Origin: Actinomycetes bacterium
GTDB taxonomy: Bacteria; Actinomycetota; Acidimicrobiia; Acidimicrobiales; Bog-793
Assembly (NCBI GenBank): GCA_021809425.1
Contig: JAKBAA010000002.1
Location: forward strand, 3,634 to 67,633
DNA: 64,000 bases
Direction: 5' to 3'
The translations under genes and the position numbers were made by a program. Shown here piece by piece: positions 1-64,000 of this stretch (position 1 is its first letter; every line of letters begins with the position of its first letter). The notes beneath the pieces were generated by a model. It had not been told where the DNA came from. It searched no databases and saw only the letters and a program-made list of their open reading frames with translations.

Positions 1-909
1 CGGCGACACCTCGCCCGGGACGACGCCGCGCAGATAGGACTCGAGCGGGACGAGGTTGAGGGTGCGCTCGTAGCCCTGCCGGTCGAACGCCTGGATGGCG
101 CCGCGCAGGGTGGCGTCGACGTGGTCGTGGCGGCACACCGTGAGCAGCCGCGGCGGCGGGGCGCTGGGCGAGGTGCTCGGCGGCTCCGCGACCGGGTCGA
201 CGAGACCGGTGGCGACCGGGCGCCCCCCGGCGAGCGCCGCGGCCGCAGCGGCGGCACAGCTGGCGCCTTCGAAGGCGCTCCAGGTGCCGCCCGGTTCCAG
301 GTGCAGGTCGACCGCCATCCCGGCCGGCACGACGAAGTGGCTCGGGGCGGGCGCCGGCCCCGGTGCACCGGTCGGCCCGGCGCCCCCTGACGTTCCCGTT
401 CCGGATGGGCCCCCGCCGGTGACGGCCGTGGTCGGGCCCTTCGACGTGGCGGCGGGGACGCTGGTCGGCGGGGAGCTGGCCGGGGGCGCGGCGGGAGGGA
501 CGGTGGACGTGGCGGGCTGGCTCACCACCGAGAAGCTGCTCGGCGAGGTGACGACCGGGTCGTAGCCGACGTTGGTCTGCAGGTTGAGGTTCTCGAGGAG
601 GACGACCTTGAGGACCGGGTTGCTGGCGCGCCCGAGCGCCGAGAGGGTGGTGAGGTGGGTGCCGCCGTAGTAGTGGGCGAGGATGCGCCCGTAGCCGAAG
701 TGGTAGCGAACGGCATAGCCGAACGCGCCCCACTGGCCCATCCCGATGCCCGGCCCGTCACCGCGCCCGGCAAGGACGAGGCGGGCGAGGCCGGGCACGG
801 CCGGCGCGGCGCCGGCCCCGGCCCCGGCCCTCAAGGAGAGCGCGCCGACGCTGGCGAGGAGCGTGGTGGTGGCGACGAGGCCCTTGGTGCAACGCGTGAG
901 ACTCTTGAT
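1..909 (-). CDS. SpoIID/LytB-domain protein, partial (C-terminus lies beyond the left edge)
   Basis: My own minus-strand translation; it is absent from the ORF track because there is no stop inside the window. Motifs: ...GDGPGIGMGQWGAFGYAVRYHFGYGRILAHYYGGT... and ...NLVPLESYLRGVVPGEV..., both SpoIID-family signatures. Hydrophobic N-terminus GLVATTTLLASVGALS. The frame is open up to TAA at 919-921. The start is uncertain: ATC at 909, or TTG at 834. Confidence 0.7.
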   Translation of the reverse strand, partial: MKSLTRCTKGLVATTTLLASVGALSLRAGAGAGAAPAVPGLARLVLAGRGDGPGIGMGQWGAFGYAVRYHFGYGRILAHYYGGTHLTTLSALGRASNPVLKVVLLENLNLQTNVGYDPVVTSPSSFSVVSQPATSTVPPAAPPASSPPTSVPAATSKGPTTAVTGGGPSGTGTSGGAGPTGAPGPAPAPSHFVVPAGMAVDLHLEPGGTWSAFEGASCAAAAAAALAGGRPVATGLVDPVAEPPSTSPSAPPPRLLTVCRHDHVDATLRGAIQAFDRQGYERTLNLVPLESYLRGVVPGEVSP

Positions 910-951
910 GCCCGATAGTTACGGCGCCAACCACTCGGCGCTGTAGCTATT

Positions 952-2052
952 TCACTCTGAGTGGTCAACCGCCTCGGTGATGACGGTTCGGAAGGTAGCG
1001 CGGGCGCGCTCCAGGCTGTAGCCGGCGGCACGCTCCCGGCCGGCCCGGACGAGCGCCGCCCGGGCGTGGGCGTCCCCGAGCAGCTCGGCAACGGTGGCGG
1101 CGACCGTGAGCGGGTCCTTCTCGGCGACGAGGACGCCGGCGTCGCCCACCGTCTCCGGCACGGCTGCGGCTGCGTAGGCGACGACGGGGATGCCGCGGTG
1201 CATGGCCTCGACCACCGGCACGCAGAAGCCCTCGTGGGACGAGCAGCACACGAAGACGTCCGCCGTGGCGTAGTAGGCGGCAAGGGCCGCCGTCGACACC
1301 GAGCCGGGCAGCTCGACGGCCGCCGAGAGGCCGAGCGAGGCGACGAGGCGGCGCAGGGCGTCCCGGTAGGCGTTGCCCATCTCGCGCCCGACGAGGTGGA
1401 GGCGGGCCGTCGGGTCGAAGCAGCGGCGGTAGGCGGCGAAGGCCTTGATGACGTCGTGCTGCGCCTTGTGCGGGGCAAGCTGGCCGACGAACAGCCAGTC
1501 GGCGCCCCCCCGGGACCTGGCCGCCTGGAGCCGCTCGACCACCTCGGCGTCGGGCGCCAGGTCGAGGTTGCCGGCCTCGACCAGCACGGGCACGACGCGG
1601 GCGACGGCGTAGCCGGCCTCGGTCAGCTCGGCGGCGTTGTAGGCCGAGTCGGCGAAGGCGAACGACACCTTGGGGGCCAGCTCGGCGAGCTGGCGGCGCC
1701 CGAGGCGCGTCTCGTCGCCAAGCGGTGGCAGCCAGCGCTCGACGAGCGCCGCCGGGGTGATGTTGTGGTAGTCGAGCAGCTTGCGTCCCGGAAATGCGGC
1801 GAAGGCGTCGGCCGCCGGGCTGCCGATGGAGCTCTGGTAGAGGACCCACCGCCGGTCGCCAGCGGAGGGGCCGGTCGGAAGCTCGGCCAGCGGCCGCACT
1901 CGGCCGTCGCAGCCGGGGCCGATGATGCGGGCGAAGATCTCCGAGGCGAACCCGAGCTGGCGCAGCAGGCGCTGGGCCTCGAACGTGTGGTTGCTGACGG
2001 CGTCGTGCTCCACGATGGCCGGGATGACCTGGTCGATCGCCTCCGGCCTCAC
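952..2052 (-). CDS. GT4-family (GT-B, retaining-type) glycosyltransferase
   Basis: 366-aa ORF with a C-terminal GT-B donor-binding signature, ...VFVCCSSHEGFCVPVVEAMHRGIPVVAYAAAAVPETVGDAGVLV... The GTG start overlaps the upstream stop (GTGA at 2049-2052). Confidence 0.85.
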   Translation of the reverse strand: MRPEAIDQVIPAIVEHDAVSNHTFEAQRLLRQLGFASEIFARIIGPGCDGRVRPLAELPTGPSAGDRRWVLYQSSIGSPAADAFAAFPGRKLLDYHNITPAALVERWLPPLGDETRLGRRQLAELAPKVSFAFADSAYNAAELTEAGYAVARVVPVLVEAGNLDLAPDAEVVERLQAARSRGGADWLFVGQLAPHKAQHDVIKAFAAYRRCFDPTARLHLVGREMGNAYRDALRRLVASLGLSAAVELPGSVSTAALAAYYATADVFVCCSSHEGFCVPVVEAMHRGIPVVAYAAAAVPETVGDAGVLVAEKDPLTVAATVAELLGDAHARAALVRAGRERAAGYSLERARATFRTVITEAVDHSE

Positions 2053-2387
2053 CGCCGGCCCCGCAGCCGCCCGTAACGGGAGAGGGCGGCGCTGCCGGCC
2101 CGGTCGACGAGGCCGGCCGCCCGGCGGGCCGCCGGGCGGAGCCGCTCGGGGACGACGCGCCGGCCGACCTGGCGCAGGAAGGCGGACCGCTCGGCGAGCG
2201 CCGGCACCCGCAGGGCGGCGACGGCGGCCGCCTCGAAGCGGCGGTCGAGCTCGGCGTCGTCAACCGACGTCCACTGCCCGGCCTCCCGCACGCCAGCAGC
2301 CCGGTCCCGGCCGCGCCGGGCCACGTCGCCGCCGAGCCGGCCTCCCGGGCGCGCCCGGTCCGGCGCTGCCTCGCCCACGGCGTCCAC
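2049..2387 (-). CDS. Hypothetical Arg-rich 112-aa protein in the glycan operon
   Basis: GTG start 2 nt after the Wzt stop, and a stop overlapping the next start. G/C-rich third codon positions are consistent with coding. No recognisable motif. Confidence 0.5.
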   Translation of the reverse strand: MDAVGEAAPDRARPGGRLGGDVARRGRDRAAGVREAGQWTSVDDAELDRRFEAAAVAALRVPALAERSAFLRQVGRRVVPERLRPAARRAAGLVDRAGSAALSRYGRLRGRR

Positions 2388-2389
2388 GG

Positions 2390-3631
2390 TCAGGCCCGGC
2401 CGGCGGAGAGGTAGCCCTCGGAGGGCGCCTCGACCTCGACGCGCATCGGCAGCGCCACCACGCCGGTCGCCCGCGTCGGGTTCATCACCTCGAAGGTGGC
2501 CGCCGGCTCGGCGAGGTCGAGCACGGTGCCACTGCCGTCGCGCACGTCGAGGTTGATCTTGAAGGCACCGTCGAGCAGTGGCACGCCGTCGAACACGAAC
2601 GTCACCGAGCCGGCCCCGGGGCCGAGGTCGACCCCCTCGCCGAGCTGGGCCGAGCGGCTGGCGAAGACGATCGAGTCCATCACGTTGAGCACGGCGATCG
2701 AGAACACCGCCCCCGGGGTGGCTTCGTGGACGCGGTAGTCGATCCGCAGCGTGAGCGCCTCGCCGGTCTTCAGGTAGGGGCGCTCGCCCATGCCCGGGTG
2801 CTCGACGGTCGCCCCGGTGATCTCGATGCGACGCCTCGGCGGGGGCACCGGGGCCTCGGTGGCAGGCGCAGCCTCGCCGGTGTCCGGCGCCAGCAGCCCG
2901 GCGTCGATGAGGGTCTCGCGAAAGGTCCGGATCGCCTCGCCCGGGGGCGCCTGGGTGAGCAGCTTCCCGTGGTCGAGCACCAGGATCTGGTCACAGATCT
3001 GGCGCATCATCTCGGGCGAGTGCGAGACGACGACGATCGTCCGGCCCTCCTCCTGGAAGCGGCGCACCCGGTCCATGCACTTCTCCTGGAACCGCTCGTC
3101 ACCGACGGCGAGCACCTCGTCGACGAGCAGGATGTCCGGCTCGACCGACACGGCGACGGCGAAGCCGAGCCGGACGTACATCCCGGAGGAGTAGTACTTG
3201 ACCTGGTTGTCGATGAACGCCTCGAGCTCGGCGAAGGCGACGATCTCGTCGAACTTGCGGTCGATCTCCTTGCGGGAGAAGCCGAGCAGGGAGCCGTTCA
3301 GGTAGACGTTGTCCCGACCCGACAGCTCCGGCTGGAACCCGGCCCCGAGCTCGAGCATGGCGGCGACCTGGCCGCGCACGACCACCTGGCCGGTGGTCGG
3401 CTGGAGGATGCCGGCGATGCACTTGAGCAGGGTCGACTTTCCCGACCCGTTGCGCCCGAGGATGCCCACCGTCTGGCCGGACGGGATGTCGGCGGTGACG
3501 CTGTCGAGCGCCTTGAACTCCTCGTACGGCACGTGGCCGGCGTGCAGGACGCGCTCTTTCAGCGTCGTGTACTTCTCGTGGTACAGCCGGAAGCGCTTGG
3601 AAACGCCCTGGATCTCGATCGCGGCGGTCAA
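2390..3631 (-). CDS. wzt: Polysaccharide ABC exporter ATP-binding protein (Wzt/TagH type) with a C-terminal beta-sandwich glycan-binding-like domain
   Basis: TTG start. Walker A GRNGSGKSTLLK, signature YSSGMYVRLGFA, Walker B ILLVDEVLAVGD. An extra ~150-aa C-terminal domain (IEITGATVEHPG...FKINLDVRDGSG...) resembles the Wzt C-terminal carbohydrate-binding domain. Confidence 0.9.
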   Translation of the reverse strand: MTAAIEIQGVSKRFRLYHEKYTTLKERVLHAGHVPYEEFKALDSVTADIPSGQTVGILGRNGSGKSTLLKCIAGILQPTTGQVVVRGQVAAMLELGAGFQPELSGRDNVYLNGSLLGFSRKEIDRKFDEIVAFAELEAFIDNQVKYYSSGMYVRLGFAVAVSVEPDILLVDEVLAVGDERFQEKCMDRVRRFQEEGRTIVVVSHSPEMMRQICDQILVLDHGKLLTQAPPGEAIRTFRETLIDAGLLAPDTGEAAPATEAPVPPPRRRIEITGATVEHPGMGERPYLKTGEALTLRIDYRVHEATPGAVFSIAVLNVMDSIVFASRSAQLGEGVDLGPGAGSVTFVFDGVPLLDGAFKINLDVRDGSGTVLDLAEPAATFEVMNPTRATGVVALPMRVEVEAPSEGYLSAGRA

Positions 3632-3638
3632 GCGGCCC

Positions 3639-4613
3639 TCACAGCTCCTCGGCGAAGTTCCCCTCGAGGCGGCCGAAGATCGTCATCGCGATGAGGAACA
3701 GCACGATGGACACGACGAGCACTGCCACGAGCAGCTCGAGCAGGAAGGTGATCGGGTAGTTCGAGGTCACCGTCGCCACGACGTTGGGCGCCGGCGTGTA
3801 GGTGCGCAGCCCGTAGAGGACGCGCTGGAAGGTGAGCACGATCGGGACGAGCGGGTCGATCAGGAACAGGTCGCCGATCCAGTGGTGGTCACCGGCGGAG
3901 ACCTGGTTCCACGAGTAGATCATCGGGATGCCCCACTGCCAGGCGAGCAGCAGCACGAGGATCAGGTGCTCGACGTCGCGCAGGTAGACGGTGACCGCCG
4001 ACAGGAACACGGCGAGCGCGGCGGAGAACACGATGAGGTCGAGCAGGGCGAACGCCAGCATCGGCAACAGGTGCCACACGGGCGCCAGCTGGAACCCGGC
4101 CAGGAAGATGACGAGGACGACGGCCTGGAAGAAGAAGAACATGGTCGCCGTGCCCACCTGGGAGAGGGCGAGGATCTCGCGGGGGAACGACACCTTCTTC
4201 ACGATGCCGGCGTTGGCCACGATCACCGACGAGGACCCGGTCAGCGCCGTCTGGAACATGTTCCAGACGATCAGCCCGCTGAACAGGTACAGGGCGAAGT
4301 CGGGGAAGCCGGCCTTCAGGAACCGGGTGAACACGATGTCGTACACGAGGAGCATCACGGCCGGGTTGAGGAGCGACCAGGCGATGCCGAGGACGCTTCC
4401 CTTGTAGCGCACCTTCAGGTCCTTGCGGACGAGGAAGACGAACAGCTCGCGGGCCCGCCACAGCTCGACGAGCCGCACGCGCAGGCTGACGCGCGCCGCC
4501 ACCACACGGGCTGCGGGCTCCCGTCGACCGGGGAGGGCCCGCACCACCGCGGGCTCCTGCTCGGCGGCGAGGTCGCCGGCGGAGGTCGCCTCCGCCTCGC
4601 TCAGCGTGCTCAT
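3639..4613 (-). CDS. wzm: ABC-2 type polysaccharide exporter permease (Wzm/TagG type)
   Basis: N-terminal ...FVFLVRKDLKVRYKGSVLGIAWSLLNP... is the ABC-2 permease signature, followed by multiple hydrophobic helices. Trimmed from track start 4649 to ATG 4613 (MSTLSEAE...), which is preceded by GGAAGGG/AGGACGG. Confidence 0.85.
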   Translation of the reverse strand: MSTLSEAEATSAGDLAAEQEPAVVRALPGRREPAARVVAARVSLRVRLVELWRARELFVFLVRKDLKVRYKGSVLGIAWSLLNPAVMLLVYDIVFTRFLKAGFPDFALYLFSGLIVWNMFQTALTGSSSVIVANAGIVKKVSFPREILALSQVGTATMFFFFQAVVLVIFLAGFQLAPVWHLLPMLAFALLDLIVFSAALAVFLSAVTVYLRDVEHLILVLLLAWQWGIPMIYSWNQVSAGDHHWIGDLFLIDPLVPIVLTFQRVLYGLRTYTPAPNVVATVTSNYPITFLLELLVAVLVVSIVLFLIAMTIFGRLEGNFAEEL

Positions 4614-4822
4614 GCCGTCCTGCACCCTTCCTGCGTCGATCACCCGCACCCGAGGCGGCGGGGTTCCGGCTCCGCCGTGGCCGCGGGGCTACTCGGGCGG
4701 TCGCGCTTGCCGGCCCGCATCCTAGCGGCAGGGTGCCCCGTGTGGTCGTAGCCGCCCCCGTAGCATGGGCCACCGGGGCGTCGCGGTGGGCGACGGCACC
4801 TGCGGCGCCTCGAGGAGGTCTC

Positions 4823-5236
4823 GTGCCGGACAACGCACCACCGTTTCTCCATCGGACGAAGGCGCTCGTAGCGCTGCCCGGCCGGTTCACCGCGTTCGAG
4901 CACCGCCAGGGGGCGATCGGCGACCACCTGATCCAGGCGCTCGAGGAGAGCCAGCGCCAGGTTGCCGAGGTGACCCAGGCGCTCGGTGACGCCCGCGAGG
5001 CGGCTCGTGCCGAGGCCCAGGCCGCCCAGGCCGCCCAGGCGGCGGTGCAGGCGGCGGTGCAGGCGGCGGTGCAGGCCCTCCAGGGGGAGCTCGGCGAGGT
5101 GCGCGCCGAGCTCGCGGCGCTACGGCGGCTCGTCGAGGGCCACCTCGTGGCCGAGGCGGAGTCGGTCGAGCTGGTCGGACGGCTGCTGGAGCGCGCCGAG
5201 GGGCGGCTCGACGCGCTCGAGCAGCAGCAGGCCTAG
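4823..5236 (+). CDS. Stand-alone coiled-coil protein (137 aa), function unknown
   Basis: GTG at 4823 lies 5 nt after GAGGAGG. The sequence is almost entirely heptad-like A/E/Q/L/R: ...EAQAAQAAQAAVQAAVQAAVQALQGELGEVRAELAALRRLVEG... It ends 6 nt before the dual glycosyltransferase gene. Confidence 0.6.
   Translation: MPDNAPPFLHRTKALVALPGRFTAFEHRQGAIGDHLIQALEESQRQVAEVTQALGDAREAARAEAQAAQAAQAAVQAAVQAAVQALQGELGEVRAELAALRRLVEGHLVAEAESVELVGRLLERAEGRLDALEQQQA
5015..5074 (+). repeat. In-frame short tandem repeats, (GCC GCC CAG)x2-3 then (GCG GCG GTG CAG)x3
   Basis: Read directly: gcccaggccgcccaggccgcccaggcggcggtgcaggcggcggtgcaggcggcggtgcag. It encodes (QAA)n(VQAA)3 inside the coiled-coil ORF. Confidence 0.9.
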
Positions 5237-5242
5237 AAGGGC

Positions 5243-7654
5243 GTGGCGGCCGTCGACGTGCAGGCCGAGGGGACCGTCGTCGTCGACGTCGCCGCCCTGC
5301 AGAGCCCGACCAGCCGGGGCCGAGGGATCGGACGGCACACGCTCGAGTGGGCGCTCGCCGTCGAGGCGGCGGCGGCGGAGCTGGTGGGCGCCTACCTGCT
5401 CGATCCGGACCTCCCGCCGCCGGGCGACATCGAGGCGCTGCTCGCCACCGGCAAGGTGGCCTACCGGGACGGCGAGCTCGGCCGGCACGTCCGCGTGGTG
5501 CACACCTGCTCACCGTTCGACCTGGCCGTCGGCCTGTCGACCGTGTGGCCACGCGACGGTGGGCTGCGACGGCGGCGGAGCGCCACCGTGTACGACCTGA
5601 TCCCGGCGAAGGACCCGGCAACCTACCTGGCCGATGCGTCGGACCGGCAGCGCTACCAGGTCCGCCTCGAGCTGGTGCGGGCGGCCGACCAGGTGCACGC
5701 CATCTCCTCGGGCGTCGCCGGGGACCTGCACCGCCTGGTCGGGCTGGCTGCCGGTCGGGTCGTCACCGCCGGCACCGCTCCGTCCGGTCGGTTCCGGCCG
5801 GCACGGGCGGGGGGCGGCGAGACGGGCATCGATCGGGCACGGCGGTCGGCGGTCGGGGTGCGACGGCGGTACGTGCTCTACCCGACGGGGAGCCACCCGA
5901 GGAAGAACAACGAGGGGCTGCTGCGGGCGTTCGGCCTGCTGCCGGCCCGGCTGCGCCAGGAGGTCCAGCTGGTGCTCACCGGCGAGCTGCCGGCCTCGAC
6001 CGCCCACCACCTGCGCCACATGGCGAACGACCGGGCCTTTGCCGAGTCGCTCGTCGTCACCGGTGCCGTCGACGACGACACGCTCGTCGCCCTGTACCGC
6101 GGTGCCGACCTCGTGGTCTTCCCGTCGCTCGCCGAGGGGTTCGGCCTGCCGATCGCCGAGGCGCTGGCCTGTGGCACCCCGGCGATCGGGTCGGACATGT
6201 CGCCGATCGACGAGCTGCTGCCCCCGGTCGCCCGGTTCGACCCGTCTGACGACCGGTCCGTCGCCTCGTCGCTGGCCACCGGGCTGGCGAGCGAGGACGG
6301 GCGGGCCCTGCTGCTGGCGGCGACGGCGGCCCCGCCCACCTGGGCCGAGGTAGGCCGGCGCAGCGCCGAGGCGCTCGCCACGCTCGCCGCCTCGCCGGTG
6401 CGCCCGCAGCGCCGCCGGGCGCGCCGGGTGGCCGTCGTCACCCCGCTGCCACCGGCCGAGACGGGCGTGGCCGCCTACAGCGCCCGGCTGGTCGGCGCCC
6501 TCGCCGAGCAGGACAAGCTCCAGATCGACTGCTTCTCCGACGGTCCCACCCCGGCGTCGGCCGCTCCGGAAGGGGCCGCCGGGCTGTTCGCCGTGTCCAG
6601 CCTGGAGGCGGTCGAGGCGGTACGCGGCGGGTACGACGCCGTGCTGTACGCCATGGGCAACAGCCACTACCACCTCGGCGCCCTCGACGGGCTACGGCGG
6701 CGGGCGGGCATCGTGCTCGCCCACGACGTCCGCCTGACCAACCTGTACCGCCACGACGTCGCACGACCGGACGGGCCGCCCGGGGGCCTGCCGGGGGCGC
6801 TGCGGCGCCTGTACGGCGACGGCCTGCCCGCCGGGCTGGGTGCCGGCGACGACGTGCGGCCGGCCGAGCTGGAGCGCTTCGGCCTGCTGATGGCCCGGGA
6901 GGTGATCGGGGCGAGCCGGCGCTTCCTCGTCAGCTCGGAAGCAGCGGCGGCGCTCGCCCGCGCCGAGGCCCGGGCCGCCGACACGGGCAAGGTCGGCTGG
7001 CTTCCGTTCGCCTTCGCCCCGCGGGAGCCGCGAGCCGCGGCGGCAGGGCGCAACGCCCCGGACGGGTCGGACGGCGCGGTCATCGCCCACTTCGGCATCG
7101 TCGACCCGGCAAAGGAGCCGTTCACGCTGCTCGAGGCGTTCGCGTTGCTCCAGCCCAGCTGGCCGTCGGCTCGGCTGCGCTTCGTCGGGCCGATCGCCGC
7201 CGAGCTGGCCGGCGAGCTACGCCGGCGAGCCGCCGGGCTCGGGCTCGCCGGAGCGCTCGAGGTGACCGGCGCCGTCGACCGCGCGCGGTACGAGGCGGCG
7301 CTCGCCACGACCACCGTGGCGGTGCAGCTGCGGGCGGCGAGCAACGGCGAGGCGTCGGCGGCCGTCGGCGAGTGCCTGGCCGCCGGCGTGCCCACCGTGG
7401 TGACGGCCATCGGCTGGAGCCGGGAGCTGCCGGCGGCGGTGGCCGTCCAGGTCCGCCGCGCCGTGCCTGCAGGCGAGCTGGCGGTGGTGCTCGACGGCCT
7501 GCTCGCCGACGACCAACGCCGCGCCGGGCTCGCCCGGGCGGGGCGCGACGAGGCAGCACGTCGGACGTTCCAGGCCACGGCGGCAGCGCTCCTCGAGCAC
7601 CTTGCCCTCGACGGAGTCGCCCGGCGGGGCATCGGGGCGTCGGCCGCCGGCTGA
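5243..7654 (+). CDS. Dual-domain glycosyltransferase (two GT4-like modules, WbdA-like architecture)
   Basis: 803-aa ORF; GTG start preceded by AGAAGGG. Module 1 has ...VVFPSLAEGFGLPIAEALACGTPAIGSDMSPIDELL... Module 2 has ...QLRAASNGEASAAVGECLAAGVPTVVTAIGWSRELP... Confidence 0.85.
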   Translation: MAAVDVQAEGTVVVDVAALQSPTSRGRGIGRHTLEWALAVEAAAAELVGAYLLDPDLPPPGDIEALLATGKVAYRDGELGRHVRVVHTCSPFDLAVGLSTVWPRDGGLRRRRSATVYDLIPAKDPATYLADASDRQRYQVRLELVRAADQVHAISSGVAGDLHRLVGLAAGRVVTAGTAPSGRFRPARAGGGETGIDRARRSAVGVRRRYVLYPTGSHPRKNNEGLLRAFGLLPARLRQEVQLVLTGELPASTAHHLRHMANDRAFAESLVVTGAVDDDTLVALYRGADLVVFPSLAEGFGLPIAEALACGTPAIGSDMSPIDELLPPVARFDPSDDRSVASSLATGLASEDGRALLLAATAAPPTWAEVGRRSAEALATLAASPVRPQRRRARRVAVVTPLPPAETGVAAYSARLVGALAEQDKLQIDCFSDGPTPASAAPEGAAGLFAVSSLEAVEAVRGGYDAVLYAMGNSHYHLGALDGLRRRAGIVLAHDVRLTNLYRHDVARPDGPPGGLPGALRRLYGDGLPAGLGAGDDVRPAELERFGLLMAREVIGASRRFLVSSEAAAALARAEARAADTGKVGWLPFAFAPREPRAAAAGRNAPDGSDGAVIAHFGIVDPAKEPFTLLEAFALLQPSWPSARLRFVGPIAAELAGELRRRAAGLGLAGALEVTGAVDRARYEAALATTTVAVQLRAASNGEASAAVGECLAAGVPTVVTAIGWSRELPAAVAVQVRRAVPAGELAVVLDGLLADDQRRAGLARAGRDEAARRTFQATAAALLEHLALDGVARRGIGASAAG

Positions 7655-7657
7655 GCA

Positions 7658-7673
7658 CCGCCCGGTCCCGGGC

Positions 7674-7675
<2 letters not shown>
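7658..7675 (+). terminator. GC-rich hairpin directly after the dual-GT stop codon
   Basis: ccgcccgg-tc-ccgggcgg is a perfect inverted repeat (effective 7-bp stem, 4-nt loop) 4 nt after TGA 7652-7654. There is no U-tract, so function is uncertain. Confidence 0.35.
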
Positions 7676-7727
<52 letters not shown>

Positions 7728-7730
7728 TTG

Positions 7731-8555
7731 CTACCGAAGGAGGGCGCGCAGGCGCCGGAGCACCTTTCGGGCGACCAGCGTCGCGAGGTCCGGCCGGAGC
7801 ACGCGGCGGAAGGTCCGGGTGGGCGCCCGCAGGGCCTGGAAGGCGAGGGAGAGCTCCGGCTCGGGCCGCGCGGGAAGGTCGGTCCGGCCGGTCGGCCCGG
7901 CGGTGGTCGTCACCGGTGGCTGGTGACGTGCCAGCACCTCCTCGCCGGAGCGTCGCAGGCGTCGCCCGGCGACGGCACGCGCCCGGACGACGTCCATCAC
8001 CACCGAGCGCAGGTCGGCCGTGTCGGGCTTGGGCCAGCCCGGCAGCGCCGCCGTGCGCCCGTCGGGCGGGGGCGGCGAGACGGTCACCCGGCTCGGGTCG
8101 AGCCATGGGATGGCGAGCAGCTCGGTCCGGTCGGCCTCGGTCTCGACGACGACGCTCGCCTTCGACCACAGCTCCCTCGTCGGGCGGCCACCGACGCCGC
8201 CGGGGATGGCGATGGGCGAGTCGAGGAGGACCGTGACGTCGCCGAGGCGGCGCACGACGACGCCGAGCCCGGCGAAGAACGCGGCACGGACCGCCCGGGA
8301 CTCCTCGCCGTGGAACGGCCAGCCGGGCTGGAAGCGCAGGACGAGGGCGTCGAAGCGCGGCGCCCGGGTCGCCAGGCGGGCCAGCAGGGCGAGACCGGTG
8401 CGCGGCTCGTGGACGTGGGCGGCGGCCAGCTCGCTCTGCGACCAGATCTCGACGTGGTCGCCCATCGCCAGGTGGTCGGCGACGAGCTGGCGCAGCGCCT
8501 CGGCGCGGGGGCCGCCGAAGGGCGGAACGGTGCCGAGCACCAGGATGCGGGTCAT
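7731..8555 (-). CDS. Hypothetical protein (274 aa) with a GT-B-half-like N-terminus and a C-terminal basic amphipathic helix
   Basis: ATG 8555 (MTRILVLGTVPPFGG...) overlaps the upstream stop (ATGA). I discarded the track's 5' extension to 9038. The C-terminus ...FRRVLRPDLATLVARKVLRRLRALLR is amphipathic and basic. Confidence 0.6.
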   Translation of the reverse strand: MTRILVLGTVPPFGGPRAEALRQLVADHLAMGDHVEIWSQSELAAAHVHEPRTGLALLARLATRAPRFDALVLRFQPGWPFHGEESRAVRAAFFAGLGVVVRRLGDVTVLLDSPIAIPGGVGGRPTRELWSKASVVVETEADRTELLAIPWLDPSRVTVSPPPPDGRTAALPGWPKPDTADLRSVVMDVVRARAVAGRRLRRSGEEVLARHQPPVTTTAGPTGRTDLPARPEPELSLAFQALRAPTRTFRRVLRPDLATLVARKVLRRLRALLR

Positions 8556-9745
8556 CGCCGCACCGCCAGGAAGGCGTCGAGGAAGTCCTCCATGGCGTCG
8601 AGCACGCGGTCCCAGGTGTAGTTGGCGAGCACGTACTCCCTCCCCCGCTCCGCCAGCACAGCGGCGCTCTCCGGTGCCTCGGCGAGGAAGGCCAGGCACT
8701 CGCCGAGCTCGAACTCGTCCCGGTAGACGAGCCCGCCCCCCGACCGCTCGCAGTGCCAGGCGACGACGGCCCCCTGGGCGGTGGCGAGCACCGGGGTGCG
8801 GGCGAGCCAGGCCTCCATGACGGTGCGCGAGAAGCTCTCGTTGGCGCTCGGCTGGACGAGCGCGGACGCCGCGGCAAAGGCGCTCGGCAGCTCGTCGGCA
8901 CCGAGGAAGCCGAGGTCGACCACCCGGTCGGACAGACCACGGGGGACCTCGGCGGCACCCACCCCGACCGTGACGAGGTCGAACGGGAGGTCGTGGTGGA
9001 CGAGGGCCGAGGCGAAGTCGCCAAGGAGGCGCTGCCACCCCTTGCCCGACTCGCGCCGCCCGGCGTAGAGGACGAAGGGGCGCTCCAGACGGTGGGCGAG
9101 GCGGAACCCGACCGGGTCGTATCGCTCGGGTACCTCGACGGCCGCTCCGACGACCCGGTGGGCTGCCGCCAGCGACGGGGCCACCCGGTGGGCCAGCTCG
9201 TGCTCGGGCTCGGACAGGAACCAGATCCCGCCCACCGACGACAAGGTGGCCTCGACGATCGGCAGCCAGGCGTACGACTCGTCGTGCAGGCAGGGCATCA
9301 CGATCGCCTTCCCAGGTGCGGCGAAGGCGCCGTAGATGGTCGACCAGAACAGGTACGGCGACAGGACGACGGCGTCGAAGTCGTCGGCGCGCGCCGACAG
9401 GTACTGGTACAGGTCAGGCACCCGCAGCCTGCCGTTGACCCACGCCAGCTCCTCCGCCCGGTCGAGCACGTCGCCGGCCTGCACCCGCAGCTCGAGGCGG
9501 GTCGCCTCGAGCTGGGAAGCGGCCGGGACGGTCCGGAAGCGGCGCACGGTGAGCCCGGCGTCCTCGGAGGCCCCCTCGGGCAGCTCGTTGGCCCACGTGT
9601 AGTGGCTACGGGCGCAGGTCGTCAGCACCTCGACGAGCATCCCCCGGGATGCGAGCCCGCGGGCGGCCTCGCCCATGACGGCCTCCGACCCGCCCACGAT
9701 GTCCCGACCGTAGCGGGGCGTCACGAACGCCACCCGCCGCGGCAT
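8552..9745 (-). CDS. GT4-family glycosyltransferase
   Basis: Real start is ATG 9745 (MPRRVAFVTPRYGRDIVGGSEAV...). C-terminal ...LVQPSANESFSRTVMEAWLARTPVLATAQGAVVAWHCERSGGGLVY... is the GT-B motif. The track ORF 8552..10918 is a 5' over-extension. Confidence 0.85.
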   Translation of the reverse strand: MPRRVAFVTPRYGRDIVGGSEAVMGEAARGLASRGMLVEVLTTCARSHYTWANELPEGASEDAGLTVRRFRTVPAASQLEATRLELRVQAGDVLDRAEELAWVNGRLRVPDLYQYLSARADDFDAVVLSPYLFWSTIYGAFAAPGKAIVMPCLHDESYAWLPIVEATLSSVGGIWFLSEPEHELAHRVAPSLAAAHRVVGAAVEVPERYDPVGFRLAHRLERPFVLYAGRRESGKGWQRLLGDFASALVHHDLPFDLVTVGVGAAEVPRGLSDRVVDLGFLGADELPSAFAAASALVQPSANESFSRTVMEAWLARTPVLATAQGAVVAWHCERSGGGLVYRDEFELGECLAFLAEAPESAAVLAERGREYVLANYTWDRVLDAMEDFLDAFLAVRR

Positions 9746-9832
9746 TCCGCTGCCGGCCACCTCTACCCCTTCCGGTCGACTCGCAGGAGCGTAGCCAATG
9801 TGCCTGGCGACGATCGGCCCGGCGCGGGCAGG

Positions 9833-11650
9833 ATGGCCCCAATGGGTCACCGCTCCGCAATCCCGTCGCGCCCGCACCTCCCCCTTCGGGCATCGACCCG
9901 CCGCCGCAAGGGACCGCGGCGGTCCTGGGCGGTGTCGGTCGCCCTGTGGACGCTCGTCGCCGGGATGCTCGCCGGAGGCGGCGTGGCGGCGGCCGGCACG
10001 ACCCCCCGGGCGGCGCTGGCAACCCCCCGGGCGGCGCTGGTCGGCGGCACGACCCCCCGGACGGCAGCGAGGGGACACCAGCTCGGAAGCGGCCCGTTCC
10101 CGGCGCCGACCTGGGTCGACACGGTCGGCCCGCTGGCCCTCAGCTCGCCGACCACGGGCGTGCTCGACGGCCAGCCGGTGGTCGCCTTCGGGTCGGAGTC
10201 GGGCTACCTGTATGTCGTGAACGCCCGCACCGGCGCCAACCTGCCGGGCTGGCCGCAGCCGGTCGAGCTGGCGCCGGGCGCCCCGAGCGCCATCGAGTCG
10301 AGCCCGACCTTCGCCTACCTCGACGGCCCGGATCGGCCGCCGCTGATCGTCGTGGGGGCCGGGTCCACCTACGTGGCGAACCAGCAGGGTGGCCTGGTCG
10401 CCTTCCACCCGGACGGGACGGTCGCCTTCGAGTTCCACACCCAGGACGTGTTCAACGAGTGGAAGCCGACCGGGAAGCCGGGCGGGTACGACAACGGGAT
10501 CATCTCGACCCCGGCTGTGGGCGACGTGACGGGGAGCGGCCAGCTCGACCTGGTGTTCGGGTCGTGGGACCACGAGCTCTACGCCCTCACGGCCGCCGGC
10601 AAGCTCGTGCCGGGGTTCCCGGTCAACAACCTCGACACGATCTGGTCGTCGCCGGCCCTCGTCCACCTGCGCGGGGCGGCCGGCACCGAGGACATCATCG
10701 TGGGCAGCGACGCCTCGGGCCGGGGCGGGTGCTACGGGGGGTTCCTCACCGACTACACCTACCAGCACGGCGGACCGCACATGGTGTGGCAGCACTGCAT
10801 GAACCAGACCATCTGGTCGAGCCCGGCCGTCGGCGTCATCGACGCCACCGGCCAGCCGGCGGTGGTCGTCGGCACCGGGTTCGGCGAGCCGCCACCGTAC
10901 AAGTCGGACAGCTACCACCTGTTCGCCTTCTACGCCGCCACCGGCCAGCCGGTGGCGGGCTGGCCGGTCACCACGTCGGGGCCGTCGTTCGGCTCTCCGG
11001 CGATCGGGATGCTGCCGGGAAGCACCACGCCGGCCGTCGTCGACACGTCCTGGTGCACGGCCTGCGCCAGCGGTCCGAACGGGGCCGGCACGTCGGAGGT
11101 GTCGGCGTGGGCGAGCGACGGCAAGCTGTTGTGGACCCAGCGACTCGGCGGCGCCGACGACCTGTCGTCACCGGTGCTCGTCGACCTGACCGGAACCGGC
11201 GTCAACGACGTGCTCGTCGGCTCGGGCGACGGCATGGTGCCGCTGTCCGGGTCGGATGGCAGCTTCATGTTCGGCACGTCGGCCACCAACGCCATCAACC
11301 CGTGCTCCATGCTGAACACCGCCGCCGTCGACGACGTCCCCGGCACCGGCCCGGGAAGCGGCTGGCACGTGTTCGAGGCGTGCGGCGGCCCCCACCAGGT
11401 GACCGGGACCGGGACCCTCTACGACTATCCGCTGCCCGCCACCCCGGCGACCCCGCCGCCGTGGCCGTCGTGGCGGGGTGGCGACGCAAACCACGACGGC
11501 GTGGCCACCTGGAGCCTGCCAGCCGTCCCGCCACCGACCACGACCACCACCACGGCTCCGATCACGACCGTGCCGACCACCACGGCACCGGCGGCAGGGG
11601 CGACGTCCGGTGCGACCAAGAAGGGCGCGGTCGGCCGGCACGCCCGCTGA
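9833..11650 (+). CDS. Secreted FG-GAP/VCBS-type beta-propeller repeat protein with a Thr/Pro-rich tail
   Basis: Repeats include ...ISTPAVGDVTGSGQLDLVFGSWDHELYAL... and ...SSPVLVDLTGTGVNDVLVGSGDGMV... Signal-like segment WAVSVALWTLVAGMLAGGGVAAAG. Tail PPPTTTTTTAPITTVPTTTAP. Start is ATG 9833, with GTG 9800 after AGGAG as an alternative. Confidence 0.8.
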   Translation: MAPMGHRSAIPSRPHLPLRASTRRRKGPRRSWAVSVALWTLVAGMLAGGGVAAAGTTPRAALATPRAALVGGTTPRTAARGHQLGSGPFPAPTWVDTVGPLALSSPTTGVLDGQPVVAFGSESGYLYVVNARTGANLPGWPQPVELAPGAPSAIESSPTFAYLDGPDRPPLIVVGAGSTYVANQQGGLVAFHPDGTVAFEFHTQDVFNEWKPTGKPGGYDNGIISTPAVGDVTGSGQLDLVFGSWDHELYALTAAGKLVPGFPVNNLDTIWSSPALVHLRGAAGTEDIIVGSDASGRGGCYGGFLTDYTYQHGGPHMVWQHCMNQTIWSSPAVGVIDATGQPAVVVGTGFGEPPPYKSDSYHLFAFYAATGQPVAGWPVTTSGPSFGSPAIGMLPGSTTPAVVDTSWCTACASGPNGAGTSEVSAWASDGKLLWTQRLGGADDLSSPVLVDLTGTGVNDVLVGSGDGMVPLSGSDGSFMFGTSATNAINPCSMLNTAAVDDVPGTGPGSGWHVFEACGGPHQVTGTGTLYDYPLPATPATPPPWPSWRGGDANHDGVATWSLPAVPPPTTTTTTAPITTVPTTTAPAAGATSGATKKGAVGRHAR

Positions 11651-11680
11651 GGGCAGTGCCGGCGTGCCCGCGACCGGGCG

Positions 11681-11696
11681 GGGTGCCGGGGCACCC
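11681..11696. terminator. Short palindromic hairpin between convergent genes
   Basis: gggtgcc-gg-ggcaccc lies between the propeller gene stop (11650) and the clpP stop (11749). It is a weak candidate because the stem is short. Confidence 0.3.
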
Positions 11697-11748
11697 GGCT
11701 CACTGGTGGGCCGCCCGAGGACGGCGACGCCGACCCGGCGGGGTGCCG

Positions 11749-12366
11749 TCAGGCCTTGCCGGGCAGCTTTGAGCGGTCGATCACCTGGTCGATGAACCCG
11801 TACTCACGGGCCTCCTCGGCGGTGAACCACCGGTCGCGGTCGGAGTCGGCCTCGATGCGCTCGACCGGCTGGCCGGTGTGCAGGGCGATCCGCTCGGCCA
11901 TCATCCGCTTCAGGTAGATGATCTGCTCGGCCTGGATGGCGATGTCGGCGGCCTGGCCCTGCATCTGGCCGGACGGCTGGTGCATGAGGATGCGGGAGTG
12001 CGGGAGGGCGTAACGCTTGCCCGGCGCCCCGGCACAAAGGAGGAACTGACCCATCGAGGCGGCCAGGCCGACGCAGATGGTCGAGACGTCGCAGCGGACG
12101 TACTGCATCGTGTCGTAGATCGCCAGCCCGTCGGTCACCGAGCCACCGGGCGAGTTGATGTAGAGGGCGATGTCCTTGTCCGGCTCCTCGGCCTCCAAGA
12201 GGAGGAGCTGGGCGCACACCATGTTGGCCGACGTCTGGTCGACCTGGGTGCCGAGGAAGATGATCCGTTCGCGCAGCAGCCGCTGGAAGAGCTCGCCGCT
12301 CTGGTCGGACGGCGCGGACCGGGCGAAGGGCCCGTCCGGGAGGACGAGGTGCTCTGATGCGCTCAT
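11749..12366 (-). CDS. clpP: ATP-dependent Clp protease proteolytic subunit
   Basis: 205 aa. Catalytic Ser context [11 protein letters not shown], His context ILMHQPSG, and overall ClpP-like sequence throughout. Confidence 0.95.
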
Positions 12367-12384
12367 GCCCCAAGGCTACAAGCG

Positions 12385-12455
12385 AACCCGACCCGACCCC
12401 GACACCCCGACACCCCGACACCCCGGCACCCCGACGGCGTGACGGCGTGACGGCG
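12385..12455. repeat. Two adjacent 8-bp tandem repeats in the clpP upstream region
   Basis: gaccc-type units, then gacacccc x3 plus ggcacccc (12401-12432), then ggcgtgac x2 (12436-12451). Located between the clpP start (12366) and tRNA-Leu (12530). Confidence 0.85.
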
Positions 12456-12529
12456 GGGGCGGGGCGGCGGCAAGTGCCCGGCGAGCGGTCCCGGAGGTTG
12501 CCGTGGGTCGGCGGTACGCTCGACGGCAA

Positions 12530-12611
12530 GCGGGCGTGGCGAAATTGGCAGACGCGCCGGGTTTAGGTCCCGGTCCCCTCGGGGGTGGAGGTTCGAGTCC
12601 TCTCGCCCGCA
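12530..12611 (+). tRNA. tRNA-Leu (anticodon UAG), class II with long variable arm; CCA not encoded
   Basis: Hand-folded. Acceptor gcgggcg/cgcccgc. D-arm gcg-aaattggcaga-cgc. Anticodon stem ccggg/cccgg with loop ttTAGgt. Variable arm tcccctcgggggtg. T-arm ggagg-ttcgagt-cctct. Discriminator A. Confidence 0.9.
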
Positions 12612-12731
12612 CACCCCGGCTGAGCTGGGCAGCCAGGCTGGGGGGCCGAGCCGCGGTGGCGGCGCGGCGCGCTGCGCCGAGCGGACGGTCGGCGGGCATC
12701 GGTCGCTCGCCGGCCCCGACCCTTGACCGCC

Positions 12732-13667
12732 TCACGAGCCGCCGAGCGCCCGCCGGATCGCCGCTGCCGCCTCGTCGATAGCCCGCCGGCTGGCCGGGAT
12801 GACGGTGTCCATGGCGAAGAAGCCGTGGATCACGCCGTCGTAGCGTGTGCAGCTGACTGGTACACCAGCCTGGGCCAGGCGCTCCGCGTACGCCTCGCCC
12901 TCGTCTCGGAGGGGGTCGTACTCGGCCGTGACGACGTGCGCCGGGGGCAGGCCGGCGAGATCGCCGGCGAACAACGGCGAGGCGTCGGGGTCGCGCCGGA
13001 GGCGCTCGTCGGGAACGTAGTGGTCAATGAACCAGCGCATCGAGGCGGCCTCGAGCATGTAGCCCTCGGCGTTGTCGACATAGCTCGGCTGGGCGCAGGT
13101 GAGATCGGTCACCGGGTAGACGAGGAGCTGGAAGGCGATCGGCGGTCCGCCACCGTCACGGGCCCGCAGAGCGACGACGGCGGCGAGGTTGCCCCCGGCG
13201 CTGTCGCCGCCGACGACCAGCCGGGACGGGTCGGCGCCCAGCTCGTCGGCGTGGGCGTGGGCCCAGCGGGCCGCCGCCAGCGCGTCGTCGACGGCCGCCG
13301 GGAAGCGGTGCTCGGGTGCGAGGCGGTAGCCGACGCTCACGACCACGGCGGAGACCTTGGCGGCGAGCTGCTGGCAGACCGGGTCGGCCCCCTCGAGGTC
13401 ACCGAGCACCCAGCCGCCGCCGTGGAACCACACGAGCAGCGGCAGCGTGTCATCGACCGCCGGGCGGTACACGCGCAGCGGCACCGCACCGTCCGGCCCG
13501 GGCGCCATCCGCTCGACCGCCGGCACGGGCGGCTCGGGCGTCGAGGTGAGCGGCGGCCGCCCCTTCGAGAGGTCGCGGGCAGCTGCCGGGGTCAGCTCGT
13601 GCAAACGGGGCATCCCTGGGGCGGCGAGCAGGTCGAGGAGCGGGACGACGGCCGGGTCGAGGGGCAT
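12732..13667 (-). CDS. Alpha/beta hydrolase, hormone-sensitive-lipase-like esterase family
   Basis: Oxyanion HGGGW, nucleophile GDSAGGNLA, then DPLRDEG and HGF triad elements. 311 aa. Confidence 0.85.
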   Translation of the reverse strand: MPLDPAVVPLLDLLAAPGMPRLHELTPAAARDLSKGRPPLTSTPEPPVPAVERMAPGPDGAVPLRVYRPAVDDTLPLLVWFHGGGWVLGDLEGADPVCQQLAAKVSAVVVSVGYRLAPEHRFPAAVDDALAAARWAHAHADELGADPSRLVVGGDSAGGNLAAVVALRARDGGGPPIAFQLLVYPVTDLTCAQPSYVDNAEGYMLEAASMRWFIDHYVPDERLRRDPDASPLFAGDLAGLPPAHVVTAEYDPLRDEGEAYAERLAQAGVPVSCTRYDGVIHGFFAMDTVIPASRRAIDEAAAAIRRALGGS

Positions 13668-13752
13668 TGCCGCAGGCTACTCAGGCACCGTGTGCTCGGC
13701 GCCGCCGGCCACCGCCGCCGGCCCGCCGCCGGTAGCAAGCGACGACGAGCCG

Positions 13753-14172
13753 TCAGCCGTCCTCGGGCGGCCGCCGTCCTTCCTTCCGCTCGGCGCGCCG
13801 GCGCTTGTCGGTGAGGCGGCGCTCGCGCGAGGCGAGCGTCGGGCGCGTCGGGCGGCGCACCGGCTCGACGCGCAGCGCCGCCGCCAAGCGTTCGGCGAGG
13901 CGCGCACGGGCGAGCTCCCGGTTGCGCAGCTGCGAACGCTCGTCGCTCGCCACCACCCGCACCAGCGGTCCGAGCCGCTCGAGGAGCCGTGCCCGCTGGC
14001 GCGGCCCCAGGCTGCGGGCCGCCGCCACGTCGAGGCGGAGCTCCACCCGGGTGTTGGCCGTGTTGGCATGCTGGCCCCCCGGTCCGCCGCTGCCGCTGAA
14101 GCGCCACTCGAGGTCGTCGGCGGCGACCACCAGGCTCCTGCTCACGACAAGGTCGTCCGGCGAGCTCGTCAC
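13753..14172 (-). CDS. arfB: Alternative ribosome-rescue factor ArfB (peptidyl-tRNA hydrolase, GGQ type)
   Basis: ...SGSGGPGGQHANTANTRVELR... GGQ motif plus a basic C-terminal tail. Trimmed to GTG 14172, just downstream of the preceding stop (14177-14179), giving ~139 aa as expected for ArfB. Confidence 0.85.
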   Translation of the reverse strand: MTSSPDDLVVSRSLVVAADDLEWRFSGSGGPGGQHANTANTRVELRLDVAAARSLGPRQRARLLERLGPLVRVVASDERSQLRNRELARARLAERLAAALRVEPVRRPTRPTLASRERRLTDKRRRAERKEGRRPPEDG

Positions 14173-14176
14173 CGTG

Positions 14177-15298
14177 CTAGCTGGTGAACGCCTCGACGGC
14201 CGACACCACCCGGGCGGTGTCGACGGTGAGCACCCCATAGCCGGCGTTGGCCAGCTCGAGCCGGCGGGCCCGGTGCAGGCGCGCCGCCACGGTCTCGCTC
14301 TCGGACACCGGGACCACCGGGTCGGCGGCGGTGCCGATCACGACGAGCGCCGGCGCCCGGATCGCGCCGAGACCGGCGGCAACGGCCGGGTCGTGCCACG
14401 ACGCCGCCACCACCGACGCCTCTTGGCGGATCGCCGCCGTCGTCAGATCGTCGGGCGCGTACGCCCCGAGGCGTGCCACGAGCGCCGAGCGGGCAGCCGC
14501 TCCGGTCACCTCCAGCCCGGCCAGCTCGGCCGGCGTCGCCGACGGGCTGCCGAGCAGCCCCTGCGCGGCGGCCGACGGGCGCGGTGCCCCCGGGCCGCCG
14601 GCCGTCGGGTCGACGAGCACCAGCCGACCGACCACCCCCGGATGGCGCTCGGCCAGCGACAGGGCGACCTCGGCGCCCATCCCCCACCCGAGCACCGTCG
14701 GCGCGCGCAGCCCGAGCGCCGCGACGAGCCCTCCGGCGACGTCCGCCTCGGACTCGACCGAACGTGCCGCCGGGTCGGGTGCCGAGTAGCCGACGCCCGG
14801 CGGGTCGAACAGGACCAGCGTGTAGTGCTGTGCCAACGCCTGCACGGCGGCCGGGTCCCACGACGTCGTCGAGGCGTGCTGTGGCGGCACGAGCACCAGG
14901 TCGGGACCGCTGCCGAGCTCGTGGTAGGCGATCTGGACCGTCCCAGGCGGGTCCGGCAGGCTCGTGGTCGTGGTCGGCGGCGCGCTCGCGCCGTTGGCAA
15001 GCGGCACGACCTGCACCCGCTCCACAGCGCCGTAGCTGGCCATCGGCCCGGGCGTCCCACCCGAGGTGCCGGCGCCCGTGCCGCCGGTGCCGCTCAGGCG
15101 GACCGGCCGGGGCAACGTCGTGGTGGTCGTCGTGGTGGTCGTGGTAGACGAGCTCGACGTCGCGGACGACCTCGGCGCGGCGCTCGTCGAGGTCGATGGG
15201 CCGCCGGTCGCCGCGGAGGTGCCGCAGGCAGCGGTCACCAGCGCCAGCGCGCCAAGGGCCAGCAACGGCCGGCGGTGCCGGCCCGGAGGGTGGGTCAT
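14177..15298 (-). CDS. Lipoprotein with an alpha/beta-hydrolase fold, nucleophile Ser replaced by Gly (probable pseudo-enzyme)
   Basis: Lipobox LALVTAAC-G. Poly-Ser/Thr linker SSSTTTTTTTTTTL. Hydrolase core ...LVLFDPPGVGYS...VLGWGMGAEVAL... The Sm-x-Nu-x-Sm motif reads G-W-G-M-G (DNA 14675-14689). Confidence 0.75.
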   Translation of the reverse strand: MTHPPGRHRRPLLALGALALVTAACGTSAATGGPSTSTSAAPRSSATSSSSTTTTTTTTTTLPRPVRLSGTGGTGAGTSGGTPGPMASYGAVERVQVVPLANGASAPPTTTTSLPDPPGTVQIAYHELGSGPDLVLVPPQHASTTSWDPAAVQALAQHYTLVLFDPPGVGYSAPDPAARSVESEADVAGGLVAALGLRAPTVLGWGMGAEVALSLAERHPGVVGRLVLVDPTAGGPGAPRPSAAAQGLLGSPSATPAELAGLEVTGAAARSALVARLGAYAPDDLTTAAIRQEASVVAASWHDPAVAAGLGAIRAPALVVIGTAADPVVPVSESETVAARLHRARRLELANAGYGVLTVDTARVVSAVEAFTS

Positions 15299-15314
15299 CG
15301 CGGGTCCGCCCCGC

Positions 15315-16700
15315 TCAGCGATCGCGGCTCAACGACGCCTTGGCGAGGTTGCGGGCGAACGACAGCACGAGGCCGCCGTTGCGGTGGGCGTCGGCCAGGA
15401 CGTCTGCAAGGGCGCCGACGAAGTGGTCGACCTCCTCCTGCCCGCAGATGAGCGGGGGGAGCAGCTTCACCACGTTCATCCCGTCACCAGCCACCTGGGT
15501 GAGGACGCCGTGGCGCTCGAAGAGAGGCGCCACGATCGTCTGGGCGAACAGCCCGCTGTGGGCCATCTCGAGCATCCGGAAGCGGGCGCGCAGCGCCCTC
15601 GAGGTCGGCGGCCCGAAGACGAGACCGATCATCAGCCCCTTGCCGCGCACCAGGTGGAACAGCTCGTAGCGTTCGACGAGCGGCGCCAGCGCCTTCTCGA
15701 ACGCCAGCCCGGTGACCCGAGCCCGGTCGACCAGCTCCTCGTCGTCGATCGTCTTCAGCGTCGCCAGCCCGGCGACCATCGCCAGCTGGTTGTTCTTGAA
15801 CGTCGACGAGTGCACGACGGCACGCTCCATCGACGAGTAGACGGCGTCCGACACCGACGCAGAGCAGATCATGGCACCGACCGGCACGAACCCACCCGAC
15901 AGCGCTTTCGAGACCGTCATCACGTCCGGCACGAGCCCGTAGTGCTCGTGCGCCCACAGCCGCCCGGTCCGGCCGAGCCCCGTCTGCACCTCGTCCACCA
16001 CGAGCAGGGTCCCGAAGGTGCGGCACAGCTGCTGCACGCCGTCCCAGTACTCCTGTGACGCCAGGTGGACACCCTTGCCCTGGATCGGCTCGACGACGAA
16101 GGCAGCGACGTCGCGCTGCGACAGCTCCCGCTCGAGCGCCGCCAGGTCCCCGAAGGGGACCGGGTCGAAGCCGGGAAGGAACGGACCGAAGCCCTTGCGG
16201 AAGTCCTTCCCCCCGTTCAGCGAAAGCGAGCCGTAGGTGAGGCCATGGAAGGCGTGGTCGCAGTACAGCACCCGCGGCCGCCGGGTGGCTGCACGCGTGA
16301 ACTTGAGCGCTGCCTCCACCGCCTCGCTGCCCGAGTTCGTGAAGAACACCCGCGCCATCCCCGGGTGGCACCGAGACAGCAGCTCGCTGGCCAGGACCCC
16401 CGGGAGGAGCGCCGCGTCCATCTGGACCAGGTTGGGAAGGTCGGCGTCGATCGCCTGGTGCAGCGCCTGCTTCACCGCCGGGTGTGACCGGCCGAGGGCG
16501 AACACGCCGAAGCCCGAAAGGAAGTCGAGGTACCGCCGCCCGTCGCGGTCGTACAGGTAGGCGCCCTCGCCCCGCTCGTAGTAACGGTCGAACCCGATCG
16601 AGCGCAGGACGCGAACGAGCTGCGGGTTGATGTTCCGCGCGTAGAGCTGGAAGTTCTCGCCACGATGCTGGGCGAGCACCTCCTTCAGATCGAAGCTCAA
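15315..16700 (-). CDS. Class-III PLP-dependent aminotransferase (ornithine/acetylornithine/GABA-aminotransferase family)
   Basis: 461 aa. TTG start directly after GAGGAGGAAGGG. Motifs ...FTNSGSEAVEAALK..., ...LLVVDEVQTGLGRTG..., and PLP-Lys context TVSKALSGG. Confidence 0.85.
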   Translation of the reverse strand: MSFDLKEVLAQHRGENFQLYARNINPQLVRVLRSIGFDRYYERGEGAYLYDRDGRRYLDFLSGFGVFALGRSHPAVKQALHQAIDADLPNLVQMDAALLPGVLASELLSRCHPGMARVFFTNSGSEAVEAALKFTRAATRRPRVLYCDHAFHGLTYGSLSLNGGKDFRKGFGPFLPGFDPVPFGDLAALERELSQRDVAAFVVEPIQGKGVHLASQEYWDGVQQLCRTFGTLLVVDEVQTGLGRTGRLWAHEHYGLVPDVMTVSKALSGGFVPVGAMICSASVSDAVYSSMERAVVHSSTFKNNQLAMVAGLATLKTIDDEELVDRARVTGLAFEKALAPLVERYELFHLVRGKGLMIGLVFGPPTSRALRARFRMLEMAHSGLFAQTIVAPLFERHGVLTQVAGDGMNVVKLLPPLICGQEEVDHFVGALADVLADAHRNGGLVLSFARNLAKASLSRDR

Positions 16701-16736
16701 CCCTTCCTCCTCGCGCCCCGCACCGCCAGGCGACGA

Positions 16737-16769
16737 CCGGAGCGGCCCAATCGTAGTGGACCGCTCCGG
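16737..16769 (-). terminator. Hairpin downstream of the pentapeptide-repeat gene
   Basis: ccggagcgg-(15 nt)-ccgctccgg, a perfect 9-bp stem, in the 181-bp gap before the aminotransferase gene. The large loop and lack of a U-tract make it tentative. Confidence 0.3.
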
Positions 16770-16881
16770 CCGGCAACGAGCAGTGCGGCACGCAACGCCT
16801 GGTCAGCGCCGTGCTCCGGCGGGCGGCCGCCCCGGCGACCCGGCCGATGCGCCGTTGGTCGAGCCCGCCCCCCAGGTCCCG

Positions 16882-19800
16882 CTACCCGGTGGTCCCCGCG
16901 GTCCCGGTGGTCCCCGCGGTCCCGGTGGCTCCCGTGGTCCCGGTGGTCCCGGTGGTCCCGGTGGTCCCGGCGGTGGTGATCGTGCCGCTCGTCGAGATCG
17001 TCGCACCGACCGGCGTCCCGAACGTCCCGACGGCCGTCGCCCCGGTCGTCGTCGCCCCGGTGAGCGTCGTGCCTGCGAGGGTGGCGCTGTCGAGGTTGGC
17101 GCCGGACAGGTTGGCACCTTGCAGGTTGGCGTCGAGGAGATCGGCGCCGACCAGGTCGGCGTTCGACAGGCTCATACCCGTGCCCACGGCGTCGGAGAGG
17201 TTGGCGCCGGACAGGTTGGCCCCGGTCAGGTTGGCGTTCGACAGGGTCGCCCCGACCATCGTCGCCGCCGTGAGGTTGGCGCCGGACAGGTTGGCCCCGG
17301 AGAGGCTGGCGCTCGACAGGTTCGCCCCGGCCAGGTTGTCGCTCGCCAGGTTGTCGCCGGTCAGCGTGGCGCTCGAGAGGTTGGCGCCGGCCAGGTTGGC
17401 ACCGGTCAGCGCCGTCCCGGTCAGGCTGGCCCCCGTCAGGTCGGCCCCGGTCAGGTTGACGCCGGTCAAGCTGTCGCCCGACAGGTTGGCGCCGGCCAGG
17501 TTGGCGCTCGCAAGGTCGGCGCTCGGACCGACGAGGTAGCCGTCGACGAGCGACCACCCGGCCGGCAACGAGGTCGGCGAGCCGGTGATCCCGCCGGAGC
17601 CGACCCCGGTGAGGGTCGCCCCGGAGAGGTTGACCCCGTTCAGGTCGAGACCGGCCAGGTTGGCGTTCGTCAGATTGGCACCGTTGCCGATCAGGTAGCC
17701 GCCGACGAGCGACCAGCCGGGCGGGAGGGCGAGCGGGGTCCCGGTGATGCGCCCGGAGATCACCCCGGACAGGGTGGTGCCGGACAGGTTCGTCCCCTGG
17801 AGGTCGAGCCCGGTCAATGCCCCGTCGGTGAGGTTCGCCCCCGACAGGTCGGCGCCGGGGCCGACGAGGTAGCCGTTCACCTCGGCATAGCCAGAGGGAA
17901 GCGAGGACGGCTGCCCGACCGTCGCCCCCGAGGCGACGCCGGAGAGCGCCGCGCCGGAGAGGTCGGCGCCCGTCAGGTTGGCGCCGGGGCCGACGAGGTA
18001 GCCGCCGACGAGCGACCAGCCCGCGGGCAACGTCGACGGCGCCCCGGTGATCCCGCCCGAGCTGATCCCGGTGAGCGTCGCCCCGGCGAGGTCGGCACCA
18101 GCCAGGTCGGCGCCCGAGAGGCTGAGGTTGGTGAAGTTGGCATTCGACAGGTTGGCGCCGGGGCCGACGAGGTAGCCGGCAAGCACCGTCCACCCCGACG
18201 GCAGGCTCGCCGGGGTGCCGTCGAGCGTCCCCGAGGCGACCCCGGTCAGCACCGTCGCCGAGAGGCGAGCGCCGGCAAGGGTGGCGCTCGTGAGCGTCGC
18301 CCCTTGCAGGGTCGTCCCGCGTGCGCGCAGCTGGCCGAGGAGCGCTCCGGTGAGGTCGCTACCGCTGAGGTCGACGTCGACCAGCAGATCGCCGCGGAGG
18401 ACGGCCCCGTTGAGGGTGGCGCCCTGGAACGACGTCGCCCGGAGCGTCGCCCCGACGAGCTGTGCGTCGGTCAGCGTGGCGTTCTGCAGCGTTGCCCCAC
18501 GAAGGTCGGCCTCGTCGAGGTTCGCCCCGGTCAGCACGGCACCGACGAGGTGCGCCCCGGCAAGGTCGGCTCGGGCCAGGTCGACGTGCGCGAGCGAGGC
18601 ACCGTCGAGGGTGGCCCCCCCGAGGTGGGCCCCCGGACCGACGAGAAAGCCGCTGGCGACCGCAAAGGCGTTCGGCAGGCTCGTCGGGCTCCCGCTGAGT
18701 CCGCCTGAGGCGATACCACTCAGGTGGGCACCGGCGAGCGCGGCCCCCGACAGGGTGGCGCCGGTGAGCGACGCAGAGGTGAGGTAGGCACGCCGCAGGT
18801 CGGCGCCGCTCAGCGTGGCGCTCGCCAGGGTGGCGCTCGAGAGGTTGGCGCCCGACAGGTCGGCGTCGGTAAGGGTGGCGCTCGAGAGGTCGGCGCCGAC
18901 GAGGCTCGCCGCGTTCAGCGAGGCGCCCGTCAGGTTCGCGCTCGCCAGCCCGGCCCCTGCGAGGCTGGCCCGGTTGAGGCTGGCGTCGGTCAAGGTGGCG
19001 GTCCCGAGGCGAGCCTTGGCTACGTCGGCGCCCGAGAGCCTCGCCGAGGTGAGGTCGGCGCCGTACAGGTCGGCGCCGTACAGGTCGGCTCCCGAGGCGT
19101 TCGCCGAGGTGAGGTCGGCGCCGTACAGGTCGGCGCCGGCGAGGTCGGCACGAGCCAGGTCGGCGCCGGCGAGCGACAGGTTGCGCAGGTCGGCCCGCGC
19201 CAGGTTCGCCCCGGCGAGATCGGCGCCGGGCCCGACGAGGTGACCGCCGCGCAGCACGAAGCCCGGCGGCAGCCCGGCCGGCCTGCCGTACAAGCCGTCC
19301 GAGGCCGTCCCGGCGAGCGTCGCCGAGGCGAGGTTCGCTCCGGCCAGGTCGAGGTCGACCAGGCGCATCCCCGAGAGGCGCACGGCGGACAGGTTGACGC
19401 CCGGACCGATCAGGCGGTGGTCGACGAGGCCGACGCCGCGAGGAAGGGTCGCCGGGGTGCCCCGTACCGTCCCGCCGATGCCGTAGAGGTCGGCTTGGCC
19501 GAGCGCTGCCCCCGACAGGGTCGCCCCGGTGATCGTGACGTCGACGAGCCGAGCGCGCGAGGCCCGGAGGCCGACGAGGTCCGCCTGCGACAGCGTTGCC
19601 CCCGTCAGGTTCGCCCCGGCGAGGTCGGCGGCGGCGAGGTCGGCCCGGGCCAGGTCGGCGCCGGCAAGGTCGGCGCCGGACAGGTCGGCCCCGGCGAGAT
19701 CGGCCCGGGCGAGGTCGGCGCCGGACAGGTTCGCCCCCGCCAGGTAGGCTCGGGCGAGGTCAGCGGCGGACAGGTGCGCCCCCGACAGGTCGGCCCGGGC

Positions 19801-20076
19801 GAGGTCGGCGGCGGGGAGCCGTCGACCGGAGAGGTTGCGGCCCGAGAGGTTGCAACCTGCGAGGTCGTGCGCCCTGCCGGCGGTGACGAGGCAGCGGGTC
19901 GCCCCTGCCGTTCCTGCCGCTCCTGCAGCCGGTGCCGACAGCTCGGCCAGCGCGACGGCCGTCCCGGCGCCGACGCCCAGCACGAGGACCGCGCGAAGGA
20001 GCAGGCGCGCGCGACGCCGGCCGGCGCGGCGGCCTGCGCCCGACGGCGCGTGCTCGTTCGTGCTCGCTCTAGCCAC
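16882..20076 (-). CDS. Giant pentapeptide-repeat (right-handed beta-helix) protein with N-terminal signal/anchor and C-terminal Gly-X-Y tail
   Basis: Hundreds of A(D/N)LxG-type pentapeptides. N-terminus RRRARLLLRAVLVLGVGAGTAVALAEL. I prefer GTG 20076, which follows GGGAGGA by 5 nt and overlaps the upstream stop by 8 nt (GTGGCTAG). The track start 20187 is the alternative. Confidence 0.85.
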   Translation of the reverse strand: MARASTNEHAPSGAGRRAGRRRARLLLRAVLVLGVGAGTAVALAELSAPAAGAAGTAGATRCLVTAGRAHDLAGCNLSGRNLSGRRLPAADLARADLSGAHLSAADLARAYLAGANLSGADLARADLAGADLSGADLAGADLARADLAAADLAGANLTGATLSQADLVGLRASRARLVDVTITGATLSGAALGQADLYGIGGTVRGTPATLPRGVGLVDHRLIGPGVNLSAVRLSGMRLVDLDLAGANLASATLAGTASDGLYGRPAGLPPGFVLRGGHLVGPGADLAGANLARADLRNLSLAGADLARADLAGADLYGADLTSANASGADLYGADLYGADLTSARLSGADVAKARLGTATLTDASLNRASLAGAGLASANLTGASLNAASLVGADLSSATLTDADLSGANLSSATLASATLSGADLRRAYLTSASLTGATLSGAALAGAHLSGIASGGLSGSPTSLPNAFAVASGFLVGPGAHLGGATLDGASLAHVDLARADLAGAHLVGAVLTGANLDEADLRGATLQNATLTDAQLVGATLRATSFQGATLNGAVLRGDLLVDVDLSGSDLTGALLGQLRARGTTLQGATLTSATLAGARLSATVLTGVASGTLDGTPASLPSGWTVLAGYLVGPGANLSNANFTNLSLSGADLAGADLAGATLTGISSGGITGAPSTLPAGWSLVGGYLVGPGANLTGADLSGAALSGVASGATVGQPSSLPSGYAEVNGYLVGPGADLSGANLTDGALTGLDLQGTNLSGTTLSGVISGRITGTPLALPPGWSLVGGYLIGNGANLTNANLAGLDLNGVNLSGATLTGVGSGGITGSPTSLPAGWSLVDGYLVGPSADLASANLAGANLSGDSLTGVNLTGADLTGASLTGTALTGANLAGANLSSATLTGDNLASDNLAGANLSSASLSGANLSGANLTAATMVGATLSNANLTGANLSGANLSDAVGTGMSLSNADLVGADLLDANLQGANLSGANLDSATLAGTTLTGATTTGATAVGTFGTPVGATISTSGTITTAGTTGTTGTTGTTGATGTAGTTGTAGTTG

Positions 20077-20818
20077 CCGATCCTCCCGTTCCTGCTCTAC
20101 CCGACCCACCACCGCCGGCGGCGCTGCCGGGCCCACCACCGGCGGACGCGCCGCCGGCGCCGAAGCTGCCGCCGGCAAGCCCGCCACGGGCGGACGACGA
20201 CACGCCGGCCGCCGTCGCCGAGACCGAGATGGCGCTCACCACGCCCGACGCGCTCGTCGAGCCCTGGACGACGATCCTGTCGCCGCTCTTCAGGGTCGAG
20301 ACGGTCGCCTTCGCGTCGCGGTCGATCGTGACGCCCGGCGACAGCCTCACCTTGACGATGGTCCCGCTCGAGGTCGTGAGGTAGAGGGTGTCGCCCACCA
20401 CGGCGGTGAGGGTGCCGGTAGCCGCCGGCGGGGTGAAGCCGCCGAACCCGCCGGTGGCCGTCGAGCCCGTGCGGCCGGCAGCGCCCGCGGCGGCGGATGA
20501 CCCGGCTCGACCGAGCAGCGCCGCTATGCGCGAAGCAAAGGCGGACGAGCTGCCGCCCGCCGACGAGGTGCCGTCGGCACGCTGCACGGCGGCGCCGCCC
20601 CAGAAGGCACCGGCGGCCACGACGAGCGCCAGCAGGACGAGCATCGGGGCGCGCAGCCGCACGCCCGAGCGGTGGGCCTTCGCCGGCCAGGGGTCGTCGC
20701 CGTCCACGCTGGCGCTGCCGGCGAGCATCGCCAGCAGGTCCTGGTCGGGCCCTGTCCCGCCGGGGTCGGCGGGCCCGACAGGAGGGACCGGCTCGGTTGG
20801 CGAAGTCTCGTAGGGCAT
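20069..20818 (-). CDS. Membrane-anchored protein with one DUF5666-like small beta-barrel domain and Gly-rich tail
   Basis: ATG 20818 lies 7 nt after GAAGGAGG. TM helix MLVLLALVVAAGAFWGGAAV. Domain ...GTLTAVVGDTLYLTTSSGTIVKVRLSPGVTIDRDAKATVSTLKSGDRIVVQGS... matches the repeats in 25129..26055. DUF5666 naming is from memory of the motif, not a search. Confidence 0.7.
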   Translation of the reverse strand: MPYETSPTEPVPPVGPADPGGTGPDQDLLAMLAGSASVDGDDPWPAKAHRSGVRLRAPMLVLLALVVAAGAFWGGAAVQRADGTSSAGGSSSAFASRIAALLGRAGSSAAAGAAGRTGSTATGGFGGFTPPAATGTLTAVVGDTLYLTTSSGTIVKVRLSPGVTIDRDAKATVSTLKSGDRIVVQGSTSASGVVSAISVSATAAGVSSSARGGLAGGSFGAGGASAGGGPGSAAGGGGSGRAGTGGSGG

Positions 20819-20843
20819 CGCCGTGCCTCCTTCGGCCGACGGC

Positions 20844-22070
20844 TCACTCATAGCGGAGTGCCTCGATCGGTCGCAACGAGGCCGCCCGGTTGGCCGGATA
20901 GAACCCGAAGAAGACACCAATGCCGATGGCCACGCCGAAGGCGAGGAAGATCGAGTAGGGGGCGATCGCGGGCTGGACTCCGGTGATCTTGAACTGCGAG
21001 CCGACCACGCCGACCACGACGCCGAGGACGGCGCCGATCAGCGAGAGGACCACCGCCTCGATGAGGAACTGGCCGAGGATGGCGCCTTTCGGGGCCCCGA
21101 TGGCCTTCCGGATGCCGATCTCCCGGGTGCGCTCGGAGACGGACACGAGCATGATGTTCATCACCCCGATGCCACCGACGAGCAGCGAGATGCCGGCGAC
21201 GGCTGCCAGCAGCGTGGTGAACGTGCTGCTCGTCGACTGGGCCGTCGAGAGCAGCTGGGAGGCGCTCGTGACGGTGAAGGGAAGGTTGGCGACCGTCGTG
21301 TTCTCCGAGGTGGCAAGGACCTGCTCGACCTCCGCCTCGGCCGCCGGGATGGCCGCGGACGACTTCGCCTGGACGAGGAGCTGGCTGAAGGTCGACGCCT
21401 CGCCCGTCAGCTGGTTCTGCACCGCCGTGTACGGGGCGATCACCACGTTGTCCTGGTTGGTGATGCCGCTCGTCCCCTTGCTGGCGAGGACGCCGACGAC
21501 CTTGAAGCTGGCCCCGTTGAGCAGGATGGTGGCACCGAGCGGGTCACCGCCGACCCCGAACAGGTCCTGGGCGACCGTCTGCCCGATGAGGACGTCCTGC
21601 ACCGCGTTCGTCACCTCCTCGCTCGTGAGCGTGCTTCCTGCCTGCACCGTGTAGTCGTCGGCGGCGAGGTAGTGGGGCGTGGTCCCGATGACCGAGACGC
21701 TCGACGCCGTGGCCGTCTGGTAGGTGGCCGTCACGCTCGTCGAGATCACCGGCGACGCCGAGACGACGTCAGGGGCGAGACGCCGGTCCTGGATCTGCTG
21801 GAGGTCCGACAGGGTGAGGACGACCGGCTTGGTCTGGGTCACCCCCGACGTGGTGCCGAAGCCGAACGAGCCCCGGTTGAAGACGGTCAAGGTGTTGGTG
21901 CCGAGCGAGTTGATCTGCGCCTGCACGGCGTTCGACGAGCCGGTGCCGACGGCGATGAGGATGATGACGGCCCCGACGCCGATGAGGACGCCCAACATGG
22001 TGAGCGCCGAGCGCAGCTTGTTGGCGTTGAGGCCCCGGAGGGCGATGCGGAGGTTGTCGCCGAGCCTCAT
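20844..22070 (-). CDS. MacB/FtsX-type ABC transporter permease
   Basis: N-terminus [36 protein letters not shown], a large extracytoplasmic domain, and a C-terminal FtsX-type 3-helix bundle ending ...PANRAASLRPIEALRYE. ATGA overlap with the ATPase gene. Confidence 0.9.
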   Translation of the reverse strand: MRLGDNLRIALRGLNANKLRSALTMLGVLIGVGAVIILIAVGTGSSNAVQAQINSLGTNTLTVFNRGSFGFGTTSGVTQTKPVVLTLSDLQQIQDRRLAPDVVSASPVISTSVTATYQTATASSVSVIGTTPHYLAADDYTVQAGSTLTSEEVTNAVQDVLIGQTVAQDLFGVGGDPLGATILLNGASFKVVGVLASKGTSGITNQDNVVIAPYTAVQNQLTGEASTFSQLLVQAKSSAAIPAAEAEVEQVLATSENTTVANLPFTVTSASQLLSTAQSTSSTFTTLLAAVAGISLLVGGIGVMNIMLVSVSERTREIGIRKAIGAPKGAILGQFLIEAVVLSLIGAVLGVVVGVVGSQFKITGVQPAIAPYSIFLAFGVAIGIGVFFGFYPANRAASLRPIEALRYE

Positions 22071-22861
22071 GTCGCCGTCACCGCTCCGGTCGGCGGGACG
22101 CGCACCGCCACGGTCGGGTCGTAGCCCGGCAGGTGGCGCGGCGGCGGCTGGCCGACCGGCACGACGCGCACGTCCTCCACGATCTCGCCGTCGCGCACCC
22201 GAACGATGCGCTTGGCGTACTGGGCGACGTCGTGCTCGTGGGTGATGAGCACGATCGTCCGACCGAGCTGGCTCACCTGGCTGAACAGTGCCATCACGTC
22301 CGCCTGGGAGCTGCTGTCGAGGTTCCCCGTCGGCTCGTCGGCCAGCAGCAGCGCCGGGTTCGTCACGAGGGCCCGGGCGATCGCCACCCGCTGCTGCTGG
22401 CCCCCCGAAAGCGCCGAGGGGAGGTGCAGCTCACGGCCGGCGAGCCCCACCGCGGCGAGGGCAGCCATCGCCCGGTCCCGCCGCTCGGCGCGGTGCACCC
22501 CGGCGTAGACGAGCGGCAGCTCCACGTTGGCGAGCGCCGTCGTTCGGGGGATCAGGTTGAACGCCTGGAAGACGAAGCCGATCTTCCTGCTCCGCACGAC
22601 CGCCAGGGCCGCCTCGTCGAGGGTGCGGACGTCGACGCCGTCGAGCCAGTAGTAACCGCTCGTCGGCACGTCGAGGCAGCCGATGACGTTCATGAGCGTG
22701 GACTTGCCGGACCCGGAGGCACCCATGATCGCCACGAAGTCACCGGGCTCGACGACAAGCGACACCCGGCGCAGCGCGTGCACGACGTTCTCCCCGGCGG
22801 CGTAGTCCTTGGCCACGTTCCAGAGGGCGATCACCGGCCGGCGCCGGTCGGGACCGGTCAT
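22067..22861 (-). CDS. MacB/LolD-type ABC transporter ATP-binding protein
   Basis: Walker [14 protein letters not shown]-loop FVFQAFNL, signature [15 protein letters not shown], Walker [17 protein letters not shown] overlaps at both ends. Confidence 0.95.
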
Positions 22862-25083
22862 CCGCCGGCACGGGCACGGAACCCGCCACCACCGCCGCCG
22901 AGGAAGGCGCCCCCGCCGCCGAGGAAGCCACCACCGCCACCACCGCCGCCGCCTGCCGCGGAGGTGGCGGCGCCCGCGACGGAGACGCTCGGGAGGACGA
23001 CCGTCTCACCGGCGGTGAGCCCGCTCAGGATCTGGGTCGTCGAGCTGCCGACGATGCCGACCGTCACCGGCGTGGTCACCTGGCTGGTTCCCCTCAGCAC
23101 GGTCACGGTGGAGCGCGCTCCCGACGTGGTCACCGCCTGGCTCGGCACCTCGAGCACGTTGCTCGCTGTCTTCGCCACCACGCTCACGTCGGCGGTCATG
23201 CCGTCGTGCACCTGGGCCGGCGGGGCGTGCAAGGTGATCGTGACCGGGTACTCGACCACGTTCGAGGACACGGTCGAGGTCGGCGAGATGCTCGTGATGG
23301 AGCCGGCGGACGTCACGCTCGTGAGGGCCGGGAAGCTGACCGTGGCCGTCTGGCCGACTGCGAGGTCGCCGATGTCGGCTTCGGGGAAGTCGACGACGAT
23401 GGCGAGCGAGCGGAAGTCGGCGATCTGTACGATGCCGCTCGACGACCCGCTCCCGCTCCCGCTGCTGCTCGAGCCGGCACCACTCCCGCTGCCGCTCGAG
23501 GAGCTGGTCGACGCCGTGGCGAGCGACGTCGAGGACGTGCCCGCGCTCACCGTCTGGCCGACGGCGCCGTTGACGGCCGTCACCGTCCCGCTGATCGGCG
23601 CTCGCAGCGTCGTGTCCGCCAGGTTGGTCTCGTCCTGCACGAGCGTCGCCTTGTCCTGGGCGATGGCTGCCTCGTCCTGCGCGATCGTGGCCGCGTCCGG
23701 CTGGTTGCTGGCAGCGTTCGCGGCGGTCGTCGACGTCAAGCTCTCCTTCGCCTGCCGCAGCGACTGGGTCGCCCGGCTGACCCCTTGTGCATCCGTCGCG
23801 ATCAGCTGCTGCTCGCTCACGCACGCGCTCTGCGCAGTGGTGAAGCTGACCGTCGATCCGACCGCCGTCCCTGCCAGGTTGGTGGCGAGGAGCCGGAACA
23901 CGTACACCGTGTTCGGGCGCAGGCCGGTCACCGAGGCCGAGACCGAGGCGAGGCTCGTCCCGTTCCCGGCGCTGACGACAGCCGTCTCGTGGCCGAAGAC
24001 GGACGTCGTGCCGTACTCGAAGGCGTAGGAGGTGTCGCCACCCTCCGGGTTCACGGCGCCGGAGAAGGTCGCGGTCGTGGTCCCCGCACTGGCGCTCCCC
24101 GTCTCGGCCACCGGGACCACCACCGCCGTGGCGCTGTCGAGCGACGCCGTCGTCCCGCTGCTCCGCAGCGTGGCGCCCGCCGTCGACGCCGTGCCGGCCC
24201 CACCGCCTGTCGCCGTAGCGCTACCGGAGCCCGCGCCGGTACCGGCCGAGCCGGCCGTGCCCGCTCCGCCCGGCGACGAGCCGGTTCCCGAGGAGGTTCC
24301 CGTCGAGCTCGTTCCGCCCCCGGTCGAGGGCGTCCCGCCGGCGGACGTCCCGCTCGAGCCGTTGGCGCCCGTCGAGCCGGAGCCGGTCGTCGAGCCGGAG
24401 CCGGTGCTCGCTGCCCCGGTCGAGCTCGACGTGCTGTTGGTCGCTGCCCCGGTCGAGCTCGACGTGCCGGTGGTCGCTGCCCCGGTCGCTCCGATCGAGG
24501 CGGCCGAGGTGGCCGGGCAGCTCGCTGCCTGCAACGAGCGGAGCGTCGCCTGCGCCTCGGCCAGGGTCGTCTGGTCGCTCTGCAACGTCTGCTCGGCGGT
24601 CACGACAGCTGCCTCGGACCCGATCAGGTTGGCCGTGTCGGAGGCGGCCGTCGCCGCTGTCGGACCGGCCTCGGCGGTGGCGAGGGTCTGCTGGGCGCCC
24701 AGCAACGCCGCGTTCGCCTGCTGCACCGTGTCGGCCGCCTGGGTCGCGTCGATGGCGGCGACGAGCGCGCCCGCCTGCACCTGCTGGCCAACCCTGACAC
24801 GCAGCGTCCGCAGCGTGCCCGAGACCGGGAAGTTCAGGCTCGACGTCTCGGCGGGCGCCACGTTCCCGGTGGCGGTCTCGAGCAGCTGGACCGTGCCTGT
24901 GCCCACGGTGACCGTGCGGGTGGCGCTGGCCGGAGCCGCGCCCGAGCCGAAGATCGAGCTCAGCCCGAAGCCGGCGAGCACGCCGAGGAGCGCCAGCAGC
25001 GCCACGTAGAGACCGATCGTTCGCCAACGCCGGCGGCCGGAGCCACCCGCGGGTCGAACGCCCGAGCGGCGGGAGATACGCAC
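22858..25083 (-). CDS. MacA/HlyD-family periplasmic adaptor homologue with a ~230-aa insertion (S/T/G-rich plus Fn3-like domain) and poly-Gly tail
   Basis: GTG start after GGGGAAAGAAGGGG. TM anchor; barrel-sandwich/lipoyl motifs (...SLNFPVSGTLRTLRVRVGQQVQAGALVAAID... and ...LRAPISGTVTAVNGAVGQTV...); coiled-coil hairpin halves. Insertion runs Cys189..Cys421. Tail is [31 protein letters not shown]. Confidence 0.85.
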   Translation of the reverse strand: MRISRRSGVRPAGGSGRRRWRTIGLYVALLALLGVLAGFGLSSIFGSGAAPASATRTVTVGTGTVQLLETATGNVAPAETSSLNFPVSGTLRTLRVRVGQQVQAGALVAAIDATQAADTVQQANAALLGAQQTLATAEAGPTAATAASDTANLIGSEAAVVTAEQTLQSDQTTLAEAQATLRSLQAASCPATSAASIGATGAATTGTSSSTGAATNSTSSSTGAASTGSGSTTGSGSTGANGSSGTSAGGTPSTGGGTSSTGTSSGTGSSPGGAGTAGSAGTGAGSGSATATGGGAGTASTAGATLRSSGTTASLDSATAVVVPVAETGSASAGTTTATFSGAVNPEGGDTSYAFEYGTTSVFGHETAVVSAGNGTSLASVSASVTGLRPNTVYVFRLLATNLAGTAVGSTVSFTTAQSACVSEQQLIATDAQGVSRATQSLRQAKESLTSTTAANAASNQPDAATIAQDEAAIAQDKATLVQDETNLADTTLRAPISGTVTAVNGAVGQTVSAGTSSTSLATASTSSSSGSGSGAGSSSSGSGSGSSSGIVQIADFRSLAIVVDFPEADIGDLAVGQTATVSFPALTSVTSAGSITSISPTSTVSSNVVEYPVTITLHAPPAQVHDGMTADVSVVAKTASNVLEVPSQAVTTSGARSTVTVLRGTSQVTTPVTVGIVGSSTTQILSGLTAGETVVLPSVSVAGAATSAAGGGGGGGGGFLGGGGAFLGGGGGGFRARAGG

Positions 25084-25128
25084 GTCCGTGCCCCTTCTTT
25101 CCCCGTGACCGATGCCAGCCCGAACGCC

Positions 25129-26055
25129 CTACGCGCCCGCTGGTGCGCCGAGGCCGATGAACACCGAGGTCGCCTTCTCGCGGCCCTTCGCCTTGGTGCC
25201 GGCGACGGCGACCTGCAGCCCGACCTTGACGTCGGCGAAGGCTGCCGTCGTGGCGCCCCGATCCCGGAAGACGGTCGAGGAGCTCACCTCCACCGTCACC
25301 GAGCCGGACGCGGTCACGACGACGAAGGTGTGCCGGGCGGCGTCAACCGAGGCGACCCTGCCGAGCACCCCCGGACGGAGCCCGCCCGGGCCACGGAAGC
25401 CGCCGAGGATCACCAACTTCGCCTTCTCGACGTCGCCGGACCTCGTACCGACGACAGCGACCTGCGCCCCGACCTTGAGGCTCGAGAAGGTGGCCCTCGT
25501 GCGCCCGCGGTCACGGAAGGCGGTCGACGAGAGGACGTCCACGGTCACCGAGCCGGTGGCCGTCCGCAACTCGAACGTGTGCCGGGCGGGATCGACCGAG
25601 CGGACCGTGCCGAACACGCCAGGGCGGAAACCGCCATGACCACCGAAGCCGGCACCGGGCGGACCGCCCGGCGCGCCGAGCGGCCCGGGGCCGCCGATGA
25701 TCACGATCGCCGCCGTGTCGACGGCATTGGCGGCCGACCCGATCACCGCCACGCTCCGTCCGACCTTCACGTCGGCAAAGGTCGGGGAGGCGATGGAGCT
25801 GTCCTTGTAGGCGGTCGCCGAGGTCACCTTCACGGTCACCTTCGACCCGCTGGCCGTCCTCACCGTGAAGGCGTGGGCGGCGGCGTCGACGGCGACGACG
25901 GTCCCCTGGATGCTCCCGCTCGTCGCCCGCACCACCGAGGCCCCGGCCGTGCCCGTGGCGAGCAGGGCAGGCGCCGGGAGGAGCGCCGCAGCGATCGCCG
26001 CGCCGCGCCCGAGGGTCCGCCATGCTGCCGGTCGCCCGGTGTCCGATCCCGCCAC
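25129..26055 (-). CDS. Secreted protein with three tandem DUF5666-like domains
   Basis: GTG start 7 nt after GGAGGG, and a signal-like N-terminus. Three ~90-aa repeats: G(T/R)V..VD.A.H.F.(V/L)(R/V)TA(S/T)GS.VTV.V.S.T.(F/Y)(R/K)D......F...KVG..VAV.G. They are joined by GGF/GGP-rich linkers. Confidence 0.8.
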   Translation of the reverse strand: MAGSDTGRPAAWRTLGRGAAIAAALLPAPALLATGTAGASVVRATSGSIQGTVVAVDAAAHAFTVRTASGSKVTVKVTSATAYKDSSIASPTFADVKVGRSVAVIGSAANAVDTAAIVIIGGPGPLGAPGGPPGAGFGGHGGFRPGVFGTVRSVDPARHTFELRTATGSVTVDVLSSTAFRDRGRTRATFSSLKVGAQVAVVGTRSGDVEKAKLVILGGFRGPGGLRPGVLGRVASVDAARHTFVVVTASGSVTVEVSSSTVFRDRGATTAAFADVKVGLQVAVAGTKAKGREKATSVFIGLGAPAGA

Positions 26056-26154
26056 CCGTCGCCCTCCTCGTTCCCGTTCGGGAATCCGCCGGCGAGAGCA
26101 TGCTGCCGGTGGTTGGGAGCGGCCTGTGGATTACCTGGCGAGCAGCGCAGTGTT

Positions 26155-26182
26155 CCGGGGCGGCTGCGCGGCGCCGCCCCGG
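26155..26182 (-). terminator. Strong GC hairpin downstream of the VKOR gene
   Basis: ccggggcggc-(8 nt)-gccgccccgg, a perfect 10-bp stem, 14 nt after the VKOR stop. It has no U-tract, which I recall is not unusual in very GC-rich actinobacteria. Confidence 0.45.
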
Positions 26183-26195
26183 GTGAAATGCCCGT

Positions 26196-26732
26196 TCAGC
26201 CGGCGTCGAGGCGCGCCTGGTAGGGGGCGCGCGCTTCGTCCCATCCGGTCACGACGGCCACGAACACGATGAAGGTGAGCACGTGGACCGTCGTGCACCA
26301 GATGCAGATGGCGTGGATCACGAACAGCTCGGCGTGGACCAGGTAGAAGACGAAGCCGATCGACACGACCGCCATCGCCAGGCGCAGCGGGGCGATCCAA
26401 CGGTTGGCCATCCGCCACGCCACCGGCAGACAGAGCGCCAGCATCGGCACGAAGAAGGCGAGCCCGAGCACGGCGACGGGGATGCCGAAGACGTACGACT
26501 GCGGGCTCGTCGTCACCTTCTGGCAGTCGATTGCCCCCCCGGTGCTGCCGAGCGGGCAGCTCAGGGCCGATGGGCTGTAGTGGGCGATCGTCATGTAGAC
26601 CGACACCCCGAGGCCGAAGAGGCAGACGACCGTCGTGAGCAGCGAGCGGGGCGTCCATCCGGCCCACACGCCGGCGATCCCCCGGGCGTCGCCGGCGGCC
26701 GGGCCGCCGTCGACCTTCTGGGATGCCTGCAC
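26196..26732 (-). CDS. Vitamin K epoxide reductase (VKOR) family membrane oxidoreductase (DsbB-analogue)
   Basis: Loop cysteine pair ...SALSCPLGSTGGAIDCQKV... and active-site CXXC in a TM helix, ...HAICIWCTTVH... Four hydrophobic helices. Start set to GTG 26732; the track's 27026 would overlap the upstream gene. Confidence 0.8.
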   Translation of the reverse strand: MQASQKVDGGPAAGDARGIAGVWAGWTPRSLLTTVVCLFGLGVSVYMTIAHYSPSALSCPLGSTGGAIDCQKVTTSPQSYVFGIPVAVLGLAFFVPMLALCLPVAWRMANRWIAPLRLAMAVVSIGFVFYLVHAELFVIHAICIWCTTVHVLTFIVFVAVVTGWDEARAPYQARLDAG

Positions 26733-26785
26733 CGAGGGGCGTGACGTGGCCGGGACGGGCCTCGCCGGGGCGCGCCGCGACACGG

Positions 26786-27853
26786 CTACGCGACCGGCTT
26801 CGCCTGGGCGATCGCCTTGGCGGCCGCCTTCACGCCCGGCGACGAGCACACCGCCGCCGGCTTGTTGCCGGTCAGCGAGCAGATGCCCGCCGACAGGTAG
26901 TTGGCCTGGGCGACGAACAGGGCGCCGTGCACGTACTGACCGGTCGCCGTCGTCGGGTTGCGGATGCCCTGGGCGATGGCCAGGCGGCCGGGACCGCCGT
27001 TGTGGAGCGGACCACCGGCCGGCCACAGCGACGAGAAGGCAGCAGGGTCACCGGCCGACACGTACTTGTTGCCGAGGTCGAGGAACGGGATGCCGGCCGA
27101 GCCGCTGGCGTTGAACGGCGCCGCGGCAGCCCCGGTGGTCTCGCTGCCGTCGTACTTCGTGTACAGCTTCGTCGCCCAGCCCGGGATGGTCTCGAGCGGC
27201 GCCGGGGTCGGCTCCTGGCGGTCGAGGCTCTCGTAGGACTGGAACGTCAGGTACGGGCTCGAGTAGGCCGACCGGTAGAAGGTGAACGTCGGCACGTTGC
27301 CGTCCGAGCTGCCCGAGGTCGTCTGGTGCAGGTGCGACCACGTCCCGAACCGGGACAGCGCGGCCACCATGGCGTAGCGCATCATGGCGCAGTACGGGCA
27401 GTATTCGGCGCCCTCGTAGAGGAACAGCGGCTTGCCCCCCCTGGTGAGGGCCGGCTGGCCCTTCGTCACAGTGAACGGCACCGGCTGGCCCGCGGTGCCG
27501 ATCGAGTTGTAGACCGACGTCGGGATGGTCGTGACGGCGTCGACGTACGCCGCCGAGGCCAGCGCCGGGTCCTGGCCGGTGGCCACCCCGTTGGCCGAGG
27601 TGCTCGTCTTGGGCTTGGACGACCCGCTCAGGGTGACGGCCACGAGCACCACGGCGACGATCACGACGGCGGCGACGGCGATCCAGCCGATCCGCTTCGA
27701 GCTGCTCGAGCGCCGCGCCCGGTCGGCCCGCCGCTGCGCTCCGGCCGAACGCGCCGGCGGTGGCGCCTGGTTGCCGAGGCGGCGCGGCCCCTGACCCGAC
27801 GTCGCCCCCCGTGCGGCGGCTCGCTGGGGGGACTGCTTCCTGTTCGACGCCAT
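26786..27853 (-). CDS. Membrane-anchored thioredoxin-like protein, DUF929-like (CPYC active site)
   Basis: ATG after GAGGAGAGAG. Basic N-terminus plus TM helix IGWIAVAAVVIVAVVLVAV. Core ...KPLFLYEGAEYCPYCAMMRYAMVAALSRFGTW... matches the DUF929 pattern as I remember it. Confidence 0.75.
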   Translation of the reverse strand: MASNRKQSPQRAAARGATSGQGPRRLGNQAPPPARSAGAQRRADRARRSSSSKRIGWIAVAAVVIVAVVLVAVTLSGSSKPKTSTSANGVATGQDPALASAAYVDAVTTIPTSVYNSIGTAGQPVPFTVTKGQPALTRGGKPLFLYEGAEYCPYCAMMRYAMVAALSRFGTWSHLHQTTSGSSDGNVPTFTFYRSAYSSPYLTFQSYESLDRQEPTPAPLETIPGWATKLYTKYDGSETTGAAAAPFNASGSAGIPFLDLGNKYVSAGDPAAFSSLWPAGGPLHNGGPGRLAIAQGIRNPTTATGQYVHGALFVAQANYLSAGICSLTGNKPAAVCSSPGVKAAAKAIAQAKPVA

Positions 27854-27998
27854 TCGCTCGCTCTCTCCTCGGCGCCGGCGGCAGGCTGCTCGGAGCGACC
27901 TCGGTGCTCCGGCGCCTCGGCCACGCGGCTGTGGTTCTCCGGCGGAAGTGTAGTTGGCCCCGCCTGAGCGTTCGCTGAGCCTGCTCGCCGGCCGTCAC

Positions 27999-28015
27999 CC
28001 GCCCGGAGCGGGCGG
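27999..28015 (-). terminator. Hairpin directly downstream of the eis-like gene stop
   Basis: ccgcccg-gag-cgggcgg, a 7-bp perfect stem, ending 4 nt from stop codon 28020-28022. Confidence 0.4.
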
Positions 28016-28019
28016 CCGG

Positions 28020-29228
28020 TCAGACGTCGCCGGTGCAGAACGGGGCGTCCTCGGTCGCCAGCAGGGCCGTCGCCAGCGAGCGGGCACCCGGTCGCTGCTC
28101 CTGCACCCGGCCGGCCCGACAGAGCGAGCCGAGCGAGGTGCCGCCGAGGTAGGCGGCCGCAAGTGCGGCGCCGTCGAGGACCAGGTCGGCGGGAGCCGTC
28201 GTCGGGGCGACGGTCGCCGAGCCGGCCCCATCCGACGCGAGGAGCAGCCGGGAGGGTGGATCCGACTCCGTGCGCACCTCGAGGATGAGGCGTCCCGGCG
28301 CACCGTACCGGCGGGCGGCGAGGGCGACGGCAGGGTCGAGCAGGCACAGCCACAGGTGGTCCTCGACGGCCACCGTCTCGAGGGCGCGCGGATCCTCCAG
28401 CCGGTGGCGCAGCGCCTCGTCGACCGGCCGCTCGCCGGTGACGAGCAGCCGGACGAGGTCGGTGGCGAGCAGGTGGTCCCACAGGGCGGCCTCGGCGGAC
28501 GCTGCGACGGCGACCAGCTCGACCAGCTCGACCTGACGCCCCGGCCGTCCGCCCGGGCGTGGGCCGACGTCGTAGACGGCGTAGCCGTCGAGCCGGCCGG
28601 ACCGCTCGTAGGCGGCCACGAACCGGGCGGCGCCGGCCGGGCCGGTGGGCTCGAGGAGGGTGGCGAACGCCCCGGCGGCGCGATCCACCTCTCCCGGCCG
28701 CAGGCGGCGCGCCGCGTCGAAGACGGCGGGCAGCGCCGACGCCGCCTCGTTCGGGCGCAGCAGGTGCACCCGGCCCGCCGGTGCCGGTCCCGGTCGCAGC
28801 CGGACCCGCGCGAGGTCCAGCTGGTAACGGGCGGCCGAGCAGGCCGGGGCGAAGCCGAACCGGCCGTAGATGCCGGCCTCGCTGGCGAACAGCACCGCCC
28901 CGGCCCGGCCGTCGGCGACGGCCTCGGCCCGCAGCGCCCCGACGAGCGCCCGCAGCACCCCTCGCCGTCGCGCCGTCGGGGCGACCGCCACCTCGCTCCA
29001 CCCGGCCACCCGGAGCAATGCCGGGCCGGGAACCGTCAGCTCGACGTCGTCGATGGCGGCAAGCCCGACGAGCTCGCCGTCACCGGTGACGGCGCAGCGC
29101 ACGTCACCGCCGTCGAAGCGCTCCAGCAGCCGGTCCCGCGCCGCCTCGCCGTAGCGCACCCCGTAGGCGGCCTCCGAGCAGGCCAGCACCGCCTCTCGCT
29201 CGTGCGGCTCGGGAGGCCGGACGGCCAG
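28020..29228 (-). CDS. Eis-like GNAT N-acetyltransferase with C-terminal SCP2-like domain
   Basis: ...VAVAPTARRRGVLRALVGALRAEA...LFASEAGIYGRFGFAPA... is a GNAT motif A as in Eis-family proteins, and the gene sits after ispG as in mycobacteria. The track start 29492 would overlap ispG by ~220 nt. No ATG/GTG/TTG lies in the expected place, so I provisionally use CTG 29228 (402 aa). Confidence 0.7.
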   Translation of the reverse strand: MAVRPPEPHEREAVLACSEAAYGVRYGEAARDRLLERFDGGDVRCAVTGDGELVGLAAIDDVELTVPGPALLRVAGWSEVAVAPTARRRGVLRALVGALRAEAVADGRAGAVLFASEAGIYGRFGFAPACSAARYQLDLARVRLRPGPAPAGRVHLLRPNEAASALPAVFDAARRLRPGEVDRAAGAFATLLEPTGPAGAARFVAAYERSGRLDGYAVYDVGPRPGGRPGRQVELVELVAVAASAEAALWDHLLATDLVRLLVTGERPVDEALRHRLEDPRALETVAVEDHLWLCLLDPAVALAARRYGAPGRLILEVRTESDPPSRLLLASDGAGSATVAPTTAPADLVLDGAALAAAYLGGTSLGSLCRAGRVQEQRPGARSLATALLATEDAPFCTGDV

Positions 29229-29268
29229 GTCGAGCCGGGGCCCGGGCGAACCGCCGGGGACGGTGCTC

Positions 29269-30525
29269 CTACGTGCCGTCGCCGGACGCCTCCTTGCCAC
29301 CGGCGAGCTGCCGGCGGATCCGCGCCACGACCTCCTCGGACCGGTTGGCGTCGCTGCCCTGGGTACGCAGCAGGTCTCGCCGGTCTGCCTCCGACTCGTC
29401 CTCGGCCCCGGCCTCGGCAGCCGCCATGCGGGCCTCGATCCCCTCGGCCACGATCCGCTCGGCCTCGGCGACGAGGGCGTCCACCATCTCACCCTCCGGC
29501 ACGACCCGGACGATCTTGCCCTTGATGAACAGATGGCCCTTGTGGCGACCGGCGGCGATGCCGAGGTCCGCCTCGCGCGCCTCCCCCGGTCCGTTCACCA
29601 CGCAGCCCATCACGGCAACCTGGAGCGGGATCTTGCGCTCCTCGAGGGCCTCCTGGGCCTGCTTGGCGACGGTGATCACGTCGATCTCCGCCCGCCCGCA
29701 CGACGGGCAGGCGATCAGGTCGAGACCCTTGCGCTCGCGCAGCCCGAGCGCCTCCAGCAGCTGGCGACCGGCACGAGCCTCCTCGACCGGGTCGGCCGTG
29801 AGCGAGTAGCGGATCGTGTCGCCGATCCCCTCGGCGAGCAGGGTGGCGATGCCGGCGGTCGCCTTGAGCAGGCCGGCCGGCGGCGGGCCGGCCTCGGTGA
29901 CACCGAGGTGGAGCGGACAGTCGAACGTCTCCGAGGCGAGCCGGTACGACTCGATCATGAGCGGCACGTTCGACGCCTTGACCGAGATCTTGACGTCGTG
30001 GAAGTCGACCTCGGCGAAGTACGCCAGCTCCTGCCGGGCCGACTCGACGAGCGCCTCGGGGGTGGCCCCGCCGAAGCGCTTGGCGATCTCCGGGTGGAGC
30101 GACCCGGCGTTGACGCCGATCCGGATCGGCACGCCCCGGTCACGCGCCTCGGAGGCGACCAGCTTGATCTCCGCCGGCTTGCGCAGGTTGCCCGGGTTGA
30201 GCCGCAGCCCGTGCACCCCGGCCTCGAGGGCGGCGAGCGCCATCTCGACGTGGAAGTGGATGTCGGCCACGATCGGGACGGGCGAGCGCGGCACGATGCG
30301 CGCCAGCCCCTCGGCCGCCTCGACCTCGTTGCAGGTGCACCGGACGATGTCGGCCCCGGCTGCGGCGAGGGCGTAGATCTGCTGGAGGGTCCCGTCCACG
30401 TTGGCCGTCTTCGTCGTGGTCATCGACTGGACGCTCACCGGGGCGCCGTCGCCGACCGGGACGTTGCCGAGCATGATCCGGCGCGTCGCCTTGCGCGCCG
30501 TGGACAGTGCGGCGGCTCTCGCCAT
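29269..30525 (-). CDS. ispG: 4-hydroxy-3-methylbut-2-en-1-yl diphosphate synthase (MEP pathway)
   Basis: ...VSVQSMTTTKT...DIVRCTCN...CPSCGR...MGCVVNGPGE... are IspG/GcpE signatures. ATG 30525 preceded by GGGAAGGAAGG is preferred over track start 30549. Confidence 0.95.
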   Translation of the reverse strand: MARAAALSTARKATRRIMLGNVPVGDGAPVSVQSMTTTKTANVDGTLQQIYALAAAGADIVRCTCNEVEAAEGLARIVPRSPVPIVADIHFHVEMALAALEAGVHGLRLNPGNLRKPAEIKLVASEARDRGVPIRIGVNAGSLHPEIAKRFGGATPEALVESARQELAYFAEVDFHDVKISVKASNVPLMIESYRLASETFDCPLHLGVTEAGPPPAGLLKATAGIATLLAEGIGDTIRYSLTADPVEEARAGRQLLEALGLRERKGLDLIACPSCGRAEIDVITVAKQAQEALEERKIPLQVAVMGCVVNGPGEAREADLGIAAGRHKGHLFIKGKIVRVVPEGEMVDALVAEAERIVAEGIEARMAAAEAGAEDESEADRRDLLRTQGSDANRSEEVVARIRRQLAGGKEASGDGT

Positions 30526-30588
30526 GACCTTCCTTCCCGGCGCCGCCATGCGGCGGCGCCTGCGCTCCTCCCCCAGCCTAGAGCTGGG

Positions 30589-31950
30589 TCAACCGCCTCC
30601 GAGGCTCGGCGGCTGGACGATGTTCATGTAGAGGGCGCCGATCCCGAACAGCACCATGAAGGCGAGGAACAGGTAGGCCACCGGCATCAGCTTGGCGACG
30701 TCGGCGTGGTACGCCCGGCCGCGCCGCGACCGGACCCGCTCGTAGACGGCGATCACCACGTGCCCCCCGTCGAGCGGCAGCATGGGGAACAGGTTGACCA
30801 TGCCCACGAAGACGTTGATGGCGACGAGGATGTACAGCAGCTCCGACACGTTCTGGCTGGCCGCCTGGGCCCCGATCTGGACGGCGCCGACGATCGAGAG
30901 CACCTGGCCGCCGGACGAGCCCGATCCGGAGGCGGTGCCGGAAGCGGTCGAGGTGCGGCCGGCGTGCAGCACGTCGTGGGCGAACGACCCGAGACCGTGC
31001 AGCGAGAAGATCCGGGCGATCCCTTGGCCGGTCTGGGCCGTGACCGACCCGAGCATCGAGCCGGCCCGGGCGACCGCCGAGGCGGGGTTGACGGTCCCCT
31101 GGACGTTGAGGACGTCGAGGCCGACCCCGATGATCCCGTCGCGCGCCTTGTGCACCGTGCTCGCCGGCTCGAGCACCCCGTCGTGGCGGAGCTGCTCCCG
31201 GTGGCCGTCGACCGGACGGAGCCGGAACGTGCGATTCGCGCTCCCCCGGCGGACGACCAGGGTGATCTGGTGCCCCTGGTGCGCCTGGATGAAGTCGATG
31301 AACTGCTGGACCTGGCCGTAGTGGTGGCCGTCGACCGACACGAGCACGTCACCGGGCCGCAGCCCGGCCCGCAGCGCCGGGCTCGCACCGCTGGCGAAGC
31401 GGGCGACGCTGGCCACGACGCCCTGGGTCGCGCCCGTCGGCCAGCCAGAGAATGCGAACATCGCCCAGAGCAGCAGGAATGCCATGACGAAGTGCATGAA
31501 CGACCCGGCGACCGCCACGGCGAGCCGTCGCGGGAAGGTGGCCTGACGGTAGCTGCGCGGCTCGTCGGCCGGATCGACCGCCTCGGCGTTGGTCATGCCG
31601 ACGATCCGCACGTAGCCGCCGGCCGGGATGGCCTTCACCCCGTACTCGGTCTCGCCCCTTCGCACCGACCAGAGGCGCGGGCCGAACCCGAGGAAGTACT
31701 CGGTGACCTTCATCCCCGAGAGCTTGGCGGCGGTGAAGTGGCCGAGCTCGTGGACCATCACCATGACGACGAGCGCCAGGATGACCACCAGCACGGGCAG
31801 CCCGTGCAGCACCGCTGCCAGGACGACCCCGGCGGCGACGACGGCAACCAGGCGGACGAAGGCGGCGCGCTGCGACCCCACGCCGCCCGGCGGCCGGCGC
31901 GCGCCGGGCTGGCCGTCCCCGCCGGGCGCCGTGGCGTCCGGCGCCGCCAT
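30589..31950 (-). CDS. rseP: Site-2 (M50) membrane metalloprotease with PDZ domain
   Basis: HELGHF zinc motif, a PDZ-like segment (...LRAGLRPGDVLVSVDG...), and NLFPMLPLDGGH. ATG 31950 lies 11 nt after the dxr stop. Track ORF 30589..33273 is a 5' over-extension through dxr in another frame. Confidence 0.9.
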   Translation of the reverse strand: MAAPDATAPGGDGQPGARRPPGGVGSQRAAFVRLVAVVAAGVVLAAVLHGLPVLVVILALVVMVMVHELGHFTAAKLSGMKVTEYFLGFGPRLWSVRRGETEYGVKAIPAGGYVRIVGMTNAEAVDPADEPRSYRQATFPRRLAVAVAGSFMHFVMAFLLLWAMFAFSGWPTGATQGVVASVARFASGASPALRAGLRPGDVLVSVDGHHYGQVQQFIDFIQAHQGHQITLVVRRGSANRTFRLRPVDGHREQLRHDGVLEPASTVHKARDGIIGVGLDVLNVQGTVNPASAVARAGSMLGSVTAQTGQGIARIFSLHGLGSFAHDVLHAGRTSTASGTASGSGSSGGQVLSIVGAVQIGAQAASQNVSELLYILVAINVFVGMVNLFPMLPLDGGHVVIAVYERVRSRRGRAYHADVAKLMPVAYLFLAFMVLFGIGALYMNIVQPPSLGGG

Positions 31951-31961
31951 GCGAGGAGCGC

Positions 31962-33191
31962 TCACCGCCCCGATCTTGCCTCGACCGCCGCCTCGGCCAC
32001 CGCGCGCGCAGCGCGATCGGCCTCGAGGACGTCGTCGACCTCGGCGAGCAGGCTCGGTCGGTGCTCGTCGAGCACCTCCTCCACCACCTCGGCGATCTGG
32101 AGCCAACGCAGCCGCTTGTCCAGGAAGGCAGCGACGGCAACCTCGTTGGCGGCGTTCAGCCACGCCGGGGCGCTCCCACCGAGTCGTGAGGCCTCGTAGG
32201 CGAGCGACAGGCAGCGGAACGTCGCCGGGTCCGGCGGCTCGAAGTCGAGGCGGCCGAGACGGGCCCAGTCGATCGAGCCGAACGGCTCGTCGAGGCGCGC
32301 CGGGTACGACAGGGCGTAGCCGATCGGCAACCGCATGTCGGGCAGCGACAGCTGGGCCATCGTGGCCCCGTCCCGGAACTCGACCATCGAGTGGACGATC
32401 GACTGTGGATGGACGACCACCTCGATGCGCTCCAGCGGCACGCCGAACAGCTCGCGCGCCTCGATGACCTCGAGCCCCTTGTTCATGAGCGTCGACGAGT
32501 CGACGGTGATCTTCGGCCCCATCGTCCAGGTCGGGTGGGCCAGGGCGTCGGCGAGCTCCACCTGCTCGAGCTCGGCCCGGGTCCGTCCGCGAAACGGGCC
32601 GCCGCTCGCCGTCACGACCAGCCGTCGGACCGACGGGTCGGCCTGCGGGCCCTGGGCGAGGTCGGGGGCAGCCTCGAGGGCGGCGTGGCGGGCCGGTCCG
32701 AGGCACTGGTGGATGGCGCAGTGCTCCGAGTCGACCGGGACGATCTCCGCACCGGGCGTCGCCCTCGCCGCCTGCACCACGGGTGCCCCGGCGATCAGCG
32801 ACTCCTTGTTGGCGAGCGCCAGCCGCCGTCCCGACCGAAGTGCCGACACCGTCACCGGCAGGCCGGCGAAGCCCACCACGGCGTTCAGCACCACGTCGCC
32901 CGCCTCGCCGAGCGCCACGAGCGCCGAGGGGCCGGCCAGCAGCTCGATGCCCTTCGGCAGTCGGCCGGCGAGCGCCGACGCCGCCTGCTCGTCCCCGACC
33001 GCAACCACCTCGGGGCGCAGCTCGACCGCCTGGGCGAGGAGTGCCTCGACGGAACGGTTGGCCCCGAGCGCGACGACCTCGAGGTCGCCACCCGAGCGGC
33101 GCACCACGTCGATCGCCTGCGTGCCGATCGACCCCGTCGAGCCGGCCAGGCTCACGCGGCGTGGGCGGTGGGATCCTCCGGGCGTCGTCAC
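31962..33191 (-). CDS. dxr: 1-deoxy-D-xylulose 5-phosphate reductoisomerase
   Basis: ...LAGSTGSIGTQAIDVV... NADPH motif, ...LANKESL..., ...VDSEHCAIHQCL... GTGA overlap with the cdsA stop. Confidence 0.95.
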   Translation of the reverse strand: MTTPGGSHRPRRVSLAGSTGSIGTQAIDVVRRSGGDLEVVALGANRSVEALLAQAVELRPEVVAVGDEQAASALAGRLPKGIELLAGPSALVALGEAGDVVLNAVVGFAGLPVTVSALRSGRRLALANKESLIAGAPVVQAARATPGAEIVPVDSEHCAIHQCLGPARHAALEAAPDLAQGPQADPSVRRLVVTASGGPFRGRTRAELEQVELADALAHPTWTMGPKITVDSSTLMNKGLEVIEARELFGVPLERIEVVVHPQSIVHSMVEFRDGATMAQLSLPDMRLPIGYALSYPARLDEPFGSIDWARLGRLDFEPPDPATFRCLSLAYEASRLGGSAPAWLNAANEVAVAAFLDKRLRWLQIAEVVEEVLDEHRPSLLAEVDDVLEADRAARAVAEAAVEARSGR

Positions 33192-34885
33192 GAGGGATGT
33201 GCCACCCGGAACAGGAAGTAGGCCGCCGGCAGCACGAACAGCATGGCGTCGATCCGGTCGAAGAAGCCGCCATGGGCCGGCAACACCCGTCCCATGTCCT
33301 TCACCCCGAGGTCCCGCTTGACGAGCGACTCGGTGAGGTCACCGAGCGGGGCCAGCACCGACACGAGCGCCGCCAGCCCGACCGCCGTGCCGGTGGCGAT
33401 CGGGTGGAGGTGGGCGATGCCGAACGACGCCACGAACGTGAGGGCCGTCCCGCCGGCGAACCCCTCCCAGGTCTTGTTCGGGCTCACCGTCGGCAGCACC
33501 TTGTGCCGGCCGAGCGTCGCACCGGCGGCGTACGACCCGACGTCGTGGGCCGCCGTCAGCACGAGGGCGGCGAACACGAAGGCGACCCCGTGGCGGTGCG
33601 GGAAGTGGGCAGGTGCCAGCAACAGGCCGGCGAAGGCGGCCAGCACGCCGACCCACACCAGCACGAGCAGCGTCGCTGCCAGGTCCGCCGCCGGCGACGC
33701 CGGTGGGCGCGCCGCCGACGGAAGCTCCGTCGCCTGCGCCAGGAACCAGATCGCTGCGATCACCACGCAGCACGCCAGCACCACCGGCACGGCGATCGGA
33801 CCACGCAGGTACGCCCCGATGATCAGTGCCGGCACGCCGAGCAGGCCGACGAGGCTCGCCGGGCGGCGGCCGGACCGCCGCAGGGTGCTATAGGCCTCGC
33901 CGGCAGCCAGCGTCGACACGACGGCGACCAGCGCCAGCGCCGGAACCGAGCCGGCCACGAACGCCGCCACGGCGATCCCGCCGGCGACGAGGCCGGTCGC
34001 GGTCGCCACCAACGGGTTGCGTCGCCCCCCCGCCCGGCCCCGCTCGCGCCGCTCGACGGCCGGACCAGCCGCTGCGGCCGGCGCGGACGGTGACGGCGGC
34101 ACCGAGGCGGCTGCCGCGTCGGGATCCGCACGCGGTGGTGCCGGCTCGGCGGCGCGAAACCGTGGTGGCGGCGATGCCGGCTCGGCGGGGCGCGACGGGC
34201 GGGCGGACGACCGCGCCGTGTCGCCGGCGGCGAAGGCGGCCCAGGCCTCGTCACCGGCCACCCCGTCGTCGGAGGCGGGCGGCCTCGCCTCGACGCCGGT
34301 CGGCGCCGGTGACCCCCCGGCCAAGGTGCCCGCGCCGGAGGCGACCGCAGGGGGCGCGGCGTGCGGCCGCTGCACCGGCCGCCGGGGATCGTCATCGAGC
34401 TCGTGGAACTCGATCGGACCCTCGAGCAGGCCCGCCTCGGCCGTGCGGCCGGCGACCCCCGTCGTCTCCTCCGCCGCCTCGTCGAAGGCGCCGAAGCCGA
34501 GGTCATCGTCCCAGTCGGCGGCCTGCTCCCGCCAGGTCGGACCACGGGTCTTCGCCCAGGGCGACAGCTCGGCGGCCTCGCCGGCGGCGTCGAGGAGGAC
34601 GCTCGGAACCTGCCCCGTCGGCGGGTCGGCCCAGTCGGGAAGCTCGGGTATGAGCAGCGCGGACGGGCGGACAGGCTCCTCGGGCACCGTCACCGGCCCG
34701 TCTCCCACCGACGGGTCGCCCGGCATCGCGCCAGCGGGCGGCTCGGCCCAGCCGGCCGCCACGGCCGCCTCGACGGCGGCGATGCGGAGCTGGTCGGTCG
34801 ACGTCGGTGGACCGCCGTGCCCGTGGGTGCCCGGCCGGCGGGCGTCGCCGCCGGAGATGTCGTCTGCCTGGTCCACCTGATTCAT
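33188..34885 (-). CDS. cdsA: Phosphatidate cytidylyltransferase with a ~270-aa Pro/Ala/Asp-rich N-terminal extension
   Basis: The C-terminal ~290 aa is a typical CdsA (...SPNKTWEGFAGG..., ...SLVKRDLGVKDMGRVLPAHGGFFDRIDAM...). The same frame stays open and GC3-rich upstream to ATG 34885 / GTG 34876, which follows GGGAGGA. Confidence 0.85.
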   Translation of the reverse strand: MNQVDQADDISGGDARRPGTHGHGGPPTSTDQLRIAAVEAAVAAGWAEPPAGAMPGDPSVGDGPVTVPEEPVRPSALLIPELPDWADPPTGQVPSVLLDAAGEAAELSPWAKTRGPTWREQAADWDDDLGFGAFDEAAEETTGVAGRTAEAGLLEGPIEFHELDDDPRRPVQRPHAAPPAVASGAGTLAGGSPAPTGVEARPPASDDGVAGDEAWAAFAAGDTARSSARPSRPAEPASPPPRFRAAEPAPPRADPDAAAASVPPSPSAPAAAAGPAVERRERGRAGGRRNPLVATATGLVAGGIAVAAFVAGSVPALALVAVVSTLAAGEAYSTLRRSGRRPASLVGLLGVPALIIGAYLRGPIAVPVVLACCVVIAAIWFLAQATELPSAARPPASPAADLAATLLVLVWVGVLAAFAGLLLAPAHFPHRHGVAFVFAALVLTAAHDVGSYAAGATLGRHKVLPTVSPNKTWEGFAGGTALTFVASFGIAHLHPIATGTAVGLAALVSVLAPLGDLTESLVKRDLGVKDMGRVLPAHGGFFDRIDAMLFVLPAAYFLFRVAHPS

Positions 34886-34934
34886 CCTCCCGATCCCGCG
34901 ACCCGCGCGGGTCCGGCGCCGCCCGACGGCTGGC

Positions 34935-35507
34935 TCAGACCTCGAGCAGCTCCTGCTCCTTGTGAGCGAGCAGCCCGTCGAGCTCCACGACGAGCTCGTG
35001 GGTCAGCTTCTCGAGCTCCTTCTCCGCCCATTCGAGATCATCGGAGGAGATCTCGCCAGCGTGCTCGAGCTGCTCGAGCTCGTGCCGGGTCGCCCGGCGC
35101 ACCGCCCGAACGGCGATCCGGCCGTCCTCGGCCCGCTGCTTGGTCACCTTGACCAGCTCCTTGCGGCGCTCCTCGGTCAGCTGCGGGAACACGAGCCGGA
35201 TGACGCTACCGTCGTTCGACGGGTTGATCCCGAGGTCCGACAGCTGGATCGCCTTCTCGATCGCCTTCATCGACCCCTTGTCGTAGGGGTGGAGGACGAG
35301 GACGCGCGCTTCGGCCACCGTCACCCCGGCGAGCTGCTGGAGGGGCACCTCGGCGCCGAAGTAGTCGACCTTCAGCTTCTCGACGAGCGCCGGGGCCGCC
35401 CGGCCCGTCCGGATGCTGGCGAACTCCCCCTTGGCGTGCTCGAGTGCCCGGCGCATCTTCTCGCGGGCGTCCTCGAGGGCCACCTCGATCAACGACGCAT
35501 CGGTCAT
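34935..35507 (-). CDS. frr: Ribosome recycling factor
   Basis: [51 protein letters not shown]... is full-length RRF-like (190 aa). ATGA overlap with the pyrH stop. Confidence 0.95.
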
Positions 35508-36286
35508 CGGATCAGCGTACCGATCGGCTCGCCCCCGAGGGCGCTGCGGATGTTGCCGGGGGCCATCAGGTCGAACACGAGGATCGGCAGGGCGTTGTCC
35601 TTGCAGAACGTGATTGCGGTGAGATCCATCACCCGCAGACCCCGTGCCAGCACCTCGTCGAAGCTGATGTCGTCGAAGCGGGTGGCGTCCGGCGAGCGGC
35701 GCGGATCGGCGCTGTAGACCCCGTCCACCCCGGAGTGGGTCCCCTTCAGGATGACCTCGGCCTCGATCTCGGCCGCCCGGAGCGCTGCCGGCGTGTCCGT
35801 CGTGAAGTACGGGTTGCCCATGCCGGCGGCGAAGATGACGACGCGGCCCTTCTCCAGGTGGCGGATGGCGCGGCGGCGGATGTACGGCTCGCACACCTCT
35901 TGCATGGCGATCGCCGACAGCACCCGGGTGGGCTGCCCCTCGCGCTCGATGGCGTCCTGGAGCGCCAGGGCGTTGATCACCGTGCCGAGCATGCCCATCG
36001 TGTCCGACGTGGCCCGGTCGATGCCGCCGCCCGCCCCGGTCGTGCCACGCCAGATGTTGCCGCCGCCGATCATCACGGCGAGCTCGACGCCGAGCTCGAA
36101 GCGGCACTGTGCGATCTCGTGGGCGATCCGCCGCACGGTGGCCGCGTCGATCGTCTCGTCGGACGACGCCGAGGCGAGCGCCTCACCCGACAGCTTGAGC
36201 ACAGCCCGGGACCACCGGGGTGCCGCGGCGCCTCCGGGGGCGGCGACCCCGGCCCCCTCGCTCGCCTCGGGGCCGGTGGTCGTCAC
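35504..36286 (-). CDS. pyrH: UMP kinase
   Basis: ...[11 protein letters not shown]...[11 protein letters not shown]...[15 protein letters not shown]...[16 protein letters not shown]... GTG 36286 overlaps the tsf stop (GTGA). Confidence 0.95.
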
Positions 36287-37083
36287 GCTCCGATGAGGAC
36301 CTGAGCGAAGCGCCGGAGCTCGGCCGAGCCGAGCACCTGGGTGATCGTGCGCTTCTCGTCCTTGGCGAACGGCTGCTCGAGCAGCACCCGCTCCTTGAAC
36401 CATCCGTTCATGCGGCCCTCGACGATCTTCTCGAGCTGCGCCTCGGGCTTGCCCTCGTTGCGCGCCATCGCCTCGACGGTCGTCTGCTCGCCGGTGACCA
36501 GGTCCTCCGGCACGTCCTCCCGCCGGAGGTACTCGGGCCGGGCGAAGGCGATGTGAACGGCGATGTCGTGGGCCAGCTCGGCGCTTCCGCCCGCCAGCTC
36601 GACCAGCACGCCGTTCACCCCACGGCCGTTCTGGACATGGAGGTAGCTCTCGAGCACCCCTCCTTCGGCCGCCTCGAAGCGCACGCGCTTGCCGACGGCG
36701 ATGTTCTCCTTGAGGGTCACCTTGAGCTGGTCGATCTCGTCGGTCACCGCCTCCACGGCCGCCTCGCCCTCGCGGGCGAGGCCATCGGCGAGGGTGTCGA
36801 CGAGGCGGACGAAGTCGGCCGACTTCGCCACGAAGTCGGTCTCGCACTCGAGCGCCACGATGGCGCCGAGGCGCCCCTCGCCGGTCACCACCACCGAGAT
36901 GGCACCCTCGCTTCGCTCGCGGTCGCTGCGCTTGCTGGCTCCCGCCAGTCCCTGCTCGCGCAGCCACTGCATCGCCCGTTCGGCATCGCCGTCGTTCTCG
37001 ACGAGCGCACGCCGGGCGTCGAGGATCCCGGCACCCGTCGCCTGGCGCAGCGCCTGGACGTCCTTCGCGGTCACGTTCGCCAT
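36283..37083 (-). CDS. tsf: Translation elongation factor Ts
   Basis: [45 protein letters not shown]... (UBA-like N-terminus), then the EF-Ts core. 266 aa. Confidence 0.95.
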
Positions 37084-37088
37084 CTGGC

Positions 37089-38102
37089 TCAGGCCTCCAC
37101 CTGCGGGCTCGTCGATTCGTTGGGGCTCTCCGTGTCCGTCGGCACGGTGTCCGTCGGCACGGTGTCCGTCGGCACGGTGTCCGTCGGCACGGTGTCCGTC
37201 GGCACGGTGTCCGTCGGCACGGTGTCCGTCGGCACGGTGTCCGTCGGCACGGTGTCCGTCGGCACGGTGTCCGTCGGGGCCGTGGCCACCGGGGCGACGG
37301 CGTCCTCGCTCGCTGCCGCGGGCGCCGCCGGGGCCGGGGCAGCAGGTGCCGCCGGGGCCGGGGCCGGGGCAGCAGTGGGGCTGTCGCCACCCTGCAGCCG
37401 GGCGGACGCCCGCTGGGAGTACATGTAGCGACCCTCGTTCACGGCGTCGGCGATGACGCGGCACATCAGTCGACCGGACCGGATGGCGTCGTCGTTGCCC
37501 GGGATCACGAAGTCGATGACGTCCGGGTCGCAGTTGGTGTCGACGACGGCGACTGAGGGGAGGCCGAGCTTGCGCGCCTCGGTGACGGCGATGTGCTCCT
37601 TCTTCGTGTCGATCACGAAGATCGCGTCCGGCAGCTTGCTGAGCCGCCGGATGCCGCCGAGGTTGCGCTGCAGCTTCTCGAGCTCGCGGCTCAGCAGCAG
37701 CGCTTCCTTCTTCGGCATGGCGTCGAACTCGCCGCTCGAGCGGGACTCCTCGAGCTGTGCGAGCTTGCGGACGCGGCCCGCGATCGTCTCGAAGTTGGTC
37801 AGCATGCCGCCCAGCCAGCGCTCGTTCACGTACGGCATCCCGCAGGCCGACGCGAACTCGGCGACCGGGTCCTGGGACTGCTTCTTCGTCCCGACGAACA
37901 GGATCGTGCCGCCGCCGGCCACGAGGTCACGCACGAACCGGTGGGCGACCTCGATCCGGGACAGCGTCTGGTGCAGGTCGATGATGTAGATGCCGTTGCG
38001 CTCGCCATACAGGAACCGCTTCATCTTCGGGTTCCACCGGCGCGTCTGGTGCCCGAAGTGGACACCGGCATCGAGCAGCTGCTTCATCGTGACGACGGCC
38101 AT
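37089..38102 (-). CDS. rpsB: 30S ribosomal protein S2 with an ~85-aa low-complexity C-terminal extension
   Basis: [27 protein letters not shown]...; ATG preceded by GGGAGGA. The tail is [32 protein letters not shown](PTDTV)9[17 protein letters not shown]. Confidence 0.95.
37131..37275 (-). repeat. Perfect 15-bp tandem repeat, 9 full copies plus a partial copy, in frame in rpsB
   Basis: The plus strand reads ggcacggtgtccgtc nine times without a single mismatch (37141-37275), preceded by the partial copy cgtgtccgtc. It encodes PTDTV units. Confidence 0.95.
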
Positions 38103-38221
38103 GCGTCGATCCTCCCAACGGTTGGCGTGGATCCGGGCGCTGCGCCCTCGCGGGCGACCGTGGGTGCGTCCGGACAGGACAGTACGAGGGGCCCGGGCGG
38201 GCCCGACATGAGGATAGCGGG

Positions 38222-39118
38222 TCAGGCGCGGGGGTGCGCACGGCGGTACACCCCGACGAGCCGCTCGCGCGACACGTGGGTGTACACCTGGGTCGTGCGC
38301 AGCGAGGCGTGCCCGAGCAGCTCCTGGACCGCCCGAAGGTCCGCCCCGTTGTCGAGGAGGTGCGTGGCGAAGCTGTGGCGCAGCGCATGTGGGTGGGTCG
38401 GCACCGGGGAACGGCGGTCGAGGATCCGGCGGACGTCGCGAGGCCCGAGACGGCTGCCGCGGGCGTTCACGAACAGGGCCGCCGGTGGGGTCTGCTCGGT
38501 GGCGAGCACCGGACGACCGGCCTCGAGCCAGGCGCCGAGCGCCTCGACGCACGGGCGGCTCATCGGGACGAGCCGCTGCTTGCCCCCCTTGCCCCACACG
38601 ACGACCCGACCGGCCGACCGGTCGACGGCGTCGAGGTCGAGCCCGCAGCACTCGCTCACCCGCAGGCCCGACCCGTACAGCAGCTCGAGCACGGCGTCGT
38701 CACGGAGCCGGCGTGCGGCGGCGACCCGGGCGTCGCCGGCAGCGACCGCCGGTGCCGGTGGCGGCTCGAGCAGGGCATCCAGCTCACGCGCCGACAGCAC
38801 GTCGGGCAGACGACCGCCACCGCCCGCAGCGGTCAGCCGGCGCGCCGGGTCGTCCTCGACGAGACCCCGGCGGCGGCACCAGGCGAAGTACCGGCGCAGG
38901 GCGGCCGCCTTGCGGGCGACGGTGGTGCGCGCCATGCCCCGCGTCGCCAGGTAGGCCAGGTAGCGGCGGAGCAGCAGCCGGTCGACCTCGGCCGGACCGG
39001 TGACGCCCGCTCTGGCGGCCCACACGACGAAGGCCTCGATGTCGGTTCGGTAGGCGCGCACCGTCGCCTCCGCCGCTCCGGACAGCGAGCGGGCGAACGA
39101 CGCGACCGCCCAGCTCAT
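38222..39118 (-). CDS. xerC: Tyrosine recombinase XerC (chromosome dimer resolution)
   Basis: ...[10 protein letters not shown]..., ...[39 protein letters not shown]... gives the R-H-R-Y catalytic context. It has the conserved position next to rpsB. Confidence 0.85.
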
Positions 39119-39216
39119 GGCGGTATCCTACGCCCCGGGCCGCCCGGTCCGAGCGGACCGGCAGCGGAGCGGCCGGGCGCGCGTCGCCACGTCGAGTCGT
39201 GGGGGAGGATGGAGCA

Positions 39217-39909
39217 ATGGCGAGTCACATCCTCCTCGTGGAGGACGACGAGCGGATCCGGACCTCGATGCGCCTGGCGCTCGAGGACGAGGGGTACGAC
39301 GTCGCCGAGGCCGGCAGCGGCGAGGAGGCCCTCGAGCTGTATGCCCAGACGTCGGCCCACTCCCCCTTCGACCTGCTGATCGTCGACATCATGCTGCCGG
39401 GCATGGACGGCTTCGCCTGCTGCCGGGAGCTCCGCCGGCAGAGCTCCGTGCCGATCATCATGGTGACCGCCCGCACCGACACGCACGACGTCGTGGCCGG
39501 CCTCGAGGCCGGCGCCGACGACTACGTCACGAAGCCGTTCGAGCCGAAGGAGCTGGCGGCGCGCATCCGGGCCCTGCTGCGCCGCGCCCGGGCTGCCGAC
39601 GCCGGCGGTGCCGCCCTCGTGTTCGGCGACCTCGAGATCCAGCCGGACGCCGGCGTTGTCCGGCTGTCGGGCGACGAGGTGCACCTGACGCGCACCGAGT
39701 TCCTCCTGCTGTGCGAGCTCGCAGCCAACGCCGGCAAGGTGCTGTCACGCGAGCAGCTGCTCGAGCGGGTCTGGAGCTACGACTACTTCGGTGACGGCCG
39801 CCTGGTCGACGTCCACGTCCGGCGGCTGCGCACCAAGGTCGAGCCGGACCCGGCCAATCCCCGCCACGTGCTCACCGTCCGCGGCCTCGGGTACAAGCTG
39901 GCCCCCTAG
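39217..39909 (+). CDS. mtrA: OmpR-family response regulator (MtrA-like)
   Basis: ATG 39217 lies 7 nt after GGGGGAGGA. Receiver domain ...ILLVEDDERIR...DLLIVDIMLPGMDG... and winged-helix ...RLVDVHVRRLRTKVE...VRGLGYKL. Confidence 0.9.
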   Translation: MASHILLVEDDERIRTSMRLALEDEGYDVAEAGSGEEALELYAQTSAHSPFDLLIVDIMLPGMDGFACCRELRRQSSVPIIMVTARTDTHDVVAGLEAGADDYVTKPFEPKELAARIRALLRRARAADAGGAALVFGDLEIQPDAGVVRLSGDEVHLTRTEFLLLCELAANAGKVLSREQLLERVWSYDYFGDGRLVDVHVRRLRTKVEPDPANPRHVLTVRGLGYKLAP

Positions 39910-41579
39910 TGCGCGGCCGCCCGGGGGAGCCGTTCGAGCCGGCCGGACGACACCGCCTGTTCCGGCTCGGGCTGCGGGCCCGGATCACCCTTTCGTTCGC
40001 CTTCGGCGCCCTCGTCCTATCGAGCGCCCTCGCCTCGATCACCTACTTCACCACCCGACGCCAGATCCTCGGCCAGGAAGCCTCGACGCTGCAGCGGGAG
40101 GCCTACGACAACGCCGCCATCCTCTACTCCGACCTCCAGACCATGGCGCCAGTCGACGCCCTCGACCAGATCGACCTGTCTGCCAGCCCACCGGCGCCCG
40201 CCTCGGCCGGATCGCTGTGGGGGCTGTCCCACGCCTCGTGGTCCCTCTACTACCAGCCGGCCGCCACCGGGTTCCCCGTCGAGCCCAACCCGGCCGTCGG
40301 TGAGCGTCACTGGCCGACGAGCGTGCTCGCCATCGCCCGGTCCGGGTCGCCGGCGACCCAGTACGCCGAGTTCTACGGCACGCCGCACTTCTTCGTGGCC
40401 GTCCCGATGCCGGCCCTCAAGGCGATCTTCGTCGAGACCTTCCCGCTCGACCAGACCGAGCGGACGCTCCAGATCATCTTCGCCTCGCTCGTCGTGGCCG
40501 GGGCCGTCACGACGCTCGCCGGGGCCGTCCTCGGCAGGTGGGCGGCCGGGCGCGCCCTCCGGCCGCTGCGCGAGGTGTCCCAGGCGGCCCTTGCCATCGC
40601 GAGTGGCCGGCTCGGCACCCGCCTCGAGACCGCCGACGTGCGTGACCTTGCCATCCTCGCCTCCTCCTTCAACCGGATGGCCGACCGGCTCCAGCAGCGC
40701 ATCGAGCGAGACGCCCGGTTCGCCTCGGACGTCAGCCACGAGCTGCGTTCACCGCTGCAGACCCTCGCCAACTCGCTGTCGGTCATCGAGGCGCGCCGCG
40801 ACGAGCTGCCCGAGCGCTCCCGCCAAGCGCTCGAGCTGGTCAGCGCAGAGGTGCGCCGGTTCCAGCGGATGGTGGGCGAGCTGCTCGAGATCTCACGCTT
40901 CGATGCCGGCTCCGCCGACTTCGAGGCCAGCCGGGTCGCCGTCGGCGAGCTCGTCCGCCGGGCGGTCGCCGCCGCCGGCGGCGCCGCCGTGCCCGTCGTG
41001 GTCGACCCGGCCGCCGAGCAGCAGGCCGTGGTGGTCGACAAGCGGCGCATCGAGCGCGTGGTCACCAACCTGCTCGAGAATGCCGACCACTACGCCGGCG
41101 GCGCCACCCGCGTCCTCGTCGACGGCCGGGACGATGCCGTCCGCATCGCCGTCGAGGACGCCGGACCGGGCATCCCGCCCGGCGAGCGCGAGCGCGTGTT
41201 CGAGCGGTTCGCCCGCGGCAGCATCGCCGCCGGCCGCCGCGGTGCCGGTCAGGGGACGGGGCTCGGCCTGGCGCTCGTCGTCGAGCACCTCAAGCTGCAC
41301 GGCGGCACCGCCTGGATCGAGGATGCCCCGTCGGGAGGGGCGCGCTTCGTCGTCCAGCTGCCGGCGGCGCCACCCCTCGAGGAGGCGGATGCCGCGCACG
41401 GGGCGGCCGGGGCACCGGCGGGCGACGGTGACCAGCGCGACGGCGAGCTTCCCCCGCCGAGCGCCGATGGGCCCCCCGCAACCGACCACCCCGGGACGGA
41501 CGACCACGCTGCCCGGTCGGGCGACGACCAGGTGTCGGCCGCCCGGACGATCGGGAGCGACGATGAACGGGCGCGCTGA
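39909..41579 (+). CDS. mtrB: Sensor histidine kinase (MtrB-like): 2 TM, HAMP, HisKA, HATPase_c
   Basis: GTG overlaps the mtrA stop (TAGTG). H-box FASDVSHELRSPL, N-box NLLENADHYA, G-boxes DAGPGIP and GTGLGLALV. Confidence 0.9.
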   Translation: MRGRPGEPFEPAGRHRLFRLGLRARITLSFAFGALVLSSALASITYFTTRRQILGQEASTLQREAYDNAAILYSDLQTMAPVDALDQIDLSASPPAPASAGSLWGLSHASWSLYYQPAATGFPVEPNPAVGERHWPTSVLAIARSGSPATQYAEFYGTPHFFVAVPMPALKAIFVETFPLDQTERTLQIIFASLVVAGAVTTLAGAVLGRWAAGRALRPLREVSQAALAIASGRLGTRLETADVRDLAILASSFNRMADRLQQRIERDARFASDVSHELRSPLQTLANSLSVIEARRDELPERSRQALELVSAEVRRFQRMVGELLEISRFDAGSADFEASRVAVGELVRRAVAAAGGAAVPVVVDPAAEQQAVVVDKRRIERVVTNLLENADHYAGGATRVLVDGRDDAVRIAVEDAGPGIPPGERERVFERFARGSIAAGRRGAGQGTGLGLALVVEHLKLHGGTAWIEDAPSGGARFVVQLPAAPPLEEADAAHGAAGAPAGDGDQRDGELPPPSADGPPATDHPGTDDHAARSGDDQVSAARTIGSDDERAR

Positions 41580-42231
41580 CCGGCGCCGCCGCCTGTCGGT
41601 GGTCGCTGCGCTCGCCGCCGCCGCTGTCGGGCTCGGCGCCTGCGGCATCCCGGTCAGCCAGAGCGCCCAGCCGGCGTCGTCGCGCGACCTCAACCCGCAG
41701 CTTTCCCAGCTCGGTCCGCCGACCACCACGACGCCGAAGCCGCCACCGTCGGTCGCCACCCCGCACTCCAACCACCTCGAGATCTTCCTCGTGAACCGCG
41801 GCGCCTCCCACCTCGTCCCGGTGCAGCGCAGCTGGGCGAGCCACGTCACCCCGTCGATCGCCCTCAGCGTCCTGGCGCTCGGCCCGAACGCCGTCGACAC
41901 CCGGCTCGGCCTCCAGACCGATCTCGCCACCGGTGCCGCACCGAAGGACGTCCCGGTGAACAGGGCAGGTGTGGCCAAGGTGGTCCTCGACGAGTCCACC
42001 TTCGTCCCGCTCGTCGGTGCCAGCCTCTACGTCCCGCTCGCCCAGATCACCTTCACGCTGATGACCAACTTCTCGTACATCAAGGCGGTCGACTTCTACC
42101 TCGGGACGAACCCGCCCCAGCTGTTCAACTACACGCCGGACGGCTCCAACCAGCTCAGTCCGGTCACCGAGCAGACCTACGCCGCGCTGAAGCCGGTGGC
42201 ACCGGCGAAGCGGTCCACGTCCAAGTCCTGA
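41563..42231 (+). CDS. Short LpqB-like lipoprotein (GerMN-type domain only)
   Basis: ATG 41563 overlaps the mtrB end by 17 nt. Lipobox LGAC-G. Positioned third in the mtrAB operon. ...HLEIFLVNRGASHLVPVQRSW... resembles GerMN-domain sequence. Only 222 aa. Confidence 0.7.
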   Translation: MNGRADRRRRLSVVAALAAAAVGLGACGIPVSQSAQPASSRDLNPQLSQLGPPTTTTPKPPPSVATPHSNHLEIFLVNRGASHLVPVQRSWASHVTPSIALSVLALGPNAVDTRLGLQTDLATGAAPKDVPVNRAGVAKVVLDESTFVPLVGASLYVPLAQITFTLMTNFSYIKAVDFYLGTNPPQLFNYTPDGSNQLSPVTEQTYAALKPVAPAKRSTSKS

Positions 42232-42267
42232 CCCGGCCCGACCCGAGTCGAGCGGCCGCGAACGCGA

Positions 42268-42651
42268 TCAGCGCAGGGCGCGTTCGGCGCGCTCCGCCGG
42301 CACCGTCCCCGCCGCCTCCCAGTCGATGCGCACGGCGTCCGACCAGAGCCGCTCCAGGCCGTAGAAGTCACGCGCCTCGCTGGCGAGCACGTGGACGACA
42401 AAGTCGCCGTAGTCGAGCAGCACCCAGGTGGCGTCCCCGCCGCCCTCCCGCCGCAGTGGCGCGGCCCCGAGCCGCTTGAGCGCCATGGTCACCTCGTCCA
42501 CGACGGCGCGGACCTGCCGGTCGTTGTGCCCGCTCGTGATCACGAAGTGGTCGGTGATGCCGATCACCTCGCCCACGTCGAGGACGACCGTCTCGTCCAG
42601 CGTCTTCGTCGACGCCGCCCGGGCGGCGGCAACGGCCCGGTCGAGGCTCAA
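42268..42651 (-). CDS. rsfS: Ribosomal silencing factor RsfS (iojap family)
   Basis: ...VLDVGEVIGITDHFVITSGHNDRQVRAVVDEV...WVLLDYGDFVVHVL..RDFYGLERLW... 127 aa. Confidence 0.95.
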   Translation of the reverse strand: MSLDRAVAAARAASTKTLDETVVLDVGEVIGITDHFVITSGHNDRQVRAVVDEVTMALKRLGAAPLRREGGGDATWVLLDYGDFVVHVLASEARDFYGLERLWSDAVRIDWEAAGTVPAERAERALR

Positions 42652-43268
42652 CAGCCGCTCGAGGAGGAGTCCATCGTGGTGTCAGCGTACAGCCGCCGCG
42701 CCCGCAGCACGCGAATGGCCGGCTCGGGAACGAGGAAGTCGAGCGGCCGCCCGTCGGCCGCCCGGGCGCGCAGGTCGGTGCTCGAGATCTCGAGCGCCGG
42801 GATCTCGATGCTCACCACCCGCCAGCCGCGCAGCACGTCGGCCCGCTCGTCCACCGGGGCCGTCCCGGGCCGGCTCATCGCCACGAGGGTTACCCCGGAC
42901 CGTACCTGCTCGACCCGCTCCCAGGTGTCCAGTCCGGACACCACGTCGGCACCGACCAGCAGGAACAGCTCCGCCCCGGGATGGCGCCCGGCAAGCTCGG
43001 CGACCGTGTCGGCGGTGTACGACACGCCGCCCCGGTCGATCTCGAGGGACGAGGCCTCGATGCCCGGATGGCCGGCGACGGCCGCCTCCACGAGGGCGAG
43101 CCGGTCGCTCGCCGGCGTGACCGGACGCGCCTCCACCTTCTGCCACGGCTCGTTGGCCACCACCAACAGGACCGTGTCCAGGTGCAGCAGGTGGCGGGCG
43201 TTGACGGCGCCGACCAGGTGGCCGACGTGGACCGGATCGAACGTCCCGCCAAGGATCCCGATGCGCAC
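42648..43268 (-). CDS. nadD: Nicotinate-nucleotide adenylyltransferase
   Basis: GTG 43268: VRIGILGGTFDPVHVGHL... (the (H/T)xGH motif), and ...EISSTDLR... (ISSTxxR). Overlaps the rsfS start by 4 nt. Confidence 0.9.
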   Translation of the reverse strand: MRIGILGGTFDPVHVGHLVGAVNARHLLHLDTVLLVVANEPWQKVEARPVTPASDRLALVEAAVAGHPGIEASSLEIDRGGVSYTADTVAELAGRHPGAELFLLVGADVVSGLDTWERVEQVRSGVTLVAMSRPGTAPVDERADVLRGWRVVSIEIPALEISSTDLRARAADGRPLDFLVPEPAIRVLRARRLYADTTMDSSSSGC

Positions 43269-43396
43269 CTGCCCCCGTCCTGGCCCCGCCGTCCGTCGGC
43301 TCCGGCAGCACCGCAGCGTAGGCGCCGCCACGCCACATGTGAGGGATCGGTGAGCACGCTGCCGGAGCGGGCCCCTTCGGCCTACGCTTGTCCCCC

Positions 43397-44791
43397 ATGA
43401 CCGCCGTCTCCGGTGCCGGCGAGCCGGCCCACACCGGGTCGGTCGACGCCGCCCCGCCCTGGACGCCCTCTGGCTGGCGGGGCCGACCTGCCCGGCAACT
43501 TCCCATCTGGCCCGATCCCGAAGCGCTCGAGCGAGCGGTCGGCGAGCTGCGCGCCCGACCCCCGCTCGTGTTCGCCGGAGAGGCCCGCAACCTGACCCGT
43601 GCACTCGCCAGCGTGGCCGATCGGCGAGCCTTCGTCCTGCAGGCCGGCGACTGTGCCGAGTCGTTCCACGAGCAGTCGGCCGACGCCATCCGTGACAAGC
43701 TCAAGGTGATCCTCCAGATGGCGGTCGTGCTCACCTACGCCTCCGGCGTGCCGGTCGTGAAGATCGGACGCATCGCCGGCCAGTTCGCCAAGCCGCGCTC
43801 CTCCCCGGTCGAGCGGGTCGGCGACGTCGAGATGCCGGCCTTCCGCGGTCACATCGTCAACGACGACGCCCCGATCCCGGCCGCCCGGGTACCCGATCCG
43901 GGGCGCATGGTCACCGCCTACCACCACGCCGCCTCTGCCCTCAACCTCGTGCGGGCCTTCACCAAGGGGGGCTTCGCCGACCTGTCCCAGGTGCACGCCT
44001 GGAACCAGGAGTTCGTGGCCACGAGCGCCGAGGGTCGCCGCTACGAGGCCGTGGCCGAGGAGATCGACCGGGCGCTCGCCTTCATGCGCGCCTGCGGCGT
44101 CGACCTCTCCGCCGGCGCGCCCATCCAGCAGGTCGACCTGTACACCAGCCACGAGGCGCTCCTCCTCGACTACGAGGAGGCCCTCACCCGTCGCGATTCG
44201 CTCACCGGCGACTGGTACGACTGCTCGGCCCACATGCTCTGGCTCGGCGAGCGCACCCGCGACCCCGGCGACGCCCACGTCGAGTTCCTCCGCGGCATCG
44301 CCAACCCGGTCGGCGTCAAGCTCGGGCCGACCGCCACCCCGACGGAGGTCGTCGAGCTGTGCGCCCGGCTCAACCCCGAGCGCATCCCCGGCCGTCTCAC
44401 CCTCATCGCCCGTCTGGGTGTCGGCAAGGTGACCACCCTGCTCCCGCCGCTCGTCGACGCCGTCGCCCGGAGCGGGCACCCGGTGGTGTGGCAGTGCGAC
44501 CCGATGCACGGCAACACGTTCACCTCCGAGAACGGCCGCAAGACCCGTCACTTCGACGACGTCCTCGGCGAGATCCGTGGCTTCTTCACCGTGCACCGGG
44601 CGGCCGGCACCTGGCCGGGAGGCGTCCACGTCGAGCTCACCGGTGACGACGTCACCGAGTGCCTCGGCGGCGTCGAGGACATCCTCGAGGAGCAGCTCCC
44701 GCTCCGCTACACGACGACGTGCGACCCGCGCCTCAACGCCCGTCAGTCCATCGACCTCGCCTTCCGGGTCGCCGAGCTGCTTCGCCACTGA
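43397..44791 (+). CDS. aroG: Class II 3-deoxy-D-arabino-heptulosonate-7-phosphate (DAHP) synthase
   Basis: ...WPDPEALE...PPLVFAGEARNL...FVLQAGDCAESF...RIAGQFAKPRSS...CDPMHGNT... is the type II DAHPS pattern. ATG 43397; TTG 43388 is the alternative. Confidence 0.9.
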   Translation: MTAVSGAGEPAHTGSVDAAPPWTPSGWRGRPARQLPIWPDPEALERAVGELRARPPLVFAGEARNLTRALASVADRRAFVLQAGDCAESFHEQSADAIRDKLKVILQMAVVLTYASGVPVVKIGRIAGQFAKPRSSPVERVGDVEMPAFRGHIVNDDAPIPAARVPDPGRMVTAYHHAASALNLVRAFTKGGFADLSQVHAWNQEFVATSAEGRRYEAVAEEIDRALAFMRACGVDLSAGAPIQQVDLYTSHEALLLDYEEALTRRDSLTGDWYDCSAHMLWLGERTRDPGDAHVEFLRGIANPVGVKLGPTATPTEVVELCARLNPERIPGRLTLIARLGVGKVTTLLPPLVDAVARSGHPVVWQCDPMHGNTFTSENGRKTRHFDDVLGEIRGFFTVHRAAGTWPGGVHVELTGDDVTECLGGVEDILEEQLPLRYTTTCDPRLNARQSIDLAFRVAELLRH

Positions 44792-46950
44792 TGCACCCCT
44801 CCCCCGCCCGGCGCCGCCACCGCCGGGACGGACGCTTGCGCGCCCGTCTCGTGGCGCGCCCCGTCCTCGGCGTCCTCGGCGTGGTCGGCCTCGCCCTACC
44901 CGCCGGCCTGTCCGGGCTCCCCCGGGCGATCGGAGCGACGACGACCCTCTCACGCGCCGGTGCGACCGCCGCAGCCACCGCCGCAGCCACCGGCGTGAGC
45001 GGCGGTCCCGGCACCTGCGTGGCGGCCTCGGTCCCGACCACCACCACCACGACGACGACGACCACGACCACGACGACCACGACGACCACGACGACGACCC
45101 CGGCGGCGGCCACCACGACGACGACGCTGCCCCCTGGCTCGCCGACCCTGCCCGGCACGACGGTCCCCGGCACGACCCTGCCCGGCACGACGGTCCCCGG
45201 CACGACGGTCCCCGGCACGACGGCGCCCACGACCACCCTCCTGCCGACGACGACCGTGGCGGGCACCACCACGACGACGGCGCCGCCCCCGGTGGTCCGC
45301 CCGGCCTACGACCTCGTGAGCTCCGACGGCACCGTGCACGCCTTCGGCGGTCCGTTCGTGGCGACCGCGAAGGCGAAGCCGGCCGTCCCGATCGTCGCCG
45401 CCGCCGCCACGCCCGACGGCGCCGGCTACTGGCTGGTCGGCCGGGACGGCACCGTGGCCACGTTCGGTGACGCCCACCACTATGCGAGCGGCACGACGCT
45501 CCACCTGACCGACGTGGTCGGCATCGCACCGCTCGCCGACAACGAGGGGTACTGGCTCGCCACGGCCACCGGTGGCGTGTTCTCGTTCGGCCGCGCCGCC
45601 TACTGCGGGGGCGCCAACACGCGGCCCCGGACCGGGCGCATCGTCGGCATCGCCTCGACCCCCGACGGAGCCGGCTACTGGCTCGCCACGTCGGCGGGCA
45701 GCGTGTACAACTTCGGCGACGCCGGTTTCTACGGGTCGGCCGTGCACGTGCACACCAAGGTCCCCGTCGTGGCCCTCGCCGCCACCCCCGACGGCAAGGG
45801 GTACTGGCTCGCCTACGCCAACGGGTCGATCCGCAACTTCGGCGACGCCCGCTTCTACGGCTCGGCCGTCCACCGCCACCTGACGGCCCCGATCGTCTCG
45901 ATCGCCCCGACGCCAGACGGCGGCGGCTACTGGCTCGTCGGCGCCACCGGGCGGATGGCCCGCTATGGGGACGCCCCCTTCTTCGGCTCGCTCGCCCACA
46001 CGCCTCCGGCAAAGCCGGTGACGGTCGTCGCCGTGGTCGGCACCCACGAGCTCACGACACCGACGGTCAGCCCGTCGGTGTCGCCCTACCCCCACGGCGC
46101 CCTCGGCTACGACATCAGCGACTTCCAGTGCTCGAAGACCGGCTCGCCACTCGCCCAGGCGAACCTGCCGCCCACCTCCGGGGTGGCCGTGCTCGAGGTC
46201 GTCGGCTGGCTGGACGGCGCCGACAACTCGTGCCTGGCGGCCGAGGCGGCGTGGGCGACCCAGGCGCTCGCCAGCTCCGGCGCGACCGGCACGACCGGTG
46301 CCCCGGGCGGGGCCGGCTCACCGTACAGCCTGTACGTGTTCATGAACTCGCCCGGCGGCGGGACGACGTCCCAGGCGATGGAGGCGACCGGCCCGGCCGG
46401 CACCTGCGGCCTGCTCACGTCCGGCGTCCAGCTGGCCTGCCAGGCCTACAACTACGGCTACAACGGCGCTGCCGACGCCGTCGCCTACGCCGCAGCCCAG
46501 GGCGTCCATTCGGCGTTGTGGTGGCTCGACGTGGAGAACCCCTCGCTCGCCCCGGGACCCACGTCGAACTTCTCCGCCAACGAGTACTGGTCGGGCTCCC
46601 CGGCCCTCAACGACCAGACGATCCAGGGTGCCATCGACGCCGTGCGCGCCGCAGGCGCCACCCCCGGGCTCTACTCGACGAGCCTGCAGTTCCCGAAGAT
46701 CGCCGGCGCCTTCGTCCCGAAGGGGTCGCAGCTGCCCCTCTGGATCGCCGGGGCCCCGTGGACCAGCCCGCCCTACACCGAAGGCGGCCTGCCGAGCTCG
46801 GCGACCCTCGCCACCTGGTGCGCCGGCACGGCCCACTACAGCGGCGATCCCGGAACCGACGTGTTCGCCGGAGGCGTCCCGTGGCTGCTCCAGGAGACGC
46901 CCGGTAACCTTCCCTCGCCGTACGGGCTCGACCCGGACTACGCCTGCTGA
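44791..46950 (+). CDS. Secreted multidomain protein: signal peptide, poly-Thr/Pro linker, 5-6 PDGxGYWL repeats, C-terminal GH25-like/Rv2525c-like (DUF1906-type) glycoside-hydrolase-fold domain
   Basis: ATG shares one base with the aroG stop (TGATG). Repeats take the form ...TPDGAGYWLATSAGSVYNFGDAGFYGS... The C-terminal domain has ...GYDISDFQC...ALWWLDVENP...LWIAG... Confidence 0.8.
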   Translation: MHPSPARRRHRRDGRLRARLVARPVLGVLGVVGLALPAGLSGLPRAIGATTTLSRAGATAAATAAATGVSGGPGTCVAASVPTTTTTTTTTTTTTTTTTTTTTPAAATTTTTLPPGSPTLPGTTVPGTTLPGTTVPGTTVPGTTAPTTTLLPTTTVAGTTTTTAPPPVVRPAYDLVSSDGTVHAFGGPFVATAKAKPAVPIVAAAATPDGAGYWLVGRDGTVATFGDAHHYASGTTLHLTDVVGIAPLADNEGYWLATATGGVFSFGRAAYCGGANTRPRTGRIVGIASTPDGAGYWLATSAGSVYNFGDAGFYGSAVHVHTKVPVVALAATPDGKGYWLAYANGSIRNFGDARFYGSAVHRHLTAPIVSIAPTPDGGGYWLVGATGRMARYGDAPFFGSLAHTPPAKPVTVVAVVGTHELTTPTVSPSVSPYPHGALGYDISDFQCSKTGSPLAQANLPPTSGVAVLEVVGWLDGADNSCLAAEAAWATQALASSGATGTTGAPGGAGSPYSLYVFMNSPGGGTTSQAMEATGPAGTCGLLTSGVQLACQAYNYGYNGAADAVAYAAAQGVHSALWWLDVENPSLAPGPTSNFSANEYWSGSPALNDQTIQGAIDAVRAAGATPGLYSTSLQFPKIAGAFVPKGSQLPLWIAGAPWTSPPYTEGGLPSSATLATWCAGTAHYSGDPGTDVFAGGVPWLLQETPGNLPSPYGLDPDYAC
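45038..45100 (+). repeat. Run of 21 consecutive Thr codons (ACC/ACG)
   Basis: Read directly: acc acc acc acc acg acg acg acg acc acg acc acg acg acc acg acg acc acg acg acg acc. Confidence 0.95.
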
Positions 46951-47705
46951 GCGCCACCGCCCGGCGGCGCGGCATCGGGAAGGGGGCTCACCGAGCCTGG
47001 CTCGGCGTCCCCGGTGAGCCAGGCCGGGTGCGGCACCTGCAGCTCGTCGGCGCCGGCGAGGTGGGCGGCGTCGCTGTAGCGGACGAGCTGCCAGCATGCC
47101 CCGGTGTGGCGCCACTCGGTGAGCGAGGTGTGCTCGGCGTGGAACCGGATGCCGTCGGCCCGAACAGGAAGGCCGAGGAAGGCGATCAGGGAGGCGTCGA
47201 CCACGCCGCCGTGCGCCACGGCGACGACCAGCCGGCCGGCGTGCGCCACCGCCAGGTCCTCGAGGGCGCCGGCCGCCCGCTCCACGAACCCGCTCCACGA
47301 CTCGCCGCCGGGGGCGAGCGGGAGGTCGTCACCGGCGCCCGAGGGCAGGGAGGTGCGGGCATAGCGCGCCTCGTAGGCGGCCCAGGTCAGCCCGTCGGCC
47401 TCCCCCGGGTGGCGCTCGCACAGGTCGCAGCGGGCGCCGGCGACCTCGACGCCGAGGGCCTCTGCCACGGCGGCGCCCGTCTGGCGGGCCCGGGGCAGCA
47501 CGCTCGTCCAGACCGCCGCCGGCTTCTGCAGCTCCCCCGTGCGACGGAGCCGTCGCCCGAGCGCCGCCACCTGGGCCCGCCCCCGCTGCGTCAGGCCGCG
47601 GCAGGAGCCGTGACCGCCGATGTAGTCCTCGGCATTGCAGGTCGCTTCGCCGTGGCGGACCACGACGAGGCGCGTCCCGGCCAGCCGGGCACCGGGCGGG
47701 GTCAC
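46938..47705 (-). CDS. Histidine phosphatase family protein (phosphoglycerate-mutase-like)
   Basis: ...RLVVVRHGEATCN... (RHG motif) and ...VAVAHGGVV... GTG 47705 overlaps the upstream stop (GTGA). The 3' end overlaps the convergent gene by 13 nt. Confidence 0.85.
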   Translation of the reverse strand: MTPPGARLAGTRLVVVRHGEATCNAEDYIGGHGSCRGLTQRGRAQVAALGRRLRRTGELQKPAAVWTSVLPRARQTGAAVAEALGVEVAGARCDLCERHPGEADGLTWAAYEARYARTSLPSGAGDDLPLAPGGESWSGFVERAAGALEDLAVAHAGRLVVAVAHGGVVDASLIAFLGLPVRADGIRFHAEHTSLTEWRHTGACWQLVRYSDAAHLAGADELQVPHPAWLTGDAEPGSVSPLPDAAPPGGGAQQA

Positions 47706-49168
47706 GCGAGGGCGTCCACGAACGCCTCCAGCTGGCGCAGGGTGCGGCACTCGACCACACCGTCGCAGAACGGGGCGTAGCTCGACACGATCGAGTCGCC
47801 GCTTCCCCAGTAGGCCCGCGGCTCAGGGTTCAGCCAGTAGACGCGCCGGGCGCGCCGGTGCAGCTCCTCGAGCACCCCCGCCTCGGCCGGGTGGTAGTTG
47901 TTGCGGGCGTCGCCGAGCACGAGCAGGTTGGAGCGCGGCCCCACCGCGTCGGCGTAGCGGGAGCGGAAGGCGACCAGAGCCCGCCCGTAGTCCGAGTGGC
48001 CGTCACCGCCGGCGACGTTGGCCTCGCTCGCCATGCGGGCGACCGCCTCGGGCAGCGACGCCGCGGCGCGCAGGATGCCGGTCACCTCGTCGATCTCGTC
48101 GATGAACACGAAGCTGCGCACCTTCGCGAACTGGGCGTCGAGGGCGTAGAGGAGGTGGAGCGTGAACCGGGCGAAGGCGGCCACCGACCCGGAGATGTCG
48201 GCAAGGACGACCAGCTCGGGCTTGGACGGGTGCGGGCTGCGGAACTTGGGCTCGATGGGGACGCCGCCGGCGGACAGCGAGGCCCGCAGCGTGTGGCGGA
48301 AGTCGAGCGGCCCGCGGCGGTGGTGGCGGCGCCGGCGGGCGAGACGGGCGGCGAGGACCCGAGCGAGCGGGCCGAGGGCGCGGCGCAGCTCGGCGAGCTG
48401 CTCGCGGCTGGCGTGCATCACGTCGACGTCCTCGGCGAGCGGCCGGCGCACGGTCCCGGCCACCGCCGCGGCACCGCGATCCTCGACGAGACGGCGCAGG
48501 ATCTCGGCCTCGATCGCCGCCACGAGCGACCGGGCGCGCCGGGCGTACTCCTCGCGCACGAGGCGCTCGCCGAGCGGGCCCGGCGGCCGACGAGGCGCCC
48601 CCGGCGGTGGCGCCTCGTCGACGGGGCGAGCAAGCACCGCCTGGACCAGCCCGTCGAGGGTGGTCTCGAGGTCGAGCTGACGGAGCGTGCGAGCCAGGTA
48701 GTAGGCCACGCCGACCGGCCGGCTGGCCTCGATGCCCGCCAGCGCCTGCACGGCGAGCGCCGCCGCGAGGCGCAGCTGGCGCAGGTCCCCTCCGGCGAGC
48801 GCCTCGGCGACGAGCCCGGCGAGCTGACCCGGCTCGAGGCCCACCCCGTCACCCTCCCCCGTCCCCGCACCGGCACCGCCGGAGCTGGACGGGCCGGCGT
48901 CGGTGCCGGCGTCCATGCCGATCGGCTCGACAGCCGGCCCACTGCCGGCACCGACGGTGGCCGGGAAGTAGACGTCGAAGAGGGTCTCGAACACCGGCAG
49001 GTGCGCCGCCGACTTGACCAGGGTGGCGGCGAGCGCCGCCCGCACGTCGTCACGGTGCTCGAGGGGCAACGCCGACAGGGCGGCAGCGGCGTCCAGCGAC
49101 TCGGTCAGCGACACCGGGAGGCCCGCCCGGCGCAGCTCGTCGGCGAGCTCGGTCAGCGAGGCGAGCAC
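47702..49168 (-). CDS. VWA-domain protein, CoxE-like
   Basis: MIDAS LVVLADISGSV, and ...NLLVLGDARNNY...RVYWLNPEP..YWGSGDS... is the typical CoxE-type VWA C-terminus. Start provisionally GTG 49168, 10 nt after the MoxR stop. Confidence 0.8.
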   Translation of the reverse strand: MLASLTELADELRRAGLPVSLTESLDAAAALSALPLEHRDDVRAALAATLVKSAAHLPVFETLFDVYFPATVGAGSGPAVEPIGMDAGTDAGPSSSGGAGAGTGEGDGVGLEPGQLAGLVAEALAGGDLRQLRLAAALAVQALAGIEASRPVGVAYYLARTLRQLDLETTLDGLVQAVLARPVDEAPPPGAPRRPPGPLGERLVREEYARRARSLVAAIEAEILRRLVEDRGAAAVAGTVRRPLAEDVDVMHASREQLAELRRALGPLARVLAARLARRRRHHRRGPLDFRHTLRASLSAGGVPIEPKFRSPHPSKPELVVLADISGSVAAFARFTLHLLYALDAQFAKVRSFVFIDEIDEVTGILRAAASLPEAVARMASEANVAGGDGHSDYGRALVAFRSRYADAVGPRSNLLVLGDARNNYHPAEAGVLEELHRRARRVYWLNPEPRAYWGSGDSIVSSYAPFCDGVVECRTLRQLEAFVDALA

Positions 49169-49178
49169 GTCCGTCGGC

Positions 49179-50069
49179 TCAGCGGGCCACGCCCTCGAGC
49201 GCCGCCGCCGCCGCCTCGAGGTCACCCCGGTGCTTGAGGAGCAGGTTGAGCGTGCCCGCCGCCGAGGTCGCGTCGAGGCGGTCGATCTCGAGCAGCACGA
49301 GCGCCTGTGCCCAGTCCAGCGTCTCGGAGATCGACGGCCGCTTCTCGAGCTCGAGCGACCGGAGGCTGGCAACGATCCGGGCCACCTCGTCGGCCAGGTG
49401 CTCGGAGATCCCGGGCACCTTGGCGAGCACGATCGCCCGCTCGCGCTCGAGGGTCGGGTAGTCGAGGTGCAGGTACAGGCACCGGCGCTTCAGCGCCTCC
49501 GAGAGCGCCCGGGTGTCGTTGGAGGTGAGCACGACGAAAGGGACCTGGCGGGCGTGCATCGTGCCGAGCTCGGGGATCGACACCTGGTGCTCGGCCAGCA
49601 CCTCCAGGAACAGCGCCTCGGTCTCGACCTCGACCCGGTCCACCTCGTCGATCAGCAGCACCACCGGGTCGTCGGCCCGGATCGCCGCGAGCAGCGGGCG
49701 CTCGAGCAGGAACGGCTCGGAGAAGATCCCTGCCGCCACCTCGCCCCATTCGGGCGGGCCGCCGTCGCCGCCTCGCTCGAGCTGGAGGGCGAGGAGCTGC
49801 TTTCGGTAGTCCCACTCGTAGAGCGCCTTCGCCTCGTCGAGGCCCTCGTGGCACTGCAGCCGGATCAGACGGGACCCGGTGATCGCCGCCACCGCCTTGG
49901 CCAGCTCGGTCTTGCCCGTCCCGGCCGGGCCCTCGACGAGCACCGGCTTGCCGAGCCGGTCGGCGAGGTAGACGGTCGTCCCGATGCGCTCGTCGGCCAG
50001 GTACTGCACCTCGCCGAGCCGGCGCACCACGTCGGCCGGGCGCTCGAAGCGCGGCGCCGGGCCGGTCAC
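49179..50069 (-). CDS. MoxR-family AAA+ ATPase
   Basis: Walker A [14 protein letters not shown], Walker B [10 protein letters not shown], ...[28 protein letters not shown]... GTG 50069 overlaps the proA stop (GTGA). Confidence 0.9.
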   Translation of the reverse strand: [296 protein letters not shown]

Positions 50070-51319
50070 GGGCGGACCTGGCCGTCGCCCTCGATGACGT
50101 ACTTGACCGACGTGAGCGCCTCGAGCCCCATCGGGCCACGGGCGTGCAGCTTCTGGGTGGAGATGCCGATCTCGGCACCGAGGCCGAGCTGGCCGCCGTC
50201 GACGAAGCGGGTCGAGGCGTTGACGAGGACCGCCGCCGCGTCCACCTCGCCGGTGAAGCGGCGCGCCGCCCCCAGGTCGCCCGTGACGATCGCCTCGGAG
50301 TGACCGGACGAGTAGCGGGTGACGTGGGCGATCGCCTCGTCCAGGTCGGCCACGACCTTCACGGCGAGGCGCAGCCGGAGGAACTCGGTCGCGTAGTCCT
50401 CCTCGGTCGCCTCCCCGGCCTGGGGGAGCACCGCCCGGGTGGCCGCGTCGCCGACCAGCTCGACCCCTTCGAGGGACTGGGCCAGCCGCTCCAGCAGCGG
50501 CCCGGCGACGTCCTCGTGGACGACCAGCGTCTCCATCGCGTTGCACACGCTCGGACGCTGCACCTTGGCGTTGACGACGATCCGCTCGGCCATGTCGAGG
50601 TCGGCGGCGGCGTCGACGTACACGTGGCAGTTGCCGTCCCCGTCGAGCACGTAGGGCACCGTCCCCCGGTCCCGGACGAGCGCCAGCAGGGAAGGACCGC
50701 CCCGGGGGATCAGGCAGTCGATGACCCCTCGCAGGCGCACGAACTCGTCGACGGTCTCGCGCCGGGCGTCCTCGACGAGCAGGACGGCGTCGGGATCGAT
50801 CCCGGCCTTGTCGATGCCGGCCCGAAGGGCGGCGGCAACGGCCTTGTTCGACTCGAGGGCGCCGGCCGAGCCTCGCAAGAGGGCGGCATTGCCCGACTTG
50901 AGGCACAGCGCCGCCGCGTCCGAGGTGACGTTCGGGCGGTTCTCGTAGACGATGCCGACGACGCCCAGCGGGACGCGCACCCGGGTGACCCGCAGGCCGT
51001 TCGGCCGGACGTAGCCCTCGACGACCTGGCCGACCGGGTCGGTGAGGGCGGCGACCGCCCGCACCCCGTCGGCCATGGCCGCCACCCGCCCGGGATCGAG
51101 GCGGAGCCGGTCGACCACCGTCGACGCCGCCCCACCCTCCTCGGCCCGGGCGAGGTCGGCGGCGTTCGCCGCCAGCACCATGTCGGTCGCCGCCTCGAGG
51201 GCGGCGGCGGCGGCCTCGAGGGCGGCGTCGCGCTGGGCGCCGGACGTGGTGCGCAGGGCGCGGCTCGCCGCCTTCGCGCGCTCGCCCAGCTCCGCGAGGG
51301 TCGGGGTCGGGGAGGTCAT
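50066..51319 (-). CDS. proA: Gamma-glutamyl phosphate reductase
   Basis: ATG 51319 after GGGGAGG. ...[32 protein letters not shown]...[32 protein letters not shown]... Confidence 0.95.
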   Translation of the reverse strand: [417 protein letters not shown]

Positions 51320-51350
51320 GCCCAACGCTACCGGCAGGGCCGGCGGGCTG

Positions 51351-52445
51351 TCATGGGCGGAGCACCACGAGGTCGTCGCGATGGACCACCTCGCGCGCCA
51401 GGTCGTCGGCAAGCTCGCCGCTGCGCCGGCCGCGCCACTCGCCGGCGCGGCGCGCCGGCAGCCGGGCGAGGCCCTTCGCCACCACGGCACCGTCCGGACC
51501 GACCACGTCGACGGCGTCGCCCTCCTCGAAGGCTCCCTCGAGGGCGACCACCCCGGCCGGCAGCAGCGATGCCTCCCGCTCGACGATGGCGGTCACGGCA
51601 CCGGCGTCCACCCGCAGCCGACCGAGGGCCGGCAGGGCGAAGGCGATCCACAGCTTGCGCGCCGGCAGCCGCCGTCGGCTCGGCGGGAACGTCGTGCCTG
51701 TCCCGGGCTCCCCGGCAACGGTGTCGGCGAGCACGCCGGGGCGGCGCGCCGCGGCGATGACCACGCGGATGCCCGACCAAGCGGCCATGCGGGCGGCCGC
51801 AAGCTTGGACGCCATCCCGCCGCTCCCGCCGGCCGATCCGACCCCGCCGGCCGCCGCCTCCAGGGCGGCGTCGACCGCCGTCACCTCCTCGACGAGCGAG
51901 GCCCCGGCGTCGCGGCGGGGGTCGGCCGTGAACAGCCCGTCGGTGTCGGTGAGCAGCACGAGCAGGTCGGCCCCGAGCAGGTTGGCGACGAGCGCCCCGA
52001 GGCGATCGTTGTCGCCGTAGCGCAGCTCGTCGTCGGCGACGGCGTCGTTCTCGTTGACCACCGGCACGACCCCCAGCTCGAGCAGCCGGCCGAGGGTGGC
52101 CCGGGCGTGCAGGTACTGGCGTCGCTCCCCGAAGTCGAGCGGCGCCAGCAGCACCTGGCCGGCAAGGAGCCCCTGGGCGCCGAGGGCGTCGTCGTAGACG
52201 CGCATCAGCCGGTGCTGGCCGATCGCCGACAGCGCCTGGAGCGTGGTCAGGTCACGGGGCCGCCCGCCGGGCGGCCGCAGGGTGGCGACGCCGGCGGTGA
52301 CCGCCCCCGAGGTGACCACCACCACCTCGTGGCCGTTCCCGCGCACCTCGGCGATCTCGGTGCACAGCTTCGCCACCGACTCGACGTCGACGTTTCCCTC
52401 GGCGTCGGTGACCGACGAGGTGCCGATCTTCACGACGCACCGCAC
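51351..52445 (-). CDS. proB: Glutamate 5-kinase with C-terminal PUA domain
   Basis: GTG 52445: [14 protein letters not shown]...VVVVTSGAV...[13 protein letters not shown]... The PUA-like tail is ...[21 protein letters not shown]... Confidence 0.9.
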   Translation of the reverse strand: [364 protein letters not shown]

Positions 52446-52464
52446 CGACCGCCCCCGTCCCGCC

Positions 52465-53721
52465 TCAGCGCTCGGCGTGGAAGTCGAAGCTGAGCTGGCC
52501 GATGCGCACCGTGTCGCCCTCGCGCGCCCCGGCCCGAGCGAGCGCCCGGTCGACACCGAGCCGCTGCAGCCGGCGCTGCACGAGGGCAACGGCGTCCGGG
52601 TCGGTGAGGTCCGACAGCGCGACCGCCCGGAGCGCTGACCGACCCTCGACGACGTAGGCGTCACCCTCGCGCACCACCGTCACCCCCTCGGGGGCCGGCC
52701 GGTGCAGCACCGGCGCGCCCGCCGGGGCGGCCTCGGCGGCTCGCGCGTCGTCGACCAGACGGACCAGCCGCCCGACCAGCTCGTCCAGCCCCTCCCCGGT
52801 GGCCGCCGACAGGACGAGGTCGGCGCCGTAGCCGGCGGCGGCAAGCCGGTCGTCCGGCGGCACGAGGTCGGCACGTGAGGCGGCGACCAGGCGAGGCCGG
52901 TCGGCCAGCTCGGGCCGGTACCGGCGCAGCTCCTCGAGCAGGATCGCCACCTGGTCGGTCGGGTCCCGACCGGCGTCGACGCCGAGGTCGGCCAGCACGA
53001 CGAGCACGCGGGCGCGCTCGAGGTGGCGGAGGAAGCGGAACCCGAGGCCGCGACCGTCGCTCGCCCCCTCGATGAGCCCGGGGACGTCGGCGAGGACGAA
53101 CTCGCCGCCGGCGGCGCGGACCACCCCGAGGTGGGGCTCGAGCGTCGTGAACGGGTACGCGGCGATCTTCGGTCGGGCCGCCGACAGGCGGGCGACCAGG
53201 GTCGACTTGCCGGCGTTCGGGAAGCCGACGAGCGCCACGTCGGCGACGAGCTTGAGCTCGAGGTCGAGCCACCGCTCCTCGCCGACCTCACCCTGCTCGG
53301 CGAAGGCCGGCGCACGGAGCCGGTTGGTGAGGAACCGTGCGTTGCCCCGGCCCCCGCGGCCACCGGCAGCCGCCACGAGACGGTCGCCGGCCTGGCGCAG
53401 GTCGGCAAGGACGGCCCCGTCGAGGGTGCGCACCACGGTCCCCTCGGGCACCAGCACGACCAGCGGCCCACCACGCCGGCCGTGGCGCCGAGCCCCACTG
53501 CCGTGCACGCCGTCACCGGCCCGGCGGTGCGGATGGTCGCGGAAGGCCAGCAGCGAGACCACCGACCGGGACGCCTCGAGCACCACGTCCCCGCCGTCCC
53601 CGCCGTCCCCCCCGTCCGGTCCCCCTCGGGCGACGTGCGCCTCGCGGCGGAACGACACGGCACCGGCACCGCCGTTGCCCGCCTTGACGTGGACCTGGGC
53701 CTCGTCGACGAAGACGCTCAT
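52465..53721 (-). CDS. obg: GTPase Obg/CgtA
   Basis: MSVFVDEAQVHVKAGNGGAGAVSFRRE...GGPDGGDGGDGGDV... (Obg fold), G1 GFPNAGKST, G3 DVPGLIEGA, and a C-terminal OCT-like domain. Confidence 0.95.
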   Translation of the reverse strand: MSVFVDEAQVHVKAGNGGAGAVSFRREAHVARGGPDGGDGGDGGDVVLEASRSVVSLLAFRDHPHRRAGDGVHGSGARRHGRRGGPLVVLVPEGTVVRTLDGAVLADLRQAGDRLVAAAGGRGGRGNARFLTNRLRAPAFAEQGEVGEERWLDLELKLVADVALVGFPNAGKSTLVARLSAARPKIAAYPFTTLEPHLGVVRAAGGEFVLADVPGLIEGASDGRGLGFRFLRHLERARVLVVLADLGVDAGRDPTDQVAILLEELRRYRPELADRPRLVAASRADLVPPDDRLAAAGYGADLVLSAATGEGLDELVGRLVRLVDDARAAEAAPAGAPVLHRPAPEGVTVVREGDAYVVEGRSALRAVALSDLTDPDAVALVQRRLQRLGVDRALARAGAREGDTVRIGQLSFDFHAER

Positions 53722-53793
53722 GATCTCACGACCCGTGGCACCCACGACCGCCGGCGCCCTCGGGCGCGGCGGGCGGCTGACGCGTGGGGGCGG

Positions 53794-54051
53794 TCAGGCC
53801 TGCGGGGGGACCACGTCGACGAGGCGGCGGCCCCGTCGCTGGCCGAACCGGACCCGGCCGTCGGCACGTGCGAACAGCGTGTCGTCGCCACCACGGCCCA
53901 CGTTGGCGCCGGGGTGGAACCGCGTCCCGCGCTGGCGCACGAGGATGGCACCGGCGCGCACGGCCGTGCCGTCCGACGCCTTCACGCCGAGGCGCTGGGC
54001 GTTCGAGTCCCGCCCGTTGCGGGTCGAGCCGCCACCCTTCGTCTTCGACAT
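53794..54051 (-). CDS. rpmA: 50S ribosomal protein L27
   Basis: [24 protein letters not shown]...[24 protein letters not shown]... 85 aa. Confidence 0.97.
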
Positions 54052-54069
54052 CTCGCTGCCCTCCCGGCC

Positions 54070-54399
54070 CTAGGCCTGCGCCGCGCCGGAACCGGCGCGG
54101 ATCTCGGTGATCTCCACCGTCGTGTACTTCTGGCGGTGACCGAAGCGGCGCCGCGACCGGGTCTTCGACTTGTAGGTGAACCCGGTGATCTTCGGCCCCT
54201 TCGCCTCGCCGACGATCCGCCCGGTGACGAGCGCCCCCTCGAGGGCGGCGCCGCCGCTGACGACCGTGTCGCCGTCCACGAGGAGGACCGGCGAGAACTC
54301 CACCGTCGCCTCGCCGTCGCCGGTGAGCCGCTCGACGTCGACACGCATGCCGACCTCGACCCGCTCCTGCTTGCCACCTGTCGCGATCACGGCGTACAT
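54070..54399 (-). CDS. rplU: 50S ribosomal protein L21
   Basis: MYAVIATGGKQERVEVG...KITGFTYKSKTRSRRRFGHRQKYT.VEI..I. 109 aa. Confidence 0.97.
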   Translation of the reverse strand: MYAVIATGGKQERVEVGMRVDVERLTGDGEATVEFSPVLLVDGDTVVSGGAALEGALVTGRIVGEAKGPKITGFTYKSKTRSRRRFGHRQKYTTVEITEIRAGSGAAQA

Positions 54400-54408
54400 A
54401 GGGATGCC

Positions 54409-54417
54409 ATCCTAGCA
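54409..54417 (-). promoter_or_regulatory. Candidate extended -10 element (TGcTAGGAT) for rplU-rpmA, implying a near-leaderless transcript
   Basis: The minus strand reads ...gggtTGCTAGGATggcatccctATG. The TANNNT hexamer with an upstream TG ends 9 nt before the rplU ATG, and no Shine-Dalgarno sequence lies between them. Confidence 0.3.
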
Positions 54418-54502
54418 ACCCTCCAGCAGGTCGCTGGCCGCGCCCGGACCGGGCCTGGCCGGGCAGTCGGCGCGCGCCAGTCGAGGGCGCCAGTCCACGG
54501 CG

Positions 54503-56443
54503 TCAGTCGAGGGCGTCGCGCAACACGAGGCCGCGCCCGCTGCAGGCCGGGCAGACGTCCGACAGCGCCTCGACGAGCCCCTCCCCGACGCGCTTCCGGG
54601 TCATCTCGACAAGCCCCAGCTCGGAGATGTCGAAGACCTGGGTGGGCGTCTTGTCCCGGGCGAGCGCCGAGCGCAGTGCCGTCGTCACCTCGTGGCGGTT
54701 CGCCTTGATCTCCATGTCGATGAAGTCGATGACGATGATGCCCCCGATGTCCCGCAAGCGCAGCTGGCGAGCGATCTCGTCGGCCGCCTCGAGGTTGTTG
54801 CGGAACACCGTCTCCTCGAGGTTGGACGAGCCGACGTTCTTGCCGGTGTTGACGTCGATCACCGTGAGCGCCTCGGTCCGCTCGATGATGAGCGAGCCGC
54901 CCGAGGGCAGCCACACCTTGCGGTCGAGCGCCTTGTGGAGCTGCTCGTGGACGTGGTGGCGCTCGAAGATCGGCAGGCTCTCCGCCGCCGGGTCGTAGTG
55001 CTGGACGCGGTCGACGAGGGACGGGTCGATGTCGCGCACGTAGTCGCGTACGGCCTCGAACAGCTCGGGGTCGTCGACGATCACCCCCCGGTACTGCTCG
55101 GTGAACTCCTCCCGGATCACCCGGAGTGCCAGGTGGGCGTCGGAGTGGAGCAACGAGGGCGCCGGCAGGCGGCGCGCCTTCTCCTCGATGTCGGCCCACT
55201 TGGCGAGCAGCTGCTCGACGTCCTTTCGCAGCTCGTCGGCGCTCACCCCCTCGGCGGCCGTCCGGACGATGAGACCGTGGCCTTCCGGCCGGACCTCGTC
55301 GAGGAGCTTGCGCAGGCGCTTGCGCTCGTGGTCGTCGAGCCGCTTCGAGATGCCGCTCACGCTGGCTCCCGGGACGAGCACGACGAAGCGGCCCGGCAGG
55401 GAGATCTCCTCGGTGAGCCGAGCCCCCTTCAGACCGATCGGGTTCTTCGTGACCTGGCAGACGATCGTCTGGCCGGGCCGGAGCAGGTGCTCGATCCGCC
55501 GGGCCGACGGGTCACGCTCGATGGCGTCGTCGCGGTCGGCCTGGACGTCGCCCCAGTACAGGACGGCGTTCTTCGGCGTGCCGATGTCGACGAAGGCCGC
55601 CTCCATGCCGGGCAGCACGTTCTTCACACGGCCGCGGTAGATGTTGCCGTCGATCTGGTTCGCGTCGTCCTGGGCGCGGGCCACGTGGTGCTCGATGAGC
55701 GACCGACCTTCGAGCACGGCGATCTGGGTGACCTCGGGCCGGACGTGCACGCACATCAGGTACCGCCCCACCGGCCGCCCGTTCCGCTCACGACCCCGCC
55801 GGCGGCGGCCGGCCGCAGTCGGTGCGCCGTCGCCTCCTTGCTCCTCGTCGACGTCGGCGCGCCCCGGACGCGCCCGACGGCGTGACCCCGCGGCCGGTGC
55901 GCCCGACGCCCCGCCCGGGCGCGAGAGGGCGGCGGCCTCGTCTGCCCGCTCGACGTCGCGCCGTGCCAGGGCGGCGCCGAACGAGCCGCCGTGCACCGCA
56001 CGGTCGGACCCCTCCTCGGTGGGGCCTGGCGCCGTCGGCTCGTCGTCGGGGCCGTTCGACGGGCGGCCCTGCCCGTTCCGGCTGGCTCCCCCGCGACCGC
56101 GCCCGCCACGGCGGCGGCGGCGCGACCGCGACGGGCCGTCACCGTCGGCGGACGAGGCACTGCCCGCGCCGCTCGTCGGGCGCCCGTCGCCGTTACGGGT
56201 CGCCGTCGCCGCCGGCCCCTCGGGGGGGCTAGCCGGACGAGGAGGCGGGGCCGGGCGCGTGTCGCCGATCTTCGGCCGCGACGGCAGCGGTGGGGCGAGC
56301 ACGCCATCGGCCCGCCCGCCACCCGAGGGTGACGGCCCCGCCACGTCGGGCGCCGGCCGGGCGGCACCGAGCGCGTCGGTGCTCGGCGGCGGCACCGCCG
56401 CCGGGCGGCCGGGCGCGGCCTGGCCGTTCGAAACGTCGGACAT
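54503..56443 (-). CDS. rne: Ribonuclease E/G family endoribonuclease with a ~240-aa Arg/Pro/Gly-rich N-terminal region
   Basis: S1 domain ...NIYRGRVKNVLPGMEAAFVDIG..., catalytic core ...GGIIVIDFIDM..., and a Zn-link-like CPACSGRG at the C-terminus. ATG 56443 after GAAGGGA is preferred over track start 56524. Confidence 0.9.
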   Translation of the reverse strand: MSDVSNGQAAPGRPAAVPPPSTDALGAARPAPDVAGPSPSGGGRADGVLAPPLPSRPKIGDTRPAPPPRPASPPEGPAATATRNGDGRPTSGAGSASSADGDGPSRSRRRRRGGRGRGGASRNGQGRPSNGPDDEPTAPGPTEEGSDRAVHGGSFGAALARRDVERADEAAALSRPGGASGAPAAGSRRRARPGRADVDEEQGGDGAPTAAGRRRRGRERNGRPVGRYLMCVHVRPEVTQIAVLEGRSLIEHHVARAQDDANQIDGNIYRGRVKNVLPGMEAAFVDIGTPKNAVLYWGDVQADRDDAIERDPSARRIEHLLRPGQTIVCQVTKNPIGLKGARLTEEISLPGRFVVLVPGASVSGISKRLDDHERKRLRKLLDEVRPEGHGLIVRTAAEGVSADELRKDVEQLLAKWADIEEKARRLPAPSLLHSDAHLALRVIREEFTEQYRGVIVDDPELFEAVRDYVRDIDPSLVDRVQHYDPAAESLPIFERHHVHEQLHKALDRKVWLPSGGSLIIERTEALTVIDVNTGKNVGSSNLEETVFRNNLEAADEIARQLRLRDIGGIIVIDFIDMEIKANRHEVTTALRSALARDKTPTQVFDISELGLVEMTRKRVGEGLVEALSDVCPACSGRGLVLRDALD

Positions 56444-56797
56444 CGAGCTCGTCCCTTCTGAGGCGCGCGCCGTCCTGGCACGCGGCAGGACCGACCGTCG
56501 CGGCGCGCCGCCGTGCGGCGGCAAGGCGACCGAGACGGCGGCCGTCGGTCTGGTCGGAGCGGGCTCCGAGGCGGTCGCACCGATCTGCGGCGCGGGGAGC
56601 CCACCATGAGACGGGCGCCGGGCTCACCGCGTCGAGGGCGGCGGCGGCGCTGGGGCGGACGGGCCGGGATCCACCGTGGCGTGGGTCGCCTGGTCCTGGC
56701 CCTGTCATGCAACCGAAGTCTACCTGCCCGAACGCTTCGACCTCGGACCTTGACGCTTGCCGTGCGCGCAGGTTGCGATTCACTTACGTCGCCGCGC

Positions 56798-58897
56798 TCA
56801 GCCGCCGGCGGCCGTCGGGTGGTACGCCGGGATGGTGCCGCCGTGGGCGTACAGGTAGTTGAACACCTGGCGGGCGACCGGCGCAGCGCCGGTGTCGCCG
56901 TAGCCACCCTTTCGGACCTCGACGACGACGACGTAGCGCTTGCCCGGATCGTTGAGCGGGCCACCGAAGCCGACGAACCAGGCGGTCGGCGCCACGACGC
57001 TGTGGGCCACCACGGTCGCCGTGCCGGTCTTGCCGGCGATCAGCCACTTGTTGAACGGGAATCCCTGGAACTGGGTGTAGGCGGTGCCGATCGGGTTCTG
57101 CACCGCCCCCTCGAAGCCGGCCAGCATGGTGGCGTAGGTCGATGCGGGCAGCGGGACGTGGCCCATCACCTTCGGGGCGATCTTGCGGACCACCTTCCCG
57201 GCGGCGTCGACGATCTCGCCGGCGAGCATCGGGGCGTAGCGGGTGCCGCCGTTGGCGAAGGTGGCGTACGCCGTCGCCAGCTCGATCGGGGTGATCTCGG
57301 TCTCCCCCTGGCCGAACGCCATCTCGACGTTGTCGGCCAGGTACCAGGTCGCCGGCGGGTACACGGCAGGCGCCTGGGCGTGGAGCAGCTGGCGGGTGCG
57401 GTAGCTGTCGATCCAGCCGTTGTAGGCGTTCGGCAGATCGATGCCGGTCGAGGTGCCGAGGCCGTAGCGGTTGGCCATGTCCTGGATGGGTGTGGGCCCG
57501 TACTTCGACTGGGCCACGTAGAAGCGCTCGCCGAGGGTGTAGAAGAAGACGTCGCTCGACAGGCTGAGCGCCTGGACGATGGTGATCGGACCAGGGTGGT
57601 CACCGGGGGCGTCGTGGAGCACCTGGCCCCCGGGCAGCTGGAGGTAGCCGGGGTCGTTGATCACCGAGTAGGGCGACACGAGCCCGCTGTTCAAGGCGGC
57701 GGTGGCCGTGGCGATCTTGAAGTCCGAGCCGGGCGGTTGGGTCCCCTGGATGACGTAGTCGTCGAGGGGGTGGCCGACGGCGCTCTGCAGGGCGGAGTAG
57801 TTCGCCTGCGAGATGCCACCCACCCACTCGTTGTTGTTGTAGCTCGGGTAGGACGTCATGGCGAGCACATGGCCGTTGTTGGCGTCGAGCACGACGGCGG
57901 CACCCCACGGGGCCGGCAGCCCGTTCGCCCGGAGGGACTGGACCTGGTTCGCCAGGTCGGTGCTGAGCAGTCGCTCGAGCGACAGGTCCATGTTGAGCAC
58001 CACCGTGTCGCCGGGCTGTGCCGGTGTCGTCGACGCCACCCGCACCGGGTTGCCCTGGGGGTCGACCTCGATCTGCTGGATGCCCGGCTTCCCGTGGAGC
58101 ACGCTCTCGTACTGCTGCTCGAGGCCGCTGGCGCCGACGCTGTCGGTCTGCTGGTACCCCTTGGCGAGGTAGGCGTTGAGCGAGCTTGCCGGGATCGGAC
58201 CGAGGTAGCCGAGCATCTGGGCGGCGAGCGAGCCGTGCGGGTAGGTCCGGACGTACTCGTGGACGACCTGGGTACCGGGGAACGCCGCCTTGTCCTCCTC
58301 GATGGTCGCCGCCACGGCCGGGCTGACGCTTGCGACGGGCACCGGCTGGTAGGGCCCGTACTGGACGTTGTTGAGGGATGCCTGGATCTGGTGCACGGTG
58401 AGCCCGGGGATGAGCGCGGCGAGGTTGGCCTCGGTCTTCGGGCTGGCCACCCGGGTGGCCGGGTTGGTGTTGGCGTCGATGGTGGTCTTCAGGATGACCA
58501 CCAGCTCCGACACGTCCCCGGCGAGCACCTGACCGCCGCGTGCCTCGATGAGGCCGCGCGGCGCCGGCGTCTCGACCGCACGGGTGGTGGTGGCGATCGT
58601 GCTCGTCCGGGCGCTCTGGGCGTGGATGACCTGGATCGACCAGAGCCGCACCACGAGCACGGCGAACAGGGCGGCGACGACCACCGCCGTCACCGACAGG
58701 CGCAGCCCGAGCCTCGCCCGGCCAGGCTCCCGGGCCTGGGCTGCCCGCTCGGTGGCGTCGATGACGTCGAGGGCCGACGCTCCGAGGGCGCCGGCGGGCC
58801 GGCGCACCCCCTCGGCCTGGCCGGCGAGCGGGAGCTCGAGGCGCCCGGGCATCTGGCGGCGCCGGTGCGGCCGCCGCCGACCGAGCTTGCGCTTCAC
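56798..58897 (-). CDS. mrdA: Penicillin-binding protein 2 (elongasome transpeptidase)
   Basis: SxxK GSDFKIAT, SxN-like LSSDVFF, KTG(T) AGKTGTA, and an N-terminal TM anchor. GTG 58897 overlaps the mreD stop (GTGA). Confidence 0.9.
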   Translation of the reverse strand: MKRKLGRRRPHRRRQMPGRLELPLAGQAEGVRRPAGALGASALDVIDATERAAQAREPGRARLGLRLSVTAVVVAALFAVLVVRLWSIQVIHAQSARTSTIATTTRAVETPAPRGLIEARGGQVLAGDVSELVVILKTTIDANTNPATRVASPKTEANLAALIPGLTVHQIQASLNNVQYGPYQPVPVASVSPAVAATIEEDKAAFPGTQVVHEYVRTYPHGSLAAQMLGYLGPIPASSLNAYLAKGYQQTDSVGASGLEQQYESVLHGKPGIQQIEVDPQGNPVRVASTTPAQPGDTVVLNMDLSLERLLSTDLANQVQSLRANGLPAPWGAAVVLDANNGHVLAMTSYPSYNNNEWVGGISQANYSALQSAVGHPLDDYVIQGTQPPGSDFKIATATAALNSGLVSPYSVINDPGYLQLPGGQVLHDAPGDHPGPITIVQALSLSSDVFFYTLGERFYVAQSKYGPTPIQDMANRYGLGTSTGIDLPNAYNGWIDSYRTRQLLHAQAPAVYPPATWYLADNVEMAFGQGETEITPIELATAYATFANGGTRYAPMLAGEIVDAAGKVVRKIAPKVMGHVPLPASTYATMLAGFEGAVQNPIGTAYTQFQGFPFNKWLIAGKTGTATVVAHSVVAPTAWFVGFGGPLNDPGKRYVVVVEVRKGGYGDTGAAPVARQVFNYLYAHGGTIPAYHPTAAGG

Positions 58898-59436
58898 AGC
58901 GTGGCGCTCCCCCCGCTCGGCACGCCGTAACCGGCCGCGGCACGCTCGGCGCTGCCGAGGGACCAGCGGATCGCCCACAGCGCCGGCCAGGCCAGCACCA
59001 CGGCGCCGAGGGTCACCACCACGACCGCGTCGACCGCCGTGCGGCCGAGCATCCCCGACTGGCCGACGAGCGCTCCGAGGAAGGCGAACAGGACGGTGCC
59101 GGCGGCGCCGGCGGCGACGCAGGCGGCGACCTGCGCCGTGCGCCCCTCGCGCGAGGACGGCGCCCGGTGGAGCAGCCCGAACCCGAACCCGATCAGCACG
59201 AAGGTCAGCGACGACAGGCCGTACGGTGTCGTCACGACGAGGTCGGCCACGAGGCCCACGACGAACCCCACGAGGCCGCCCCGCTCGGGTCCGGCGACGA
59301 GGCCGGCGGCGGCGGCCAGGAGGACCATCAGGTCGGCGTGGGCCCCGAGCACGGTGACCTGGTCGACGACCGCCACCTGGAGCACGAGGCCGGCCAGGAG
59401 CACGAGGACGAGGCGCGCCCAGCTCGTCAACGTCAC
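58894..59436 (-). CDS. mreD: Rod shape-determining protein MreD
   Basis: A 180-aa polytopic membrane protein in the canonical mreC-mreD-pbp2 position. ...LLAGLVLQVAVVDQVTVLGAHADLMVLL... is an MreD-like N-terminus. Confidence 0.8.
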   Translation of the reverse strand: MTLTSWARLVLVLLAGLVLQVAVVDQVTVLGAHADLMVLLAAAAGLVAGPERGGLVGFVVGLVADLVVTTPYGLSSLTFVLIGFGFGLLHRAPSSREGRTAQVAACVAAGAAGTVLFAFLGALVGQSGMLGRTAVDAVVVVTLGAVVLAWPALWAIRWSLGSAERAAAGYGVPSGGSATL

Positions 59437-59449
59437 CGGGACGACCCTG

Positions 59450-60286
59450 CTAGGCGGGAGGGAGCCACTGGAGGACGGCCACGTACTGCAGCGACGCCGG
59501 GTTCACGAGCGGCTCCAGGGTGAAGCTGTCGTTGAAGCCACCCGGCGAGCGATGCACGGCCGTCACCGTAGCGACGGGGATGCCGGCAGGGTACGCGGAC
59601 GCCCCTGCAGCCGACGTGCCGCTCGTGAACGCCCACTCGCCCCGGTGCACCCTGGCGGCCCCGGCCAGGATCTGCAGCCCGAGCGAGCTGTCCCGACCCT
59701 GCCCGGTGACCACGCCGGTCGCCGTCCCGGCAGCGCCGAGGCGCACGCCGATGTCGGTCAGGTTGTCCTGGAGCAGGCGGACCTGCGCCGTGGAGCGCCC
59801 GGCGGCGACCACCGTGCCGACGAAGCCGCCCGCCCCGACGACCGGCTCCCCCACCCCGACCCCGGCGGCCGTCCCCTTGTCGATCTCGAGGGTGTAGGCG
59901 AAGTCGGACGTCGGCCCTGACAGCACGGTGGCGTCGACCTGCGGGGTGTTTCCCACGAAGGGCAGCGCCTGCAGCTGGAGCAGCTGGCGGGCCTGCTGGC
60001 TCGCCACGTTGTCGGCAGCCACCTGGCGGCGGAGCGAGCCGACCTGGTTCTGGAGCACCTCGTTCTGGCGCTGCAGCGCCCCGTAGTGGACGGCACCGGC
60101 GACGGCGTCGCCGACCGGGTGCAGCACGTCGGCGATCACCCGCTGGACGGGGGCGAGGCCGTCGAGCACGCCGTTGCGCACCCTCGTCAGGCCACGGTTG
60201 GCCGCCCCGTGGTAGTCGAGGGTGAGCACGGTGATCGACGCGAGCACGAGGATGAGCAGGGTGACCCGCTGGCTCGTCCGCCGCAT
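59450..60286 (-). CDS. mreC: Rod shape-determining protein MreC
   Basis: TM anchor, a coiled-coil (...LQRQNEVLQNQVGSLRRQV...), and a beta-barrel domain ...IDKGTAAGVGVGEPVV...GFVGTVV...STAQVRLL... ATG 60286; GTG 60298 is the alternative. Confidence 0.85.
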   Translation of the reverse strand: MRRTSQRVTLLILVLASITVLTLDYHGAANRGLTRVRNGVLDGLAPVQRVIADVLHPVGDAVAGAVHYGALQRQNEVLQNQVGSLRRQVAADNVASQQARQLLQLQALPFVGNTPQVDATVLSGPTSDFAYTLEIDKGTAAGVGVGEPVVGAGGFVGTVVAAGRSTAQVRLLQDNLTDIGVRLGAAGTATGVVTGQGRDSSLGLQILAGAARVHRGEWAFTSGTSAAGASAYPAGIPVATVTAVHRSPGGFNDSFTLEPLVNPASLQYVAVLQWLPPA

Positions 60287-60312
60287 CGCCGCCACGACGG
60301 CGCCGCCCCTTG

Positions 60313-61344
60313 CTAGCGGCTGGAGGAGGAGATCAGCACCTGGTGGAGCGTCTCGAACTCCTCCAGGCACATGCCGCTGCCGAGCGCCACGCAGTTGAGC
60401 GGGTCGGGAGCGACGATGATGGGCATGCTCGTCTCGGCCTGCAGCCGGACGTCGAGACCGTGGAGCAGGGCGCCGCCGCCGGTCAGCACGATGCCCTGGG
60501 TCATGATGTCGGCGGCCAGCTCGGGGGGCGTCTTGTCGAGCGTCACCTTGACGGCGTCGACGATGGCGGCGAGCGGCTCCTCGATGGCGCGGCGGACGTC
60601 CTTCGTCGAGGTGACGATCGTCTTCGGCAGGCCGCTCACGAGGTCGCGTCCGCGGATCTCGGCGTGGAGCTCCTCCTCGAGCTCGCAGGCCGAGCCGAGC
60701 GCCATCTTGATCTCCTCGGCCGTCCGGTCGCCGAGGGCGAGGCTGTACTCCTTCTTCACGAACGAGATGATGGCCTCGTCGAGCTCGTCGCCGCCGATGC
60801 GGATCGACTGGCTCGTCACGATCCCCCCGAGGGAGATGACCGCCACCTCGGTGGTGCCGCCGCCGATGTCGACCACCATGTTGCCGGTCGGCTCGTGCAC
60901 CGGGAGCCCGGCTCCGATGGCGGCGGCCATCGGCTCCTCGATGATGTACGCCTTGCGGGCCCCCGCGAACTCGGCGGCCTCCTGGACGGCCCGCTTCTCG
61001 ACGCCGGTGATGCCGGAGGGCACGCAGATCACCATGCGCGGCTTCGAGAACCGCCGCGGGTGCACCCGGCGGATGAAGTAGCGCAGCATCATCTCGCAGA
61101 TCTCGAAGTCGGCGATCACACCGTCCTTGAGCGGGCGGATCGCCTGGATGTTGCTCGGCGTCCGTCCGATCATCCGCTTGGCCTCCGCGCCCACGGCGAG
61201 CGGGTGGCCGTCCTTCACGTTGATGGCGACCACCGAGGGCTCGTTGAGCACGATGCCCTTGCCCCGCACGTACACGAGGGTGTTCGCCGTGCCGAGGTCG
61301 ACCGCCATGTCGCGGCCGGCAAAACCAAAAGTGGTGTCGGGCAT
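60313..61344 (-). CDS. mreB: Rod shape-determining actin homologue MreB
   Basis: ...[30 protein letters not shown]...[16 protein letters not shown]...[18 protein letters not shown]...[11 protein letters not shown]... Confidence 0.95.
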
Positions 61345-61456
61345 ATCGAAGCTCCAGCTCGCAGGGCGCGACGTCCCCAGGTTAGGGTCATCCCGAGGGC
61401 GTCCACAAGGCACCCCGCCGTCGGCGGCGCACCCGTGCGGGTGCCCGCCGCCGGGA

Positions 61457-61867
61457 TCAGACGAGATCGGGGAAGAAGATCCCGATCTCCCGCCCCGCCG
61501 ACTCGGCGCTGTCCGAGCCGTGGATGAGGTTCTCGGACAGGTCGGTGGCGAGGTCGCCGCGGATCGTCCCGGGCGGGGCGTCGGCCGGGTTGGTCGGGCC
61601 CATCAGGGTGCGGACGATGCGCCACGTGTCGGTCGGTCCCGCCACGACGGCCACGAAGACGGGCGAGCGCGTGATGAACTGCACCAGCTCGCCGAAGAAG
61701 GGGCGCTCCTTGTGCTCGGCGTAGTGGCGCTCGGCGACGGCGGCGTCCAGGTGGCGGAGCTCGCCGGCGACGAGCGTGAGCCCCTTGCGCTCCAGGCGAC
61801 CGAGGATCGCCCCGACGAGGCGGCGCTCGACGGCGTCCGGCTTGCAGATGACGAGGGTTCTGTCCAT
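61457..61867 (-). CDS. ndk: Nucleoside diphosphate kinase
   Basis: [29 protein letters not shown]...RTLMGPTNP...GTIRGD...N.IHGSDS... 136 aa. Confidence 0.95.
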
Positions 61868-61928
61868 GGCCGCATGGACCCTAGTCGCGACGCCTGCCGT
61901 CGGCGACACGAGCCCTCCCGCAGGCGGC

Positions 61929-63326
61929 TCAGCGCCGTCGCAGGAGCGCGCGGGCGGCGCCGACCACGTAGAGCGACCCGGTGACCACCACGAGCCCCTG
62001 CTCGCCGACCGACTCGACCGCCTGCCGGAGGGCCACCTCGAGGCTGTCCGCCTCGACCGCCGCCACCGAGCAGCGACCGGCCGCCTCGACGACGGCGGCG
62101 GCCGGCAGGGCCCGAGGTGACGGGGGGGTGCAGGCGACGACGAGCGCCAGGCGCTCGGGGCCGATCGCCCCCAACAGCTCTGCCGGGTCGCGCCCGCGAA
62201 GGCAGCCCATGACCAGCACGACCCGCTCGGCGGCGGCGAAGTCGTCGGCGAGCGCCGCCCCGAGCGACGCCGCCCCGGCCGGGTTGTGCGCGCCGTCCAG
62301 CACGACGACAGGGTGGCGGGCCACCACCTCGAGCCGTCCCGGCACGGTCGCCTCGGCGAACGCCTCGGCGACCACCTCCTCCGCGAGCGGGCTGCCGAAG
62401 AATGCCTCGGCCGCGGCGACCGCCACGGCGGCGTTGTCCCCCTGGTGGGCGCCGTGCAACGGCAGGAACAGTCCCTCGTAGCCGGCCCCCGGTGTGCGCA
62501 GGTCGAGCTGGCGGCCGCCGTGGGCCAGCTCGTTGGCGGTGCAGGCGAAGTCCAGGTCACGCCGCCAGAGCGCCTCCGCCCCGACCGTCCGGCCACGCTC
62601 GGCGACGATCTCGACGAGGTCCGGATCGGTCTCGCCGACGACGACGATCGACCCGGCCTTCACGATGCCGGCCTTCTCCCGGGCGATCGACGCCCGGGTT
62701 CCCCCGAGCACGTCGACATGGTCGAGCTCGACGTTGGTGAGGACGGCGACCGCCGCGTCCACCACGTTCGTGGCGTCCACCATCCCGCCCACCCCGACCT
62801 CGACGACCGCCGCCGACACCGCCTCGTCGGCGAAGTGGCGCAGCGCGGCGGCCGTCAACAGCTCGAACCACGTCGGGGCGCTCGCCAGCGCTCCGGCGCC
62901 GCCCTGGCGGAGCAGGAAGCGCTCGAGCTCCTCGAGCGAGGCCAGCACCCCGGCGAGCTCGTCGTCGGCGATCGGCGCCCCGCCGACCGCCACGCGCTCG
63001 TTGACCGACTCGAGGTGCGGGCTGGTGTAGGTGCCGACGACGAGCCCCTGCGCCTGGAGCAGCAGCGTGATCAGGCGGCTCGTCGACCCCTTGCCGTTGG
63101 TGCCGGTGACGTGGACCACCGGATAGGTGCGCTGCGGGTCGCCCATCGCCTCCATGAGGCGGCGCACCCGCTCCAGCCCGTCGCTCCCGCCACGCTGGGA
63201 CAGGTTGGCGTCGAGGGCCTCCAGGTTGACGTGCCGGTCGAGCCAGGCCAGGGCGTCACCGAGCGAGCGCGCCGGCGCGGGCGAGGCGCCGGACGGGCGG
63301 TGTGGCTCGTCGTCAGGATGCCGCAC
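61929..63326 (-). CDS. folC: Bifunctional folylpolyglutamate synthase / dihydrofolate synthase
   Basis: ...[16 protein letters not shown]... P-loop and Mur-ligase-like central and C-terminal domains. GTG 63326 overlaps the clpX stop by 14 nt. Confidence 0.9.
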
Positions 63327-64000
63327 GACGCGGGCGCTCGGACTTCTCGCCCGTGGCGCGTGGCAGGAGGCTTGGGGCCACCCGCTCGAGCACGACGCTC
63401 TTGTCGACGACGCAGCGGCCCACGTCGGTGCGGCTCGGCAGGTCGTACATCACCTCGAGCAGCACCTCCTCGAGGATCGCCCGCAGGCCGCGGGCCCCGG
63501 TGCCCCGGAGCAGGGCCTGGTCGGAGATCGCCTCGAGGGCGTCCTGGCTGATGTCGAGGTCGACGTGGTCGAGCTCGAACACCCTCCGGTACTGCTTGAC
63601 GAGCGCGTTCTTCGGCTCCACGAGGATCCGGACGAGGGCCTCGCGGTCGAGGTTCGACACGGCGCCGATCACCGGCAGCCGGCCGACGAACTCGGGGATA
63701 AGGCCGAACTTGAGCAGGTCCTCCGGCAGCGCGTCGAGGAGCAGCTGGCTCTCGTCGTGCCGCTTCGCCCGGCGCACGTCGGCACGGAACCCGATCCCGG
63801 AGCGGCCGATGCGGGCGTCGACGATGCGATCGAGCCCGGCGAACGCCCCGCCACAGATGAACAGGATGTTCGTCGTGTCGATCTGGATGAACTCCTGGTG
63901 GGGGTGCTTGCGCCCCCCCTGGGGCGGCACCGACGCCGTCGTGCCCTCGAGGATCTTCAGCAGCGCCTGCTGCACCCCCTCGCCGGACACGTCACGGGTG
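63313..64000 (-). CDS. clpX: ATP-dependent Clp protease ATP-binding subunit ClpX, partial (N-terminus beyond the right edge)
   Basis: ...[49 protein letters not shown]...[11 protein letters not shown]......L....LV.IL.EPKNAL.KQY..LF... is the ClpX C-terminal half. Confidence 0.95.

Follow-up and report, generated by a model that had tools for sequence, protein, structure and literature searches.

What becomes of the tip of a MacA-like alpha-hairpin in a bacterium whose lineage is assumed, from its taxonomy, to be monoderm? In MacA, an RLS motif (RxxxLxxxxxxS/T) at the hairpin tip docks the protein to TolC (PMC3391258), and reviews have left the role of adaptors, and especially of their alpha-hairpins, unexplained in bacteria without an outer membrane (PMC4446572, PMC5985334). 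The question is raised by a locus in a 64-kb stretch of DNA (hereafter the window) from an uncultured soil Actinomycetes bacterium of the Acidimicrobiales. A preliminary description of it, made from the sequence alone, had reported an adaptor gene whose hairpin is interrupted by a long cysteine-bracketed insertion and had suggested a new module at a tip with no TolC to meet.

The adaptor and its operon

The features of the operon are as follows (positions are those of the window):

22858-25083, minus strand: adaptor (membrane-fusion or periplasmic adaptor protein), 741 aa, GTG start; assigned from the open reading frame, Pfam, phmmer and Foldseek
24961-25026, minus strand: N-terminal transmembrane anchor, residues 20-41, an AF2 helix preceded by an Arg-rich cytoplasmic tail
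22067-22861, minus strand: ABC ATPase of the pump, whose gene overlaps the stop codon of the adaptor; Pfam ABC_tran, 6.9e-32
20844-22070, minus strand: MacB-type permease; Pfam MacB_PCD, 2.6e-42, and FtsX, 1.3e-21
20069-20818, minus strand: fourth gene; its 249-aa product crosses the membrane once and has a small beta-rich domain as well as a Gly-rich tail

The 741-aa product, for which the ENA and NCBI records hold an identical gene call, is a membrane-anchored MacA/HlyD-type adaptor of a Gram-positive-type MacB (type VII ABC) pump. The initial assignment as MacA/HlyD-like is upheld by three approaches: the Pfam domains HlyD_3, HlyD_D23 and Biotin_lipoyl_2 all score above their cut-offs, phmmer matches the protein to MacA (5nik) at 1.6e-17, and a Foldseek search with the AF2 model retrieves MacA 9qgy_G (E = 9.7e-19) and 5nik_D, with target-normalised TM scores of 0.61-0.63 over about 650 alignment columns. 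Pfam and Foldseek together give the MacA domain order, with a split biotinyl-lipoyl domain, a beta-barrel and membrane-proximal domains, and in the AF2 model an antiparallel alpha-helical hairpin is inserted in the lipoyl domain. The N-terminus consists of the Arg-rich segment MRISRRSGVRPAGGSGRRRWR followed by a hydrophobic stretch; after such an N-in transmembrane helix, the body of the adaptor would be extracytoplasmic.

The adaptor is the first gene of an adaptor-ATPase-MacB permease operon, and this gene order is kept in 76 of 80 related loci. A homologue of the fourth gene lies directly downstream of the permease in 56 loci, and its product is probably an accessory subunit; a Pfam scan assigned it to no family, and its reading as a DUF5666 relative (BLASTP, E = 8) was dropped as unsupported. 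Other neighbours of the operon in the window are not conserved at related loci. A gene for DUF5666 is present at only 1 of the 80 loci and was rejected as a conserved partner of the system. A VKOR gene (PF07884, 3.6e-27) and a gene for a thioredoxin-like DUF929 protein with a CPYC motif are found at 26196-27853, 1-2 kb upstream of the adaptor. They indicate that the organism has disulfide-forming machinery; neither was found among the 80 related loci, so that they too were discarded as conserved partners. At many related loci the operon is flanked by conserved accessory genes. Some relatives carry a Cys-repeat lipoprotein gene upstream of the operon.

The hairpin and its cysteine pair

Four features define the hairpin and the borders of the insertion:

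24520-24744, minus strand: ascending helix of the alpha-hairpin, residues 114-188; AF2 helices 114-139 and 143-188 with a break at 140-142, pLDDT >90
24517-24519, minus strand: Cys189, first residue past the ascending helix, in the motif (D/E)A(L/A)(G/S)CP
23821-23823, minus strand: Cys421, 4 residues past the module and within the first few turns of the descending helix, in the motif S(S/A)C(V/A)xDxQ
23617-23835, minus strand: descending helix of the alpha-hairpin, residues 417-489; AF2 helices 417-460 and 464-489, pLDDT 90-97

The two helices count about 75 residues each and are about 110 Å long, the break at 461-463 of the descending one mirroring that of the ascending one. The sequences reported at the outset as flanking the interruption were both recovered in the translation, and structure prediction places the insertion exactly where it had been claimed, between helices 114-188 and 417-489. 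The translation contains exactly two cysteines, C189 and C421, at the codons originally given for them. Between them lie 231 aa, a length that reaches about 990 aa in relatives.

Longer conserved motifs surround both positions, DEALGCP(P/A)A at the first and TTxxS(S/A)C(V/A)xDxQ at the second, the query carrying AASC instead of ALGC at Cys189. The ALGC motif was not accepted as a lipobox, since its spacing does not fit, AASC replaces it in the query, and the cysteine comes some 150 residues past the transmembrane helix, where a long helix ends.

As for the disulfide staple that had been put forward as a possibility, the pair co-varies as a disulfide would: among 60 module-bearing orthologues, both cysteines are present in 57, neither in two and a single one in one. 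In the Cys-less subclade, both sites were swapped together (LGCP to LGFP, and SSC to SSQ or SSK) and three modules are retained, so that a staple would not be obligatory. In module-less relatives, the same pair closes a loop of 8-121 aa, for example CAQQQQQAC or CPGGSGQPAGGSC. The secondary-structure positions in the AF2 model, with C189 just past the helix end at residue 188 and C421 within the helix that starts at 417, support the proximity of the two residues. Covariation and position thus suggest that a C189-C421 disulfide closes the hairpin tip; the candidate cross-linked peptides of this putative bond are ...SLQAASCPATSA... and ...TTAQSACVSEQQ....

Composition of the insertion

The insertion is made of two parts:

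24112-24516, minus strand: disordered Gly/Ser/Thr/Ala tether, residues 190-324, 135 aa, with internal DNA tandem repeats
23833-24111, minus strand: Fn3-like beta-sandwich, the positionally conserved last module, residues 325-417; from AF2 and Foldseek

The first part had been described as about 140 aa of Ser/Thr/Gly repeats, which is borne out by its composition (24.5% G, 23% S, 22% T and 19% A over residues 190-328), by AF2 pLDDT values below 50 over residues 192-319 and by the tandem repeats that TRF detects in its DNA (a 33-bp repeat present 2.7 times with 91% matches, and an 18-bp repeat present three times). The linkers of the orthologues are similarly built (29% S, 22% T, 16% G and 14% A). 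They tend to be longer where there are more modules (Spearman 0.51, p = 6e-5), the minimum linker for one, two, three, four and five modules being 15, 66, 69, 136 and 162 aa, respectively; this lengthening fits a tether running back along the rod, although as evidence it is weak since the lengths are far above the geometric minimum.

For the second part, a beta-sandwich of about 80 aa had been announced at about 23836-24081. The fold stands, with seven to eight strands and a pLDDT of 80-94 in the full AF2 model and of 94.4 when the module is modelled alone, whereas the extent had to be corrected to the slightly longer residues 325-417. In a Foldseek comparison with the PDB, the top 50 matches are all Fn3 or Fn3-like (TM 0.55-0.74, probability 1.0), the closest solved structure being the Fn3-like sensor domain of the RsgI4 anti-sigma factor (7cg8, TM 0.71); Fn3 domains of irisin, Dscam and NCAM are also found. 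The query module itself scores below the Pfam cut-offs, with 22.7 bits for Pur_ac_phosph_N (cut-off 30) and 18.4 bits for fn3 (cut-off 25), but among 39 sister modules scanned, 31 match Pur_ac_phosph_N and 25 match fn3, down to 3.6e-8. Both lines agree with the Fn3-like character first proposed, and the folded part of the insertion, as modelled, has the Fn3 fold.

The sequence family of the module, whose Pfam matches are Pur_ac_phosph_N, fn3 and PhoD_N, is extremely widespread: at E <= 1e-10 it counts 7,330 cluster representatives, and a single protein may contain as many as 54 copies. Arrays of that size in other proteins are typical of stalk or spacer modules. No further copy was found within the 64-kb window. 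A specialised surface on the tip-proximal module was looked for by a comparison of conservation, which returned only T392 as specifically conserved; this argues against a specialised binding surface, and neutral decoration is equally compatible with it. The module showed no motif for binding to the wall, and no conserved interface was detected between modules.

Distribution and copy number

The 70 intact orthologues originate from MAGs of Acidimicrobiia and Thermoleophilia. One to five modules are present in 60 of them, the other ten having only a short or Ser-rich loop, and one additional locus has eight. In 55 of 57 orthologues, 4 residues separate the last module from the second cysteine. 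This last module is positionally orthologous, while the inner ones, up to 85% identical, have arisen by recent duplication, and close relatives can differ in copy number (two vs. three modules at 79% core identity). One locus, L065, has no module inside a clade with two to three, which points to secondary loss.

On the sequences compared, the insertion is the mark of an adaptor clade of Acidimicrobiia and Thermoleophilia MAGs, with zero to eight modules, and is not peculiar to this genome. It had been asked at the start whether the segment is lineage-specific or a common feature of ordinary actinobacterial adaptors. The latter holds only in part: the insertion is clade-wide, but more distant adaptors, among them a Streptomyces match (P0089) and a Paraconexibacter match (P0076), lack both the module and the cysteines.

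An alignment of 57 sequences (A1) has no conserved stretch of 7-10 columns, and the genome scan was based on 15 close sequences. With a profile of the junction (half module, second cysteine and helix), a first search matched only short fragments of less than 240 aa; in an exhaustive search, about ten of the best 150 matches span the whole junction, the rest being dominated by giant tandem-module proteins. In the literature searched, no description of an Fn3-bearing hairpin-tip adaptor was found.

The tip and the predicted tube

The RLS motif is absent from the whole query. In the 60 orthologues, the 15 residues next to the tip were examined, also after removal of the insertion, and none of the 60 has it there. 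This motif defines the adaptors coupled to an outer-membrane factor, not the whole superfamily.

The hexamerisation residues of MacA are retained. The hexamerisation triad of the EcMacA beta-barrel consists of E231, Y276 and T293 (PMC8277102); in the phmmer alignment, E231 corresponds to E568, Y275/Y276 to Y612/P613 and T293 to T630, and the three query residues E568, Y612 and T630 do not vary across the family alignment A2. The adaptor would therefore be expected to adopt a hexameric geometry. At the position of the MacA lipoyl gate loop (Q209-A211), the alignment shows a Ser/Gly loop of about 34 aa.

Comparison with known systems

The adaptor shares with E. coli MacA (MacAB-TolC; PDB 5NIK, 3FPP) the N-terminal transmembrane anchor, the split lipoyl, alpha-hairpin, beta-barrel and membrane-proximal domains, the conserved hexamerisation residues and a MacB-type ABC transporter partner in the same operon. 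It differs at the tip, which in MacA is a tight turn with the RLS motif and here is the Cys-bracketed insertion devoid of it, and by the Ser/Gly loop that stands for the gate loop.

Closer in setting are Spr0693 of S. pneumoniae (PDB 5XU0; Foldseek with the adaptor model, E = 1.5e-8) and YknX of Bacillus, adaptors of MacB-like pumps in organisms without an outer-membrane duct, as the present one is assumed to be. For such Gram-positive adaptors a hexameric tube reaching the peptidoglycan has been proposed; the hairpin turn of Spr0693 contains a flexible loop of 22 residues (Pro142-Gly163), and YknX binds peptidoglycan (PMC5768738, PMC5985334). However, no folded tip domain is reported in either protein and the alpha-barrel of Spr0693 is only 56 Å high, whereas the adaptors of the present clade are distinguished by a conserved cysteine pair and by one to eight Fn3 modules on a long low-complexity tether.

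CusB/SilB-type adaptors of heavy-metal RND pumps have likewise acquired accessory domains (PMC4446572), but as N- or C-terminal extensions with metal-chaperone roles rather than as insertions in the hairpin turn. A purely architectural analogy is offered by SI3 in the RNA polymerase trigger loop, where, in some lineages, a variable number of small beta-domains (two to five SBHM domains) sits at the tip of a helical hairpin (bioRxiv 10.1101/2021.01.27.428476); protein, fold, compartment and function are unrelated, and SI3 has no disulfide. Finally, tandem Fn3, PhoD_N or purple-acid-phosphatase-N-like modules of bacterial surface and secreted proteins belong to the same sequence family, but form linear single-chain stalks, while in the adaptor the array is a loop with both ends back at one point.

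Proposed mechanism and alternative readings

The reading that we favour is a disulfide-stapled hairpin tip bearing a tethered Fn3 stalk of variable length, which projects from a hexameric tube into the wall. The hairpin turn, where MacA has its RLS site, would have been turned into a loop closed by the C189-C421 disulfide. The C-terminal strand of the Fn3 module leads almost straight, over 4 residues, into the descending helix, and a long, disordered Gly/Ser/Thr tether, possibly O-glycosylated, links the N-terminus of the module with the ascending helix. By clamping the helix ends, the disulfide would allow both the coiled coil and the hexameric tube to assemble in spite of the insertion and keep the tip from being pulled apart. 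Since the MacA hexamerisation residues are conserved, six stalks would be expected on the distal rim of the tube, pointing into the peptidoglycan, where, as spacers or anchors engaging the wall, they may keep the tube exit fixed within it and so replace TolC docking. Their reach would be tuned by gain and loss of modules (zero to eight) through tandem duplication. The anatomy alone is, in our judgement, very probable; with its function included, the proposal is tentative, its chances being put slightly under one half.

A neutral passenger would explain much of the same material: a promiscuous, duplication-prone Fn3 domain, common among the secreted proteins of these lineages, would merely be tolerated in a permissive tip loop exposed to solvent, and the cysteine pair would be older and stabilise the turn. 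The module is indeed widespread elsewhere (its thousands of cluster representatives and long arrays), the Cys-closed loop occurs without it in 9 of 10 module-less orthologues, it was secondarily lost in L065, and hardly any residue is conserved in the last module specifically. Yet it is kept in 60 of 70 orthologues over two actinobacterial classes, and the invariant 4-residue junction to the second cysteine, together with the positional orthology of the terminal module, indicates long-term purifying selection on its presence and placement, so that mere tolerance is considered unlikely. Should the modules instead recognise something, be it the exported substrate, a wall glycan or an envelope protein such as the fourth-gene product or the upstream Cys-repeat lipoprotein, and recruit it to the tube exit, then the RsgI4 sensor domain as the nearest solved structure, the accessory genes beside the operon in many loci and the peptidoglycan binding of YknX (PMC5985334) would find a natural place. 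The terminal module has no conserved surface signature, however, the domain is generic and common to unrelated giant proteins, and neighbouring genes other than the fourth are not conserved, which leaves recognition quite improbable.

The position of the module, directly on the descending helix at the predicted rim, would also suit a gate or lid in which six Fn3 domains and their tethers cover the tube mouth as a valve or sieve, replace the closed TolC aperture and are opened by the pushed substrate. The second Ser/Gly-rich loop, which takes the place of the gate-ring residues in the lumen, implies that this adaptor family does modify gating elements; but a lid of defined geometry is difficult to reconcile with zero to eight copies, the longer arrays, being rod-like, would reach far past the mouth, and no conserved interface between modules was detected, making such a lid decidedly improbable. 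A last alternative concerns the bond itself. In hexameric barrels such as MacA and Spr0693, the ascending helix adjoins the descending helix of the neighbour (PMC5768738), and covariation alone fits intra-chain and inter-chain pairing alike, so C189 might pair with the C421 of the next protomer into a covalent hexamer ring or, at the extreme, both could be reduced and without structural role. Relatives with only 7-10 residues between the cysteines read most simply as small intra-chain loops, and inter-protomer pairing is held to be highly improbable.

Significance for adaptors of monoderm bacteria

Under the stapled-tip reading, two classes of soil Actinomycetota have a hairpin tip that is more than a vestige: a stapled turn, with repeated gain, duplication and occasional loss of Fn3 modules at one position, suggests that the tip is an outward-facing, selectable interface. 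The relatives with zero to eight modules form natural length variants with which the engagement or crossing of the wall by Gram-positive adaptor tubes can be tested, and the family offers a clean case of a domain array evolving within a loop whose two ends return to one point. A bolder extension, which we regard as rather improbable, would see here a Gram-positive answer to the missing outer-membrane duct: a disulfide-locked rim whose six Fn3 rods, their length tuned by lineage (zero to eight modules, roughly 0-30 nm), thread or brace the peptidoglycan as a wall-spanning chimney or cage around the exported substrate, with Ser/Gly loops of 30-80 aa, in place of the MacA gate ring, acting as an entropic, hydrogel-like one-way valve in the lumen. 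If this were true, monoderm adaptors would use their alpha-hairpin to cross the wall, its tip being the working end.

Anatomy of the insertion

The adaptor is encoded by the first gene of an operon in which the start and stop codons of the adaptor, ATPase and permease genes overlap.

Adaptor operon in the window
22858-25083, minus strand: adaptor ORF, 741 aa
24517-24519, minus strand: codon of Cys189 (translation of the adaptor ORF)
23821-23823, minus strand: codon of Cys421 (translation of the adaptor ORF)
22067-22861: ABC ATPase gene, next after the adaptor (Pfam)
20844-22070: MacB_PCD and FtsX permease gene, after the ATPase (Pfam)

The Pfam families HlyD_3, HlyD_D23 and Biotin_lipoyl_2 are all above threshold in the adaptor, and among proteins of solved structure E. 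coli MacA gives its best sequence match (5nik, E = 1.6e-17). The window corresponds to MAG GCA_027326675.1, contig DAHWDO010000155.1, where this same 741-aa gene is also called. The preliminary description had placed an insertion between the two halves of the alpha-hairpin, delimited by Cys189 and Cys421, and the translation indeed contains exactly these two cysteines. An AlphaFold2 model of the adaptor was built with 57 homologues as input (mean pLDDT 76; 418 residues score at least 90).

Segments of the AlphaFold2 adaptor model, N- to C-terminal
Residues 20-41: TM helix
Between the TM helix and the first hairpin helix: lipoyl half-domain
Residues 114-139/143-188: ascending hairpin helix
Residues 192-319: disordered stretch
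Residues 325-415: beta-sandwich
Residues 417-460/464-489: descending hairpin helix
C-terminal of 489: remaining lipoyl domain, beta-barrel and membrane-proximal domain

In a Foldseek search, this model matched MacA of the MacAB-TolC complex (9qgy_G, E = 9.7e-19, and also 5nik_D), with target-normalised TM scores of 0.61-0.63 and both hairpin halves aligned. The helix positions and this alignment together place the insertion exactly at the hairpin turn, as first described. Cys189 is the first residue past the ascending helix, and Cys421 falls within the opening turns of the descending one. Each hairpin helix also has a short break, at residues 140-142 (window ~24658-24666) and 461-463 (~23695-23703), and the two are level with each other, some 46 residues from the tip; in the model, these paired breaks could represent a hinge or a coiled-coil stutter.

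The first part of the insertion is a tether (residues 190-328) composed of 24.5% Gly, 23% Ser, 22% Thr and 19% Ala. Its DNA, in a window with a G+C content of ~74%, carries at 24349-24488 2.7 copies of a 33-bp tandem unit (91% matches) and three of an 18-bp unit, which suggests that the tether lengthened by slippage or unequal recombination.

The second part is a single module, without a second copy in the window. Modelled in isolation (residues 320-424, with 38 sister modules as alignment), it forms seven to eight strands with a pLDDT of 94.4, and its top PDB matches in Foldseek are all Fn3 or Fn3-like, including the RsgI4 sensor domain (7cg8, TM 0.71), irisin, Dscam, NCAM, Robo and titin Fn3. 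In Pfam, the query module falls just under the cut-offs of Pur_ac_phosph_N (22.7 bits vs. 30) and fn3 (18.4 vs. 25), and these families are matched by 31 and 25 of 39 sister modules, respectively (best 3.6e-8). The label 'Fn3-like', already proposed from the sequence, is correct.

Distribution and evolution

A homologue search found the same architecture in other adaptors, namely the same Cys pair around 0-6 copies of the ~90-aa module, the six copies occurring between C169 and C914 of homologue P0002. Scanning one genome per GTDB species provided 80 loci, all of them in MAGs labelled Acidimicrobiia (Acidimicrobiales, Acidimicrobiaceae), Thermoleophilia (Gaiellales, Solirubrobacterales) or unclassified Actinomycetota/Actinomycetes, several with isolate names indicating peat or permafrost sites (bog, fen, palsa, SPRUCE). 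Modules and cysteines were counted in 70 intact orthologues: 10, 39, 14, 5, 1 and 1 loci have 0, 1, 2, 3, 4 and 5 modules, respectively. Beyond those 70, locus L059 (2650-7197, plus strand) encodes eight modules between C210 and C1200.

Among the 60 module-bearing orthologues, both cysteines are present in 57, neither in two and one in a single case. In the Cys-less subclade the replacement is paired, LGCP becoming LGFP and SSC becoming SSQ or SSK; three modules occur without either cysteine in a subclade of Solirubrobacterales (L017, L025, P0008-P0017). Nine of the ten module-less orthologues keep the Cys pair, closing a loop of 8-121 residues (e.g. CAQQQQQAC, CTAAHGTGAAC or Ser/Thr/Gly-rich loops). 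As the Cys-bracketed insertion is common to these related loci, yet more remote adaptors (Streptomyces hit P0089 and Paraconexibacter hit P0076, for example) lack both module and cysteines, it is, as judged from sequence, clade-specific, neither peculiar to the source genome nor general in Actinobacteria. The lineage specificity raised in the preliminary description therefore holds with respect to ordinary actinobacterial adaptors, but the insertion is clade-wide rather than unique.

The gap between the last module and the second cysteine is exactly four residues in 55 of 57 cases, and in the model the final strand of the last module (412-415) leads directly into the descending helix from residue 417. 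All the slack is N-terminal, the linker from the first cysteine to the first module ranging from 15 to 303 residues (29% S, 22% T, 16% G and 14% A when pooled). Linker length and the number of modules are positively correlated (Spearman 0.51, p = 6e-5); for 1, 2, 3, 4 and 5 modules the shortest linkers measure 15, 66, 69, 136 and 162 residues.

In multi-module proteins, the best match of the terminal module is the terminal module of another protein (22/22), and by this comparison it is positionally orthologous; conservation specific to it is limited to a single position, T392. Inner modules of large arrays reach 85% mutual identity, a sign of tandem duplication in the recent past. Copy number follows the core phylogeny in blocks and shifts between close relatives (2 vs. 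3 at 79% core identity, 0 vs. 3 at 75%). Outside the adaptors, the module family comprises 7,330 cluster representatives at E <= 1e-10. In the P0166-P0312 range, 30-54 copies stand in tandem in giant proteins 4,000-7,300 aa long, making the module one of the major repeat families of public genomes and metagenomes.

Genomic neighbourhood

Genes flanking the adaptor operon in the window
26786-27853, minus strand: DUF929 thioredoxin-like gene, CPYC motif
26196-26783, minus strand: VKOR gene (Pfam 3.6e-27), CIWC motif
25129-26055, minus strand: DUF5666 protein gene; 308 aa, secreted, three DUF5666 repeats, GGFRPG-like linkers
20069-20818, minus strand: fourth gene, directly after the permease; 249 aa, one TM helix, small beta-rich domain, Gly-rich tail
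16882-20187, minus strand: ORF of 1101 aa, Pfam Pentapeptide 5.8e-144, 21 stretches

The VKOR and DUF929 genes lie back to back, 1-2 kb upstream of the adaptor and beyond the DUF5666 gene, and together look like a disulfide-bond-forming pair. Their adjacency to the adaptor is not conserved in the 80 related loci. The DUF5666 gene separates VKOR from the adaptor in the window; of the other loci, L024 alone has a relative close to its adaptor, on the opposite strand.

Homologues of the fourth gene hold the same post-permease position in 56 related loci. Its product, which matched no family in a Pfam search, may be an accessory subunit with a role loosely like that of YknW; its resemblance to DUF5666 is insignificant (BLASTP E = 8). 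The pump operon is followed on the same strand by the 1101-aa ORF, almost wholly made of pentapeptide repeats. In L009, L010, L011, L013 and about 40 other loci, a small lipoprotein-like Cys-repeat protein (AYRNCLKLHGV ... ALAACASLRPKG), also without a Pfam family, is encoded directly upstream of the adaptor, and in about 30 loci genes for a histidine kinase and a response regulator are close by; the pump operon of the window has neither beside it. Locus L046 has a pair of adaptor-ABC operons in convergent orientation.

Comparison with known adaptors

The tips of MacA, AcrA, MexA and HlyD carry the RLS motif (RxxxLxxxxxxS/T), the TolC-binding cogwheel (PMC3391258), whereas it is absent from the query adaptor and 60/60 orthologues, even after excising the insertion. 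The triad closing the hexameric ring in the MacA beta-barrel, E231, Y276 and T293 (PMC8277102), pairs with E568, Y612 and T630 of the adaptor, all three invariant across the aligned family, so that a MacA-like hexameric tube is a reasonable inference. Where MacA has the Q209-Q210-A211 gate ring of the lipoyl domain lining the lumen, the adaptor has instead a second low-complexity insertion of ~34 Ser/Gly-rich residues (515-548; window 23440-23541, minus strand), partly disordered (pLDDT <50 at 527-544). A Ser-rich insert of 30-80 aa occupies this position in 15/15 close relatives. Six such loops per tube would fill the lumen, perhaps working as an entropic valve. The C-terminus is a Gly-rich tail with Phe and Leu (GGGGGGGGGFLGGGGAFLGGGGGGF; residues 706-741, window 22861-22968, minus strand), disordered in the model, present in 14/15 aligned relatives and truncated in P0001.

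Among Gram-positive adaptors, Spr0693 has a flexible loop of 22 residues as its hairpin turn, and its assembly as a whole was proposed to hand substrate to the peptidoglycan layer (PMC5768738). Binding to peptidoglycan is known for YknX (PMC5985334). Reviews treat the purpose of hairpins in Gram-positive adaptors as unsettled, and the additional domains that they list for adaptors are terminal rather than within the hairpin (PMC4446572). Full-text searches on adaptor proteins and hairpin insertions found no Fn3 insertion or Cys-closed loop described at an adaptor hairpin tip; as far as the literature searched shows, the feature is an undescribed clade-wide variant of the MacA-type adaptor.

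A proposed tethered stalk at the hairpin tip

The hairpin-turn position, the Fn3-like fold and the conserved Cys pair support the structural interpretation first proposed, in which the hairpin tip carries a new module and may be stapled by a disulfide. The preferred reading is a disulfide-stapled tip that would bear a tethered Fn3 stalk. The termini of an Fn3 domain are at opposite poles, so an array within a loop requires a return path, which the rigid C-terminal junction and the long flexible N-terminal tether would together provide. The Cys pair would clamp both helix ends, enabling the coiled coil and the hexamer to form.

Other readings of the same anatomy may apply. The insertion may be a tolerated passenger, merely accepted at the hairpin tip, or the tip modules may form an exit lid or serve as ligand- or partner-binding domains; the cysteines may also form disulfides between protomers instead of within a chain.

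The anatomy of the insertion and its evolutionary pattern are demonstrated by the results above. For the stapled, stalk-bearing tip, we infer not only the disulfide but also the hexamer geometry, outward orientation and wall engagement. Beyond its N-in TM helix the adaptor would be extracytoplasmic, and the ~75-residue helices (about 110 Å), together with the distal position of the modules, imply six stalks directed into the wall. There, they would act as spacers or anchors, with a length tuned by lineage.
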